Source: a virus
Reading direction: 5' to 3' (one strand)
Length of the DNA stretch: 64,000 nucleotides
Virus record (IMG/VR): IMGVR_UViG_3300037261_000012
Location: 30,884-94,883 of that record
Positions 1 through 64,000 of the stretch are shown piece by piece. Position 1 is the stretch's first letter; each line of letters starts with the position of its first letter. The notes beneath the pieces are model-generated. The model worked only from the letters and a program-made list of their open reading frames with translations, was not told the origin of the DNA and did not search any database. The position numbers and the translations under genes were made by a program.

Positions 1-192
1 TACGTTGGTGCAGGAGGGCATGATGCGGCGATATTTTTCGATTTCATGGACACAAGTAATTCTTATGGAAAGCAAGCTAAAGTTCTTCCAGGGGCTGCTA
101 CACCTGCTCCAGCCCCAAAACCTAATCCTGTTGCTGGGAACTTAGAAACTTGTCCTAAGTGCGGCCATACATTCATGGAAATACCTAAATAA
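1..192 (+). CDS. 3' end of a gene entering the window, with C-terminal Zn-ribbon (CPKCGHTF)
   Basis: Frame 1 is open from base 1 to TAA at 190-192; the CxxC tail resembles that of the ParB-like protein downstream. Confidence 0.6.
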   Translation, partial: YVGAGGHDAAIFFDFMDTSNSYGKQAKVLPGAATPAPAPKPNPVAGNLETCPKCGHTFMEIPK

Positions 193-407
193 TGGATTCA
201 GTGTACCTTGCTGGTAGGACGTTGAAGGTGCTCATGCATGATGCGTGGGTGCCAACTTTATGGACTCATCTGTGGAGTGGAGATCGTTTCCGCATGTATG
301 AGGGTGATAAGTTAATAGCCAGTGGGGTGGCAGAAAGCAATGCAACTGATTGCAAGCCAGCAGGAAATATGAGTTTCATAGCCACACTTGATAAGGTGCC
401 AATTTGA
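192..407 (+). CDS. hypothetical protein
   Basis: 71-aa ORF translationally coupled to both neighbours. Confidence 0.6.
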   Translation: MDSVYLAGRTLKVLMHDAWVPTLWTHLWSGDRFRMYEGDKLIASGVAESNATDCKPAGNMSFIATLDKVPI

Positions 408-865
408 ACATACTGATGAAAGACCCGCTGACGTTGATTCCTTTTCCAGCCAACAGCAAGGCACACACGGAAGAACAAATAACGGCGCTTGCTGAGACCA
501 TTAAGCACTTCAAGTTCGACCAGCCGGTAGTGGTGGATCAAAATCTCGTTATTATTAAGGGGCATGGGCGCACGCTTGCGGCGATAAAGCTTGGCATGAA
601 ATTCATCCCGGTGATAGTCAGCAACGTATCTGACGCGGAGGCCCGTCTTAATAGGGTCTTGGATAACCACCTGGTAAGCCAGGAGTACGATCCTCATAGC
701 TTGCGAGAAGACTTGCTGGATTTGAAATCTACCGGGCACTTGTCCTTGAGCCTGTTTGACGAGAAGATGATACCTGAGGTGTATACAGCGGTAAGTCGGG
801 TGGAAGCCACGTTATTCAGCTTGGTGACCAAACATAAGTGCTCCCAATGTACCTATAAATGGTGA
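404..865 (+). CDS. ParB/Srx-like N-terminal domain protein with C-terminal Zn ribbon
   Basis: NSKAH..EQI..LA..IK.F.FDQPVVVD..IIKGHGR..AA..LG...IPV...R..DN signature; CSQC tail. Confidence 0.9.
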   Translation: MNILMKDPLTLIPFPANSKAHTEEQITALAETIKHFKFDQPVVVDQNLVIIKGHGRTLAAIKLGMKFIPVIVSNVSDAEARLNRVLDNHLVSQEYDPHSLREDLLDLKSTGHLSLSLFDEKMIPEVYTAVSRVEATLFSLVTKHKCSQCTYKW

Positions 866-1722
866 TTAAAATTCCTATTTGGGGAACATTTTCAGTTGAA
901 GGCTCGCGCAAGGATAGGATTATGAGCACATTAATTTCGGTTGACACTGTGATCAGGAAGAACACTGGGTTTGACACCTGCCTGGGCATAAGTGAGTGCA
1001 ATCAATTGCAGGAACCAGAGTTGCTGGTGATCGAACCATTCTTCACTAACTTCAAGGCCGCCAACAACGATCAACTAGGGGCTATATTCAAGGTAGCTGC
1101 TGAATGTGCGGTTGCCGGAAAACCTATGCCGCGCACTATTGTTGTAAATATAAGCTACAGTAAGATAAATGCAGTAACTATCAAAGGATACCTGCTGGAT
1201 GTAGTGGAGCATTTTAAGGGTATGGGCTACAAGAACTTTACAAGCGTACATATCCCGTTTGAATCCTATGGCTGCCCGATGGTTGGTTCGGTGTTGAGCC
1301 TTATTTTTTGTAAAGATCGTATTGCATACCTGCCAGTGGCAAGGACTGTACTACCAGGAGCGGCCTTTGAAGGACTGCTTTATCACGCTATGGCAGGAAG
1401 AATGAGGGGGAGCGTCTATGCCGGAGCCGCCGACGTAAGCGGGTTCCTCAACAGTAACAGGTCATTCCTACCTGATCTAAGTGTCTGGGCAGAGGAGGGT
1501 TTGCGCGCCGAATATCGTAAGGACAACAGTAGTGTAAGTACTGTCTTTAAGGATGAGCATGTACATGAGCTATTTGGAGTAAGCTCGTACATGCACCCAC
1601 TTGATTTGCACTTGTGTACACCGCCGGTTATTCTTGCTACTTTTCTGAACAACTTAAAGCAATTGAATGACCTTACAGACACCATGAAAAAGGATGCTGC
1701 GGAAACAAATAGTCAAAAATAG
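859..1722 (+). CDS. degenerate C5-cytosine methyltransferase-like protein, probably non-catalytic
   Basis: Order and spacing of ELLVIEPFFTNF / DQLGAIF / PRTIVVNI / GY / SYGCPM resemble C5-MTase motifs IV-VIII, but the PC and ENV residues are absent. Confidence 0.4.
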   Translation: MVIKIPIWGTFSVEGSRKDRIMSTLISVDTVIRKNTGFDTCLGISECNQLQEPELLVIEPFFTNFKAANNDQLGAIFKVAAECAVAGKPMPRTIVVNISYSKINAVTIKGYLLDVVEHFKGMGYKNFTSVHIPFESYGCPMVGSVLSLIFCKDRIAYLPVARTVLPGAAFEGLLYHAMAGRMRGSVYAGAADVSGFLNSNRSFLPDLSVWAEEGLRAEYRKDNSSVSTVFKDEHVHELFGVSSYMHPLDLHLCTPPVILATFLNNLKQLNDLTDTMKKDAAETNSQK

Positions 1723-1763
1723 TTCAGAAAGTGCTTGACAGACTGGCCTGATTGTGGGAAACT
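1717..1763 (+). promoter_or_regulatory. early promoter repeat, copy 1
   Basis: AAATAGTTCAGAAAGTGC-TTGACA(1735)-17 bp-GAAACT. Confidence 0.85.
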
Positions 1764-1793
1764 TCAATCATACCGAACGCAATGGAGTGCGAG

Positions 1794-1928
1794 ATGAAAG
1801 CAGAATACGAAGATTACCTGCTGGAGATTCAAGGCCAAGAGCCTATGAGTTTTCAAGAGTATTGCCGCTGGGTGGTGATGTCAGTGGAATTCGAAATCCG
1901 ATCCAAACTTGCAAGGAGTGCAAAATGA
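1794..1928 (+). CDS. small hypothetical protein (44 aa, MKAEYEDY...)
   Basis: GGAGTG RBS directly after the promoter; stop overlaps the next ATG. Confidence 0.65.
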   Translation: MKAEYEDYLLEIQGQEPMSFQEYCRWVVMSVEFEIRSKLARSAK

Positions 1929-2197
1929 GCTTCAATGTTGTAATCCAGTTTAGCAAGCTAAGTCAGGAGGATAAAGAGACCTGCCGCGCAATGTTGGCTG
2001 GTGCCGTTCGTCACTACGCTGACACCCATTATGAAAAGGGTTGGGACATCGTGGTGGAGTGCTTTAGCGATCAGGACATCATCGCCGTAATCGGTGGTGC
2101 TCAGACAGTCAACGGTGCCCTTCGCAAGATGTACCAAGATCAGATCAAACCCCACAACGAAGCACGGCTCAGGCACGAAGCAGCCGCAGGAGTCTGA
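1925..2197 (+). CDS. hypothetical protein (MSFNVVIQ...)
   Basis: AAGGAGTG RBS; start moved from 1754, which lies inside the promoter. Confidence 0.75.
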   Translation: MSFNVVIQFSKLSQEDKETCRAMLAGAVRHYADTHYEKGWDIVVECFSDQDIIAVIGGAQTVNGALRKMYQDQIKPHNEARLRHEAAAGV

Positions 2198-2198
2198 G

Positions 2199-2465
2199 AT
2201 GATCAACACTGAAAAGCCTCTGATGAACGCGGAATTCATACAAGCTGTTTCACACGCCATCCACTCCGTATGGGGAGACATTGCACAAGATGCTTGGGAG
2301 TTGGGTGAAATGAATAATGCTGGTGCATTGGAGTTGGTGTTAGATGCAGACAGGTTGCAAACTGGTGGGTACAAAGAAGCTGCTGACCTGCTGGAGGCAG
2401 CATACAAAGCCTGGACGTACAAGACAGTGGCCAGGTACCTCAACCGTCAAATCAAGCTGGTGTGA
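2199..2465 (+). CDS. hypothetical protein (MINTEKPL...)
   Basis: AGGAG RBS, tight packing. Confidence 0.7.
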   Translation: MINTEKPLMNAEFIQAVSHAIHSVWGDIAQDAWELGEMNNAGALELVLDADRLQTGGYKEAADLLEAAYKAWTYKTVARYLNRQIKLV

Positions 2466-2647
2466 TGAAACCTAAATTCTACTGGGTAAAGTTTGATGAT
2501 GAGCTTACCTGGGCGGTTAAAGATGAAGAAGATAGTGTTTATCCATACCAAGTCATAGGCAGTGATGAAATCTTTGCTGAGCAAGAGATTGAAGTTCTTG
2601 CTGGTCCATTCACAGAAGAAGAAATAGCTAATTTAGTGAAGAAATAG
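2462..2647 (+). CDS. acidic hypothetical protein, paralogue of the frameshifted gene at 25737
   Basis: YWV...TW..KD.ED...P..VIGSDE.F...EVLAGPF shared by the two loci. Confidence 0.75.
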   Translation: MMKPKFYWVKFDDELTWAVKDEEDSVYPYQVIGSDEIFAEQEIEVLAGPFTEEEIANLVKK

Positions 2648-2680
2648 TGATAAATTTAGCAAATTTAGTGCTGCAAGTAC

Positions 2681-2709
2681 TTGACAGACTGTGCGTATTG
2701 TGGGATACT
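2681..2709 (+). promoter_or_regulatory. early promoter repeat, copy 2
   Basis: TTGACA-17-GATACT with the conserved ATTGTGG spacer end. Confidence 0.85.
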
Positions 2710-2745
2710 CCAATCATACCGAATCACATGACAAGGAGTGTCAAA

Positions 2746-2910
2746 ATGTGCCAAACAACCAAAGCCCCGCTGAAGCCCTACATAGCTATAGTGTATGGGA
2801 CTGTCCGGGGCATCCCCTTCGTGCGGTACGCCAAGACCCTGCAATCAATTGCCAGGATCGAGCGTACCTGCCGGTCAGTTGAAATCTTTCCAATGAGAAA
2901 GGCGGCGTGA
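2746..2910 (+). CDS. small hypothetical protein
   Basis: CAAGGAGTGTCAAAATG RBS/start unit, identical at 5145 and 8535. Confidence 0.7.
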   Translation: MCQTTKAPLKPYIAIVYGTVRGIPFVRYAKTLQSIARIERTCRSVEIFPMRKAA

Positions 2911-3176
2911 TGGCACTAAATACATTCAAGAGTTATGAAGATACCGCAGCGTCGGTGCGACTATATGGAGACAAGCAAGCTGGTGTTGCTCCAACCATTA
3001 AAATGCGTACGGGGTGGAGTAAAACTCTTGCTGTGATGACTGAGCAGGAGATGGCGGATTACCTGCGGTTGAAGAAAATCTGGTCAGTCAACGGAGCGAT
3101 CAAGCACTTCGAAAGCCAGGTGTCCCAACGGGCTGTCGGTAGTACCCCTGTCATTAAGCCATACAAGGTGGCGTAA
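2907..3176 (+). CDS. hypothetical protein
   Basis: Coupled ORF. Confidence 0.65.
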   Translation: MMALNTFKSYEDTAASVRLYGDKQAGVAPTIKMRTGWSKTLAVMTEQEMADYLRLKKIWSVNGAIKHFESQVSQRAVGSTPVIKPYKVA

Positions 3177-3364
3177 TGGACAACATTCTGAAAGTAAAGC
3201 TAACTGCCATTGGAGCTAACCAATGGAATGCATATTGGGAAGCCAAGTACGCTGGTGGTGAGCCTCACTGGAATTCAGTAACAGAAGGGTATGAGGTGAC
3301 TGCCAAGGAAAGCGTGCTTCTCAAAATCCTGGACACTCTGCAAGAAACCACGGTGCAACTATGA
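3176..3364 (+). CDS. hypothetical protein
   Basis: Coupled ORF. Confidence 0.65.
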   Translation: MDNILKVKLTAIGANQWNAYWEAKYAGGEPHWNSVTEGYEVTAKESVLLKILDTLQETTVQL

Positions 3365-3771
3365 AAGTAGGATTCACAGGGACACAGCATGGTATGACTG
3401 GAGAGCAGGCACTATTGTTGAATCAGTTGCTCCATCAGCTAAAGCCAACAGAATTCCATCATGGGTGTTGTGTAGGTGCTGATGAAGTAGCCAACAGGAT
3501 GGCCAACGCCTTTGACATACCTACCGTGGCTCATCCTCCGCTGAATGAGATCAAGATGGCCTTGAACTTGATTAACGTCACTACCCTGCCGCCGAAGGAA
3601 TACCTAGAGCGCAACATGGACATCGTTGATGCAACTGATTGCCTGATAGCCACACCCTGGACTACTCAAGAGGTACTGAGGTCAGGAACCTGGGCTACTG
3701 TCCGGTATGCCAGGCGCAAAGGCCGCACAATATACCTGTTATTTCCTCACGGTGAGGTACGAAAGGAGTAA
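3361..3771 (+). CDS. SLOG-superfamily (DprA/Smf/YspA-like Rossmann) protein
   Basis: GFTG, HGCCVGAD, RNMDIVD and SGTWATVRYA motifs. Confidence 0.8.
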   Translation: MKVGFTGTQHGMTGEQALLLNQLLHQLKPTEFHHGCCVGADEVANRMANAFDIPTVAHPPLNEIKMALNLINVTTLPPKEYLERNMDIVDATDCLIATPWTTQEVLRSGTWATVRYARRKGRTIYLLFPHGEVRKE

Positions 3772-3773
3772 CC

Positions 3774-4316
3774 ATGGAAGCACCTGAGTTTGTAGAATTT
3801 GCAAAGATTGCACGCCTTAGTCGCTTATGTGTAGTGACTGAGAAAATTGATGGCACCAATGCGAGTATCTTCATCGGAGAGGACGGTGGATTCCTGACAG
3901 GTAGCCGCACGCGCTGGATCACGCCCGAGGACGACAACTTTGGCTTCTCAAGATGGGCACATGAACATAAAGAAGAACTGCTTACCCTTGGGCCTGGGCA
4001 CCATTTTGGTGAGTGGTGGGGGCAAGGAATACAGAGAAAGTATGATTTGAAAGAAAAAAGATGGAGTCTGTTTAACACTAGCAAGTGGACTGATCCTGCG
4101 GTTCGTCCGGCTTGTTGCCATGTTGCCCCTGTACTAGCCTCTGGGTTGTTCTCTGCTTTTGATTGGAACGACTTGTTGGAAGGATTAAAGATAAATGGGA
4201 GTCTTGCGGCTCCTGGTTTTATGAAGCCAGAGGGTATTGTTATCTGGCATGAACATGCTAGAACGTACTTCAAGAAGACTATTGAGAAAGATCAAGAGGG
4301 CAAATCATGGAAGTAA
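3774..4316 (+). CDS. RNA ligase (stand-alone Rnl2-like nucleotidyltransferase domain)
   Basis: Motif I TEKIDGTN, FGEWWG, PEGIVI and FKK. Confidence 0.85.
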   Translation: MEAPEFVEFAKIARLSRLCVVTEKIDGTNASIFIGEDGGFLTGSRTRWITPEDDNFGFSRWAHEHKEELLTLGPGHHFGEWWGQGIQRKYDLKEKRWSLFNTSKWTDPAVRPACCHVAPVLASGLFSAFDWNDLLEGLKINGSLAAPGFMKPEGIVIWHEHARTYFKKTIEKDQEGKSWK

Positions 4317-4591
4317 ATAAACAAGGGCATATGATTGTCCTGGTGAATTCAGACAGTGGCGACAAACAGTATAGAGTGGACTTGACTGCCCAAAAATGTA
4401 GTTGCCCTGGGTGGATATTCAGTAAAAATTATCCGCGAAATTGCAAGCACCTTCGTAGACTGGGTTATAGTGATGAAGTGCTTCTTGAGCAACAAGAAGC
4501 CGCAGGTAAATACCCAAATCAAATAATCAACAAGCCGGAAGCCCAGCATTACACAAAGGAAGAACTGAAGGAGATTGCTGAAAAGCTATAA
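4307..4591 (+). CDS. SWIM zinc-finger protein
   Basis: YRVD..CSCP.W...CKH. Confidence 0.8.
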   Translation: MEVNKQGHMIVLVNSDSGDKQYRVDLTAQKCSCPGWIFSKNYPRNCKHLRRLGYSDEVLLEQQEAAGKYPNQIINKPEAQHYTKEELKEIAEKL

Positions 4592-4609
4592 GGAGGATTA
4601 TAATGGTGT

Positions 4610-4777
4610 ATGGACGAACTCCTACGCCAGTTAGATGTGAAAGCCAGGTTGTATGGAGACCTTAGCTTGGAGGCTCGCGCCGCCCTAAGAGTAAGAGAAT
4701 TAGAAAGCCAAGTAAGTAACCTTCTGGCCAGCAAGAACATGCGCAAGATAGACATGGCGGTTTTCAAACGTAAGTAA
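4610..4777 (+). CDS. small coiled-coil hypothetical protein (55 aa)
   Basis: AAGGAGG upstream; MDELLRQ...FKRK. Confidence 0.55.
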   Translation: MDELLRQLDVKARLYGDLSLEARAALRVRELESQVSNLLASKNMRKIDMAVFKRK

Positions 4778-5060
4778 CTGCAATCAATTGCAGTCCAAGG
4801 AGTAACATGCAACGCATTGAGTTGATAGATATAGTGCTATACACGGATATAGCATTATGTATTCTTATCTTAATTTCTTCAATTATTCAATGATGCTGTA
4901 CTACCCTTGTATTACCCATGTGTTTACAGGCAAAATCCAGCAGAAGGTTGGTGAGGCCATGACTCTTGCGGAGGCAACTCTCTTTCTTGTGAAACATTAT
5001 CACTGTAAGTGGGTTAATTGTGAAGCTATTCCACAACCAGTAAATCATGAATATTTTCAG

Positions 5061-5107
5061 AAATAGTTCAGAAAGTGCTTGACAGACTGCGCCGATTGCG
5101 GTAAATT
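5061..5107 (+). promoter_or_regulatory. early promoter repeat, copy 3
   Basis: AAATAGTTCAGAAAGTGC-TTGACA(5079)-17-TAAATT. Confidence 0.85.
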
Positions 5108-5144
5108 GTAGTCATAGATCGCAAATACGACAAGGAGTGTCAAA

Positions 5145-5336
5145 ATGTGTGAGTATACCGAATATGCTGACAACGAAGTAAAGGAAATGCGGGAAGATGA
5201 CTTTACTGCCGATAGCTTCACCAACCAGGATGAGGTGGACTTTCTGCAAGGAAAGAAAGTCCAGGTAGACTGCCACCAGACCATGGAACCATCAGAGGAA
5301 TATGAAACTCTGATGAAAGATTTGGAGTTCGCATGA
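5145..5336 (+). CDS. small, highly acidic protein
   Basis: Strong RBS behind a promoter; D/E-rich. Confidence 0.75.
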   Translation: MCEYTEYADNEVKEMREDDFTADSFTNQDEVDFLQGKKVQVDCHQTMEPSEEYETLMKDLEFA

Positions 5337-5536
5337 GCAAGCTCTCTGATCGTGCAGTTACTGCGATTGAGGCTGCCTTGGATCAATCCAAATACAGGTT
5401 CATACGGGAGGAAACAGCCGCTGTGGTGCTGGATGAGGCTACCGGAATCCATGTGGATTTCAACGAATTCCCAGGCATTATACAATCCTTGGGGTTCCGC
5501 TGCACGGATGGTTACGTGTGGGAAGACCCAGCATGA
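5333..5536 (+). CDS. hypothetical protein
   Basis: GGAG RBS, ATGA overlap. Confidence 0.7.
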   Translation: MSKLSDRAVTAIEAALDQSKYRFIREETAAVVLDEATGIHVDFNEFPGIIQSLGFRCTDGYVWEDPA

Positions 5537-5766
5537 GCTTCAGGGTGTGGGTGGTGTTCATGCCTGGTGTGCCCACCTTCAAAGGGGTAGGTTCGTGGAG
5601 GGTGATTTGCTGCCTTAAAGCCAAACCTGCAAGCCCTTACGCATGTGATGGAATACTGATAAGCTGTGGTGAACTGAGCTTTACTAGCAATAGTCCAGTA
5701 AAGCCAGGGCAGTGGTGCAACCCAGCCAAACTGGCCTTGGAATACCAAAGGACAAAACATGATTAG
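5533..5766 (+). CDS. hypothetical protein
   Basis: ATGA overlap with the preceding gene. Confidence 0.45.
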   Translation: MSFRVWVVFMPGVPTFKGVGSWRVICCLKAKPASPYACDGILISCGELSFTSNSPVKPGQWCNPAKLALEYQRTKHD

Positions 5767-6016
5767 CTGGTGGCAACATCTGAGTTTCTCTCAAGCTGGA
5801 TCACTGTTGATAATCCTGATCTTGGTTATTCTTACCGCCAGGTATGGCTGGAAGAAGGGTGGGGATGATTAAGCATCACGCAACTAGGGAACAAGTAGGC
5901 AACCTATTCATGGTGTTTGCCAAGCTCGTTGAAACGAAACATGAGGGGTATGCTTGTTCTTGTTGGAGTATGCCTGACTGGCTAATAACTATGTACTACA
6001 CAGCAAAGGAACCAGA

Positions 6017-6841
6017 ATGGACAAGAATGACGAGCTGGCGCTGAAGATTTACATTGAAATGAATTGCGACGGTACTATACCGTGGGAGCCAGATGGTGTT
6101 TATTGGTATCAAGAATTCGCCAGCCGCCTTCGCGCAGCGTGGCAGGGGGAGCCTCTGTTTGTTATCTTTGACGGGCCACCTAGCCATGAATCAGGACGTT
6201 TCATTGAAGTTGAAACGGAAGACGGTAAATCACGCAATGTTGGGCATTGGGAACTGTATCCGGGCCAGCCTGGATTATGGCGTCTTGGCCCACTCTACGC
6301 CGCCCCAACGGGCAACGAGTCCGCAACTCCGAAGGTGCCTGAACCCGCGAGGGAAGGGCCGGAGAGCTTCGCTCCGACGAATTCACCTTTGGATGCTGCG
6401 GCCACGCCGAGCCAGCCTGTTCTCGATAATCCTTGGCCGCTTGATATTGACGGTGAGCGATATACTCCTGCGCCCGAGACTGCGGCTACGGATGACTATG
6501 AAGATATTGCGAGGTTGATGGAACGCCGAAACTGCGCGATCTGGGCGAAGATGCTGCGCGAATTGGTATCTGTTCTTGCAGCAGCAGCCAAGGAGATAGC
6601 CGAACTCCGCGCCGCGACTCCTGCGGCAGCGAAACTGGAGGAGTGGTCTAGGCAAGTTCGCATCACAATTCGCGGCATTGATGGCCAAGCTGAAATGTTA
6701 GTTGGGCCGCCGCCGCTTTCAAACTGGAAAGCGGAAGAAATCGTTGTTGGGTACAAACTCAATACAGGGCTATGGCATCGGCTGCTTGGATTGCTCGCGT
6801 GCTGTCCGGTAAGCGAAGGTGCCGACACCTGGCGCATGTAA
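6017..6841 (+). CDS. hypothetical protein; GC-richer, mosaic-looking phage accessory gene
   Basis: 274-aa ORF with AAGGA RBS; FDGPPSHESGRFIEVE segment. Confidence 0.7.
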   Translation: MDKNDELALKIYIEMNCDGTIPWEPDGVYWYQEFASRLRAAWQGEPLFVIFDGPPSHESGRFIEVETEDGKSRNVGHWELYPGQPGLWRLGPLYAAPTGNESATPKVPEPAREGPESFAPTNSPLDAAATPSQPVLDNPWPLDIDGERYTPAPETAATDDYEDIARLMERRNCAIWAKMLRELVSVLAAAAKEIAELRAATPAAAKLEEWSRQVRITIRGIDGQAEMLVGPPPLSNWKAEEIVVGYKLNTGLWHRLLGLLACCPVSEGADTWRM

Positions 6842-6926
6842 AACGTTAACCACAACTTAAGCGCCATAAACGGCAACCATCACATGCGGATTAGGTTACG
6901 CCCTTAGGCTCTTATGGCCTTTTAAT

Positions 6927-6955
6927 TTGTACGGTAGATTGTAGGAGAGTAATCT
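6927..6955 (+). promoter_or_regulatory. class II (GGTAG) promoter
   Basis: TTGTAC-GGTAG-12-TAATCT. Confidence 0.5.
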
Positions 6956-6977
6956 GTATTCTCACCTGGAGAATACC

Positions 6978-7166
6978 ATGGATGTCTTAATGCTTATATT
7001 TGCAATGAGTTTTTTTGGGGAATCAGCAATGATGGCCGTTCAGTTTCCAACCATGGAAAAGTGTGAAGCAGCCATAGGGGGAGTACTACAAGGGTTTGCT
7101 GATGACAACAATGCTAAACTTTTTCAAGCAGTATGTGTGAAACCAATTGCTGGGAAAGCAGCGTAA
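6978..7166 (+). CDS. small hypothetical protein (F...E.C..A...C type)
   Basis: GGAG RBS, hydrophobic N-terminus. Confidence 0.7.
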   Translation: MDVLMLIFAMSFFGESAMMAVQFPTMEKCEAAIGGVLQGFADDNNAKLFQAVCVKPIAGKAA

Positions 7167-7237
7167 GCCCAGAGAAATGGTGGGTTGGTGTTAGGAAAGA
7201 ACATAATGAGTTCTGGAGTTTTATTTGCCGAAAGTCC

Positions 7238-7266
7238 TTGACAGACTCGCCAAATTGTGGGAAACT
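7238..7266 (+). promoter_or_regulatory. early promoter repeat, copy 4, with the palindrome over the predicted start site
   Basis: TTGACA-17-GAAACT followed at 7268 by GGCAATCAATTGCA. Confidence 0.85.
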
Positions 7267-7301
7267 TGGCAATCAATTGCAGTCAAGCAAAGGAGTGCAG
7301 T

Positions 7302-7504
7302 ATGTTGACATATGGACATCCAAACTCTAAGATCAGTTTACCTGCTTTGCCTGAGGTCAGGCTTGGTATTTCCCACTGACTACCAACAAGGTAGAGGCAG
7401 AGATTCATATACAAGAAACTGGGGAAGAAATCGCTGTAGGCTCTGGAGACACAGTAGCAGAAGCCATGGCCGAATGCTTGAAGATGTTGGAGCAGCCAGC
7501 GTGA
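7302..7504 (+). pseudogene. small gene with an apparent 1-bp frameshift
   Basis: AAGGAGTG RBS; MLTYGH..LGIS continues as PLTTNKVEAE..EQPA if one C is added to the CCC run near 7373. Confidence 0.5.
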
Positions 7505-7734
7505 AACAGCTTGAAATCAGCGACCAACCTGATGGTTTCCTACACTCGGTGTACCATGTGGAGAATGAGGAGGAGGTGCAGTTGCTGATGAAGCAAGCAC
7601 GCTCCAATGGCCTTAGTGGGTTCCAGGTGTTTGACAAGATTGATATACCAGAAACTGATCCAGGTTGGCGCGAGACCCCAATATACCCGGCTTTGCTGGC
7701 TAAACACCGTGAAGAAGTACTGAGGAAACCATGA
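7501..7734 (+). CDS. hypothetical protein (MKQLEISD...)
   Basis: GGAG RBS, GTGA overlap. Confidence 0.6.
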   Translation: MKQLEISDQPDGFLHSVYHVENEEEVQLLMKQARSNGLSGFQVFDKIDIPETDPGWRETPIYPALLAKHREEVLRKP

Positions 7735-7865
7735 GCATCACCATACCAGGGTCTGTTTATACAGGCCCGCACTCACCAGCAGAGACAGCCAGACCGTTGT
7801 CTCCCAAGCAACAAGATGGTGTCGTAGAGTACGAAAGTTGGTTAAATTTATTGCAAATAATGACG

Positions 7866-7912
7866 AAATAGTTCAGAAAGTACTTGACAAACTGCGCCGA
7901 TTGCGGTAAATT
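7866..7912 (+). promoter_or_regulatory. early promoter repeat, copy 5 (insertion target)
   Basis: TTGACA(7884)-17-TAAATT; near-identical to the 5061 copy. Confidence 0.85.
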
Positions 7913-7913
7913 G

Positions 7914-8342
7914 GGGAATTACATACTTAACTCCCTCTGACCAAGAGGGACAACTGGAGAACAACGATGAGCAAGCAACTGACGTTCGATGAGTTTCGCG
8001 CTGCCAACGTGGCGCGCTGCCTCAAGTGGAATCCACAAGGGATTGAATCGTGGTCGCCGTCCGACTGGCTTACAGCCGTTACTGGCGAGCTTGGCGAACT
8101 GGCCTCGCTGTTGAAGATGCGCAACCGTGAACGAGACGGCCTTCCCGGTAACAAATTCAGCCCAACCGACAAGCAAGTAGCTGACGAGATAGCAGATGTG
8201 CTCACCTATCTCGACCTGCTGGCCGCTGCGCTGGGCGTTGACTTGGGTTTCGCTGCGGCACAGAAATTTAACGAGGTAAGTGAGCGTGTAGGGTTCCCCG
8301 ACCGCATCGAAATGGCGTGAGGGAGTTATGTATATAAGTCCC
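7914..8342. mobile_element. non-autonomous IS1595-like insertion cassette carrying mazG
   Basis: 24-bp terminal inverted repeats (7914-7937 / 8319-8342, 3 mismatches); 8-bp direct repeat GTAAATTG at 7906-7913 and 8343-8350; no transposase. Confidence 0.85.
7967..8320 (+). CDS. mazG: MazG-like nucleoside triphosphate pyrophosphohydrolase
   Basis: GELGELA...DEIADV acidic metal-binding motifs. Confidence 0.85.
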   Translation: MSKQLTFDEFRAANVARCLKWNPQGIESWSPSDWLTAVTGELGELASLLKMRNRERDGLPGNKFSPTDKQVADEIADVLTYLDLLAAALGVDLGFAAAQKFNEVSERVGFPDRIEMA

Positions 8343-8374
8343 GTAAATTGTAGTCATAACGGAGAAACCAGGTG

Positions 8375-8431
8375 TATTCGCCTACCAATTTAGGCATTAA
8401 CGGACTTAACGCCTAATTTGGTAGGCGAATA
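8375..8431. repeat. 26-bp inverted repeat with a 5-nt loop
   Basis: TATTCGCCTACCAATTTAGGCATTAA-cggac-TTAACGCCTAATTTGGTAGGCGAATA, 2 mismatches. Confidence 0.9.
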
Positions 8432-8437
8432 ATGATG

Positions 8438-8484
8438 AAATAGTTCAGAAAGTACTTGACAGATTCACTGGATTGTGGGAAACT
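8438..8484 (+). promoter_or_regulatory. early promoter repeat, copy 6
   Basis: AAATAGTTCAGAAAGTAC-TTGACA(8456)-17-GAAACT. Confidence 0.85.
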
Positions 8485-8534
8485 CTAGTCATAGGTTGAA
8501 GATCAGAAGTTAAACCCAGACAAGGAGTGTCAAA

Positions 8535-8753
8535 ATGGAAACCAGCAAAACCCTGAGCGCCCAAGTAGTTCTTCGTGGCAACAGCCTGTACACTATCGTC
8601 ACGATGCCCAGCACAAGCAACCTCGACAAGTCCTACCGCGTGGATGTAACTAATGGTCGTTGCGACTGCCCGGCCTGGAAATTCTCGAAGGGCCATACCA
8701 AGGTTTGCAAGCACCTGCAAGCACTGGGCTTCAAACAGCGCGTAGCAGCCTAA
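8535..8753 (+). CDS. SWIM zinc-finger protein, paralogue of 4307
   Basis: YRVD..CDCPAW..SK...CKHL..LG. Confidence 0.85.
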   Translation: METSKTLSAQVVLRGNSLYTIVTMPSTSNLDKSYRVDVTNGRCDCPAWKFSKGHTKVCKHLQALGFKQRVAA

Positions 8754-8806
8754 GCCTGAGCCGGTGGGCGTCACCGACTTGACAGGGTGGAACAGACACC
8801 CTTAGG

Positions 8807-9340
8807 ATGGGAATGAGCACTAACAGAATATTGCGGGCCGCTACCTTTGCCGTGCAAGCACACGGAATCCAGGTACGTAAGTATACTGGTGAGCCGTATG
8901 TGCGGCATGTGTTCGAAGTAGCTGAAATAGTGGCTAGTGTAACTACCGATGAGGACACGATCATTGCCGCCATGCTGCATGACGTGCTGGAAGACACCAG
9001 TATGGAGCCATCGGATATATCATTGCGGTTCGGATTTATAGTACTTGATCTGGTGATGCAATTAACTGATTCCAAAGTAGAACCTGGGATCAATCGCGCT
9101 GCCAGGAAAGCCAATGATTGCTCTCGTTTGTCATTATCTAGTCCAGCAGCGGCTACGATCAAACTGGCCGACTTGATGAACAACACAGAAAGCATCGTCA
9201 AGTATGCTCCTAACTTTGCCAAGGTGTATTTGGCAGAGAAGATGCTGGCACTCACGGTGTTGAGTCATGGCCATGCTGGGCTGTATCATCTTGCCAAAGA
9301 ACAGGTCTTCAGTGCATTGGAAAAGCTGGGACCAAAGTGA
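8807..9340 (+). CDS. HD-domain protein, SpoT/Mesh1-like small alarmone hydrolase
   Basis: H..Q.RKY.GEPY..H, LHDVLEDT, IKLAD...N. Confidence 0.85.
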   Translation: MGMSTNRILRAATFAVQAHGIQVRKYTGEPYVRHVFEVAEIVASVTTDEDTIIAAMLHDVLEDTSMEPSDISLRFGFIVLDLVMQLTDSKVEPGINRAARKANDCSRLSLSSPAAATIKLADLMNNTESIVKYAPNFAKVYLAEKMLALTVLSHGHAGLYHLAKEQVFSALEKLGPK

Positions 9341-9491
9341 GTTGGTTACTTCACATGAAAATCCTTAATCTGCCTCTTAGCGCCGGGCAGGTACTATACA
9401 ATTCAGACACGCTTGTTGTGGCTATGGTGTGGCAAGCCTGGGTGATTATTGCCATTGTGTTGGTGTGGGTTGTTATTATGTTGAGAACGAA

Positions 9492-9734
9492 ATGAGTGGT
9501 GGTAGTTTTGATTATGCTTATCTGAAGACCAAGACTTTCGCAGATGAACTGGAAGCCAAGCTCCATATGACGGAGTATGAGTTCAGTGATGAAGTTCGGG
9601 CCAAGCTAAACTTAATATTGGATCAAACCAAAAAGACAGCTTTTATGATGAGGGAAGTAGAGTGGCTGTTCTCCGGCGACACAGGGGAAGACAGCTTCCT
9701 TGAAAGAATTGCAGAATACAAGAGGAAAGCATGA
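9492..9734 (+). CDS. hypothetical phage protein (MSGGSFDY... type)
   Basis: Typical MSGGS.DY start and EWL.SGD.GE.SF tail. Confidence 0.75.
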   Translation: MSGGSFDYAYLKTKTFADELEAKLHMTEYEFSDEVRAKLNLILDQTKKTAFMMREVEWLFSGDTGEDSFLERIAEYKRKA

Positions 9735-9894
9735 ATCTTGAAAACAAAGATTGCATATGCAAGGGTATAAGGTTCAAAACCTGTCCTGCATGTGGATTAC
9801 CACAGAACAGTTTCCATGATTTTCGTGACTACACCCCTCCGGTAACCGATGACCACTGGGTACATGGGAAAGAACAACCAGCTTGGAGTGGGAG

Positions 9895-10056
9895 ATGACA
9901 ACGGTAACCTGGGATAAACCTATGTTGGAGAAATTCAAGAAGGTGTATGCCAAGGCTGTCAGGAGCGAAGCACAGGAGTTTTCTTTCCAAGGGCAAACAT
10001 ATTTAGTAGCCTATGCTAAGTATATGATTGAGTATTTGGAGGTAAGACTAAGATGA
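9895..10056 (+). CDS. small phage protein (53 aa, ...F.FQG..YLVAYAKYMIEYLE)
   Basis: GGAGTG RBS; below the ORF-track length cutoff. Confidence 0.7.
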   Translation: MTTVTWDKPMLEKFKKVYAKAVRSEAQEFSFQGQTYLVAYAKYMIEYLEVRLR

Positions 10057-10091
10057 GTAGGAAAGAGGATTTAGGTCATCAATTTGATGAC

Positions 10092-10302
10092 ATGAAGTAT
10101 GGGTGGTTAAAAAGAACTCAAGGTGGGTGATATAGTCACTCGTAACATGGGTGGTGTTAAGATGCAATTGAAAGTTACTGGTATAGTTGGCCGAAGGATA
10201 ATTTGTGGGCCTTGGGAATTCAGTAGTAGAAATGGAGCCGAGCTTGATGACATGCTTGGCTGGGATGAACAACAAACAGGTTCTATGTTGATAGATAAAT
10301 GA
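10092..10302 (+). pseudogene. small gene with an apparent frameshift in an A5 run
   Basis: MKYGWLK joins ELKVGDIVTRNMGG...LGWDE if one A is removed near 10110. Confidence 0.5.
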
Positions 10303-10303
10303 C

Positions 10304-10332
10304 TTGACAGATCGGCCTGATTGTGGGAAACT
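10304..10332 (+). promoter_or_regulatory. early promoter repeat, copy 7
   Basis: TTGACA-17-GAAACT; palindrome at 10347. Confidence 0.85.
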
Positions 10333-10426
10333 CGGTTCTGATAGGCTGCAATCAATTGCAGAAATGTACTAAAGGAGAAGGCGGCCCTCCTAAATGGGTC
10401 GTCAAACAAGCAAGGAGTGTATCACC

Positions 10427-10528
10427 ATGGCAAAGTCCGTTAGCAAGAGCAAGAAAACTACCGTCAAGAAAGCTGTAAAGCGCACGACTATCAAAGCCGC
10501 GCCCCGCAAGGTCGCTCAACGCCAGTAA
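10427..10528 (+). CDS. 33-aa histone-H1/Hc1-like basic peptide
   Basis: MAKSVSKSKKTTVKKAVKRTTIKAAPRKVAQRQ; CAAGGAGTG RBS, own promoter, downstream hairpin. Confidence 0.75.
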   Translation: MAKSVSKSKKTTVKKAVKRTTIKAAPRKVAQRQ

Positions 10529-10605
10529 CCTGGCCTGCCATCAACATGGCAAACGGGTGGCCGGAGTACCGTCGCCCGTCCTTTCTATAAGATCATGGAG
10601 GAATT

Positions 10606-11574
10606 GTGCGAGCATCAGCAATGAGGTTACATGGTGGGGTAACAGAGGAGCCATTAGTAACAGGAACCAAGCTGCCATACAAGTTGGGCATTGAACTAAC
10701 AATGCAGTCACCACTTGCTATTTGCAAGAATGTCCAGGATGAAGGTGATCGGGTAATTTATACTAGCTTGAGCAGAATACTCTCAACAGTAGCTGGACTA
10801 AAGAGAATCAAATCCTACGGGATAGACCGAGATGGTGGTTGTGTGGAAGCCAGTTCTCCTATTCTGACAACACATGAAGAAACCGAAAAGTGGTACAAGG
10901 GTATGTCAGGTCTGATGCTCCAATTGGGCATGACACCTCACCATGACAAGATGATCAGTGGTGGAGGCCATCTTCATGTGGGGCCACTGCCGTTAAAGAC
11001 TGCAATCAATTGCATACGGGACATGCAGAACCGCCCGTACCTGCTATGGATATTCAACGAACCTGACAATACACTTGCATCTGACTTATTTACAGGAGAC
11101 CTTGTTTCATTAAAGCCCTCACTGGTTAAAGCTGCTCAAAATGCTACTTTTGACCCAACGGTGTTTGGTGAACCTTCAATGGAAGGTAGGACAGCATTGA
11201 CCTTCTATGGCAACCCGAAGTATGTGAAACATGACTGGCTGCCTGATGATAAGAACCGGATGGCCAGGTGGCTAGGTGGTGGGGGTGGCCGGATGGAATT
11301 ACGCTTGTTCGAAGCCCCTATGAACTGGGAGGAGCAGAAAGCCCACCTAGATTTTACTTGGGCTTACATAAAGTACATCGAGACCACATACAAGACCGAA
11401 CATGCTGTGACCACCGTAAATAGTATGGTTGAGCAGCGGAAGTTCACGCTTGAAATTTGCCGGGCGGAATTCCTGAAGTTTCTTACTATATTGGGCTTGA
11501 AACCAGAGCCATACAAGCGTATGCTGGACGAGAATCTAACCACAAAACTTCAACGTCTGAAAGTGGTGCCATGA
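10606..11574 (+). CDS. putative amidoligase (COOH-NH2 ligase, glutamine synthetase-like fold)
   Basis: GIE, D.G..E..SP, GG.HLHVG and ELR motifs. Confidence 0.75.
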   Translation: MRASAMRLHGGVTEEPLVTGTKLPYKLGIELTMQSPLAICKNVQDEGDRVIYTSLSRILSTVAGLKRIKSYGIDRDGGCVEASSPILTTHEETEKWYKGMSGLMLQLGMTPHHDKMISGGGHLHVGPLPLKTAINCIRDMQNRPYLLWIFNEPDNTLASDLFTGDLVSLKPSLVKAAQNATFDPTVFGEPSMEGRTALTFYGNPKYVKHDWLPDDKNRMARWLGGGGGRMELRLFEAPMNWEEQKAHLDFTWAYIKYIETTYKTEHAVTTVNSMVEQRKFTLEICRAEFLKFLTILGLKPEPYKRMLDENLTTKLQRLKVVP

Positions 11575-11819
11575 TCCTGGAAGAAGGGAAGAAGCACGTA
11601 GACCGGTTGATCAGCCAGAACAACACCGGTCTTCTTGCCTTGAAGAAGGCTACCAGATCGGGGGATAAGCTGGCCGCCATGGGTCTACGTTTAGCCTCAG
11701 ATAGAGGTAAGTCCTTGGTGGCCTTGCGTAAGATGTTGAATACCATGCCGGAGAAATTCAGCCTCCAGACAGGGGAGTTGATACAAACTCTAGCGGATAA
11801 ATCAAATGCAGCTAACTGA
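11571..11819 (+). CDS. hypothetical protein
   Basis: ATGA overlap. Confidence 0.6.
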   Translation: MILEEGKKHVDRLISQNNTGLLALKKATRSGDKLAAMGLRLASDRGKSLVALRKMLNTMPEKFSLQTGELIQTLADKSNAAN

Positions 11820-12081
11820 GGAAGAACGCAAGAAAGTCCTTTATTGGTTGTTTTCTTTAGAGAACAAACTTGCATTTGACGTTGCAGCAGAAGTTCCTGC
11901 GGAGGTACTGAACGCCATTCTAAAGGCTGGTGATTATCCACGCCCGTATGTCCTGCCATTTAAGGAAGGCATATATGACCGTGCCTTGGCTATGAAACTC
12001 ATACTCCTATGCAGGGAGAAGATTGGTAAAGCTACTGATCCAGTGAGTGCTAAGGTCATACCAATAAGGAAGAAAGCATGA
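11806..12081 (+). CDS. hypothetical protein
   Basis: Coupled ORF. Confidence 0.65.
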   Translation: MQLTEEERKKVLYWLFSLENKLAFDVAAEVPAEVLNAILKAGDYPRPYVLPFKEGIYDRALAMKLILLCREKIGKATDPVSAKVIPIRKKA

Positions 12082-12175
12082 GCCTTGAACAAGCTATCTG
12101 GCTGTTTGCGGCTGGTGATGTTGGTACCAGTAGGTATCTTGCTATTATTGTTCAAGAAATAATCATCTAAAGAGC

Positions 12176-12204
12176 TTGACAGATCGCCAGAATTGGGTTA
12201 AAGT
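12176..12204 (+). promoter_or_regulatory. early promoter repeat, copy 8
   Basis: TTGACA-17-TAAAGT; palindrome variant TGCAATCAAGTGCA at 12207. Confidence 0.85.
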
Positions 12205-12242
12205 CTTGCAATCAAGTGCAATAACAGACAAAGGAGTGTCAA

Positions 12243-12389
12243 ATGTACATCGTTGAATACCTGAGGCTAGGACGTTGGCCCACCATGATGGGCAAGAGAG
12301 TGTTCATCAGTTTGTGGGGCGCAAACAAACGAGCTAAGCGAGCATCCACCTTGTTTCGTGTAGTGACCATGGTGACTAAAATCTCCTAA
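12243..12389 (+). CDS. small hypothetical protein (48 aa)
   Basis: AAGGAGTGTCAAATG. Confidence 0.6.
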   Translation: MYIVEYLRLGRWPTMMGKRVFISLWGANKRAKRASTLFRVVTMVTKIS

Positions 12390-12405
12390 GGTGCGATAAT
12401 GTTGG

Positions 12406-12633
12406 ATGAATACCAAAATCAGATGGTTAGGCACAATCCTGTACTTCATGGGAATGGGCCTTACCAGTTTCAATTTCTACCCTTACAACCTGTTCTTTAT
12501 GACCAGTGGGGCGTTCTTCTGGTGTAGAGCAGGTTGGCAAGTCAATGACCAGCCGTTGGTACTGGTAGAGGGTGTGGCCTTCACAATATATGGAGTAGGT
12601 TTGGCTATGGCCATATACAAATTCGTATTCTAA
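12406..12633 (+). CDS. small membrane protein (about 3 TM helices)
   Basis: Hydrophobic W.GT...G..L / YP.N / W...G pattern. Confidence 0.7.
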   Translation: MNTKIRWLGTILYFMGMGLTSFNFYPYNLFFMTSGAFFWCRAGWQVNDQPLVLVEGVAFTIYGVGLAMAIYKFVF

Positions 12634-12644
12634 GGAGTAGCAGC

Positions 12645-12887
12645 ATGAAAATTCGTAAAACAGTACTGGCTGTGGTTATCTTGTCCAAGGGTGGGGAACA
12701 ACTGGAGTTTGATGACTTGGAAGAACTTGGCAGGATGATCAACGATGGGGAGGCTAGTGGGGAGCTTATTGGCAAGCACACGGAAGCCGACTCAGTGGTA
12801 ATAGAGAAGATCGAGCGCATCCAGCAAGAACTCACCAAGATCGGGGATGATGGCACGTTCTTTGGAGACCTTGACCTAGATGACTGA
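12645..12887 (+). CDS. hypothetical protein
   Basis: AAGGAG RBS. Confidence 0.75.
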   Translation: MKIRKTVLAVVILSKGGEQLEFDDLEELGRMINDGEASGELIGKHTEADSVVIEKIERIQQELTKIGDDGTFFGDLDLDD

Positions 12888-13161
12888 GCAAATTGATTGG
12901 GGCAGCTTGCCTATGGTGATTGAAGTCACCTTACCAGGAATGTACTCCAATGAGAACCTTGCAGGCTGGTCGGCCTTGGCTATGAAACTTGAGAAAGAGG
13001 GCATACCCTGCGGGGTGGAGATGAGCACCCAGCCGTTGGTCATGGTGTTTTCTGAAAACCCCAAGGAGTACGCCACGGGAGTTGCTGTTTTCAAAGGGCA
13101 CTTGACCAAGACGTACAACATAAAGGCCGACAACACGACATTCACCTGGAGCAACAAGTGA
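12880..13161 (+). CDS. hypothetical protein
   Basis: Overlapping start. Confidence 0.65.
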   Translation: MTEQIDWGSLPMVIEVTLPGMYSNENLAGWSALAMKLEKEGIPCGVEMSTQPLVMVFSENPKEYATGVAVFKGHLTKTYNIKADNTTFTWSNK

Positions 13162-13472
13162 AAATATACCAGTTTGGATTTAATAATAGTGTGGGTAAGG
13201 TTCCTCCAGGGCTACCTACTTTGGATTGTAGAGTTATTCCAAACCCACACCACCTGCGGGATGCTGTTGCCAAACGCCTGGCAGTTAGGTCTAGCCCGTT
13301 CTTTACTCCTTTGGTAATGCAGGGGGTGGAAATGCTTGCCGCCAACAGTAAGATTGCTGTAGGATGTGCATATGGGCATGATCGTAGTGGGCAGGTGGCT
13401 CAGGCTATAATGATGGCCATGGCAGAAAAAGGAATTTACGTACAGATAGAGAAACTTTCAAAAGGAGCGTGA
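13158..13472 (+). CDS. stand-alone RapZ/YvcJ C-terminal-like domain
   Basis: FGF...DCR.IPNP...IAVGC..G.DRS matches the RapZ C-terminal pattern. Confidence 0.7.
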   Translation: MKIYQFGFNNSVGKVPPGLPTLDCRVIPNPHHLRDAVAKRLAVRSSPFFTPLVMQGVEMLAANSKIAVGCAYGHDRSGQVAQAIMMAMAEKGIYVQIEKLSKGA

Positions 13473-13475
13473 AGC

Positions 13476-13892
13476 ATGGTGGAGCCTTTATCATCAGCAC
13501 TCTTATGTATTTCTCTCAATGTTTATTTTGAGGCCAGGAATCAACCTGAGGAAGGCCAACTAGCAGTAGCTTACGTGACGTTGAATCGTTCTAAGAAGTC
13601 AGGAAAGTCAGTGTGTAATACTGTGGTAGAACCAAAGCAATTTAGCTGGGCAACAGGCCGTTTTTTGAAGGATAATGGCTTCTGGTTGCGCGCAGACTCT
13701 TTTCCAGTAGAATTAGATGCTTGGATAAAAGCCAGGAGAATCGCTAGGATGGCCATGGCAAGGCTATCGCCAGACCCTACCCACGGGGCTACCCACTACC
13801 ATGAACGACGGCTACATCCAGTTTGGGCGACCCGAATGCAGAAGGTAGTCATCATCGCCCAGCATGTATTCTACAAACCAAGGAGCGCCTGA
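13476..13892 (+). CDS. SleB/CwlJ-family cell wall hydrolase
   Basis: C...NVYFEAR.Q...GQ.AVA.V.LNR, QFSW, GATHYH, P.W, H.FY. Confidence 0.9.
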   Translation: MVEPLSSALLCISLNVYFEARNQPEEGQLAVAYVTLNRSKKSGKSVCNTVVEPKQFSWATGRFLKDNGFWLRADSFPVELDAWIKARRIARMAMARLSPDPTHGATHYHERRLHPVWATRMQKVVIIAQHVFYKPRSA

Positions 13893-14131
13893 TGCCGCGT
13901 GAGATGTACAATCCAGAACTTGAGGAGTTCGTACAGGAGTACCCAGACTATGAGAAGGGTCTGCACGCTGATAATAGTACACGGCATACAACAGATAAAG
14001 CTCGATGTGAGCATATTACCTGTATATGGTGTTTCCCAAAGAGACTCATAAAGTGGTACTTGAAAGGTAGAATAGCACCATCTAAAATGAGGCATGTGCA
14101 GCCAAATCGTAATGCTGGACGACCTGCGTGA
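13892..14131 (+). CDS. hypothetical protein
   Basis: AAGGAG RBS. Confidence 0.55.
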   Translation: MPREMYNPELEEFVQEYPDYEKGLHADNSTRHTTDKARCEHITCIWCFPKRLIKWYLKGRIAPSKMRHVQPNRNAGRPA

Positions 14132-14315
14132 TTGGAAGGCCCGCAAGAAGTATGAATTAGAGTACTATAATAAAGAGCTAAATGCTCTCCTGATAAAGAT
14201 GGGATACTTGAAAGCTGAGATTAATCTAACCACAAGAATAATTCAAATGGTGGAGCAAGACAAGATAACTTGTATTAGACGACAACTGCAATCAATTGCA
14301 GTAGAGGCAAGCTAG
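14094..14315 (+). CDS. coiled-coil hypothetical protein
   Basis: RK..ELEYY...L..L..K...L..EI.LT..II pattern. Confidence 0.7.
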   Translation: MCSQIVMLDDLRDWKARKKYELEYYNKELNALLIKMGYLKAEINLTTRIIQMVEQDKITCIRRQLQSIAVEAS

Positions 14316-14357
14316 TGTTAATATCAAGCTTCATTCATAAATTCTCTGGAAACCCAC

Positions 14358-14921
14358 ATGCATTATTTCGATGGCCGTACAGGCAAAACACTCAAATTTG
14401 ATGATACAGTGCAGAAAGGAGGCCCAGGGAGTGGTGTGTATGAGCGTTCTCATGGGGCACGCGCTAACGCAGCAAAAGATTATCATGAGTGGAGAGGTCC
14501 ATCTGGTGCTAAAGATACTCCAGAGAACAGAAAAGACTTTTTAGCTCAATCACATGCCCAAGGACAGCACAAAGGAGTTTCCGCTGAACAATTAGGGCAT
14601 ACTCGCGCTTGGAGTGGAGAAGGGGCAAGCTCCCACGCCGATGCTGTAGCAAGCGCAACTGGGGGCAAAAAGGTCTCTGATGGAGACACACATTATGTGG
14701 AGTCTAGTCATTCGAATAGAGCCTCTGCTAATGCTGCTGGTGAGAAAGCAAAAGCTGAGCTAGCTAATAGTGGATACAAGGAGGGGAAAAGCTATAAGAT
14801 TAGTGATGGTGGAATGCATGTAACGGAATTCACTCACCCTAATGGCCATACAGCAGAAGTGGCAGTGTCTTCTGGAGGGGGTGGGCGTCATAGTGTAAAC
14901 ACTGTTGTAAAGAATAAATAA
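14358..14921 (+). CDS. candidate head-internal protein with QK-GGPGSGVYERS motif
   Basis: 13-aa motif shared with 15267; Gly/His/Ser-rich. Confidence 0.65.
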   Translation: MHYFDGRTGKTLKFDDTVQKGGPGSGVYERSHGARANAAKDYHEWRGPSGAKDTPENRKDFLAQSHAQGQHKGVSAEQLGHTRAWSGEGASSHADAVASATGGKKVSDGDTHYVESSHSNRASANAAGEKAKAELANSGYKEGKSYKISDGGMHVTEFTHPNGHTAEVAVSSGGGGRHSVNTVVKNK

Positions 14922-15256
14922 TGTTGGAAGATGGTAAACTGTTGTCAAAGCGTAAGCGCCGGGCAACGCAGTCAACACCTATGGATATAGGAAGAATAAA
15001 CGATGAGCTTGCCTCCACTACCAAGACTGACATTAGGAACGTACTTGGTAAGTACAGTGTTCCTCATAGTCATGGTGATCATATTGCTTACCATGGTACT
15101 GAGACTGCTCTTGTTGGGCGTGTGGGTAGGGTTTACGACCCTTATGGGGAACACAAGACTAGCCCTAACGTGCCTGTTCATTTCTATCCTAGCTCTAACC
15201 ATATGTTTAGCCGGAGAGAAATTCTTCCAGTAGCACACCTCAGAAAATTAGTCTAA
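14921..15256 (+). CDS. hypothetical protein
   Basis: Coupled ORF between the two motif-bearing genes. Confidence 0.6.
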   Translation: MLEDGKLLSKRKRRATQSTPMDIGRINDELASTTKTDIRNVLGKYSVPHSHGDHIAYHGTETALVGRVGRVYDPYGEHKTSPNVPVHFYPSSNHMFSRREILPVAHLRKLV

Positions 15257-15266
15257 AGGAGCGATC

Positions 15267-15701
15267 ATGATTGAAACTGGTATATTGATTAGCAAACGTG
15301 AATTTGCCTTGGCCCAGAAGGGTGGCCCTGGGTCGGGGGTATATGAGCGTAGTGGAACCAAGTCCTTGTCAGGTTTAGGAACCGCCAAGGATATTATTGA
15401 CAAGCATGGTAAAACAGGGGATGTTAAGGCATCACAAGGAACTGCTAATACTGAGAAACAAGCAGCCAAATTTAGTGGTTCTTTCCCTAAAGATAAATTT
15501 GATGCGGTGCATAAAGACTTTATGGCTGCTGGGTACTCGCATGTTCGTAGTGATCCTAAGTACTCTGCGGTGGACTACCATACGTATACAAAGGATCATG
15601 GGGATCACACCTCTAGTGTAATGTTATCTGATCTTCAGAATGGTCGCATGGGAGTTAGAGCCAATGCTTCTAATATTAGCCAGCGTATGGCGAAGGTTTG
15701 A
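15267..15701 (+). CDS. candidate head-internal protein with QK-GGPGSGVYERS motif
   Basis: AAGGAG RBS; motif shared with 14358. Confidence 0.65.
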   Translation: MIETGILISKREFALAQKGGPGSGVYERSGTKSLSGLGTAKDIIDKHGKTGDVKASQGTANTEKQAAKFSGSFPKDKFDAVHKDFMAAGYSHVRSDPKYSAVDYHTYTKDHGDHTSSVMLSDLQNGRMGVRANASNISQRMAKV

Positions 15702-15704
15702 AAT

Positions 15705-15750
15705 AAATAGTTCGGGTGGTCTTGACAGACTGCCCGAATTGCGGTAAAGT
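15705..15750 (+). promoter_or_regulatory. early promoter repeat, copy 9
   Basis: AAATAG...TTGACA(15722)-17-TAAAGT. Confidence 0.85.
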
Positions 15751-15775
15751 CCAGTATCAGTCCAAGGAGTGGAAC

Positions 15776-16717
15776 ATGTTCAGTCCGACCCTAGCAATAA
15801 CAGCAAAGAATGAGGATGTACTTTATCCTTGTATTGCCAGCCCAAAGTTAGATGGTTTGCGCGGGTTAATTCATATTGAAGGGCTTCGCAGTAGGAGCAT
15901 GAAGCCCTTCACCAACGTAGCTACTGTTGACACCTTCAGCATTCCTGAGTTCCTGGGGTTTGATGGGGAACTGGTGGTGGGCAGCCCTACAGCCAAGGAT
16001 GTATTCATCAAGAGCACTAGTGGCCTCCGCACCACAATCAACAATCCTGGCGCAGTGTTCTACGTGTTTGATCTGCACAGCACGGAAGGCGCTTTCATAG
16101 ATAGGTGGAAAATTCTATCCCAGCGTGTGGAATCCTTGCCAGAACACTTGAAAAGCAGGGTAGTCTTGCTTGAACAGCGTTGGATAGAGAATCTTGAACA
16201 ATTACTGGCTTATGAAGACCAGTGCCTTGAACAAGGGTATGAAGGTCTGATCATTAGGAATCCACAAGCCAAGTACCTGAATGGTAGGTCTGGTCTGGGC
16301 AAGAATTGGGTGATGCTTAAATTAAAGAGATTCACCGATTCAGAAGCCGAACTGGTCGGAATGATCGAGCTAATGGTTAATGACAATGCGGCGCAAACAA
16401 ACGAGCTAGGTAATACCTTCCATTCCAGTCATAAAGAGGGATTGAAACCAGGTGGAATGATGGGGGCGCTGCTGCTGAGAGACCTGACAACTGGAGTAGA
16501 ATTCTCGGTTGGAACAGGGTTTGACCACAAAACTCGTAAAAAGTATTGGTCAGAAAGAGGCTACATACAGTACGATGGTGTGTTCGCTGGCCAGAAAGTG
16601 GTATACTACCAGCATCAGGAAGCCAAGATCATCAAGTACAAGTACTTCGCTATTGGGTATGATAAAGTACCTAGATTTCCAGTATATCTAGGTGAGCGTC
16701 TGCCGGTGGACTTATGA
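15776..16717 (+). CDS. lig: ATP-dependent DNA ligase
   Basis: SPKLDGLR, FDGEL, VFD, EGLIIR, LKLK, VGTGF, PRFP; start set by AAGGAGTG RBS. Confidence 0.95.
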   Translation: MFSPTLAITAKNEDVLYPCIASPKLDGLRGLIHIEGLRSRSMKPFTNVATVDTFSIPEFLGFDGELVVGSPTAKDVFIKSTSGLRTTINNPGAVFYVFDLHSTEGAFIDRWKILSQRVESLPEHLKSRVVLLEQRWIENLEQLLAYEDQCLEQGYEGLIIRNPQAKYLNGRSGLGKNWVMLKLKRFTDSEAELVGMIELMVNDNAAQTNELGNTFHSSHKEGLKPGGMMGALLLRDLTTGVEFSVGTGFDHKTRKKYWSERGYIQYDGVFAGQKVVYYQHQEAKIIKYKYFAIGYDKVPRFPVYLGERLPVDL

Positions 16718-16962
16718 AAATCCAAATTGGTGACAATGGGCCATGGAAGGAAGTGGATGTCATACGGGTGTGGCATGACCTTGAAAACCAAGAAGGTGAG
16801 AGGCTGATGTTGACCTTGGCTGATGACTTCGTGCAGGTAGACAAGTTCGGGCCAGGACACCTGCTTATTATCAGTGGAACAGTACCTACCTGTGATTTCC
16901 TAGACAAGGTAGAAGATGGTAGCTTCGACATTCATGAGGGCATGATCCCTATAAGCGGGTGA
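16714..16962 (+). CDS. hypothetical protein
   Basis: ATGA overlap. Confidence 0.65.
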   Translation: MKIQIGDNGPWKEVDVIRVWHDLENQEGERLMLTLADDFVQVDKFGPGHLLIISGTVPTCDFLDKVEDGSFDIHEGMIPISG

Positions 16963-16977
16963 CTGCAATCAATTGCC

Positions 16978-17403
16978 ATGGCCAAGATAAGCACAAAAGC
17001 AAGGGTAGCTAGGGAGACCAGGTGGTTATATCGCGTGGAGTGGAAGATATTGAATCTCAACCGTGAAGCTGTGAAAGACAGAAAGATTGGTTATCTTAGA
17101 ACTTTAGCGCAAGAGGTGTGGGCTAACGAAGCTCCAGGTGGAAGGACAATGCCCACAATTTTGGCAAGTAAAGGCATTAAATATTCTAGGGGGTGGTACA
17201 GTTACTGTGAGGGCTTCACCAAGATTGTGCTATCAAGACGCCAGAGAAGTATCATGGTGTTGTTGCATGAGCTTACTCATGCTTTAGGGCCGTGCATACA
17301 TGGAAAGAGATTTGTTACCCTGTATTTCTATTTACTGCATAAATATGCAGGATATAATCGTTTTTTCTTGCAGCACTTGCAGGAGAATAGCCCAGCAAAA
17401 TAG
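16978..17403 (+). CDS. SprT-like zinc metallopeptidase
   Basis: LLHELTH...HG..F. Confidence 0.7.
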   Translation: MAKISTKARVARETRWLYRVEWKILNLNREAVKDRKIGYLRTLAQEVWANEAPGGRTMPTILASKGIKYSRGWYSYCEGFTKIVLSRRQRSIMVLLHELTHALGPCIHGKRFVTLYFYLLHKYAGYNRFFLQHLQENSPAK

Positions 17404-17444
17404 TTTCGAAAGTGCTTGACAGACTCTCGGAATTGTGGGAAAAT
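17398..17444 (+). promoter_or_regulatory. early promoter repeat, copy 10
   Basis: AAATAG...TTGACA(17416)-17-GAAAAT. Confidence 0.85.
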
Positions 17445-17475
17445 CCAGTATTGATAGTCCAATGGAGTGGAAAGC

Positions 17476-19452
17476 ATGTTCCTGACTAAAGACTCACAAG
17501 AGATTCAGAACCTTTCTGATGAAGACCTTCGCATACTCCTTGGTGGTAAAGGAGCAGGGCTGGTGCAAATGATTAATGCCGGTGTTAATGTTCCTCCCTT
17601 CGTAGTTTTACCTACTACTGTGTGGAAGGAGTACAGCAAAGCACCAAAAACAACTATGAAGGCTATATCTCAGGAGATTAACTCAATACTTACTAATTTC
17701 AAGAAGCAAATTGGGTATATCCCTTTAGTATCTATTAGGTCTGGTGCGCGTGTAAGCTGCCCCGGAATGTTAGACACGATCTTGAATGTTGGGCTTGATA
17801 TTACAACCCAGGACTTCTGGATGAGCAAGCTTGGCAAAGAGTGCTACGAGAACAGCCTGCACCGGTTGGTTACCATGTATGGTTCAGTGGTGAAAGGAAT
17901 CGACAGGAAGGAATTGGAGCAATGCACTCCTGCTGCTGCGTTCGAACTCTATCAGCGCCGGTCTGGTGAGGTGTTCCCATTCGTGAAGTACCAGATCATC
18001 GGAGCCATAGAAGCCGTGCTAAAAAGCTGGAACAACGAGCGCGCAAAGTATTACCGCAAGATGCACAATATTCCTGAAACATGGGGTACAGCCGTGGTAA
18101 TACAAGCCATGGTGTTCGGCAATCTTAATGATCAATCAGGTACGGGAGTTCTTTTTACACGCAATCCTGATAGTGGTGCCAATGCTATCACAGGGGAATT
18201 CTTGATAAACGCTCAAGGTGAGGACGTGGTTGCTGGGATCAGGACTCCGATGCCGTTGCACAAGCTGGCTGAGTGGAACAAGCTGGTGTCTGACGAACTT
18301 GCTTCAGTTGTGGAGAAACTGGAGAAATCCAAGCAGGATGTTCAAGACGTGGAATTTACGATCCAGGATGGCAAGCTGTTCATTCTGCAAACTAGGAATG
18401 CCAAGCGGAGTGCCAAAGCAGCCATCAGGATTGCCCTGGACATGGTGAAAGAGGGCTTGATTTCAGCAAATGTGGCCGTAGGTCGCGTGACTGCCAGAGA
18501 TATGGATTTGGTGCAAATGAATGTGATTAGCCCGAAATTCAAGAATGTACCTGCCTTTACTGGAATAGGAGCGTGCAGTGGAGTAGTTACTGGGGTGCCA
18601 GTGTTCAGCACGGCAGATGCGGTAGCCAGCAAGGTTCCGTGTATCCTCATTACCCAAGAAACCACGCCGGAAGACATCGCAGGAATGGATGCAGCGGTTG
18701 GAATACTGACTATGACCGGTGGAACAACCAGCCACGCTGCTGTTGTTGCGCGGGGGATGAACAAGCCATGTGTAGTGGGTTTGGGCGTTGGCCTTAGTGA
18801 ATTAGCCAATTATGCATGGGAGAAGGTTAGCATCTGCGGTGAGACAGGACGAGTGTGGTTCATGGAAGTTCCTGTTACTAATGGCAGCCAGAATGGAGAC
18901 CTTGCTGAGTTCAAGGCCATGGTGATTGCTGCCCTTGGAATCATTCCGGTGGTTACTGATCCTACCACTCAGTGCAAGGAAATGATGCTTGATTTGAGCA
19001 ATGAAACAAACATAGCCAGAGCACAATTGCTGGTGATGAAAGCGGCTGGTATGTGCGAGATGCTGTACGTGGACTTCCGCAAGGAGAACTTGCCGGAAGC
19101 CAGCCAGTCCTTCAACCGGATGTACGGGTCAACTACATTAGAGCAATCTATAGTGGATGCTGTCTGCAATCAATTGCAGTCCGTAGCCCCCTCTGGGTGG
19201 GAAGTCCACATCAAGGTAATGGTGAGCAATGGGATCAAAACAACCATGCCAATGATCGGAACTATGGACGACATCAAGAGTCTGATTCTTGCTAAAGGTA
19301 GTGTGGTGGTTGGCGGGGAAGACCTGGATGCGGCCACTAAGAAAGTGCTTGAGTGGAAAAAGGCTGAAGGGTTGGAGTTAATGTCAGTTGGAGGGTACAT
19401 GCCTGGAGTCAAATCTGTCCTCTCAATTGAGCAGGCAATGCAGATAGAGTAA
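17476..19452 (+). CDS. PPDK-like protein: ATP-grasp and phospho-His swivel domains, no PEP/pyruvate barrel
   Basis: LLGGKGA, LVSIRSGA..SCPGMLDTILNVG, QAMVFGN, SGTGVLFTRNP, NAQGEDVVAGIRTP, DVEFTI, LQTR, GGTTSHAAVVARG; unrecognised C-terminal ~190 aa. Confidence 0.9.
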   Translation: MFLTKDSQEIQNLSDEDLRILLGGKGAGLVQMINAGVNVPPFVVLPTTVWKEYSKAPKTTMKAISQEINSILTNFKKQIGYIPLVSIRSGARVSCPGMLDTILNVGLDITTQDFWMSKLGKECYENSLHRLVTMYGSVVKGIDRKELEQCTPAAAFELYQRRSGEVFPFVKYQIIGAIEAVLKSWNNERAKYYRKMHNIPETWGTAVVIQAMVFGNLNDQSGTGVLFTRNPDSGANAITGEFLINAQGEDVVAGIRTPMPLHKLAEWNKLVSDELASVVEKLEKSKQDVQDVEFTIQDGKLFILQTRNAKRSAKAAIRIALDMVKEGLISANVAVGRVTARDMDLVQMNVISPKFKNVPAFTGIGACSGVVTGVPVFSTADAVASKVPCILITQETTPEDIAGMDAAVGILTMTGGTTSHAAVVARGMNKPCVVGLGVGLSELANYAWEKVSICGETGRVWFMEVPVTNGSQNGDLAEFKAMVIAALGIIPVVTDPTTQCKEMMLDLSNETNIARAQLLVMKAAGMCEMLYVDFRKENLPEASQSFNRMYGSTTLEQSIVDAVCNQLQSVAPSGWEVHIKVMVSNGIKTTMPMIGTMDDIKSLILAKGSVVVGGEDLDAATKKVLEWKKAEGLELMSVGGYMPGVKSVLSIEQAMQIE

Positions 19453-19453
19453 G

Positions 19454-19482
19454 TTGTAGGTAGTTACATTTTCGAGTACAAT
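19454..19482 (+). promoter_or_regulatory. class II (GGTAG) promoter
   Basis: TTGTAG-17-TACAAT containing GGTAG. Confidence 0.55.
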
Positions 19483-19508
19483 TGGTAGGATAAAGTAGGA
19501 GTCCTACC

Positions 19509-19976
19509 TTGCGAACGGAGTGCCCGAAGTGTGCTAGTGAAAGTGCCCATTATATAAAGAGTGGGCCTGATTTGGTGCTTCGCTGTATGTGTGGGTATTA
19601 CAAAGTAGTCTTCACTATGTTGGGTACCATACAGACAGCTACTGTGGAGTCAGGTATAGATGTGAAGTTGCCGAAACCGAAGTCAAATCTACATAAGACT
19701 TTAATGGTGGTTTCAATACTGGATGAGCCTTCCAGTGCAGAGGCAACAGAAAGAATGCAGGATTTGGGAGTATATCGTAATGTGTCTGATGTGAGTTCCT
19801 ACCTTACGATATTACGCTCAAAAGGATTGGTTGAAACCGTGGTAGTCAGACGCGGGATGCTTGGAGGCTCCACTTGGAGATTGACGGCAGCCTCATTGAA
19901 GTTGCTGAACATAGAGTGTGCAAGGAGTGAAAATGGCGCTTACACAAGACAAGCTGAGAGAGCTAACCAAGTATGA
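19509..19976 (+). CDS. Zn-ribbon plus winged-helix DNA-binding protein
   Basis: CPKC...CMCG; VSSYLTILRSKGLVE...GGSTWRLT. Confidence 0.7.
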   Translation: MRTECPKCASESAHYIKSGPDLVLRCMCGYYKVVFTMLGTIQTATVESGIDVKLPKPKSNLHKTLMVVSILDEPSSAEATERMQDLGVYRNVSDVSSYLTILRSKGLVETVVVRRGMLGGSTWRLTAASLKLLNIECARSENGAYTRQAERANQV

Positions 19977-19993
19977 CCTAGTAGGGGTTTATC

Positions 19994-20497
19994 ATCGCTC
20001 TTACTAAAGAAAGACTTAAAGAACTAATAACATATGATCCCATAACTGGGGTTATGACTTGGCTTGTTTCACCTAGAGCAAATGTAAAAGTAGGAGACAT
20101 TGCTGGTTCTGTAGATGGCAACGGCAGGCTTATGATTATGATTGATCAAGTAAGTTATTATGCGAGCCGATTAATTTGGTTGTATATGGTAGGGCAGTGG
20201 CCTGTAGGTGATGTTGATCACAAAGATAGAAAACCATTAAATAATAAGTGGGATAATCTTCGGGATGTCCCACATGCAATCAATTGCCAGAATCGATCAT
20301 TAGCGGTAACCAACAAATCAGGACAGACAGGGGTGTATTGGAACGCTCTTGAAAAGAAGTGGAAAGTACAGATTAAAGCCAATAAAGTGAAAAGAAACCT
20401 TGGAACCTTTTCTGAGTTTGAGGGTGCTGTTGCGGCTAGGCTTGCTGCTGAAGCTAAGTATTTTCAACCTGTTTATGGAGAATATCTTGGCTCTTAG
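19994..20497 (+). CDS. HNH-AP2 homing endonuclease (start codon uncertain)
   Basis: LTKERLKELITYDP.TG, DH.D....NN...NLR, NKSG.TGV.W, LG.F...E.A..AR. Confidence 0.85.
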   Translation: MALTKERLKELITYDPITGVMTWLVSPRANVKVGDIAGSVDGNGRLMIMIDQVSYYASRLIWLYMVGQWPVGDVDHKDRKPLNNKWDNLRDVPHAINCQNRSLAVTNKSGQTGVYWNALEKKWKVQIKANKVKRNLGTFSEFEGAVAARLAAEAKYFQPVYGEYLGS

Positions 20498-20753
20498 CAT
20501 AGGAGTTACGAGAGGCAGTAGGATTAGAGTTGGCCAGTCCATGGTCAAGGTAGAGGAGATCGTTCAGGATGTGGCGGTCACTCTATCAGTGGATGGCGGC
20601 AAGAAATTCATGATCACGGACTCCGAGCGCACGCAGATTATCCCTGAGGTGTTCGTCCAGCTTGGACTGAATCACCGCAGTAGTGGAACAAACAGTAGTC
20701 GCCTTGCGTTTGAAGCCCCCTTTTCTATAAAAATAAACAGAATAAGACAATAA
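20487..20753 (+). CDS. CsrA/RsmA-like protein
   Basis: MAL.I....G..I.VG ... RLAFEAP..IKI.R; GGAG RBS before TTG. Confidence 0.6.
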   Translation: MALSIGVTRGSRIRVGQSMVKVEEIVQDVAVTLSVDGGKKFMITDSERTQIIPEVFVQLGLNHRSSGTNSSRLAFEAPFSIKINRIRQ

Positions 20754-20886
20754 TGGACGCACGTTTCTACAGTTTGGAGTTCTGCGTTATCCTGGCTTGT
20801 ATCCTTCCTGACGACCCGTTAATTGTGGTAGGGACAGGTGAAGAACTTGGAATTATCATGGATAACATCGCGCAGGATGACAACCT

Positions 20887-21180
20887 ATGAACATCGGGCC
20901 AAGAGTCCTGGAGGTGATGCAGCACTATGGCATCAGCAAGGACGAGCTTGAGCAGATGGTGCAGAGAGCAGCTATTACCAGTCAGGAAGGTGGCAACAGG
21001 AAATTCCATACCTGGATATTCAACGTCCATGATGGTGCTGTGGTAAGCATGAGACCAGTTGAAAAGACCGTGGTAGGAAAGGACAAAGGTAATGGAGTCC
21101 AGCACGAAGACTGCGATAAATGTGATGGATTCGGGTGTAAAGATTGCGGGTGGTGGGGACACATAATTAGGTACATTTAG
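20887..21180 (+). CDS. hypothetical protein with C-terminal CxxCxGxGCxxC finger
   Basis: CDKCDGFGCKDC. Confidence 0.7.
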   Translation: MNIGPRVLEVMQHYGISKDELEQMVQRAAITSQEGGNRKFHTWIFNVHDGAVVSMRPVEKTVVGKDKGNGVQHEDCDKCDGFGCKDCGWWGHIIRYI

Positions 21181-21183
21181 GGC

Positions 21184-21212
21184 TTGACAGATCACCAGAC
21201 TTGTGGGAAAAT
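21184..21212 (+). promoter_or_regulatory. early promoter repeat, copy 11 (upstream of the RNA gene cluster)
   Basis: TTGACA-17-GAAAAT. Confidence 0.85.
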
Positions 21213-21287
21213 CACCCTAGATGACCAATGGAGTGTGTGTAAGTAACCGTGCAATCAATTGCAGTAATTACCAAGGAGTGGTATAAC

Positions 21288-21443
21288 GTGAGCTATAAGA
21301 GCACGCAGGACAAAGAGAAACTGGAATACCCATGGACTGCCCGCCAGAAGCGTGACAAGATCGGGCGTGGAGCTAAGAAGCGTGATAAAAAGATGCAGAA
21401 AGTAAAGATTAAGAAGGGCCAGGCTAAGACCAAGCCCAAGTAA
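21288..21443 (+). CDS. small, very basic protein
   Basis: AAGGAGTG RBS, GTG start; K/R-rich; a shifted frame continues SKELAKRHAKRVAKKAK. Confidence 0.6.
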   Translation: MSYKSTQDKEKLEYPWTARQKRDKIGRGAKKRDKKMQKVKIKKGQAKTKPK

Positions 21444-21496
21444 AGAACTTGCAAAACGCCACGCGAAAAGGGTGGCAAAGAAAGCAAAGTAATTAT

Positions 21497-21573
21497 AGCG
21501 GGATAGCGCAGCATGGTAGAGCGCCAGGCTCATAACCTGGAGGTCGATGGTTCGAATCCATCTCCCGCTACCA
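21497..21573 (+). tRNA. tRNA-Met(CAT)
   Basis: AGCGGGA/TCCCGCT stem, CCAGG-CTCATAA-CCTGG, GGTTCGAATCC, CCA. Confidence 0.92.
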
Positions 21574-21580
21574 GATTTAT

Positions 21581-21658
21581 AGTAAGATGGCAGAGTGGCC
21601 AAATGCAACGGACTGCAAATCCGTAAAGTCGTCGGTTCGAATCCGACTCTTACTTCCA
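21581..21658 (+). tRNA. tRNA-Cys(GCA)
   Basis: AGTAAGA/TCTTACT, ACGGA-CTGCAAA-TCCGT, U73, CCA. Confidence 0.92.
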
Positions 21659-21682
21659 AGATATTGTTGTAAGCCTTCTTAT

Positions 21683-22040
21683 TTCGTCGTTCGAAGGCTG
21701 GAGTTGCTGAGATAGGTGTGCAAGAAGGCGGTTTGACTCCGCCCAGGTCCACCAGATGTGCATTGATTGGCTGAAGGGTTACCCAACAAGTCCAAAGGGA
21801 GATTAGTAAGCCTGTGTACACAGGACGAACATCCTAGAGGTCAGGTAAGCATGGCAAGGTCAATGTACATCTGATGGGCCTGTCCCGATTTCGATTGTGC
21901 ATCGACGGCAGTGAGGACAACACGACAAGGGCGTATCCCGATCACCAATACCCGCCAACGATAGCGAGTATTTTCCGGCACTGCGTCTCGCGGCGTAAGA
22001 CGGACGGGGTTCCCAGAACCTTGTAACCAAAGATGGGTGG
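21683..22040 (+). ncRNA. ssrA: circularly permuted two-piece tmRNA (outer ends approximate)
   Basis: Acceptor piece ends CAGGTCCACCA at 21754; coding piece starts GGGCCTG at 21876 (G3.U70 pair); tag ANDSEYFPALRLAA* at 21954-21998. Confidence 0.9.
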
Positions 22041-22166
22041 TGATGCCTCGAAAGAGGACATCATCAGAAGTACAAATATAGGCTCACACCGGTAATGCGG
22101 GATTCAAAGCCCACCACTGGTGCCACCCTGAAGCCTTTAGTAAGGTTGCTTTGTATTTCTGATGAT

Positions 22167-22258
22167 GGAAAGTTGACCGAGTGGTAAGGTAGCGGTTTGC
22201 TAAACCGTAGTCGGCACATAATATGGCCGCACACGTTCGATCCGTGTACTTTCCGCCA
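22167..22258 (+). tRNA. tRNA-Ser(GCT)
   Basis: GGAAAGT/ACTTTCC, long variable arm, G73, CCA. Confidence 0.9.
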
Positions 22259-22435
22259 AGTATTATGTTGGTAGGTAGTAGATGATATGGGTGGTAGTGC
22301 CAAGTTGCCCTTACGATAAGCTACTGGTAGTCCAGCAAACCCGGTGCCTATGTGGGTGCCGGGAACATAAGATAAGGAAAGTGTAGCTCAATTTTTAATG
22401 GAGTGAATCAATATTCTAAATTTGGAAAGAAATAT

Positions 22436-22520
22436 GGAGGATAGCGTCAGAGGGGACAAACAGACTTGAAATCTGTCGCCATCCGAAAGGTTGAGAGTTC
22501 GACTCTTTTATCCTCCACCA
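22436..22520 (+). tRNA. tRNA-Ser(TGA), possible 8/4 fold
   Basis: GGAGGATA/TATCCTCC, ACAGA-CTTGAAA-TCTGT, long variable arm, CCA. Confidence 0.8.
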
Positions 22521-22528
22521 TGAACGAT

Positions 22529-22604
22529 GGTGACTGCAATGTGCTGGAGCGCAGGTTGGGCTGTGAACCCGACAGTTTGGGTTCAATTCCCAACAGCCAC
22601 CCCA
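22529..22604 (+). tRNA. tRNA-His(GTG)
   Basis: G-1:C73, anticodon loop CTGTGAA, TTGGG/CCCAA T-stem, CCA; short D-loop. Confidence 0.85.
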
Positions 22605-22611
22605 GGAACAC

Positions 22612-22686
22612 GGCTCTGTAGCTGAGACATGATTAGCGCGACTTTGAAAAGGTCGAGAGATTGGACGGTACCAATCGGAGCCACCA
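22612..22686 (+). tRNA. tRNA-Phe(GAA) with atypical T-loop
   Basis: GGCTCTG/CGGAGCC, CGACT-TTGAAAA-GGTCG, CCA. Confidence 0.75.
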
Positions 22687-22694
22687 AGTATTAA

Positions 22695-22765
22695 GCGGGT
22701 GTCATTGTGGAATGTAATGGCCTTCCAAGCCAGGAAAGTAGGTTCGACACCTATCACCCGCTCCA
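22695..22765 (+). tRNA. tRNA-Gly(TCC)
   Basis: GCGGGTG/CACCCGC, CTTCCAA loop, U73, CCA; short D-arm. Confidence 0.85.
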
Positions 22766-22784
22766 GTATTAGCAGTAGAATTAC

Positions 22785-22858
22785 GGGTTGGTAGCTCAAT
22801 GGTAGAGCATCGGTCTCCAAAACCGAGGACTGAGGATCGTAACCTTACCGGCCTGCCA
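22785..22858 (+). tRNA. tRNA-Trp(CCA)
   Basis: TCGGT-CTCCAAA-ACCGA, G73, CCA; T-loop ATCGTAA. Confidence 0.85.
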
Positions 22859-22865
22859 AGTATTA

Positions 22866-22940
22866 CTGGGTGTAGCGCAGCCTGGTCAGCGTTTCCGGCC
22901 TGGAACCGGAAGGTCGTTGGTTCGAATCCAACCACCCAGA
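22866..22940 (+). tRNA. tRNA-Pro(TGG), no encoded CCA
   Basis: CTGGGTG/CACCCAG, TCCGG-CCTGGAA-CCGGA, GGTTCGAATCC. Confidence 0.88.
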
Positions 22941-23062
22941 CACGACCGAAATCAGACTCTCAATGGAGAAGTCGATGAAGAAGCAATTGCAGTTAGGCAT
23001 GAGAAGTATTTGCGTAATGGTAACTAAACAGCATTTTGTGATGTTCAACGCACGGAGGAAGT

Positions 23063-23473
23063 ATGAAAAGTACAGCAGTAGCAGAGTGGTCTTTCCCTAC
23101 TGAGGTGAACCACCCTAAGAAAATAGCCGCAGCAATGGAGGCTGCGGTCAAGCATAGCCAAAAAATAGAGAGGAAGTATCTGGAGGAAGGGTGGGCAAAA
23201 GCTCATGGTCTTCAGTATGTCCATCTGCGTGGATATGATATTTTTGGTAAACTGTGCTCAAATGGTGGATTGACCATAGCTTATGTAAAGCCCAAGCACG
23301 ATTACCAGAATGTGGTACTTATTTCCACCGGCTTGTGCAATCCAATTGACTCGTTCTACAAGGAAGATGGGCGTTTCTATGCCGCCAGGGAATTTGCATC
23401 TGGACATTACATAAAGGTGCGTGTTCCTGGTGGTTACGGGGTGGCAGAATATCTGATGCTCATGTTCGATTGA
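23063..23473 (+). CDS. hypothetical phage protein
   Basis: GGAGG RBS; GGLTIAY...C.P.D.F.K..GR pattern. Confidence 0.8.
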   Translation: MKSTAVAEWSFPTEVNHPKKIAAAMEAAVKHSQKIERKYLEEGWAKAHGLQYVHLRGYDIFGKLCSNGGLTIAYVKPKHDYQNVVLISTGLCNPIDSFYKEDGRFYAAREFASGHYIKVRVPGGYGVAEYLMLMFD

Positions 23474-23564
23474 TGGTCGAACAGTCGGTGAATCTGATTC
23501 ATTTACTGGAACTCCATTTGGAACCTGCCGATTATAAGCGTTTCCCCGGCCGGTCGCGGCACCA

Positions 23565-23641
23565 AGGCAGTGTAGCTCAGTTGGTAGAGCAAGAGCCTTC
23601 TAAGCTCTGTGTCGAAGGTTCGATTCCTTCACTGGCTACCA
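23565..23641 (+). tRNA. tRNA-Arg(TCT), imperfect acceptor stem
   Basis: TAGCTCAGTTGGTAGAGC, AGAGC-CTTCTAA-GCTCT, GGTTCGATTCC, CCA. Confidence 0.85.
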
Positions 23642-23649
23642 GATTAAAT

Positions 23650-23724
23650 GGGCCGGTAACTCACTGGTGAGAGTTTCGTCCTCATAAGGCGAGAGGGGTG
23701 GATCGTAACCACCACGGCCCACCA
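23650..23724 (+). tRNA. tRNA-Ile2/Met(CAT)
   Basis: GGGCCG/CGGCCC, TCGTC-CTCATAA-GGCGA, CCA; T-loop ATCGTAA. Confidence 0.8.
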
Positions 23725-23728
23725 AGGT

Positions 23729-23775
23729 AAATAGTGAAGAAAGTGCTTGACAGATCGGGTGAATTGTGGGAAACT
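23729..23775 (+). promoter_or_regulatory. early promoter repeat, copy 12
   Basis: AAATAG...TTGACA(23747)-17-GAAACT; palindrome at 23787. Confidence 0.85.
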
Positions 23776-23822
23776 CCTCTATGAAGTGCAATCAATTGCA
23801 GTGCTAACCAAAGGAGTGGAAG

Positions 23823-24131
23823 ATGAAGATTGTGTTTGGTAATATCCCGCCGAGAACAAAACTTCTAAGATTAACTGAGGTTGGTGAAGTTGTTATGCGT
23901 ACAGGGGTTGGATGCACATAATCTAAATCTTTTAGTATTGGATGTCAAGGAGACATCATAATGCGGGCAGTAGCATGTGATGTTACACGAAAAGCCATTG
24001 AAAGAACTCGCAGTGAACCATGGCGAGATACCTACGTTGTTAATCTTAAGACCGGCAGCGCCTGGTTTGCTGATGGCAACGAACAAGTCATTCCGATGAA
24101 AGCAGTCCTGGGCGTGGAGAAAGACCAGTGA
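23823..24131 (+). pseudogene. fragmented small gene or genes
   Basis: AAGGAGTG RBS; protein-like sequence continues across two frame changes and ends ...VVNLKTGSAWFADGNEQVIPMKAVLGVEKDQ. Confidence 0.4.
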
Positions 24132-24628
24132 AAGTAGGACTAGGTACACTAAAAATGCCTCTTTGGTTTGGGCGCTATGCTGTCGTTACTGGTGGCCCGT
24201 ACTACGACTGCCCGCGCTATATGTTTGGCGTGAAGATGGCGGAAGAAATACGTGCGCCCAATCAAGTGAGTGTGCCTACTAGGGACTTTGGTGTGCCGAA
24301 GACCTCTGCCCTTGACAATGGAGTAAAGTTGACCGTGCAAGCGGTATTGTCGGGGCAGCAGGTCTACGTTGGCTGCATGGGGGGTAAAGGAAGAACTGGA
24401 TTGTTCTTAGCTGTGTTGGCCAAAGCTTTTGGGGTAAAGAACCCAGTTGAATATGTCAGAAAGCATTACTATGAACACGCGGTGGAAACCAAAGAACAGT
24501 ATGCTTTCGTCACCCACTATCAAGTGCCACGCCAGGTGCTTCTGAGTATCAGCCTGAGCAAGTGCCTGTCGTTCATGCGCCCAAAGAACATAACTTCCAC
24601 TATCAATCACAATGATGATTGGAAATAG
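24128..24628 (+). CDS. PTP/dual-specificity phosphatase-like protein
   Basis: Cx5R loop GCMGGKGRTG; YVRK.Y..HAVET.EQ. Confidence 0.88.
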   Translation: MKVGLGTLKMPLWFGRYAVVTGGPYYDCPRYMFGVKMAEEIRAPNQVSVPTRDFGVPKTSALDNGVKLTVQAVLSGQQVYVGCMGGKGRTGLFLAVLAKAFGVKNPVEYVRKHYYEHAVETKEQYAFVTHYQVPRQVLLSISLSKCLSFMRPKNITSTINHNDDWK

Positions 24629-24669
24629 TTGCGAAAGTGCTTGACAGACGGGCCTGATTGTGGGAAACT
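24623..24669 (+). promoter_or_regulatory. early promoter repeat, copy 13
   Basis: AAATAG...TTGACA(24641)-17-GAAACT. Confidence 0.85.
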
Positions 24670-24702
24670 GTCTTATGGTTATTTCAATACAATGGAGTGT
24701 TA

Positions 24703-25740
24703 GTGAAATACCTTCCTAAGAATACTAGGGCGTACTTCCAGGCAGCACCGCAATATGCGTTGCATAACCTCGCTGAAGTGCCCTGTTCTACCTTAGCGTT
24801 AGCTACCAGGAAATACCGTGGTGACACTAAAACAAAACCATCACCATTGCCTGATTGTGAGGCTGTGAATTTCTATGCCCTCAATCATTGCGCTGCCTTG
24901 GTAAGGAAGATGTTCACGATGAATGAGGTTCTCCCATCTTGGGCAGAAAACGTGATGACCAACTACCAGATAGAACTGGTAGAGCAAGCAGAGCGACTTA
25001 CCCATTACATCATTTGTGTAATAGTGCGGGAGGCTCGTCATTGGCACTCACCATCAATTAGTCTTTCAAAAGCCGTGGCCACCAAATTTGGCCAGCCGGT
25101 GTTGGACTTCCTGAACTTGAATCGCTCATCTACTGAGACTGCGTCGGTCAATAATTATATGAACAATCCCCCTGATACCACGCTGATAAAGCTGGTGGGG
25201 GGGTTGGCCCACATTTATGACTTTGGACAATGGAGTGGTGGGTATGGTGGTAAAGCATGGGGCATGATAGCCAAGACTCTACTTTCAGTGTTGGAGGGCA
25301 AAACAACTATAGAAATGATGGTGGACACTGCCTACACCTTGGCGCACAACAATGGCCCGATGTTCAACAAAGGGATGTTGTACCAGAATTACAATGGTAA
25401 GTACTTTATCATGATACTGGATGTTCAGCGTAGTGGCCAAATACCTGAATTGATGCTGGAGAAAGGTGAGGTTGGCTTCGAGTACAATCCTTCAGTGGTG
25501 AATGTGATCAAGGAAGTGAAAGCTGCTGTGCCTGGAGCATTTGGAACTTACGTTGACTGGTTCAAAGTCACAGCCCTTGGTGCCGTTGGACATTATGGCC
25601 CGCAGCAAGCTAATCAACAGAAAAAGCATCCGAAGGAAGTTGAATTCCCCAAGTTCCTTGGCCAGAAAGCCAAGAACATCGGAGAATGGGATGTATTCCC
25701 TGGTCAGTCCGTGCAGGTCTTCGAAAGGGTGAAAGCATGA
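24703..25740 (+). CDS. enzyme-like hypothetical protein (EARH, W.GGYGGKAW, D....AHNNG..FNK)
   Basis: 345 aa from the GTG after the GGAGTG RBS. Confidence 0.8.
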   Translation: MKYLPKNTRAYFQAAPQYALHNLAEVPCSTLALATRKYRGDTKTKPSPLPDCEAVNFYALNHCAALVRKMFTMNEVLPSWAENVMTNYQIELVEQAERLTHYIICVIVREARHWHSPSISLSKAVATKFGQPVLDFLNLNRSSTETASVNNYMNNPPDTTLIKLVGGLAHIYDFGQWSGGYGGKAWGMIAKTLLSVLEGKTTIEMMVDTAYTLAHNNGPMFNKGMLYQNYNGKYFIMILDVQRSGQIPELMLEKGEVGFEYNPSVVNVIKEVKAAVPGAFGTYVDWFKVTALGAVGHYGPQQANQQKKHPKEVEFPKFLGQKAKNIGEWDVFPGQSVQVFERVKA

Positions 25741-25951
25741 ACACTCAATTTATTGGGTTAGGATCAGAGGCGGAGATGGTGAGTTTACGTGGTCTGCCAA
25801 AGATCAAGAGGATGTGTACTTCCCATTTTCAGTTATTGGTAGTGACGAGTGTTTCGAGGAGGGGGTTAATGATGACCAACTTGAAGTGTTGGCCGGGCCT
25901 TTCAATGAAACTCAAATTTTTGCAATGTTGCCTGAGGGTGGAATGTCATGA
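25737..25951 (+). pseudogene. frameshifted paralogue of 2462-2647
   Basis: MNTQF joins YWVRIRGGDGEFTWSAKD...VIGSDE...EVLAGPF if one T is added near 25749. Confidence 0.65.
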
Positions 25952-26733
25952 GCAAGAAGCAGTATGAATTGAGTCAGGAAGACCAGTTCTTCCATGACAT
26001 GTTTATGAAGGAAAAGGCCGATAAAGGACGACCAGACGACCTTAGCCCTACAAATTGGACTGCCCAGGATAAGAAATGCGCGCATTCACATCCGGCACTG
26101 AAGATAGTCGTTGGGGACAAAACCTACGAAATATACGGTGGTGCCTGCGGAAGTCCGATACACAAATGCGACATCTATATAGGGCTGGACAGATACAGTA
26201 TGGAGTACCATACCAAGCAGTACCCATGGCAGGACAAGGAAGTTACTACGGAAATAGACATACTATATCCTATTACTGATATGTCTCCGCCAAGTGATTC
26301 GGCGAATTTCAAGCTGATGGTAGCCTGGATTTGCAATCAATTGCAGTCTGAAAAGAAAATCCACATCGGTTGTATAGGTGGGCATGGAAGAACTGGTACA
26401 GTGTTGGCGGCGGTGGTAGCCAATATGATGGGTGGAGAAGGAGCCATCCAGTATGTACGGAAGAACTACTGCGATCATGCAGTGGAGTCGGCTAGTCAAG
26501 TGAGTTTCCTGATGAAGCACTTCGGGTGCTCCAAGGCAGTTGGGTACAAAGAGCACGGTGGCCTTGGATTCGTGAAAGATTGGGGTTCGGCCATGAAGGG
26601 CAGCCAGTGGGTGTCCCAACCTCATCAAAAGGAAGGCCAAACCCAAATCTATAAAAGCAGCAAAGCAAAGACCAGTTTTTCTGGGGCCAAGAGGTCGTTC
26701 TCAAACGTAACCAGCCTGCGATCAATTTGGTAA
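25948..26733 (+). CDS. PTP/dual-specificity phosphatase-like protein
   Basis: PITDM..P, GCIGGHGRTG, YVRKNYC.HAVES. Confidence 0.88.
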   Translation: MSKKQYELSQEDQFFHDMFMKEKADKGRPDDLSPTNWTAQDKKCAHSHPALKIVVGDKTYEIYGGACGSPIHKCDIYIGLDRYSMEYHTKQYPWQDKEVTTEIDILYPITDMSPPSDSANFKLMVAWICNQLQSEKKIHIGCIGGHGRTGTVLAAVVANMMGGEGAIQYVRKNYCDHAVESASQVSFLMKHFGCSKAVGYKEHGGLGFVKDWGSAMKGSQWVSQPHQKEGQTQIYKSSKAKTSFSGAKRSFSNVTSLRSIW

Positions 26734-26779
26734 AATAGATGCGAAAGTGCTTGACAGATCTCCGGAATTGCGGTAAATT
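26733..26779 (+). promoter_or_regulatory. early promoter repeat, copy 14
   Basis: AAATAG...TTGACA(26751)-17-TAAATT. Confidence 0.85.
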
Positions 26780-26811
26780 GACTTATGAGTTCAAACGTCA
26801 ATGGAGTGACT

Positions 26812-27657
26812 ATGCCAATGAGTATCACCATGTTGGGTAAAGACGAATTCTTTCACAAAGTATTATCCCCAGAAGGTTTCATGATGTATGGGCATCTTCT
26901 GGCTGATGGAGTAAAGTTCACAACTGAACTCTACACAATCAAGGCCGAGAAGGGAGTAAAAGGCTGGCAGGTTAATCTGCCGGTAGTGGTTACTACCTTG
27001 TTAAAAACTACCGCTTCTGCTCAATCTGAGTTGGCTTGCAACATGGTCAACGAGTTTGTGAGCAAGCTGTACCAGGTGGTGTTGCCGGAAGTCACCAAGC
27101 CTCAAGAGCCTACTATTCATGAGGCCCCTATTAAGACAGCAGCAGAATTCTTTGAAAAAGCTGAAGATATTAAGAAAGAGGCTTCAGAAATAGAAGTGAG
27201 CTTGGGAGAGTTGCTGAAGAAAAAGCTGGCTGACGCTAAGACTGTGGCCCCAATACCTGATCCTGTGCCAGTGCCTCCAAAAGCCAAGATTCTTTCAGAT
27301 GGGAAAATTAAAGCTGGAGTGATCCCTCTGTGTGATGCTGAAGTTGTAGGCCAGAAAGTGCGCGGCACTAGCAATGGGAGTGTGTACATCGCCGTGGCGG
27401 TTAATCCCCGTGTGAAGCTGGCCGCCAGAGTCAAAGGATCATCCATCAGCCTCCGTGTGGAATGTAAGGATGGAGTTACTGAAAAAGAAATGGATGCAAT
27501 CAAGGGTCTGTTGCAGTGGCATGGGAACTATGGTTCTACTCACTTCGAAGCCGGTAACATACCGGTACAACGGGTGCTAGGTGCCGCAATCTACGGCATG
27601 GGTGTTCAATTTGATGATGTGATCAAAGCAGGGGAGGCACTTCAGAGTGGAATTTAA
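26812..27657 (+). CDS. hypothetical protein
   Basis: GGAGTG RBS; C-terminal V.GTS.GS.Y...ARV...SLRVE domain. Confidence 0.8.
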   Translation: MPMSITMLGKDEFFHKVLSPEGFMMYGHLLADGVKFTTELYTIKAEKGVKGWQVNLPVVVTTLLKTTASAQSELACNMVNEFVSKLYQVVLPEVTKPQEPTIHEAPIKTAAEFFEKAEDIKKEASEIEVSLGELLKKKLADAKTVAPIPDPVPVPPKAKILSDGKIKAGVIPLCDAEVVGQKVRGTSNGSVYIAVAVNPRVKLAARVKGSSISLRVECKDGVTEKEMDAIKGLLQWHGNYGSTHFEAGNIPVQRVLGAAIYGMGVQFDDVIKAGEALQSGI

Positions 27658-27814
27658 GGAGGTAAAGGTGGGGTGCTTATTCTATGACCCCATCTCCCAG
27701 GAGACCTTCAAGAAGGTCAATAAAAAAGAAGCTGTAATGGTTTCTGGTGAAGGTGATGGAGTAACAGGTGATGAGTTTGAGCCTGATGAACAGGTATTAA
27801 TCAATGGACGCTAA
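27647..27814 (+). CDS. small hypothetical protein (55 aa)
   Basis: GGAGG RBS, GTG start, fills the gap. Confidence 0.6.
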   Translation: MEFKEVKVGCLFYDPISQETFKKVNKKEAVMVSGEGDGVTGDEFEPDEQVLINGR

Positions 27815-28046
27815 CTCCAAGGAGGGGCAACTGCTTACTATGACCCTGGCTGAAGCCAAGATAGGCAAGGAAGTAAAAATTGGTATGCAGAGTTTCGCAC
27901 CAAGGCTTTCACCAGAGAGGTGTCAAGCCATACTCACTAGTATCAGTGATAGACTGTGGTGTTTCACTATCTACTGGTTCTCCTTGAGAGTGGCTGAAGT
28001 GAGTATCGAGCGCCGCAAAAACGAATATATCTTTGAGGAACTATAG
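27804..28046 (+). CDS. hypothetical protein
   Basis: Packed ORF. Confidence 0.6.
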   Translation: MDANSKEGQLLTMTLAEAKIGKEVKIGMQSFAPRLSPERCQAILTSISDRLWCFTIYWFSLRVAEVSIERRKNEYIFEEL

Positions 28047-28253
28047 ATGAATTTCAATGTGTTTGTTGCTATAGCTGTGGTAGCTGATAGTAAAGAGGCC
28101 GCAGAGAATATTGTTGCTTGTATGCTTTCCAAAGAAATTGGCACTGTGATTATAGGTCATACTACTGAAGACATAGAGGAGTTCGATTCAGTGCAATCAA
28201 TTGCAGTAAACCAACGACCATGGCAGGATGCAGTTCGTAGAGGGGAGTACTAA
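28047..28253 (+). CDS. hypothetical protein
   Basis: GAGG RBS. Confidence 0.65.
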   Translation: MNFNVFVAIAVVADSKEAAENIVACMLSKEIGTVIIGHTTEDIEEFDSVQSIAVNQRPWQDAVRRGEY

Positions 28254-28681
28254 TGCCCACTCAATTACTTTACCTAGCCGCTGACACCTTAGGTATGCCC
28301 CTGCATGAGGTGGAAGATCATCTCATTCGCGGGGCCAGAACACATGAACTAAAGCTGGGGTTTTGGAAAATTCATGTGGATACTCTGGCCTGCTCAGATG
28401 AATTGAATACCCAAGAGGTGGGCATGGTGTGCCGCCTGAAGGGTGATGTCTGGATGTATCTGATAGTTCATGCTGATGGTACAGCAGCAGGACACCTGTT
28501 CGACGGTGGCACTTTGCAATTGAAATCAAAGGATGTAGCCAAGTTCGGCATGGGTTCTATCAAGGCTACCTTGAAAAAGATCAAGCCTCTGACTAAGGCA
28601 GTGTTATCATACAACCCTGCCCCAGGAAAAGAGAAATGGGAGGAGTGTGATGTCCCTGGTAATTTGGAGTACCAAGCCTGA
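28253..28681 (+). CDS. hypothetical protein
   Basis: GGAG RBS, coupled. Confidence 0.7.
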   Translation: MPTQLLYLAADTLGMPLHEVEDHLIRGARTHELKLGFWKIHVDTLACSDELNTQEVGMVCRLKGDVWMYLIVHADGTAAGHLFDGGTLQLKSKDVAKFGMGSIKATLKKIKPLTKAVLSYNPAPGKEKWEECDVPGNLEYQA

Positions 28682-31061
28682 GGCTTATGTCCGGGCTGCT
28701 TTTGCTGTAGTTTTACATGAGTTCCCTGATTTACCAGTAGTTGTTGTTTCTGATGTCACTGTCTTGCCTAAAATCCCTGGCATGACTACCTTGTTTGCGC
28801 TTGGCCAAGAACCTATTGCCATGCTCGCCAGCAACCTGGTAATACCAAAGAATAGAACAGCCACTAGCCTACGTGGAGTCCCGCACCTCATGACCATACC
28901 TTTTGTAGGTAAGGTCAATGCCCTTGTATCCTATGATCCAGGTGTGCAGGATATGGATTATGGTAGGTATATCCAGCTTCAATGTGATCTCACATCAGCT
29001 ATAAGGTTGGAGACTACCGGAAGCCTATCCCCCGTGTATGGTAACTACGAGTACGTCCCTGACTTACACAGTTTCAGAGGAATGATAGAGGCTGTCTGGG
29101 AAGAATTCCCACTTCGCATGGTTGATGTGGCCCTTGATCTGGAGACTGTAGGGCTAGACCCGTGGCTCTTACCAAAAGATAAACACCCAGGAGCATACAT
29201 TGTTTCCATCCAAGTATCAGCAGAGGAAGGCACTGCACAGGTTGTGTATTTTAACAATGCTAAGGAAGAACAAAACTGGTTCATGACATTGGAGTTTGTT
29301 GAAGACCTTATTTGGATACTCACTAATACAAAGATACGTCTGCGCGGGGCTAACCTAAAATATGATCTGACCTGGTTGTGGGTACGGGCTATGGTGGAGT
29401 GTACGAACTTCGTGTTCGATACGACTTTGGTTGGGTCACTTCTTGATGAAAATCGTAGCAATGCATTGGATGTTCATTGTAAATTATATGCCGCTCCACT
29501 TGGAGGATACTCAGATTTAGTGGATAAGACGGTAGATAAGGCCCGTATGGATTTAGTACCAAGAGATAAACTTCTGCCATATGCAGCAGGAGATGCTGAT
29601 GCCACGTTAAGAGTGGCTAGGCAGATGAAAGGCCAGCTACTGAAAGACAAGCAGCTAACATCTTTTTATGTGAACATCTTACATCCGGCAGCAAGAGCTT
29701 TTGAAATAGTTGAACGTGGTGGGTGTTGTGTTGACCCCAAGGCTTTTGCTGAGCTAGAAGTTGACTTGGACAAAGAAATAGCTGGTCTGGTATGGAAAGC
29801 TCGTAATATTCTTGGTGGAAGAATCTGGGCTAAGCACGCAGACGAGGATAAGAATGGTGGCATGAACTTAACCAAGGCCAGTATGCTGTGTGATTTCATG
29901 TTCAGCCCAATGGGACTCAACCTAAAGCCACTAGAATTAACAGCAGGAGGTAAGGATGGAACTGGGCCAAAGCTACCAAGCACAGCCATAGATCATCTAC
30001 TTCAGTTTAAGGATGTTCCTGAGGCAAGTGAATTTATCGCGCTGCTTGGAGACTATAGTAGTGCAAGCAAAACACTCAGCACGTTTGTCCGTGGCTTTCA
30101 GAAGCATATACGATCAGACGGGAGGCTGCACCCTACCTATTGGTTCTTCGCAGGTAACAAAGATGAGGGTGACGGAGGAACTAATAGTGGTCGGCTCAGT
30201 GCCCGTGATCCTGCCTGGCAAACCCTTCCGAAACACACAAAATGGGCTAAAAGATTGAGGTATTGTTACATCGCACCTTCTGGTCATGTGGTAGTTGAGC
30301 GTGATTACAATCAAGGGGAGTTACGAGTTCATGCCTGCATAGCACATGAGCCAAACATGATCAAAGCATACAAGATGGGTATGGATTTACACGCCCTCAC
30401 TAGTGGAGAATTCAGTGGGTACAATTATGAAGCCATGATGGAACTGAAGAAAACCAACAAGGCACTATTTGATGCCATTAGGCAGTTGGGAAAGGCTGGT
30501 AACTTCGGACTCCTGTATGGCATGTCGGCAGGTGGCTTCTTCGTATATGCTGTTGAGAACTATGGGGTTAAAGATTTCACGATGGATAAGTCAGTCACAT
30601 TCTGTGATGGCTTCTTCCAACGCTACCCAGGTCTGATAACATACAATGAAGCAACTAAGTTGCACGCTCACAAATATGGGTATGTTCGTTCACCATTAGG
30701 AAGAATCAGGCATCTGCCACTAATTAACAGTCCTAACAAGCAGATACAGAGCCAGGCTGAGCGTCAAAGCATAAATGCTCCAACGCAGGGATGTTTATCT
30801 GATTTATTGCTATGGACTATATCAGAGGAGAATCATAATGGAATAAGTGCAGAAGCACCTTGTTTTGGAGCGTGCCACGATGCAGCCTATTCCTATGTGC
30901 TTGAAGACAAGGTAGCACTATGGGTGCCTAAAGCATTAGGGGTTATGGAGAACCTACCATTCAATAAGGTAGGTTGGGAGCCTGAATTGAAATTCCTTGC
31001 AGACGCTAAATTTGGCCCGAATATGGGGAGTTTAACCGAGTGGAAAGGTGCTCACTCTTGA
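28647..31061 (+). CDS. polA: family A DNA polymerase with 3'-5' exonuclease and UDG-like N-terminal domain
   Basis: ExoI DLET, ExoII NLKYD, ExoIII YAAGD; SGRLS..DP..Q; motif A DYNQGELR; motif B R..GKAGNFGLLYG; motif C HDA. Confidence 0.95.
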   Translation: MMSLVIWSTKPEAYVRAAFAVVLHEFPDLPVVVVSDVTVLPKIPGMTTLFALGQEPIAMLASNLVIPKNRTATSLRGVPHLMTIPFVGKVNALVSYDPGVQDMDYGRYIQLQCDLTSAIRLETTGSLSPVYGNYEYVPDLHSFRGMIEAVWEEFPLRMVDVALDLETVGLDPWLLPKDKHPGAYIVSIQVSAEEGTAQVVYFNNAKEEQNWFMTLEFVEDLIWILTNTKIRLRGANLKYDLTWLWVRAMVECTNFVFDTTLVGSLLDENRSNALDVHCKLYAAPLGGYSDLVDKTVDKARMDLVPRDKLLPYAAGDADATLRVARQMKGQLLKDKQLTSFYVNILHPAARAFEIVERGGCCVDPKAFAELEVDLDKEIAGLVWKARNILGGRIWAKHADEDKNGGMNLTKASMLCDFMFSPMGLNLKPLELTAGGKDGTGPKLPSTAIDHLLQFKDVPEASEFIALLGDYSSASKTLSTFVRGFQKHIRSDGRLHPTYWFFAGNKDEGDGGTNSGRLSARDPAWQTLPKHTKWAKRLRYCYIAPSGHVVVERDYNQGELRVHACIAHEPNMIKAYKMGMDLHALTSGEFSGYNYEAMMELKKTNKALFDAIRQLGKAGNFGLLYGMSAGGFFVYAVENYGVKDFTMDKSVTFCDGFFQRYPGLITYNEATKLHAHKYGYVRSPLGRIRHLPLINSPNKQIQSQAERQSINAPTQGCLSDLLLWTISEENHNGISAEAPCFGACHDAAYSYVLEDKVALWVPKALGVMENLPFNKVGWEPELKFLADAKFGPNMGSLTEWKGAHS

Positions 31062-31084
31062 TTGCAATCAATTGCAGTCATAAT

Positions 31085-31113
31085 TTGGCTAGGAGAATAA
31101 TTTCTGATACACT
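31085..31113 (+). promoter_or_regulatory. putative late promoter for the portal operon
   Basis: TTGGCT-17-TACACT, just downstream of the palindrome at 31063. Confidence 0.55.
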
Positions 31114-31139
31114 GTGAGGAATACCACAGGAGAAACAGT

Positions 31140-33260
31140 ATGTCATTAAGCATAATCACTAGTCCTAAGGCAAAATCCTCTCCAGTCAAACCAACCAAAT
31201 CCACTGTTTCCTATGTACAGAAGACTATAGGTAACGATACTTGGCTGGTGATGGCTCAATCAGCTATTGAGTTGGAAGATGAGTTTGCCAACCTGTATTA
31301 CACAACGCAGAATCAGTCAAACATCTTTATCCAACCTCCGTTTGAGCCTAAAGCCCTCAAGAATCTAGTAAATACTAATAATGTCCTTGGCCAATGCGTG
31401 GAAGCCATGGAGGTAAACATTGATGGAACAGGTTATGACTTCGTTCCTATTGAGGAAAAGAAGCAATCGCTGTTAAAGCCACCAAAGAAGCCAATAACCC
31501 AACTTCCTCCCCCTCCTGGCCCACCTAAAGGTGTAGTTCCTCCAGGTCTAGCAGCCTTCCAAAAGAACAAGGGGGTTGCAGAAAAGCCACAACCACAGGA
31601 AAAGCCTCTTACTGAGGTTGTACCTGGTACTCCTGTACCTGTTAAACCAACACCTGAAGAAGTTCAAGCTCAAGCAGACCATCAGAAGTTGGTGGATGGA
31701 CAGGCAGCAGAAGTATCAGACGCTGCTCAACAGCAATATGACGAAGATTTAGCCATATACAATGAAGAAAAAGCAAAAGAAGAAGCAGCAAATGCAGAAA
31801 AGGAGATAGCTAAGGCGTTCTTCAATGAACCATGTCCAGGAAAAACATTTATTGGTATTAGACGGCAGTTACGTAGGGATATGGAGTCCATTGGATATGC
31901 CTTTCTGGAAGTTCTAAGAAATGTGGCTGGTGATGTCGTTGGAGTGCGTAATATAGATACGTTCAACACCCGTATGGTGAAGTTGGATTCTCCTATATTG
32001 GTGGATCGTGATGTAGTGCGTCAAGGAAAGCCAGTTACCTTGAAAATATGGGAAAGGCAGAGAAGGTTTGCCCAGCGTGTGGCCTTGAAAGAGCTTGTTT
32101 ATTACCGGGAGTTCGGTACGGCCAGAGAAGTAGATAGGAAGACTGGGAAATGGGAAATACTGGATCAAGGGGAGCAGAACAATGTGGTGAAGCCGGAAGA
32201 TCGTGGTACTGAATTGATTATGTTTGGGATACACCCGGACGTAACTACTTCCTACTTCTTACCGCGTTGGATTAACCAGATGCCTTCCGTTGTTGGAAGT
32301 AGAAAAGCGGAAGAAGCTAACCTTGAATTCTTGGATGCTGGTGGTATGCCACCGTCGATTATCTTTGTTCAAGGGGGTACTCTTGGTAAGGATGCGGCAG
32401 ATCAACTACGGATGTATCTTTCTGGACAGAATAAGAACAAACACCGTGCTGTGGTGGTAGATGCACATTCAAGTGGTGGTAATTTGGATACGACTGCTGG
32501 GACAGTAAAAGTAACGGTAGAGCGTTTTGGGGCGGAACGAGCACAGGACGCGATGTTCATGAAGTATGATGATAGTACAGAAACGCATGTGGTGATGGGC
32601 TTCAGACTGCCATTTATGTTCCTTGGGAAGGAAAAAGCCTTAAATTTCGCCACAGCTCAAGTAAGCTACATGATTGCTGAGCAGCAAGTGTTTGGGCCTG
32701 AGAGACTTGATTTCGATGCCACAATCAATCGCACTATAATGAAAGAACTTGATATGAAGGTTGTCAAGTTTGAAAGCAAACCTGCGGTTATGGTTAATGC
32801 TGACAATCAGATTAAGGCTCTAACACTAGCCAAGGGTATTACTACCAATAAATCTCTGGTAGATGAGATAAATTCCCTGAATGGAAGTCATCTTGAGGCA
32901 ACAGAGGGCACTATTGCTCCAGCAGCCCCTGTTGGAGGTAAGTCACCAATACCAAAGAATAACCCCTTCCAGTCATCTGATTCTGGTGGGGCACCTGCTG
33001 ATTCCGCAGGGGATGGAAGCTATACTGGAAATGACAAAACCTCAAGTGAGTTGGTTACATTAGCCCAGGATTATGCGGCTATGCGCGGCCTCACCAAGAA
33101 ACGTGAGATGAGTCCTGATGAGAAAGTCAGAATCTCCACTGAGGTTGATGGCCTAAGCAGAGGAAGCCAAAGACTATTCAATACCCTGATAGCTGCTTAT
33201 ATGTATGGCCAGACAAGCCCGGACTTAGTGACCTTGGCTAGACACTCACACCTGCACTAA
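31140..33260 (+). CDS. portal protein (PBSX-like) with Pro/Lys-rich insertion
   Basis: QPPFEP..L, D.ESIGYAFLEV.RN..G, LPRW, GGMPP.II.V.GG.L, FRLP..FLG, NFATA. Confidence 0.88.
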   Translation: MSLSIITSPKAKSSPVKPTKSTVSYVQKTIGNDTWLVMAQSAIELEDEFANLYYTTQNQSNIFIQPPFEPKALKNLVNTNNVLGQCVEAMEVNIDGTGYDFVPIEEKKQSLLKPPKKPITQLPPPPGPPKGVVPPGLAAFQKNKGVAEKPQPQEKPLTEVVPGTPVPVKPTPEEVQAQADHQKLVDGQAAEVSDAAQQQYDEDLAIYNEEKAKEEAANAEKEIAKAFFNEPCPGKTFIGIRRQLRRDMESIGYAFLEVLRNVAGDVVGVRNIDTFNTRMVKLDSPILVDRDVVRQGKPVTLKIWERQRRFAQRVALKELVYYREFGTAREVDRKTGKWEILDQGEQNNVVKPEDRGTELIMFGIHPDVTTSYFLPRWINQMPSVVGSRKAEEANLEFLDAGGMPPSIIFVQGGTLGKDAADQLRMYLSGQNKNKHRAVVVDAHSSGGNLDTTAGTVKVTVERFGAERAQDAMFMKYDDSTETHVVMGFRLPFMFLGKEKALNFATAQVSYMIAEQQVFGPERLDFDATINRTIMKELDMKVVKFESKPAVMVNADNQIKALTLAKGITTNKSLVDEINSLNGSHLEATEGTIAPAAPVGGKSPIPKNNPFQSSDSGGAPADSAGDGSYTGNDKTSSELVTLAQDYAAMRGLTKKREMSPDEKVRISTEVDGLSRGSQRLFNTLIAAYMYGQTSPDLVTLARHSHLH

Positions 33261-35876
33261 GTGGACGTTCGTACTTTCCTGACTGTAGAAGCCAGTCTAA
33301 CGCACAGGCTGTTACGGGAATGGCATGCCATATCAAAACCTATATACAGCAAGATAGAGAAGGCTATAGAAGCAGAGGACTGGCATAAGGCAACACAGTT
33401 GGTGCATGGTCTGGACTTCACGGACATGGCCAATGCCAATAAGGGTTATATAGAGGGAATGCTGATGTCTTGTGCGGTGTATGGCGCGCACATGGCCAGT
33501 AAGAAAGGACCGTCATTCAATTCCAAACAGCACTGGGATAAGCATAAAGGGCAGTTCAATAATGCGGTTAATATGTTTATGCAGACCCTGGAGTTCAGAG
33601 GAAGTGCTCAAGTACAGGCACAGGCACTGCAATCAATTGCACTGGCAGAGAACGCAGCCAAACACAAGAAGCTACTTTCAGTACAGAAAGTAGGGGAACA
33701 CTCACTGTATGTGTGCCGACCGTTGCTGAATGCCTTGGAGTTTGGGTCTGAAATATACGAACCAATAGACACCGAGAAAGATAAGATTGAAAAGGGTGCT
33801 CCATATGGGAATATGAATTGGAAAGGAGGGTTGGGTCACACGCATACCAATAATGAAGTGCGGGCATCCGTTCAGAAATTAACTCTGCAAGGGATAGACA
33901 TATCTGAAGGCCAGATGTACGGCTACAAAGGTGTCGGATTGGAGGAAGATACTCCAATATCAAAGGCGGCAAGAAGCGCCACGGTATTACTGGCTGATAC
34001 CGTTGATGGTCTGCCGAAGACAGTGCAGAAAGCTATTGATGAAATTCACCCAACTTTTGCGTTAATAGATAGAAATGAAAGTAATAGTAATGGTGCGGCT
34101 TGGATTAATGACCAGACCTTTACTATAAATCTCCAGCATTTTGCTGATGGGTTGGAGGGGAAACCTCCAATGGAACAGCGGGTTCTGGATAAAATCAAGA
34201 ATGGGGACAACTTCAGTCTTTCTCAGGAAAGATGGGCTGGCTTCAAAGGTGACGGTATGCAAGAACGAACATTAGCTGCCACTAAAGATACTATAATCCA
34301 TGAATTAGGGCATCTTTTAACAAGTGAAGCCTCAATTTTGAGGGCGGAACAAGTGACAGGGCATATGCTGGAGTCTGAGGTGGCGAAGACCATATGCCCG
34401 CAAGCTAATAAGAACGTGCGGGAATTCCTGGCCGAATCATTCTTGAAATTCCATAGGGGGGATTATGTTAAGGGTAGCTTCTCATCAAAACCTGGATTAA
34501 CCAAGGAGTGGGAAGCTATGGTGGAGAATATGCCTGTACATAAGATGAAAGACCCATATGGTGAGGTAACCAGTAAAGTAGATGATGCAGAGGAAGCAAC
34601 ACCTGGGCCTGCATACAGATCAAAAGAATGGTTCAATCCTCCAACAGAATATGAGGACAAGCCAGATGCTAAGAAGGCTGATAGGTTCGTGCAACCCTTA
34701 ACCAGTTTCTCTGGTGATTTTGGACTAGCTGCTGAAGGAGGAGATGCCTTATTAGGAATGGCCAGTAGTCTGCACAGCAGTCGTCTGAGTACCTGGGGAT
34801 TCACCGCTGAAGCCGAAGCCCGTGGAATAGCCAGATACAGACTTACCGCTGTTCTTGACAATCGGACTAGCCCGTTCTGCCGTGATATAGCGGACGGGCG
34901 TGAATTTGAAGTGGAGATGGCTAGAAGTAAGATCGTGGAAGCACTTTCCGCTGATGACCCCCAAGATTTAAGGGAGATACAACCATGGCCAGAGCAAGGT
35001 GCTGAAGCAATAGCCAATTATAAGGAGATGGATGACGCTGCCCTTGAGCAGTTAGGATTTGGTATACCGCCATTCCACCCTTGGTGCAGAACAATGTGTA
35101 CCCTTCTTCCTGGAGATGGGGGAGAGGAAATAAGTACTGGGCCAACTGAGGTGGATAACCCGGTGATTCCGCGTGGAGAAACCTCACCAGAAGACATGGC
35201 TTCTGCTGGTCAGGACATGACAGAAGAAGAATTGCAACAGTGGAATGACCAGATTGACTCCGATCCCAAAGCAGCTTTGGCAGCCATGATGGGGGTTGAG
35301 TTAAAGGACGTGCTTTCAAGCAATATTACTGTTGAGACTGACGGTACTTTTGGTTTCTCTGGAGAAATTGAGGTGGGAGGAGCAGTGGTAGATGTTGAGA
35401 GCGCAATTGATCCAGTTACAGGAAAGATATTCCTAGATAGGTTAGATATACCAGAAGGAGATGTTGCGGCCCAAGCACAATATGTGTCTGATCTACTTGG
35501 TGGTATGGTTGATCAAGGTATGTCCATAGCTTCTAACGCTATAGTACTTGATTCTGGAAAAGCAGGGTATGACTATGCCAAGATGGGATTTACCCCACAA
35601 GCAAGTGAGTGGCAAGCATTACGACTACAATTAACTGATGATTTGGAGACAGGAGCACTAAAACCTGTGTTTGAATCATTAAGGGATGATGAGAAATCTG
35701 TTGTATTGGGCATCCTAAAAAGTGAGGATGAACTTGGAGCAGTCGCCTTGGCTGATCTGCCTATGGAATATGAGGGCAAACCAATAGGTGAAATACTCCT
35801 TGAGAAAGCAGAGGGGTCGTTCTATCTTGATCTTACCAATCCAGAGTTGGTTGATCGCGCAAAGCAATACCTATGA
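33261..35876 (+). CDS. MuF/SPP1 gp7-like minor head protein with cargo domains
   Basis: AVLD.RTS.FC...PPFHPWCRT; internal HELGH...EFLAESF zincin. Confidence 0.85.
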   Translation: MDVRTFLTVEASLTHRLLREWHAISKPIYSKIEKAIEAEDWHKATQLVHGLDFTDMANANKGYIEGMLMSCAVYGAHMASKKGPSFNSKQHWDKHKGQFNNAVNMFMQTLEFRGSAQVQAQALQSIALAENAAKHKKLLSVQKVGEHSLYVCRPLLNALEFGSEIYEPIDTEKDKIEKGAPYGNMNWKGGLGHTHTNNEVRASVQKLTLQGIDISEGQMYGYKGVGLEEDTPISKAARSATVLLADTVDGLPKTVQKAIDEIHPTFALIDRNESNSNGAAWINDQTFTINLQHFADGLEGKPPMEQRVLDKIKNGDNFSLSQERWAGFKGDGMQERTLAATKDTIIHELGHLLTSEASILRAEQVTGHMLESEVAKTICPQANKNVREFLAESFLKFHRGDYVKGSFSSKPGLTKEWEAMVENMPVHKMKDPYGEVTSKVDDAEEATPGPAYRSKEWFNPPTEYEDKPDAKKADRFVQPLTSFSGDFGLAAEGGDALLGMASSLHSSRLSTWGFTAEAEARGIARYRLTAVLDNRTSPFCRDIADGREFEVEMARSKIVEALSADDPQDLREIQPWPEQGAEAIANYKEMDDAALEQLGFGIPPFHPWCRTMCTLLPGDGGEEISTGPTEVDNPVIPRGETSPEDMASAGQDMTEEELQQWNDQIDSDPKAALAAMMGVELKDVLSSNITVETDGTFGFSGEIEVGGAVVDVESAIDPVTGKIFLDRLDIPEGDVAAQAQYVSDLLGGMVDQGMSIASNAIVLDSGKAGYDYAKMGFTPQASEWQALRLQLTDDLETGALKPVFESLRDDEKSVVLGILKSEDELGAVALADLPMEYEGKPIGEILLEKAEGSFYLDLTNPELVDRAKQYL

Positions 35877-36043
35877 GACCAATAAAAGTCATCGGGAATC
35901 CACACATGACCAAGGCACTTTTGCAGTTGGTTGCAGGGAAAGCCGTTGACCACAAAATCACGTTGAAACCTAGCTACGATTTCCTGATCAAGCTGGGCAT
36001 GACTAAAGAGAAGGCTGCAAAAGCTTTGGGGCTGCATCGGTAG
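35873..36043 (+). CDS. small hypothetical protein (56 aa)
   Basis: ATGA overlap with the MuF gene. Confidence 0.55.
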   Translation: MRPIKVIGNPHMTKALLQLVAGKAVDHKITLKPSYDFLIKLGMTKEKAAKALGLHR

Positions 36044-36061
36044 TACATCCTGTAGTAACAT
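36033..36061 (+). promoter_or_regulatory. class II (GGTAG) promoter
   Basis: TGCATC-GGTAG-12-TAACAT; palindrome at 36072. Confidence 0.55.
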
Positions 36062-36097
36062 AGGCCATCACTGCAATCAATTGCAGTTGGAGGAAAC

Positions 36098-36685
36098 ATG
36101 GCCTTAGTAATTAAGTCAGACACACCAGAACTCCACTTAGTATTCGGAGAAGTGTATAGCCCTGATCGTCCAGATTCACAAGGTGAGTTCATGCGGGCAG
36201 ATGAAATCCGCAAGATGGCGCATGACTTTTCCCGCCGCCTGATGCAAAAAAGTATCGACAATATGCATGACAACAAGGTTGATGAAGACCTTAATCACTG
36301 CATAGTTGAGACCTTCATTGCCCGCAAGGGAGACCCGGATTTCATTGAAGGCTCTTGGGTAATAGGTATGCATATTCCAGATGAAGGAACCTGGGAAAAG
36401 ATAAAGAAAGGTGAAATCAATGGCTTCAGTATGGAAGCTATGGTTGTGCGCCATGATTTCACGGGGGAAGCAGATGTGCCTGAATCCATTACTGGGGTGA
36501 CTAGCAAATCAGAAGACCACACCCATACGTTCAATGTTAAGTATGACAAGATGGGTATATTCCAAGGCGGACAAACAAGCGTGGATCAAGGTCATAGCCA
36601 TGAAATAGTGGCAGGAACACACACTGAAATTGCAAATGCCCATAGCCACAGATTCTCCTCAGTTGATAGTTTAAGCGTCCTTTAG
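36098..36685 (+). CDS. XkdF-like prohead serine protease
   Basis: LVFGEVY.PD..DSQGEFM...I.K.AH.F, D.MH, VE.FI, GSWV, W..IK.GEINGFSME. Confidence 0.92.
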   Translation: MALVIKSDTPELHLVFGEVYSPDRPDSQGEFMRADEIRKMAHDFSRRLMQKSIDNMHDNKVDEDLNHCIVETFIARKGDPDFIEGSWVIGMHIPDEGTWEKIKKGEINGFSMEAMVVRHDFTGEADVPESITGVTSKSEDHTHTFNVKYDKMGIFQGGQTSVDQGHSHEIVAGTHTEIANAHSHRFSSVDSLSVL

Positions 36686-36687
36686 CA

Positions 36688-36716
36688 TTGTTAGGTAGAG
36701 GGTGATAGCGTACACT
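36688..36716 (+). promoter_or_regulatory. class II (GGTAG) promoter
   Basis: TTGTTA-GGTAG-12-TACACT. Confidence 0.65.
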
Positions 36717-36740
36717 TGGTTCTACAGATTGAGGTCAATA

Positions 36741-37787
36741 ATGGCTAGAACCAAGGTAAAGCTGAAAGAGCTTCGAGATGCCGAGATTCGGTTCGTTTCA
36801 CTCGTTGATCGGGCGGCTAGCCGCATTCCATTTAGAGTGGTAAAACGAGATCAGGAGTCAGACATGATTGACCTTACAAAGCCGGGGCTGGTAATGCGAG
36901 TCCTGAAATCCGCAGGAATTGTGAAAACAGGGGAAACTAACATGGACAACGCACAGAAAGCCGGAGCAGGGGTTATCAGCATCGAATCTCTAATGAGTAA
37001 AGCACCTAGTGGTTACAAAGGAGGGGATGATGCGTGGAACATGCTTTCCACTGCCGACAAGATGGCGTGGACGCAAGCCTGGTGGAACGGCTCAAGCAAC
37101 ATTCCAAAAGTAGCTGCCGATCCGGCTGCTGCTGTTCCAGCCGTCGCCACCCTAACAAAGCCTGCATCTGTTGATCAAGCTGCCTGGGATGCGATGACTC
37201 CAGCACAACAAGCTACCGCTGTGGAAGATGCCGCAGATGGGGGTGCTGATGACGCTACTGAAGTGGCAAAAGCAGAACTTACCATCAAAGTTCCTATGTC
37301 CGATGCGGAGAAAGCGCACTTCAAGGATAAATGTGCAGCTAAAGACAAACTGGACTTCATAAAGGGCGATTCTGCTGCGCGGGCCAAAATGATGGGCGGG
37401 TCTGATACAGCAGCCAAAGAAGAAGCAGAAAAGGCACTTGCAGCCAAAACTGAGGCTGATGCCTTGAAAGCTACACTGACTGCCATCAGCACAACTCTGG
37501 AAGCTCTGACCAAGAGCACTCAAGAGAACGGCACTCAATTGCAGGCGCTGGCTACCAAGGTGGAAACTTCTAATACCGAAACTGCCAAGCGTATTGACGA
37601 AATCGCTCGGAAGTCTGATACTGCACTGACTGCGGTAAATTCCGTCGTAACTGGTGGGAAACCCGCAGGTGACGATCCTGCTGGTAAAGAGGTGGCGGTG
37701 AAAGAAGACACCGACCCACGTACAGGTAGTTTCGACACCGCGTACATCCGAATTGCTCAGAAGCGTGAGAAACGGACGGCAAGGTAG
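36741..37787 (+). CDS. head scaffolding protein
   Basis: L.D..I.FVSLVDRAA..PF..VK N-terminus, Ala/Lys coiled coil, position before the major capsid gene. Confidence 0.75.
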   Translation: MARTKVKLKELRDAEIRFVSLVDRAASRIPFRVVKRDQESDMIDLTKPGLVMRVLKSAGIVKTGETNMDNAQKAGAGVISIESLMSKAPSGYKGGDDAWNMLSTADKMAWTQAWWNGSSNIPKVAADPAAAVPAVATLTKPASVDQAAWDAMTPAQQATAVEDAADGGADDATEVAKAELTIKVPMSDAEKAHFKDKCAAKDKLDFIKGDSAARAKMMGGSDTAAKEEAEKALAAKTEADALKATLTAISTTLEALTKSTQENGTQLQALATKVETSNTETAKRIDEIARKSDTALTAVNSVVTGGKPAGDDPAGKEVAVKEDTDPRTGSFDTAYIRIAQKREKRTAR

Positions 37788-37825
37788 TAAGTAAAGCAAT
37801 CCCCTTAATTTAACTGGAGAAAGAA

Positions 37826-38812
37826 ATGGACAACAAAGAAATCATTGCCAAGGCGGATATTGCTCTTGCTGACCTTGCAACTGCTGGTAGGCTCAATCCT
37901 GAGCAAACAGACCAGTTCATTCGTACACTGATTGACCAACCGACGATCCTGACGGTTTGCCGCACAGTAGCGATGAACAGCTACCAAATGAAAATCAACA
38001 AGCTGGGATTTGGTTCACGGATTCTTCGTCCGGGTGCTAACAAGCAAGGGGTGTCAACCAATTCCAACCAGTCAGATGGTACAGGTGAAGGACAAGCCAT
38101 GCCAGCTTCACAACGTACCAAGCCTGATCTGGGTCAGGTTGTGCTGACTACATCTGAAGTGATTGCTGAAATCCGCATCCCTTACGATGTTATCGAAGAC
38201 AACGTGGAGCGCGGTAATGTGTCAGGTGCTCTGCAAACAGGAGCAGGTGGAATTCACCAAACCCTGGTTGATCTGATCGCTGAAAGAGCGGCGCTTGACC
38301 TGGAAGAACTAGCCATCAATGGTGACTCAGCCTCGTCAGATACATACCTGGCCCTGAATGATGGTTACCTGAAACTAGCGACAGCGAACGTCGTGAACGT
38401 AGGTGGGGCATTCGACAAGAATGCAGGAAAAGCTGCGTTGAAGACCATGCCTACCCGTTATCTGCGTAATCGTTCGGCTCTCCAGCACTTTGTGTCGGTG
38501 GATAATGAAACTGAAATCCGCGACCAGTATGGCGCACGCCAAACTGCTCTGGGTGACCAACAAATACAAGGTGTTCTGCCAGTGTATCTGTTCGGCTCCA
38601 AGGTCGCTCCGGTTGCTCTGATGCCTGGTGACAAAGGTCTGTTGTGTGATCCAATGAACCTGATCTTTGGTGTTCAGCGGAACATACAAATTGAGTATAC
38701 GAAGGACATCAGTGCTCGCGTGTTTATCGTTGTTTTAACAGCGAGAGTTGCGTTTTCGATTGAAGAAATCAACGCGATGGTGAAATATTCGGGTCTCACC
38801 GGAAGTCGTTAA
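37826..38812 (+). CDS. major capsid protein (HK97 fold)
   Basis: G.LNPEQ..FI, I.YD.IEDN.E, DLEEL.INGD, DG.LK. Confidence 0.92.
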   Translation: MDNKEIIAKADIALADLATAGRLNPEQTDQFIRTLIDQPTILTVCRTVAMNSYQMKINKLGFGSRILRPGANKQGVSTNSNQSDGTGEGQAMPASQRTKPDLGQVVLTTSEVIAEIRIPYDVIEDNVERGNVSGALQTGAGGIHQTLVDLIAERAALDLEELAINGDSASSDTYLALNDGYLKLATANVVNVGGAFDKNAGKAALKTMPTRYLRNRSALQHFVSVDNETEIRDQYGARQTALGDQQIQGVLPVYLFGSKVAPVALMPGDKGLLCDPMNLIFGVQRNIQIEYTKDISARVFIVVLTARVAFSIEEINAMVKYSGLTGSR

Positions 38813-38831
38813 GAACTGACGTAAGATCAGT

Positions 38832-38862
38832 AAAGAAGGGGCCTTCGGGCCTCTTTCTTTTT
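38832..38862 (+). terminator. intrinsic terminator after the major capsid gene
   Basis: AAAGAAGGGGCC-TTCG-GGCCTCTTTCTTTTT. Confidence 0.9.
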
Positions 38863-38891
38863 GTGGGTCTGAACACTGCAATCAATTGCAG

Positions 38892-38920
38892 TTGATTTCT
38901 CCCACAGCGAGGTGTACCAT
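38892..38920 (+). promoter_or_regulatory. putative promoter abutting a palindrome
   Basis: TTGATT-17-TACCAT; palindrome at 38877-38890 directly upstream of -35. Confidence 0.55.
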
Positions 38921-38956
38921 GCGTAGGTAGTTCACATTAACCTGAGGAGTGAAACC

Positions 38957-39355
38957 ATGGTAGTCACCGTTGAAAAACCAGCTATAGCTCCAGTACAAGA
39001 ATATATCATTCTGGAACTGGCATATTACAAGCGTTACACCAGGGGAGTTACCGGAACACCTTATGAAGCGGATAAGGCTTATAGGTTCAAAGCCGAACAG
39101 GCAGCCATCCTGCTGGAAGAAGTCGAAGAACCATCAGGTCGTCCAATATGGCGTAGGTATAAACCAAAAACTAACCCACAACGTATAAAAGTACCAGAGG
39201 GACATAAGCAGACTATGGATGCTGCCAGTGATATTATTAAGCCTTTGGAATCCCCTGATACTGCTATTACTAAAGGAATTCAAATTGGTAGCGATGATGA
39301 AATCAAGGAAATACTTGGTTCTGCTGAGGAAGGTGTAGCAATAGACGTAGCTTAA
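38957..39355 (+). CDS. hypothetical head-region protein
   Basis: GAGGAG RBS. Confidence 0.75.
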   Translation: MVVTVEKPAIAPVQEYIILELAYYKRYTRGVTGTPYEADKAYRFKAEQAAILLEEVEEPSGRPIWRRYKPKTNPQRIKVPEGHKQTMDAASDIIKPLESPDTAITKGIQIGSDDEIKEILGSAEEGVAIDVA

Positions 39356-39358
39356 TAA

Positions 39359-39387
39359 TTGCTCGGTAGTGGGTCAGGCAGTACACT
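39359..39387 (+). promoter_or_regulatory. class II (GGTAG) promoter
   Basis: TTGCTC-GGTAG-12-TACACT. Confidence 0.65.
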
Positions 39388-39444
39388 GAGGCACTGCTCA
39401 GTTAAGGGTAGCAGATTTAACTTTTAATCACCTGGAGAAATATC

Positions 39445-40665
39445 ATGACTATGGAATCCCTGAACGGCCTCGGCAATGGTGGGGCACACCTTAATACCCG
39501 TCTTCCTCGTATTCTGGCTGAACTACAAGGGCTGCAAGTAAGCCTGGTGGCTGGTGCAAGCACTGGTGCAGCAATGGTGGATGCCAAAGGCCCTCTGTTT
39601 GGGGTTGACACCGTGCTCGCGGCTTGGAAACAACAACCAGATGGTTTTGGTGCATTTTCCGATGAAACAGCAACACACCTGATCATTGACACCTTCCCTT
39701 CTGGGACAATGGCTGTTGGCGCATCAATTGCTGATGCGAATTCATGTGTGATCAATGGCAAGACCTACACTGCCAAGACTGTAACCCCAACACAGACAGA
39801 CCGTGGACTGGTAGCTCTACAGTTCTACACCGGCCTGCAAACTGGTGAAGCAGCCAATGGTGCGGTACTGACCAAAGCGCAATTGCTTGCAGCGAGCATG
39901 TCCAATGCCGATGCCGACACTGTACTGACTTTAGCTAACAAGGAAGAATACATCGCTGCCTGGTCACTAGCCAATGCAATCAATGCTGCTGACAGCAACG
40001 TGACGGCGAGTGCTACTCTGACCTCCGGCACGGTAACTATTCGTGGTAAGGTGGAAGAAGCCACTTTGGTAGCTGGTGGTGGTGGAATGACCAGTGGAAC
40101 AAACCTTACCCGTGGTGCGGCCACCATTACTGGTGGTGCTGTTGGAGTACCAAAAGGTACGATTACTGCGGCGGTGTCAGTTGCAGGTAACACCATCGTA
40201 GTTGGTGGGACTACCTACACGGCGGTTGCTCCTACCACTGTGTCTCCTGGGCTTGGTAAGTATGCAGCCCTTGCAGCCGCAGACATCACAGTTGGTTCTC
40301 CATGTAACGCACGCGCCCGCCTGATGGAAACCGGCCTGCTGATGGGTGCCGCTGATGCTATCATCTCTGTTGCTGATGCTGCTCACGCCAACAACGCTAC
40401 TGCCTACCTGATCGCCTACGCAATCAACGCCGACGAAAGTGCGGCAGTGACTGCTTCAGCAGCGGCTGCTGTGGTTACACTGGTGCAGAAAGATACTGGT
40501 GCGGCAGCGGCGGTTCTTACCTCAAGTGATGGCGCAACACTGGCTGTTTCTGGTGGTGGGACACTGACAGCGGCAGCAAGAGGTTGGAAGAACAGCGCCA
40601 GTGAAGCATCACACTTTATGACGGTTTTCTGGTTCCGTAAATCTCGCGCACTGGGACAGTGGTAA
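39445..40665 (+). CDS. Ala/Thr/Gly-rich virion protein (possible head decoration protein)
   Basis: Two internal repeats (G.TYTA ... LA.AINA...VTASA...VT); position. Confidence 0.65.
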   Translation: MTMESLNGLGNGGAHLNTRLPRILAELQGLQVSLVAGASTGAAMVDAKGPLFGVDTVLAAWKQQPDGFGAFSDETATHLIIDTFPSGTMAVGASIADANSCVINGKTYTAKTVTPTQTDRGLVALQFYTGLQTGEAANGAVLTKAQLLAASMSNADADTVLTLANKEEYIAAWSLANAINAADSNVTASATLTSGTVTIRGKVEEATLVAGGGGMTSGTNLTRGAATITGGAVGVPKGTITAAVSVAGNTIVVGGTTYTAVAPTTVSPGLGKYAALAAADITVGSPCNARARLMETGLLMGAADAIISVADAAHANNATAYLIAYAINADESAAVTASAAAAVVTLVQKDTGAAAAVLTSSDGATLAVSGGGTLTAAARGWKNSASEASHFMTVFWFRKSRALGQW

Positions 40666-40676
40666 GCAGGTAGGAA

Positions 40677-41285
40677 ATGGCTGGGACTAACCTTATTGTG
40701 GGGGTGGAGGCTGTACGTGAACGTATGAGCCTCCAGAACCTGGATGAAATCAATTCAATCATCAGTTCCGGCCTGACTTCCGCGCAGGTCTTTTTTGAGT
40801 CTATTCTAGGTTCACCATTTAGTGTAGTAACCTCCCAGACGGATGTGTTTTTGATTGACCCCACTATGTTTTCAGCTTATGGTGGGGTTTTTCGTTTGCG
40901 CCTGAAACGCATGTTTATATTGCCTGGAAGCATCACCGTATATTATGCAAATACCATGCAAGGGGCGTTACTAGCTGAGGCTCAGGTAGTACCAGCTACT
41001 GATTACGTGGTTGATTATGAAAGAGGGATCATCTATCTGAATGAGTCCTATGAAAAGAATTATGTGCGAGTTGGGTTCTCAGCGGGATTTGGTGTAGATA
41101 ACCCGGCCCCTGAGTGGTTGGTGGAGGCAGTGTTGACCTACATGCCTGCGGTGGTGATAAACCAAGCTGGTAGTAATTCAGATCAAAAACAAGCGATTAC
41201 CTCCTTAGATATTAAGAAGATGGCAGCATCCATGGTGGATGGTAAGAACAGGATCAACTATCCACAGTTCAGACCAGTATTCTAA
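40677..41285 (+). CDS. head-tail adaptor
   Basis: DY.VD.E.G.I, V.V.F.AGF, P.WL.EA. Confidence 0.7.
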   Translation: MAGTNLIVGVEAVRERMSLQNLDEINSIISSGLTSAQVFFESILGSPFSVVTSQTDVFLIDPTMFSAYGGVFRLRLKRMFILPGSITVYYANTMQGALLAEAQVVPATDYVVDYERGIIYLNESYEKNYVRVGFSAGFGVDNPAPEWLVEAVLTYMPAVVINQAGSNSDQKQAITSLDIKKMAASMVDGKNRINYPQFRPVF

Positions 41286-41716
41286 TGATATCCTTATCAG
41301 TTGACGCCTCGCAGTTTGCGGCTGTAACAGCAGTTCTGGAAAAGCATAAACAAATACCGGTAGAGCACATTCTAGATGAGGCAGGTGCGGCTCTATTGAA
41401 TAGAAATAGAGAGAGGTTCCTAGCAAAGAAAAATCCAGACAATGTGCCGTGGATTCCTTCTGATGCCGGTATGTTGAGGGAAATGGCGGGTGGGCCTGGA
41501 ACGTTGTTTGACACAGGGAAGTTGTTTGACAGCATACAACTGCACTCAGATGGGCCTAATGATAGGTCTATTAGTAGTGCGGTAGATTATGATAAGTATC
41601 TAGTTAGCTCACCTAAACCAGACAAGAGATGGCCATTCCTTGGGTTCAATGATAATGATTCTATGATATTCAAAGACATTGTGGTAAGACGTGTCAACGA
41701 GGCACTTCAGGACTAG
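41285..41716 (+). CDS. neck/tail-completion protein (phage virion morphogenesis family)
   Basis: RF....PD..PW.P, TL.DTG.L..SI, PFLG. Confidence 0.8.
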   Translation: MISLSVDASQFAAVTAVLEKHKQIPVEHILDEAGAALLNRNRERFLAKKNPDNVPWIPSDAGMLREMAGGPGTLFDTGKLFDSIQLHSDGPNDRSISSAVDYDKYLVSSPKPDKRWPFLGFNDNDSMIFKDIVVRRVNEALQD

Positions 41717-41717
41717 A

Positions 41718-42161
41718 ATGGAACTCCTAGAAGCATCAGTTATTCAGTTAAAAACTATCCCTTCTATGGCTATAAGGGTGGCTCGCATTATGGAGCTTGA
41801 GGAAGCCTATAATTCAAAGGTTCCACCGGCTCCTTATGCTTATGTTTTGCTACTAGCCGAGACTCCAACCAAGAATGAGACTATCACTATAGTAGAGCAA
41901 AGAGTTTCGGTAGCATTAGGTGTGGTACTATGTATCAACAATAAGGTGACCCCCTTGGGGATAAAGAGCTTTGCTGAACAAAGTGACCTTCAAACAATCA
42001 GGGGGTTGATTAGAGCCAAGTTGTTGGGGTGGGCACCTGCTGATGCAGGCATGTATTATGGACCATTTGAGTTCGGAGGGGGTAGGCTGGTTCAAGTAAA
42101 AAATGATAAGCTGTGGTGGCAGGATCAGTACACCACAGAGTGTTTTGTCAGAAGCGTATAA
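41718..42161 (+). CDS. tail terminator-like protein
   Basis: P.AYV, L.GW.P, G.L......LWWQD.Y.T. Confidence 0.8.
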   Translation: MELLEASVIQLKTIPSMAIRVARIMELEEAYNSKVPPAPYAYVLLLAETPTKNETITIVEQRVSVALGVVLCINNKVTPLGIKSFAEQSDLQTIRGLIRAKLLGWAPADAGMYYGPFEFGGGRLVQVKNDKLWWQDQYTTECFVRSV

Positions 42162-42192
42162 GACTGCAATCAATTGCAAAGTTGGGGGTAAC

Positions 42193-42435
42193 ATGGCAAG
42201 AGCTAAGATGGATTGGAGAGGGCATGGTGGGTACTATGCCAAGAACCCAGCAGGGGATTTGATGCCCACAGATGCTGATGGGGAGTTTCTTCCTGTGGAC
42301 GCAGATGGGTATTTACTATCTCCAAACCCAACCCATTCACAATCTGGGCCAACACCTCCACTTTCTAGTTTTATTCCAATGGATGAGCCTGTTGTGGTTG
42401 CCTCTGCCATCAAACCTTTGGAAACTGAGGAGTAA
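42193..42435 (+). CDS. small hypothetical protein
   Basis: G.GG.Y motif; position before the tail tube genes. Confidence 0.65.
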   Translation: MARAKMDWRGHGGYYAKNPAGDLMPTDADGEFLPVDADGYLLSPNPTHSQSGPTPPLSSFIPMDEPVVVASAIKPLETEE

Positions 42436-42438
42436 GTC

Positions 42439-43377
42439 ATGGCCCTTTATACCAGAAAGACAGCACTGTTTGCTAAGATTGAGTCGGTAAGTGGTACACC
42501 AGAAACTCTGGTGGCGGCCAATACCTTGGTAATTCGAAATGTGACACTGACACCGTTGGATGCCACTATGGTTGATCGCTCTTTAATGCGTAACTACATG
42601 GGGAACTCCCCCCAGATAGCTGTTGATCAGAAAGTATCCTTGGATTTCGAAATTGAAATAGCTGGTGCTGGTGGTGCGGCAAACGCCATTCCAAAGTTTG
42701 GCCCTCTGTTGCTGGCTTGTGGTATGGTAGGAGCCGATCTTACTACTTCTTACGCTTACACGGTTATCAATTCAGGATTTCAAACCCTGTCTCTTGAAAC
42801 ATTCATAGACGGGGTTAAGCACGCAATGTACGGGGCTATGGGTGATGTGACTTGGGATTTTACCGTAAAACAAATCCCGGTTATGAAATTCAAGTTCCTG
42901 GGCAGGTATACAACACCCTCTGATGCTTCTGCTTATACCTACACCCCAACAGGTTGGACAGCCCCCCTTGGAGTGAACAACACTAATACGCCTACTTTTT
43001 CCCTGCATACTATTGCGCAATCTTCTGCGGCAGTGCAGGCACTTTCAATTTCTCTTGGGAACCAATTGGATTTTGAGTCCCTGATTGGAAATGAATTTGT
43101 GCAGATTGTGGACAGAAAAGCAAGTGGCAGTGTTACACTTTTGGCACATGCGGTTGCCACCAAAAACTGGTTCACCACGGCGCTGGCCATGACACAAGAT
43201 GCCTTGAACTTCGTTCATGGTACTGCTACTGGGAACAAGGTGCAGGTAGCTGCCCCAAATGCTCAAATCCTCAAACCAACATATGGGGATATGAATGGGT
43301 TGAGAACACTTCAGATGGGGTTGCAGTTTATCCCAACTTCTTCAACTGTGGGTGAACTTACGTTCAGCACCCTGTAA
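42439..43377 (+). CDS. tail tube protein, paralogue 1
   Basis: L.TRK....AKIE, DR.L.R.Y.G.S, FE.EIAG.G, P....LL.ACG, IP.MKF.F.G. Confidence 0.85.
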   Translation: MALYTRKTALFAKIESVSGTPETLVAANTLVIRNVTLTPLDATMVDRSLMRNYMGNSPQIAVDQKVSLDFEIEIAGAGGAANAIPKFGPLLLACGMVGADLTTSYAYTVINSGFQTLSLETFIDGVKHAMYGAMGDVTWDFTVKQIPVMKFKFLGRYTTPSDASAYTYTPTGWTAPLGVNNTNTPTFSLHTIAQSSAAVQALSISLGNQLDFESLIGNEFVQIVDRKASGSVTLLAHAVATKNWFTTALAMTQDALNFVHGTATGNKVQVAAPNAQILKPTYGDMNGLRTLQMGLQFIPTSSTVGELTFSTL

Positions 43378-43395
43378 TTTTTCGAGGAGATTGTC

Positions 43396-44355
43396 ATGTC
43401 ACTGTTCACTCGTAAGACCGTCCTTCTGGCTAAGATCGAAGCCACCAAGGGTACCGATTCTGCTCCAGGGGTAAGCACGGACGCGATGCTGATTCGCAAT
43501 GCAACTCTTACACCGCTGGAAATAGATGAGGTGGATCGTGCCTTGATGAGAAACTATCTTGGAGCATCACCCCAGGTAGTTGTTGGTCAGCATGTGGGTT
43601 TAGATTTTGAGATTGAAATTGCCGGGGCTGGTACTTCAGCAGTTACCGCACCCGCGTTTGCTCCACTATTGGCATCTTGCGGGTTTACTAGTGCAATAAA
43701 TGGTGCAACCAGTTGGCGCTTTACGCCCTCAAGCACATTCGACAATTCTAATGAATCATGCACTATGTGGGTGTACATAGACAGCGTGTTGCACAAGATT
43801 AAAGGTGCAATGGGTTCAGTGAGTTTCGATTTCACTGTCAAGCAAATTCCAGTGATGAAGTTCAAATTCCTGGGTCTTTACGCGGCGGCCTCTATATCGG
43901 ATGCTTCTCCAAGCGCCTTGACGCTGACATCATGGCAGACCCCGCTTGGTGTGAATAACATCAATACCAGTGGATTCACCTTACACGGTATCTCAGCCGT
44001 GCTTCAGTCTCTGACTATTGATATGGGTAATCAACTTACATATGAGTCTCTGGTTGGAACTGGTGGTGAGTTCGTGCAACAGACAGACCGTAAGATGGTT
44101 GGCAGCGTTACGATCCTTGCTAACACCTTCGCTACCAAGGATTGGTGGTCTGCGGCACTGGCTGCTACTCTTGGGTCTCTAGGGCTACTACATGGCACTG
44201 TAGGCTTCAATAAGTTTCAGATCACTTCTACCAGTACAGTGCAGTTGATGAAGCCAACATATGGTGACTTAAATGGAATGCGTACCGTGCAGATGGGGTT
44301 GCAATTCGTGCCTACATCAGCAGGTAACGATGAGATATTGATCGACACGTTATAA
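43396..44355 (+). CDS. tail tube protein, paralogue 2
   Basis: Colinear with paralogue 1 (e.g. DFTVKQIPVMKFKFLG identical); ends GNDE. Confidence 0.85.
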   Translation: MSLFTRKTVLLAKIEATKGTDSAPGVSTDAMLIRNATLTPLEIDEVDRALMRNYLGASPQVVVGQHVGLDFEIEIAGAGTSAVTAPAFAPLLASCGFTSAINGATSWRFTPSSTFDNSNESCTMWVYIDSVLHKIKGAMGSVSFDFTVKQIPVMKFKFLGLYAAASISDASPSALTLTSWQTPLGVNNINTSGFTLHGISAVLQSLTIDMGNQLTYESLVGTGGEFVQQTDRKMVGSVTILANTFATKDWWSAALAATLGSLGLLHGTVGFNKFQITSTSTVQLMKPTYGDLNGMRTVQMGLQFVPTSAGNDEILIDTL

Positions 44356-44428
44356 GGAGTTTGTATGGAGGGGCTGGCAATCAATTGCAGCCCTTGTTTC
44401 TTAACGGAGTAATAAGGAGTAGCAAAAT

Positions 44429-44767
44429 ATGTTCAAGATGCAAAAGCAAGACACATTCAAATGGCCCTGCATTATCAACGTTCCAAAAGACGGTGGTGGA
44501 TTTTCATCCCATGAAATGTCGGCGGAGTTCAAGCTGTTAGAGCAGAGCAAGATAGACGTTCTGTTGGAGCAGTTCAAGACCGCTGACAAAGACCTTCTCC
44601 AGACCTTGCTGGTAGGTTGGACTGGTGTATGCGATGAGGAAGGTAATCCAATGCCTTTCACTGATACCTCCAGGGATGCGTTCATCGACTACCCTTATGT
44701 CCGCACGGCGCTTCTGAAAGGATATTTCGAAGCCACAAGCGGGAACAAGGTGAAGAAGGGAAACTAA
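44429..44767 (+). CDS. tail assembly chaperone (gpG-like)
   Basis: F.WP..I.VP.DGG, LVGW.GV.DE.G..PF; ends at the slippery site. Confidence 0.85.
   Translation: MFKMQKQDTFKWPCIINVPKDGGGFSSHEMSAEFKLLEQSKIDVLLEQFKTADKDLLQTLLVGWTGVCDEEGNPMPFTDTSRDAFIDYPYVRTALLKGYFEATSGNKVKKGN
44758..44764 (+). other. -1 programmed ribosomal frameshift site GGGAAAC
   Basis: X XXY YYZ heptamer before TAA; the -1 frame is open through to 45126. Confidence 0.85.
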
Positions 44768-45126
44768 CCGACGCCGCTATACACTGGGCGGCAGGTGGTA
44801 AAGTAGCTGATGGGCCTGATGAGACTGAAGCAGCTTTTGCTGCAATGGGTATCACTATAGTTGGTGAAATCCCATTGTCTCCAGAAGAAGAAGATTTTTG
44901 TGTTTGGCCTGAAAACTGGGAAACATTCATCATGTTCATAAGACTAGGAACCCAGTGGAACGTGGCAGGAATGGGAGGAATTTCAGGATTAAATTACCCA
45001 GGAGTATGGACGCTACTGGACAGGTACTTACATAAGAATACAATAGAGGAGCGTCTGGAGATGTTCGAAGACTTACAGGCCATGGAGAGGGCAGCCCTCA
45101 AAGTACTGAACAAAAAGGCAGCGTAA
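44761..45126 (+). CDS. frameshift extension of the chaperone (gpGT-like)
   Basis: VWPENW....F..L.TQW....G..GL.Y...LQ.ME.AAL. Confidence 0.8.
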   Translation, partial: KLTDAAIHWAAGGKVADGPDETEAAFAAMGITIVGEIPLSPEEEDFCVWPENWETFIMFIRLGTQWNVAGMGGISGLNYPGVWTLLDRYLHKNTIEERLEMFEDLQAMERAALKVLNKKAA

Positions 45127-48100
45127 TGAGCCAGGATAATGTAACAATCGCAATGCGGTTTACCGTGGATGGTAAAGAGCTTACCGCTGCGGTTTCCCTA
45201 GCTAAAGATGAGCTTGATAAGCTCACTGATGCCGCAAAGCGTTCTGCCGATGCGGCTGACAAACACTCTGAGTCTAACAAGGGGTTAATTGAATCCCTTG
45301 GCTTGACCAAAAAAGCTGTGTTGGAACTGGCTGAGGCGTTTGGTGCATTCAAAGTCCTTGAATACGTCAAAGAAGCCGCTCAATTAGCCGCATCCTACGA
45401 ATCTTTGGGCATTGCTATGAAGATAGTCGGCAACAATGCTGGTTACACCGGCGCTCAGATGAATGAGTTTGCCGAAAAACTCTCTAATCTAGGAATGACT
45501 GGGGAAGCTGCCAGAAACGCCCTGATGAAGATGGCCCAGGCTCAAATGGATTTGACTAAGGCTACTGAGCTTGGAAGAATGGCGATGGATGCCTCAATCG
45601 TCAGTGGTAAGTCTGTAGAAGAATCTTTGCAGATAATGATTCGTAGCGTAAATACCGGCATGTCCATGGCTAGGTCTGGTATGGGTATCACTGTAGACTA
45701 TACTAAAGCCTTGAAGGAGTATGCTACAGCCCACGGAATGGTTGCCGGGCAATTGCTTAAATCAGAACAATCAGAAGCCAGGCTGCAAGCCCTGCTGAAG
45801 CAAGGCCCGACTATTGCGGGGGCATATGCGGCTGGAGTGAATACCTATACCGTCCAAATGAGATTGGCTGGTGTATATGCTGAAGAAACTAAGTTAGCCA
45901 TTGGAGGATTATTTACTGAGGCTATGACCTTAGCAGCGATGGCTTATACTGGGCACCTTAAAGAAACTAATGAAGAAATGCGGAATTTAGCTGCTAATAA
46001 GGAGCTTGTTAATTGGGCTAATGATATAACTGAAGCGTTTGTGAGTGTAGCAGATTTCTTGATTCTCACTACTAGAACCATGATAGCCCTGTGGGCTTCA
46101 GCTAAGGTTGTATGGGCAGACATAAAGAATGCCGCTGCTAATATGACCCCAGAAAAGCCTACAGGGGTTCTTGGGATTGTTACAGCAACTCTTGGTCATG
46201 CTGTTGGTATGGATGGTAATGATGGGTCTGCTGCTCAGAAAGCTAGGAATGAGGCTAATGAAGCTGCTAATAATAAATGGAAAACTCTAGCTGAGAGTAG
46301 CTTAACTCCAATGGCTGACGCCTTGGCTTCAAGAAGGGCTGCTAAAGCTGCTAATGATTATCGTGATCCTTTGACAGGTACAACCGCAGCCGAAGATGAT
46401 GAGCAGGCTAAAATAAAAGCGTCTAAATTGAGAAACGATGCCGAGGTACGAGCACGAGACTCAAAAATGAGTACTGATGCCGCCTATGCAGAAGCCAAGG
46501 CTAGTGTTGCAAGTAGGTACGCCTTGTTGGAGGAGGGGGTAAAAAAGGAACAAAACGAGGAGGATTATTATCATAAGTTAGGAATAACTAATGATGAGGA
46601 GTACTATGCAGAAAAAGATAGCTTGGCTATTGATGCTTTGCAGCTAAAGAAAGAAAAGCTTCAAGAAGACCTAGCTTTAGTAAATAGTGCTTCCAACCCG
46701 CAAAGTGGTGCAGCTAAAGCGGCAGAAACAGCTAAGATTTCAGGATCAATTGCTGTAGCTCAAGGGGCTATTGACGACGCTTATGATAAACAAGCGGAAG
46801 ACAAGATTATTCGCCAAAGAACGGCTATAGATGCTCTGGTAAAATCATATGAAGATGCCACAAAGGCTGCTGGGGCTGAATTAGAAACTATGAAGTTGAG
46901 TAATGAGGAAATAGGAAAAGGCCCGGAAGAACTGGCTATCCTTAAAGCGGCTAGAGACGCTGAGACCAGTTCAAGGCTGCAATCAAGTGCAGCGGCTATC
47001 CGTGCGTCCGCAGCAGAAATGTCTGGCAAGCCAGGTATGGAATGGGCAGTAAAACAATATAGTGCTATAGCTGATGCTATGGATTTAGAATCTGCTGCTC
47101 TTAATGCCAACATTGAAATGAAGTTGAAAGGGGATAATCTAACTAAAGATCAGGAAATAAAGGTTGCTCAACAAGCTTTGGAAGAAATTGGATTGACCAC
47201 TGAGGGATTGAGACTCCTTAAATTGCGCCGAGACCAGGAAACACTCTCCAAGCTGGAAAGCCAAAAAGCTACTATCATGGGGAGACCTCATACTGATGAG
47301 GAGATTGCTCAGATAGATTTGCTTATCTCTAAAACAAAGCAATTACAGGATGTAACCCAGCAAACTACGACAGCCAAACAATGGAATGACTGGTGGAAAG
47401 GAATAACTGATAGTGTGGAACAAGGATTGACCACTTCTCTTATGAATGGTTTTGCAGCAGGTAAAGGGTTTGGTCAGAGCTTTATTGACTCTCTGAAAAC
47501 ACTATTCAAAACCACTGTACTGAAAGTGCTAGTACAAGGAGTTATGGGTACTATCACAGGAACTGGTATGAGTCTAGCTGCTATGGCTGCTGGCTCAGGT
47601 GGAGTGGCAGGTGCTGGGAGTGAAGTTGGTGGTTTGTTTAACATGGCAAGCGCCGCAAATTCTGTAAGTGGTTGGTTTGGGGGGCCTAGTGTAGGAAGTA
47701 TGGCTAGTAGTGGTGTTGCTGGTGTTGCTTCTACAATTATCCCAGGGACAGTACCTATGGTTGCTGCTGGGGCAACGGAGATAGGGGCTGGTGCTATTGC
47801 TGCTGGGGCTGGTGATGCTGCCGTTGCTGGTGGCGCTGGTATGGCCGTTGGTGACATGGCTATGGCTGCAGTACCTTATGTTGGACTGGCTCTTGCTGCT
47901 GCATATGCATTAGGATTGTTTGGTAGTAGTCCCAGAACAGCTAGTGTTATTGGTACTGGGCTTGCTGGGACAATTAGGCAAACAGGTTCTACTGCTAGTA
48001 TCGCAACAGCTATGGGCACCGCCCCTGATGATCGTTGGGGTGGGTCAGTATTGTCTCCAGCCAACGATGCTCAAATGGCTATTGTAAATAACAGTGTAAC

Positions 48101-50405
48101 CGCCTTGTTTGACAACATGACTAAGGCTGCGACCAAAGCTGGTTTTGCGGTAAGTGGGTTGGATCAGATTGCAGTGGACTTTACTTTCTCTACCAAGAAT
48201 GGGGATCAAGTGGTGGCGGATTTGGTGGCAGGTCTTGCTCTTACTTCTGATCAGATTGCATTGAAGGTAATACCAAACCTTAAAAATTTCCAATTAAACG
48301 GTGAGACTCTGACACAAACATTCCAGCGTCTTACTACCGATGTTTCTGCCGTGAAGGTGGTGTTCGATTTGCTGGGTAAGCAGATGCCTACTACCACTGA
48401 CCAGATTATTGGTGTAACTGAAGCCTTGGCTGCTTTGTTTGGTAGTTCCGCCAACATGCAATCGGCGGTGCAGACTTACTACACCGCAATGTACTCCAAG
48501 GAAGAACAAGCGGCTAAGCAAGCGTCTGATGTCGCTTCGGCCTTTGCATTGATGGGAAAAGAGGTACCAAAGTCTAAGGAAGCATTCATTGCCTTGGTGA
48601 ATAGTGTTGATCTGACCACGGATGCTGGTCGCGCCTTGTTTGGGTCATTGATGGTGGTAGCCCCAGAATTTGCGGCAGTTTCTGATGCGGCAGTTGCAGC
48701 AGGAACCTCCTTGGGAACCTTGGCTGACCAGATGACTGCATCAAATAAAGCCGCTGTGGCTGCAATAGATGCTGAATTAACTGTGGCTGGTAAAGCAAGT
48801 TCGGCAGCTAATACCACAGGAGCAGCTTACCAAAAATTAGCTGATACCTTGAGCAATGCAATAAAAGGAATAAGCCAAGGCGCTTTGTCCCCTGATAGCA
48901 TCTCTACCCAATACGATACTGCAAAAGCATTATTTTCTTCCACTTCTACTTTGGCTAACAGTGGGGATCAGACAGCAATAGCTGCGTTGCCACAAATGTC
49001 TACTGACTTGCTGAATCTCAGTAGGCAAATGTTTGCCTCGGGGGAGCAGTACAACACTGACTGGTTGATGGTTAATGATGAACTTAAAGCAGCCAATGTG
49101 GTTGCTCTTGCCGCTGTGGATTGGAACCAAAGGCAAGCCACCACACTTGATTTGCATACGACCATCCTGACGGCTATGAAAGAGGAGTTGTTGAAGCCAA
49201 ACCCTGATACCGCAATACTACAAGATTACACCACGCAGGATGAGGCCGTGCAGCAGGTGATGAAGGGGGCGGTAGTTGGAACTGCTGCCTCAATTGATTT
49301 GTTGAAATTGCAAGGAATCAAAGCGCAATTCGATCTTACATCGTTGGTGTCTTATATTTCTGATGTATCTGGTCTTCCTGATGACCTTCGTGCATTGATG
49401 AAAGCGGGGACTAAGGATTATGCAATGGTACTGAAGGCAGCCCTTGATGATGCAAGTCTGTCTGACAATGCCAAGAACTTGTTGATCACAGGTTCTGGGG
49501 CATATACAGCTACCATAATGGCTATACTGTCAGGGGATGGTAGCGCAATAGATAAAGCAACTGCATTCAGTAAATTGGCAGGCTTAACAAGTGTCTTCAC
49601 AGGGAAGGTGGTTGTTACAGGGGCCGATAGTGCAGATACTCTGCAAGCAATGAACGACCTTAAATCGTTTACCAAGGACTTTACTTTTGTTATAAGCGCC
49701 GACCTCTCTCCTTACGATCAATTAAAGGAGGATTTTGCTTGGGCTACTGCCCATTCCACTGTTACGCAGTACATCGACGTGGTGACTAGGTACACCACTG
49801 AGGGCCTGCAAGAGGTTATAGACGCTGCTACGCGTGTCGCGGCTGTTTCTGCCGCCGCTGTCGCTGCTGCCATTACCATTGGTTCTGCTCCTAAGGCAAC
49901 AGATATAGTGACAGCAAATACTGTACCTACCCGGTTTAGTTGGGCTGATTATGCTTCCGCCCAAGCTATGTATGAGGGTTCTCCTGACAATTTAGCGGCG
50001 TTTCAAACTTTCCAAGATTTTTGGGATTATTTTACGCAGATAAGCCACTCACCATTACCAAACCATGCTATGGGTGGTATCGCCAGCGGTTGGTCAATAG
50101 TTGGAGAACAAGGCCCAGAACTTGCCAACTTCTCTAACCCTGCTCGAATTTATACAGCCGATCAGACCAGTAGCATGCTCCATGGGGGAGGTGGAATGAC
50201 AGCCGAGCAGGCTAGGGTGTTATTGCAATCAATTGCAGAGACAAATAAGTTGTTGGAAAAAGTAAGCCAGTCTTCCAGCCAGGACGTTCGGGAGCAAACT
50301 GCGGTACTAGCTAGGGTTCAAGTTGAATCTGTTGGCAAGCTTACGCAGACCCAAAAAGATATCGCTGCTCGTAAAGAGGCTCAAGCTAAAGCAGTATTCA
50401 GATGA
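45126..50405 (+). CDS. tape measure protein (1759 aa)
   Basis: Length, Ala-rich helical composition, position, C-terminal A.GG....VGEQGPEL. Confidence 0.92.
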   Translation: MSQDNVTIAMRFTVDGKELTAAVSLAKDELDKLTDAAKRSADAADKHSESNKGLIESLGLTKKAVLELAEAFGAFKVLEYVKEAAQLAASYESLGIAMKIVGNNAGYTGAQMNEFAEKLSNLGMTGEAARNALMKMAQAQMDLTKATELGRMAMDASIVSGKSVEESLQIMIRSVNTGMSMARSGMGITVDYTKALKEYATAHGMVAGQLLKSEQSEARLQALLKQGPTIAGAYAAGVNTYTVQMRLAGVYAEETKLAIGGLFTEAMTLAAMAYTGHLKETNEEMRNLAANKELVNWANDITEAFVSVADFLILTTRTMIALWASAKVVWADIKNAAANMTPEKPTGVLGIVTATLGHAVGMDGNDGSAAQKARNEANEAANNKWKTLAESSLTPMADALASRRAAKAANDYRDPLTGTTAAEDDEQAKIKASKLRNDAEVRARDSKMSTDAAYAEAKASVASRYALLEEGVKKEQNEEDYYHKLGITNDEEYYAEKDSLAIDALQLKKEKLQEDLALVNSASNPQSGAAKAAETAKISGSIAVAQGAIDDAYDKQAEDKIIRQRTAIDALVKSYEDATKAAGAELETMKLSNEEIGKGPEELAILKAARDAETSSRLQSSAAAIRASAAEMSGKPGMEWAVKQYSAIADAMDLESAALNANIEMKLKGDNLTKDQEIKVAQQALEEIGLTTEGLRLLKLRRDQETLSKLESQKATIMGRPHTDEEIAQIDLLISKTKQLQDVTQQTTTAKQWNDWWKGITDSVEQGLTTSLMNGFAAGKGFGQSFIDSLKTLFKTTVLKVLVQGVMGTITGTGMSLAAMAAGSGGVAGAGSEVGGLFNMASAANSVSGWFGGPSVGSMASSGVAGVASTIIPGTVPMVAAGATEIGAGAIAAGAGDAAVAGGAGMAVGDMAMAAVPYVGLALAAAYALGLFGSSPRTASVIGTGLAGTIRQTGSTASIATAMGTAPDDRWGGSVLSPANDAQMAIVNNSVTALFDNMTKAATKAGFAVSGLDQIAVDFTFSTKNGDQVVADLVAGLALTSDQIALKVIPNLKNFQLNGETLTQTFQRLTTDVSAVKVVFDLLGKQMPTTTDQIIGVTEALAALFGSSANMQSAVQTYYTAMYSKEEQAAKQASDVASAFALMGKEVPKSKEAFIALVNSVDLTTDAGRALFGSLMVVAPEFAAVSDAAVAAGTSLGTLADQMTASNKAAVAAIDAELTVAGKASSAANTTGAAYQKLADTLSNAIKGISQGALSPDSISTQYDTAKALFSSTSTLANSGDQTAIAALPQMSTDLLNLSRQMFASGEQYNTDWLMVNDELKAANVVALAAVDWNQRQATTLDLHTTILTAMKEELLKPNPDTAILQDYTTQDEAVQQVMKGAVVGTAASIDLLKLQGIKAQFDLTSLVSYISDVSGLPDDLRALMKAGTKDYAMVLKAALDDASLSDNAKNLLITGSGAYTATIMAILSGDGSAIDKATAFSKLAGLTSVFTGKVVVTGADSADTLQAMNDLKSFTKDFTFVISADLSPYDQLKEDFAWATAHSTVTQYIDVVTRYTTEGLQEVIDAATRVAAVSAAAVAAAITIGSAPKATDIVTANTVPTRFSWADYASAQAMYEGSPDNLAAFQTFQDFWDYFTQISHSPLPNHAMGGIASGWSIVGEQGPELANFSNPARIYTADQTSSMLHGGGGMTAEQARVLLQSIAETNKLLEKVSQSSSQDVREQTAVLARVQVESVGKLTQTQKDIAARKEAQAKAVFR

Positions 50406-51958
50406 GTCTGTCTACCAACTTCAAAACGTGGTTAGCCAGTGATGACGTGGGTCTTCGCTGCTTGCTTGTTGATGTAGGGGTGCTGATTGGTGGGCATGGA
50501 GGGTCTGAGACTACTCGTTACCTGTCTGATGTAGGGTATGCTACCGCTGCTGGAGACACCCCAGCAAATACTCCCTACCAGTCATGTGTTTCTGGGAGTG
50601 GGGTGCAATTTTCCCGTAGACTTGATATTGAAGGCTCTGGTGGCAGCATCTCCTATGGAGACATAGAGATATACAATGAGGATGGCTCTCTTGATAGCTG
50701 GATCAATGATATTTGGGCTGGAAGGGTTATAAATGTGTATCTAGGGGATGCTGGAGATGCCACAAGAGGTATAGCCAAATGGCCTAAAACGCAGTTTGAG
50801 CTTATTTTCAGTGGTACTGTAGATGACATAGTGCCAAAGTCTAGAACACTGCTAAGCCTGACTGTGAGGGATATTTTTGGGCCTTTGAACTCGGCAATTT
50901 CTACTTCTACTGTTCTAAGCGCCTTTGGAGGGACTCCTCCACAACCAGATCAATTACTCCCAATTTGTCTTGGGGAGTGCTTTAATGTGACGCCCATGCT
51001 GGTAAGCACAACCGGAAAAGGAACTTATTCAGTCCACCTCAAAACCACGATCCAAAGCGTGGCAGAGACTGTTGCAGGCGTTCCTGTCACAGAGGTACGG
51101 GATAATGGGGTGAGGGTTGCCTCAACCCCCGATGCATCCACCGCTACGTTCGCCCTTACAAATCAACTTTATGGCACATTAACTTGCGATGTGCAGGGAG
51201 CTAAGATTGCTGGTGATTGGCGCAATGATGTTGGAGGCTTGGTGGAGTGGATCGCCACTTTGCTTGGGGACGGGCAATTTATTACCAGCGGGCAGATTGA
51301 TGCCACAGCCCTGACTGCGTTTCGTGCTGCTTGCCCACAGGCTGTTGGGCTTTACACTGATGGTCGAGCGAATAGATTACAGACAATGCAGCAACTTGCG
51401 GCTAGTGTTGGTGCCACCTTAACGACTACTTATGATGGAAAGCTTATCCTAGTCAGGGTTGATCTTTCTGGTGGATCAGTTGGGACTATCACCACAAGAG
51501 ACATGGTAAGTGGAACTTTCGGCCCTGTTAGCCGTACTGTAGTTAATGGGGCAATAAGCCTGAATTCAGGTAGGAATTGGACTCCACAAACCACCCTTGC
51601 TGCCCAGCTTACAGCGGCGCAATTGCCAATATTTGAGAATGCGGTGGTGCTCAATTCTGTGTCAGATAGTGCTGTATTGGTAGATTGGAAGCAAGTTTCT
51701 ACACCTGTACCAGTAGATACCTTATTGGTAATCACGTCGGAAGCGGTGACAGAGGCAAATCGCTTGCTGGCCCTGTGGAAGGTGCCCCATACAATTTATG
51801 GGTTCGACGGGTTTGCCAGCTTGTTTAAGTATGAAATAGGTAATATCGTTACCTTGGTGTTTCCAAGATTCGGACTATCTGGTGGTGTTACTGGCCAGAT
51901 AGTGGGTGTGACACATGACTGGGTAAAGAGAGTAGTACACCTTGAGGTGATGGTCTAA
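50402..51958 (+). CDS. tail tip/hub protein
   Basis: G.IEI.N.DG.LD.W, P...GE.FNV.P, G..V....PRFGL..G. Confidence 0.75.
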   Translation: MSLSTNFKTWLASDDVGLRCLLVDVGVLIGGHGGSETTRYLSDVGYATAAGDTPANTPYQSCVSGSGVQFSRRLDIEGSGGSISYGDIEIYNEDGSLDSWINDIWAGRVINVYLGDAGDATRGIAKWPKTQFELIFSGTVDDIVPKSRTLLSLTVRDIFGPLNSAISTSTVLSAFGGTPPQPDQLLPICLGECFNVTPMLVSTTGKGTYSVHLKTTIQSVAETVAGVPVTEVRDNGVRVASTPDASTATFALTNQLYGTLTCDVQGAKIAGDWRNDVGGLVEWIATLLGDGQFITSGQIDATALTAFRAACPQAVGLYTDGRANRLQTMQQLAASVGATLTTTYDGKLILVRVDLSGGSVGTITTRDMVSGTFGPVSRTVVNGAISLNSGRNWTPQTTLAAQLTAAQLPIFENAVVLNSVSDSAVLVDWKQVSTPVPVDTLLVITSEAVTEANRLLALWKVPHTIYGFDGFASLFKYEIGNIVTLVFPRFGLSGGVTGQIVGVTHDWVKRVVHLEVMV

Positions 51959-53862
51959 TGACTACAATTGTCTCCACTCGCATTGTTGCTTTGCAGGCCA
52001 TTGGTGATGCTAATCGGTTGCAAGCAGATAGTGCTGTCCTGCTAATAGACCAGAAAGCTTCTTGGATAGCATTGAATGCAGCTATTCTTGCAGAGCAAAG
52101 CGGAATTGACGCGCAGGCCGATGCCTTTGCGGTGTCAAGAGTTGCATATGACGCTTCAATTACTGCTCTCACGGCATACCTGGCTACGCTTACAACCCCG
52201 GTTGCGTGGAATGTCCTGACTGATAGAACCACTATCGTCCTGGCAACTTTTAAGGATGCGTTCAATCTTGTGGCTTTGGACAAGCAGGCGTTGCTGAATT
52301 CAATCTATGCGGCGGCACAGGCTTTAGCTGTTGCTGCCTCTGCCAGTGCGGCATTGAAGCTCGCTAAAGCCGGTGGTGACACTTTGACAGGTGTACAGGA
52401 TATTGACACCACATCCTATGCTGCTGGGATACGAGTAGGCACAGGTCTAACGTGGAACACCAGTACAGGGGCGGTTACAGGTGGCTCTGGGGTTGTAACC
52501 ACTAAAAGAGGAATCGTAGGAGTTAATGCAGGTACTGTGAATTTCGTCCTGAGTGCAGCGGACGGAAGTATCACTGCATTACTAGGAACTATTGGTGGTT
52601 GGACAATTGGCTCAACCTCCTTGAGCGCCTCTGCTGGGTATGTGGGGTTTGATTCCACTGTGACAGGTGGAAATGATCTTCGTATATGGGCAGGTAGTGC
52701 CACACCTGCTTCTGCACCATTTCGCGTGTATGAGGATGGAAGCATATACGCTGGTTCTGGTACGTTCGCAGGTGATATAAACACTTCTGGGAAAGTAATA
52801 GGAACTGGTGGGTATAATGCAGGAGGGGGTACTTCATCAATTAGTGGCATTCCTGTTAGCACAAACGTAAATGGTGTAACTGGAGTGGCATCTGGTACCG
52901 GCGTTGGAGTATCAGGGTTGGGTTCTGGATTAGGGTCTGGGGTATTAGCGACTAATACTGGAGTTGGTGCTGGAATTCTTGGGATTAATTCAGGCAGTGG
53001 TTATGGTGCTTATTTTCAAGGAAACACTGTTTCTTCCGCAGTATATATTTATGGTAATACGGGCCAATATGCTTTAGAGCTTGGAGGCACCGGCACTGCG
53101 TCCATGCCCGGCGTCGTCACCGGAGGCATGTTCAACGGCCCCATCGGCGGGGCGGGTGCTACACCAGCGGCGATCAGCGGGACGACAGGGACGTTCACCG
53201 GCGCAGTTAAAACTTCAGAATCTGGTGGGGCAGGTTGGGGTGGTTCAGCACACGCTTCTGGTTTTAGGACTGCTTGGAGTTCTGGCTATGGAGCGAGCTT
53301 CGAGGCTTGGGATGGTGATGCCCCGAAGTGGGGTATTTATAACTGGAATGCAAACACCCCATCAGTTGTAATGCAGGGGCAATATAACAATACTGATGTC
53401 ACCTTTACCAGTGCAGTCACCATGCCCGCGCAGCCCGCCTTCCTCGCTTACAACAGCGCCAACATTACCACCAGCACAGGCAGTACCGGGCCGTATAAGC
53501 TGATTTGCAACGCGGAGGTATTCGATCAGGCAGGAAGCCACAACACGAGCACCGGGGAATTTGTTGCGGGCGTAACTGGACGCTACAGATTCTCTTTCAC
53601 CATCCACGCCTACAACATGAGTGGAGCGACGTTTGCTGATGTGTGGCTGTATACAGACAATAGAAACGTGCATTTAGATGAAACTATCACGGTTGCCGAC
53701 GAGCAAATTTTCAACGGTTCAACCTTGGTGGACATGGATGCTAATGACGTTGCGTACATAAATTTCAAGGTGCTTGGGCTGGCTAACAATACCACCCTCG
53801 TCATAGTTGGGAATGTCACTGGTAACCCTGAAACTAGCTGGTCAGGAGAACTCGTATGTTGA
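51958..53862 (+). CDS. tail fibre with C-terminal C1q-like domain
   Basis: G.IGGWTI and APFRV..DG fibre motifs; PAF.AY..FD....TG.F.A...G.Y.F...SG.L. Confidence 0.8.
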   Translation: MTTIVSTRIVALQAIGDANRLQADSAVLLIDQKASWIALNAAILAEQSGIDAQADAFAVSRVAYDASITALTAYLATLTTPVAWNVLTDRTTIVLATFKDAFNLVALDKQALLNSIYAAAQALAVAASASAALKLAKAGGDTLTGVQDIDTTSYAAGIRVGTGLTWNTSTGAVTGGSGVVTTKRGIVGVNAGTVNFVLSAADGSITALLGTIGGWTIGSTSLSASAGYVGFDSTVTGGNDLRIWAGSATPASAPFRVYEDGSIYAGSGTFAGDINTSGKVIGTGGYNAGGGTSSISGIPVSTNVNGVTGVASGTGVGVSGLGSGLGSGVLATNTGVGAGILGINSGSGYGAYFQGNTVSSAVYIYGNTGQYALELGGTGTASMPGVVTGGMFNGPIGGAGATPAAISGTTGTFTGAVKTSESGGAGWGGSAHASGFRTAWSSGYGASFEAWDGDAPKWGIYNWNANTPSVVMQGQYNNTDVTFTSAVTMPAQPAFLAYNSANITTSTGSTGPYKLICNAEVFDQAGSHNTSTGEFVAGVTGRYRFSFTIHAYNMSGATFADVWLYTDNRNVHLDETITVADEQIFNGSTLVDMDANDVAYINFKVLGLANNTTLVIVGNVTGNPETSWSGELVC

Positions 53863-54164
53863 CTGAGCAAGATAAAGCGGTGCTGGCACATCTTGTCGAA
53901 AATTCGGATGCGTGGATTGCGCGGGCATTGGCGGACTCGCGCTTTGGCCCGGAAACGGTGCTCGCCAAATGTCGCCGCGATGTTCACGTCATAGCGTATA
54001 ATGTAGCAAAGGACGCCAAGGACTACAAGCCACGCGGCCCCGTGCCGAGTGATGAAACGTGCAAGGCGGTGGCGGACGCATTTGCCACCGCCGAGCAAGT
54101 GAAGCAGGACGCAGCAGCAGCAAAGGCAGCACAGCAGGATCGAATCAACAATCTTTTCACTTAA
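53856..54164 (+). CDS. hypothetical protein
   Basis: AGGAG RBS. Confidence 0.7.
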   Translation: MLTEQDKAVLAHLVENSDAWIARALADSRFGPETVLAKCRRDVHVIAYNVAKDAKDYKPRGPVPSDETCKAVADAFATAEQVKQDAAAAKAAQQDRINNLFT

Positions 54165-54179
54165 CCGAAGGAGCAAACC

Positions 54180-54440
54180 ATGAACGGACAAGACGGCAGG
54201 ATCAACATCGACGTTTCAAACTATCTTGACCTGAAAGCGAAGGGCGCAGCCCGCGTGATCAAGGTGGACGGCGTGTGTCACTACGCCACCAAGCGGTTCG
54301 ACTCAACCACAGGCGCGGCACAGTCAATGCTGGTGCCGATGAACCGTGATCAAGTTGTGGCGGCGCGGTTGCAGCAGCAAGGCACCCTCGATGCACTTGA
54401 CGCAGTGCTGGCCGACATTGACGCGGCTAAAGAAGTTTAA
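54180..54440 (+). CDS. hypothetical protein
   Basis: AAGGAG RBS. Confidence 0.7.
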   Translation: MNGQDGRINIDVSNYLDLKAKGAARVIKVDGVCHYATKRFDSTTGAAQSMLVPMNRDQVVAARLQQQGTLDALDAVLADIDAAKEV

Positions 54441-62986: not shown

Positions 62987-63850
62987 GTGAGCACTGAAGA
63001 ACGGGCTATAGTCTTCGTTGATGTGGTTGGTTCAACTGCTTTGAAGGTAGAGCAGGGGGATTCAACGGGGGCGGCAGAGGTTGCCAATAAGCTTAATAAA
63101 ATAGAGGCTGCTTTAGTTAAAGCAGACCCTACTGCTAAAAGGCATGGCCCTTCTGAGGGTGATTCTTTCCTGCTGATTGGATCAAACACTTTAGCCTTGT
63201 TCAAGGCTGCTGTAAATTTTCAAGCCTTGGAGATGGTGTGGAATTCAAGTATGTCTGTTCGTATCTCAGTAGGCCGTGGGGCCTTTGAGGCAATGCCTGA
63301 TGGTAATTTTCAGAGTTTGAGAGGGTCAAGTATAGATATGGCTAGAAGGATTCTGGAGTACTGTAATCCGTTTGGTGTGGTAATTACAGAGTATGTGCGT
63401 GAAATAGTACGTTCAGCAGGTCTTGGTGGCAGTTTAACTAGGTGTGAGGAGGAGTTGAAGGGTTTCGGCTTGGAGGTCTTTTATACTACAGGTAAAGAAG
63501 ATCGAAAAGAAGGCGTCCTTATGAATAGACGTTTGACTGACATGCAAGTAGTATCTCTTACTTCCAGAGTTGATGAGATGGACTCAAAACTTGGTAAGCA
63601 CATGAAGGAAGAAGAAAATTACAAGAGACTGTTTTTAACAGACTTGACCTTAATTAAGAATAACACGGCTGGAATAGTAGAAGCCTGGGAAGCTATTTCA
63701 GGAGGATTAAAAATACTAAAGTTCATGGCTTATTTGGGGAGATTAGTAGCTTATATGGCTACTGGTTTTGCAGCCGTGTGGGCTTTTACACATATTAGTG
63801 AAATTTCATGGGCTACCTTGTGGCATCTACTAGGGGTGGCTAAAGAATGA
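62987..63850 (+). CDS. class III nucleotide cyclase fused to a coiled-coil/transmembrane lysis-cassette domain
   Basis: IVFVDVVGST, EGDSF, VRISV..G, G..ID.A.RI, ELKGFG; hydrophobic C-terminus. Confidence 0.8.
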   Translation: MSTEERAIVFVDVVGSTALKVEQGDSTGAAEVANKLNKIEAALVKADPTAKRHGPSEGDSFLLIGSNTLALFKAAVNFQALEMVWNSSMSVRISVGRGAFEAMPDGNFQSLRGSSIDMARRILEYCNPFGVVITEYVREIVRSAGLGGSLTRCEEELKGFGLEVFYTTGKEDRKEGVLMNRRLTDMQVVSLTSRVDEMDSKLGKHMKEEENYKRLFLTDLTLIKNNTAGIVEAWEAISGGLKILKFMAYLGRLVAYMATGFAAVWAFTHISEISWATLWHLLGVAKE

Positions 63851-64000
63851 AACTAATTGATGAGTGGAGACTCCAGCTAAACAAGCTATGGAGTGTCCGC
63901 ATAACAATCTTTCTTACGCTGCTGGCGGGGTCTGATCAGATTCTTGGGCTTTTTCAACTGTATATTCCACCTGTGGTTTATTCCTTGCTGGGTATAGCTA
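63848..64000 (+). CDS. holin-like membrane protein (5' part)
   Basis: MKLIDEWR....LWSVR followed by hydrophobic helices. Confidence 0.7.

What the first reader, a model, noticed from the sequence alone, without database searches (positions are those of the whole stretch)
7906..8350. Transposase-less IS1595-like cassette that delivered mazG directly behind a phage promoter
Seen: a 429-bp element bounded by 24-bp inverted repeats (GGGAATTACATACTTAACTCCCTC versus the reverse complement GGGACTTATATACATAACTCCCTC) and flanked by an 8-bp duplication, GTAAATTG. Deleting it restores CTGCGCCGATTGCGGTAAATTGTAGTCATA, identical to the uninterrupted promoter copy at about 5087-5116, so the empty site is visible within the same genome. 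It holds only an RBS and a MazG-like ORF whose stop abuts the right repeat. Established: 8-bp duplications and ggnnatTAT-type ends fit the ISNwi1 subgroup of IS1595, which carries passenger genes. Inference: a minimal mobile cassette that captures a promoter by duplicating its -10 box, giving the phage a route to acquire counter-defence genes.
Basis: partly seen in the sequence, partly recalled or inferred. Interest (0 to 1): 0.8.

Follow-up and report, generated by a model that had tools for sequence, protein, structure and literature searches.

The report
Transposase-less IS1595 cassette carrying mazG
A 429-bp jumping-gene cassette with the ends of an IS1595-type insertion sequence but no transposase has placed a single MazG-like nucleotide pyrophosphatase gene right behind one of a 95-kb phage's repeated promoters, and it belongs to a large family of such one-gene cassettes in uncultured phages.

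Summary
Window 7914-8342 is bounded by 24-nt inverted repeats (21/24) and an exact 8-bp duplication, GTAAATTG. Removing it restores 30 nt identical to an uninterrupted promoter copy at 5087-5116.

The ends are not a chance pair. I found 96 distinct paired elements with a 7-8/8 target duplication:
- non-coding MITEs of 107-158 bp;
- cargo-only cassettes;
- 1.3-3.2-kb elements encoding a full IS1595 transposase (Pfam 2e-46, NCBIfam 3e-62).

The phage itself has no such transposase, so the cassette must be moved in trans. Its cargo is an all-alpha NTP pyrophosphohydrolase. The EXXE/EXXD motif is intact, and a family profile hits dCTP pyrophosphatase 1 at 5e-8. The element is 55% G+C in a 47% G+C phage.

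Sister cassettes carry unrelated single genes. Ten of the 12 sister cargoes that could be named are DNA-modification enzymes.

"Promoter capture" is true of this insertion but is not a family habit: 3/89 against 4.3% at control sites. ISNwi1 subgroup membership and a counter-defence role for MazG remain untested.

Earlier notes of this scan describe the same cassette family on other DNA.

The parts
7865..7912 (+). Phage promoter P1 (conserved upstream block, -35 TTGACA 7884-7889, 17-nt spacer, -10 TAAATT 7907-7912). It is intact after the insertion and now reads into the cassette.
   Evidence: one of at least 10 copies of the same promoter, all on the + strand; 10/12 match to the sigma-70 consensus.
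7906..7913 (.). Left copy of the 8-bp target-site duplication GTAAATTG. It contains the -10 hexamer.
   Evidence: The paralogous promoter at 5079-5116 has one copy only.
7914..7937 (+). Left terminal inverted repeat (conserved core 7914-7935). It is the 'C at position 9' end type, which lies upstream of the cargo in small cassettes.
7956..7959 (+). Shine-Dalgarno GGAG, 7 nt before the ATG.
   Evidence: Sister cassettes likewise have GGAG just inside the upstream end.
7967..8320 (+). Cargo gene: a 117-aa MazG-like / DCTPP1-like all-alpha NTP pyrophosphohydrolase.
   Evidence: Pfam hits below cut-off; invariant E41, E44, E74, D77; phrog_229; profile against PDB RS21-C6/DCTPP1, 5e-8; 57% G+C, GC3 64%, phage 46.9%.
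8319..8342 (-). Right terminal inverted repeat (conserved core 8321-8342). The cargo stop codon TGA 8318-8320 abuts it.
8343..8350 (.). Right copy of the target-site duplication GTAAATTG. It is now preceded by IR-R instead of a -35 box.
   Evidence: GGGAGT stands at the -35 position (read).
8375..8431 (+). 26-bp-stem hairpin between the interrupted promoter and the next one. It belongs to the pre-insertion target region, not to the cassette.
   Evidence: I1, 92% complementary; -38 kcal/mol, z -6.2, no T tail.
8442..8493 (+). Second, intact promoter copy P2. It serves the downstream genes (72-aa SWIM-like ORF 8535-8753, HD hydrolase 8807-9340), so the insertion costs them nothing.
   Evidence: (D1, 81% identical to P1).
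5079..5116 (+). Uninterrupted paralogous promoter copy that shows the sequence of the target before insertion.

Best explanation
Window 7914-8342 is a non-autonomous derivative of an IS1595-family insertion sequence, that is, a mobile insertion cassette. It consists of two 22-24-nt terminal inverted repeats enclosing a promoterless, SD-equipped single gene.

An IS1595 DDE transposase supplied in trans, from a host-borne or co-infecting element, inserted it into the AT-rich octamer GTAAATTG of a redundant phage promoter and duplicated that octamer. This step is inferred. The insertion itself is shown.

The upstream -35/-10 pair stays whole, so the cargo is most likely transcribed from that phage promoter (inferred, about 0.65). 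The downstream genes keep their own second promoter copy.

The cargo is a MazG/DCTPP1-type NTP pyrophosphohydrolase of foreign base composition. It probably alters the (deoxy)nucleotide or signalling-nucleotide pool during infection. A counter-defence role is possible but unproven (about 0.3).
For: - TIRs, TSD and restored target.
There are 130 paired ends, of which 99 have a 7-8/8 duplication and 96 are distinct.
- Autonomous relatives with the same ends encode an IS1595 transposase. In L011, end L differs from the window's IR-L at one base; Pfam 2e-46 and 1e-10; NCBIfam NF033547 3e-62.
- No transposase in the phage.
- Transposition shown for the family: a 1457-bp transposase-plus-passenger element sits at five sites with five different duplications at about 99% identity, and a 120-bp MITE sits at two sites.
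- Target preference: duplications are 84% A+T in loci of 44% A+T, with W at positions 2, 3, 6 and 7.
- Cargo is foreign: 55% G+C against 46.9%.
- DNA similarity to other phage mazG genes (up to 94% aa, 83% nt) stops at the ORF ends, and none of 100 such loci has the TIRs.
- MazG fold family.
- Promoter.
- No promoter-like site inside the cassette upstream of the ORF.
Against: - No empty-site allele of this locus and no second copy of this particular cassette were found.
- No transposase partner is known for this phage's unknown host.
- Pfam MazG hits are below the gathering cut-offs.
- The insertion replaces the sequence just downstream of the -10 box with GGGAAT..., which could weaken P1.
- Nothing here shows transcription, enzyme activity or any effect on host defence.
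Confidence: 0.88

Rival explanations
1. A complete transposase-bearing IS1595 element with mazG as passenger inserted here on its own and later lost its transposase gene by an internal deletion in situ. On this view the cassette never moved as a cassette.
For: Transposase-plus-passenger forms are common in the same family. Elements with transposase remnants exist (L252, L227, L083, L037).
Against: No trace of transposase sequence is left; tblastn at 1e-5 finds none. The cassette has the compact layout and the special end types (C at position 9 upstream, C/T at position 5 downstream) shared by 16 of 21 small viral cassettes but rare in transposase-bearing elements: 3 of 88 ends have C9. That argues for a lineage that propagates as cassettes.
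Confidence: 0.08
2. The inverted repeats are regulatory or structural phage sequences, such as paired hairpins around a moron acquired by recombination. On this view they are not transposon ends, and the 8-bp repeat is a coincidence of the promoter repeat family.
For: The phage is rich in repeated promoter and hairpin cassettes. Each TIR is itself nearly palindromic.
Against: The repeats occur nowhere else in this phage. They do occur, with 8-bp duplications of unrelated sequence, around IS1595 transposase genes and unrelated cargo in many phyla. The paralogous promoter has a single GTAAATTG.
Confidence: 0.02
3. The cassette is a dead relic: mazG is not expressed or not functional, and the insertion survives only because it hit a redundant promoter.
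For: P1 had no gene of its own before the insertion. Only a hairpin and P2 follow it, so the site is a safe landing place whatever the cargo does. Promoter use is not a family trait.
Against: The ORF is intact with all four metal-binding acids and a good SD. The duplication is perfect and the ends are 21/24, so the event is recent. Cassettes tend to be co-oriented with both flanking genes, 15 against 6 (crude ORF calls, one-sided p about 0.04 by my own binomial estimate).
Confidence: 0.15

Closest known systems
IS1595-family insertion sequences and their 'transporter IS' (tIS) forms with passenger genes (Siguier, Gagnevin & Chandler 2009, as cited in PMC11891212 and PMC7986276)
   Same: Terminal inverted repeats of about 22-24 nt and 8-bp target duplications. 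Relatives with the same ends encode the Zn-ribbon plus DDE IS1595 transposase, often with one to three passenger genes. The tip GGGAATTAT fits the ISNwi1-group consensus ggnnatTAT as I recall it from ISfinder (memory, not tested).
   Different: This element has no transposase at all and only one gene. It sits in a virion-type phage genome with direct terminal repeats. Only two of 50,697 GenBank phage records hold even a 37%-identical relative of the transposase.
Mobile insertion cassettes (MICs), e.g. IS231-derived MIC231 of the Bacillus cereus group (own knowledge; the term appears in the papers)
   Same: IS ends flanking passenger gene(s) without a transposase, presumed to be mobilised in trans by the parent IS.
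   Different: The parent is a different IS family. The cassettes are much smaller (222-1340 bp) and hold one promoterless ORF with the SD directly against the end. They are found mainly in uncultured phage contigs, with DNA-modification cargo.
MITEs in viral genomes (vMITEs; PMC11602168)
   Same: Non-autonomous elements with TIRs and TSDs shared between cells and viruses. Non-coding members of 107-158 bp exist in this family too.
   Different: The element here is coding. That paper does not mention IS1595, cargo or passenger genes.
Integron gene cassettes (works-like comparison only)
   Same: Compact, mostly promoterless single-ORF units that depend on an outside promoter and carry highly diverse, unrelated genes.
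   Different: Movement is by DDE transposition with 8-bp duplications at AT-rich sites, not by attC x attI site-specific recombination. There is no integrase and no array.
MazG / RS21-C6 (dCTP pyrophosphatase 1) all-alpha NTP pyrophosphohydrolases, including phage MazG-like proteins (phrog_229)
   Same: EXXE...EXXD acidic quartet, size of about 110-120 aa, profile match to PDB 2oie/6sqw at 5e-8 and to YpjD at 5e-5.
   Different: The single sequence is below the Pfam gathering scores. Substrate is unknown.

Membership tests
IS1595 family (as a non-autonomous derivative) | Terminal inverted repeats shared with elements that encode an IS1595 transposase | tested here: met
   L011 (1542 bp) and 43 other elements with the same 22-nt ends carry a full-length relative of the L011 IS1595 transposase; L011 end L differs from IR-L at one base.
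IS1595 family (as a non-autonomous derivative) | 8-bp target-site duplication | tested here: met
   GTAAATTG on both sides. 89 of 96 distinct family elements have a perfect 8/8 duplication.
IS1595 family (as a non-autonomous derivative) | DDE transposase with N-terminal zinc ribbon (PF12762 + PF12760; NF033547) | tested here: not met
   Absent from the element and from the whole phage genome. Present in relatives with the same ends. The element is therefore a derivative, not an IS.
ISNwi1 subgroup of IS1595 | End consensus ggnnatTAT and clustering of the transposase with ISNwi1 | not testable with these tools
   Family consensus GGGAATTATATACTTGACTCCC fits the recalled consensus, but no ISfinder reference sequence was on hand. 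Source names say only 'IS1595 family transposase'. A search of one alphaproteobacterial family returned no genus names.
Mobile insertion cassette (MIC) | IS-type ends around passenger gene(s), no transposase | tested here: met
Mobile insertion cassette (MIC) | Mobilisation in trans by the parent transposase | not testable with these tools
   Only indirect evidence: a fresh TSD here, and multi-site copies for a transposase-bearing element and a MITE of the family. No second site was found for a cargo-only cassette in my sample.
MITE | Small non-coding element | tested here: not met
   83% of the 429 bp is an intact ORF.
MazG-like all-alpha NTP pyrophosphohydrolase | EXXE-(about 12-30 residues)-EXXD metal-binding motif | tested here: met
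   E41, E44, E74 and D77 are invariant in 14 homologues.
MazG-like all-alpha NTP pyrophosphohydrolase | Significant match to family models or solved members | tested here: inconclusive
   Pfam PF12643 21.5 bits (cut-off 27) and PF03819 17.4 bits (cut-off 22), both below cut-off. phrog_229 3.5e-4. The family profile against PDB hits DCTPP1/RS21-C6 at 5e-8. No fold was predicted.
MazG-like all-alpha NTP pyrophosphohydrolase | Pyrophosphohydrolase activity | not testable with these tools
   Needs an enzyme assay.

The most novel reading that the evidence does not exclude
The small cassettes are a distinct, phage-adapted 'chassis' that works as a transposon-borne counterpart of integron cassettes. 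The chassis has 22-nt ends whose outward-facing TATAAT is disabled, an SD abutting the upstream end, and one promoterless ORF. Unrelated genes are swapped into it and then spread by IS1595 transposases between phages of different bacterial phyla. Most of these genes serve DNA modification or nucleotide-pool functions that help against host defence. This would be a general, so far undescribed route by which lytic phages acquire 'moron' genes.
Probability: 0.3. Interest if true: 0.8.

Novelty: new member of a known kind. Interest (0 to 1): 0.5.

Why it matters
How virulent phages pick up single accessory genes is largely unexplained. Here the mechanism can be read from the sequence: a DDE-transposon cassette with a fresh target duplication, in a complete phage genome, with its cargo placed behind a phage promoter.

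The wider family matters more than this one copy:
- It is common in uncultured soil and water phage contigs, yet almost absent from GenBank phages.
- It spans many bacterial phyla.
- It preferentially carries DNA-modification genes.

If the cassettes are active, they are a ready-made, testable vehicle of counter-defence gene flow, and their unknown small ORFs are a source of candidate anti-defence genes.

This copy adds a non-methylase cargo (MazG/DCTPP1-like) and a clean case of insertion into a promoter -10 box.

Tried and rejected
- Close relatives of the region in GenBank phages: none by megablast or blastn.
- Relatives of the phage through the neighbouring HD gene: one 39% hit only.
- Empty-site or filled alleles through a 23-nt flank just downstream of the insertion: none in metagenome or viral contigs.
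- Relatives through the promoter core: one unrelated contig.
- Other copies of the mazG cassette: 20 viral and 80 metagenome loci encode relatives, and none has TIRs within the flanks.
- None of the fetched loci shares anything but mazG with this phage.
- Promoter capture as a family strategy: rejected (3/89, p 0.74).
- Subterminal conservation beyond 22 nt: none.
- Whole-cassette RNA fold: the ends pair, as they must, but the fold is not better than shuffles (z -1.3).
- Literature: eight searches found no paper on IS1595-derived cargo cassettes in phages. The library lacks most subscription journals, including Siguier 2009 itself.
- A search of 301 genomes of one alphaproteobacterial family gave 7 genomes with 1-2 ends each but no names, so ISNwi1 identity stayed untested.

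Full report
**1. Observation**

- IR-L is GGGAATTACATACTTAACTCCCTC at 7914-7937. IR-R is GGGACTTATATACATAACTCCCTC on the minus strand at 8319-8342. They match at 21 of 24 positions.
- A search allowing three mismatches finds only these two copies in the window, and none in 100 shuffles.
- They are also the only two copies in the whole record. The record is a 94,883-bp IMG/VR virus with direct terminal repeats, rated 100% complete; the window is bases 30884-94883 of it.
- GTAAATTG flanks the element on both sides, at 7906-7913 and 8343-8350.
- Joining the flanks gives a sequence identical over 30 nt to 5087-5116. Over the whole promoter, about 57 nt, the two copies differ at two positions.
- This is a paralogous copy within the genome, not an allele. 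It does show that the target had a single GTAAATTG.

**2. Anatomy**

The cassette interior holds three things:
- 29 nt of leader with GGAG at 7956-7959;
- a 117-aa ORF at 7967-8320;
- the stop codon TGA, which directly abuts the 22-nt conserved core of IR-R.

The target is a sigma-70-type promoter, TTGACA-17 nt-TAAATT, matching 10/12. It carries a conserved upstream block, AAATAGTTCAGAAAGTRC. This promoter occurs at least 10 times in the phage, always on the + strand.

The insertion lies 1 nt after the -10 hexamer, so the complete promoter now faces the cargo. The second copy of the -10 is preceded by IR-R, which puts GGGAGT where the -35 should be.

Before the insertion, this promoter was followed only by a very stable hairpin at 8375-8431 (-38 kcal/mol, z -6.2, no T tail) and by a second copy of the same promoter at 8442-8493. 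That second copy serves the next genes. The insertion therefore hit a redundant promoter and leaves downstream expression untouched.

No promoter-like site lies inside the cassette ahead of the ORF.

**3. The ends belong to a large transposon family**

A first scan of viral contigs with the window's ends gave 10 contigs. The latter included Alpha-, Beta-, Gamma- and Deltaproteobacteria, Acidobacteriota, Planctomycetota, Patescibacteria, Dehalococcoidia, Nitrospirota, Bacteroidota and Actinomycetota.

Pairing + and - ends within 8 kb gave 130 pairs. Of these, 99 had a 7-8/8 flanking duplication and 96 were distinct. They fall into three classes:
- non-coding MITEs of 107-158 bp;
- cargo-only cassettes: 29 viral ones of 222-1340 bp and 9 genomic ones of 312-2646 bp;
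- 44 elements of 1308-3116 bp that carry a full-length relative of the L011 transposase, usually with one to three passenger ORFs.

L011 is a 1542-bp element with duplication AAAATAAT. One of its ends differs from IR-L at a single base.
- Its 313-aa ORF matches DDE_Tnp_IS1595 (2e-46), Zn_ribbon_IS1595 (1.3e-10) and NCBIfam NF033547 (3e-62).
- At least 8000 relatives at E 1e-20 or better exist in the protein collection. Those that are named are called IS1595 family transposase.

Conservation is confined to the terminal 22 nt, with consensus GGGAATTATATACTTGACTCCC; beyond that there is none. The search motif fixed most of positions 1-21 at one end of each pair. The partner ends were found with up to five mismatches.

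Duplications are 84% A+T in loci that are 44% A+T, with A/T almost obligatory at positions 2, 3, 6 and 7. GTAAATTG fits this.

Transposition is directly visible in the family:
- a 1457-bp transposase-plus-passenger element lies at five sites with five different duplications at about 99% identity, at least two of them in one gammaproteobacterial MAG;
- a 120-bp MITE lies at two sites.

**4. This copy is non-autonomous and foreign**

The phage genome has no IS1595 transposase. The element is 55% G+C, and mazG is 57% with GC3 64%, against 46.9% for the phage.

Relatives of the cargo, up to 94% aa and 83% nt identity, occur in 20 viral and 80 metagenome loci. Similarity stops at the ORF boundaries, and none of these loci has the TIRs. 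The gene was therefore taken from the ordinary phage mazG pool into a cassette. No second copy of this cassette was found.

**5. Cargo**

The single sequence scores below Pfam's cut-offs (MazG-like 21.5 bits, MazG 17.4 bits) and weakly against phrog_229. A profile of 14 homologues does better. It matches RS21-C6/dCTP pyrophosphatase 1 (2oie, 6sqw) at 5e-8 and B. subtilis YpjD at 5e-5.

The EXXE...EXXD acids (E41, E44, E74, D77) are invariant. The cargo is thus an all-alpha NTP pyrophosphohydrolase. Its substrate is unknown.

**6. What the sister cassettes carry**

Cargo proteins are almost all unrelated to one another. Among the viral cargo-only cassettes, plus L003, the nameable cargoes are:
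- N6/N4 DNA methylase, 5;
- Dam, 2;
- C5 methylase, 1;
- Mom, 2;
- a PAPS-reductase-like protein, 1;
- a cysteine-dioxygenase-like protein, 1;
- this MazG.

About 16 are unknown, including some ten ORFs of 59-93 aa.

Passengers of transposase-bearing elements again include N6/N4, C5 and type I methylase parts. One 21.9-kb viral contig (L105) holds two cassettes, one Mom-like and one methylase.

For MazG itself it is inference.

**7. Tests of the promoter-capture idea**

- The duplicated octamer serves as the -10 of an inward-facing sigma-70-like promoter in 3 of 89 elements (this one, L011, L120). The rate is 4.3% at control AT-rich octamers in the same loci (p 0.74). Hosts are diverse, so this is a rough test.
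- The cassettes look promoterless. In most small ones GGAG follows the upstream end within 2-4 nt and the start codon within 9-15 nt.
- They tend to be co-oriented with both neighbours, 15 against 6, by crude ORF calls.

My reading is that the transposase prefers AT-rich octamers, which -10 boxes and terminator T-runs supply. Selection then keeps insertions that are harmless and transcribed. Here both conditions are met unusually neatly.

**8. An unexplained pattern**

Small viral cassettes (700 bp or less) have special ends.
- The end upstream of the cargo has C at position 9. Among cassettes with C9 at exactly one end, it lies upstream in 12 and downstream in 2, and both exceptions have an equally long ORF on the other strand. 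The downstream end has C or T at position 5.
- Either change destroys the perfect outward-facing TATAAT that the consensus end carries.
- Only 7 of 42 such ends keep TATAAT, against 64 of 88 ends of transposase-bearing elements. Sixteen of 21 small cassettes keep it at neither end.

Two explanations are open. These cassettes may be one lineage whose cargo is exchanged by an unknown route. Alternatively, outward promoters may be selected against in phage genomes.

**9. Comparison with what is known**

- Passenger-carrying IS, the tIS forms, were defined on the IS1595 family (Siguier et al. 2009, cited in PMC11891212 and PMC7986276).
- Transposase-less cassettes with IS ends, the MICs, are known from IS231 (own knowledge).
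- MITEs shared by cells and viruses have been surveyed (PMC11602168), without mention of IS1595 or cargo.
- I found no paper on IS1595-derived cargo cassettes in phages, but the library is incomplete.
- Only two of 50,697 GenBank phage records hold even a distant (37%) relative of the transposase. That would explain why the family has gone unnoticed.
- Earlier notes of this scan describe the same kind of cassette, with DNA-modification cargo, in at least 11 other genomes. They agree with what I found independently, and I did not test their specific claims.

**10. Verdict**

- Observation: confirmed.
- First reading: supported.
- Kind: a real, recently inserted, non-autonomous IS1595-family cassette, a new member of a known kind.
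- What this copy adds: a new cargo type and a very clean promoter insertion.
- Not established: ISNwi1 subgroup, trans-mobilisation, expression, the role of MazG, and an empty-site allele.

Noticed in passing
window 1721, 2667, 5065, 7870, 8442, 17402, 23733, 24627, 26737 (starts of the conserved block); genome position 6731: At least 10 copies of one promoter cassette (AAATAGTTCAGAAAGTRC-TTGACA-16/17 nt-TAAATT/GAAACT/TAAAAT, often with TGTGG before the -10), all on the + strand. P1 at 7870 and P2 at 8442 are tandem, with only a hairpin between them.
   Followed up: partly
window 8375-8431: 26-bp-stem hairpin (92% complementary, -38 kcal/mol, z -6.2) without a T tail, lying between two promoter copies. 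It may be a processing or regulatory site rather than an intrinsic terminator.
   Followed up: partly
window 8807-9340: A 177-aa HD_4 / RelA-SpoT N-terminal hydrolase-domain protein (Pfam 6e-19, TIGR00691 3e-22, phrog_990 4e-36). It looks like a small alarmone hydrolase and lies two genes after the acquired MazG-like gene.
   Followed up: no
small cassettes in L005, L008, L049, L060, L064, L077, L093, L124, L125, L142, L144, L148, L200, L218 and the window: The ends are polarised. C at position 9 marks the end upstream of the cargo, and C/T at position 5 marks the downstream end. Both changes remove the outward-facing TATAAT that 73% of ends of transposase-bearing elements carry.
   Followed up: partly
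same small cassettes, first 40 nt inside the upstream end: GGAG follows the inner end of the repeat (ACTCCC) within 2-4 nt and the start codon follows within 9-15 nt, so CUCC and GGAG could pair. The cassettes appear to be promoterless one-ORF units.
   Followed up: no
L003:1437-2575 and L012:464-1602: A 1139-bp cassette with PAPS-reductase-like cargo (phrog_424, 2e-28) lacks a direct duplication. Its flanks are instead inverted copies of each other (GCGAAAAAAT... / ...ATTTTTTCGC).
   Followed up: no
L105:1658-2462 and L105:11961-12588: Two different cassettes of the family lie in one 21.9-kb viral contig: an N6/N4 methylase (TSD CATTTTTT) and a Mom-like protein (TSD GAAACCAT).
   Followed up: partly
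L157, L192, L238, L240, L250: A 1451-1459-bp element (transposase plus a 100-aa passenger) lies at five sites with five different duplications at about 99% identity. L157 and L192 are contigs of one gammaproteobacterial MAG (CATOTD01). This element is active or was so recently.
   Followed up: partly
window 28647-31061: The DNA polymerase is 52% identical to those of the 96-kb Stenotrophomonas phages DLP_3, DLP_5 and Summit. These are the nearest named relatives found for this 95-kb phage.
   Followed up: no
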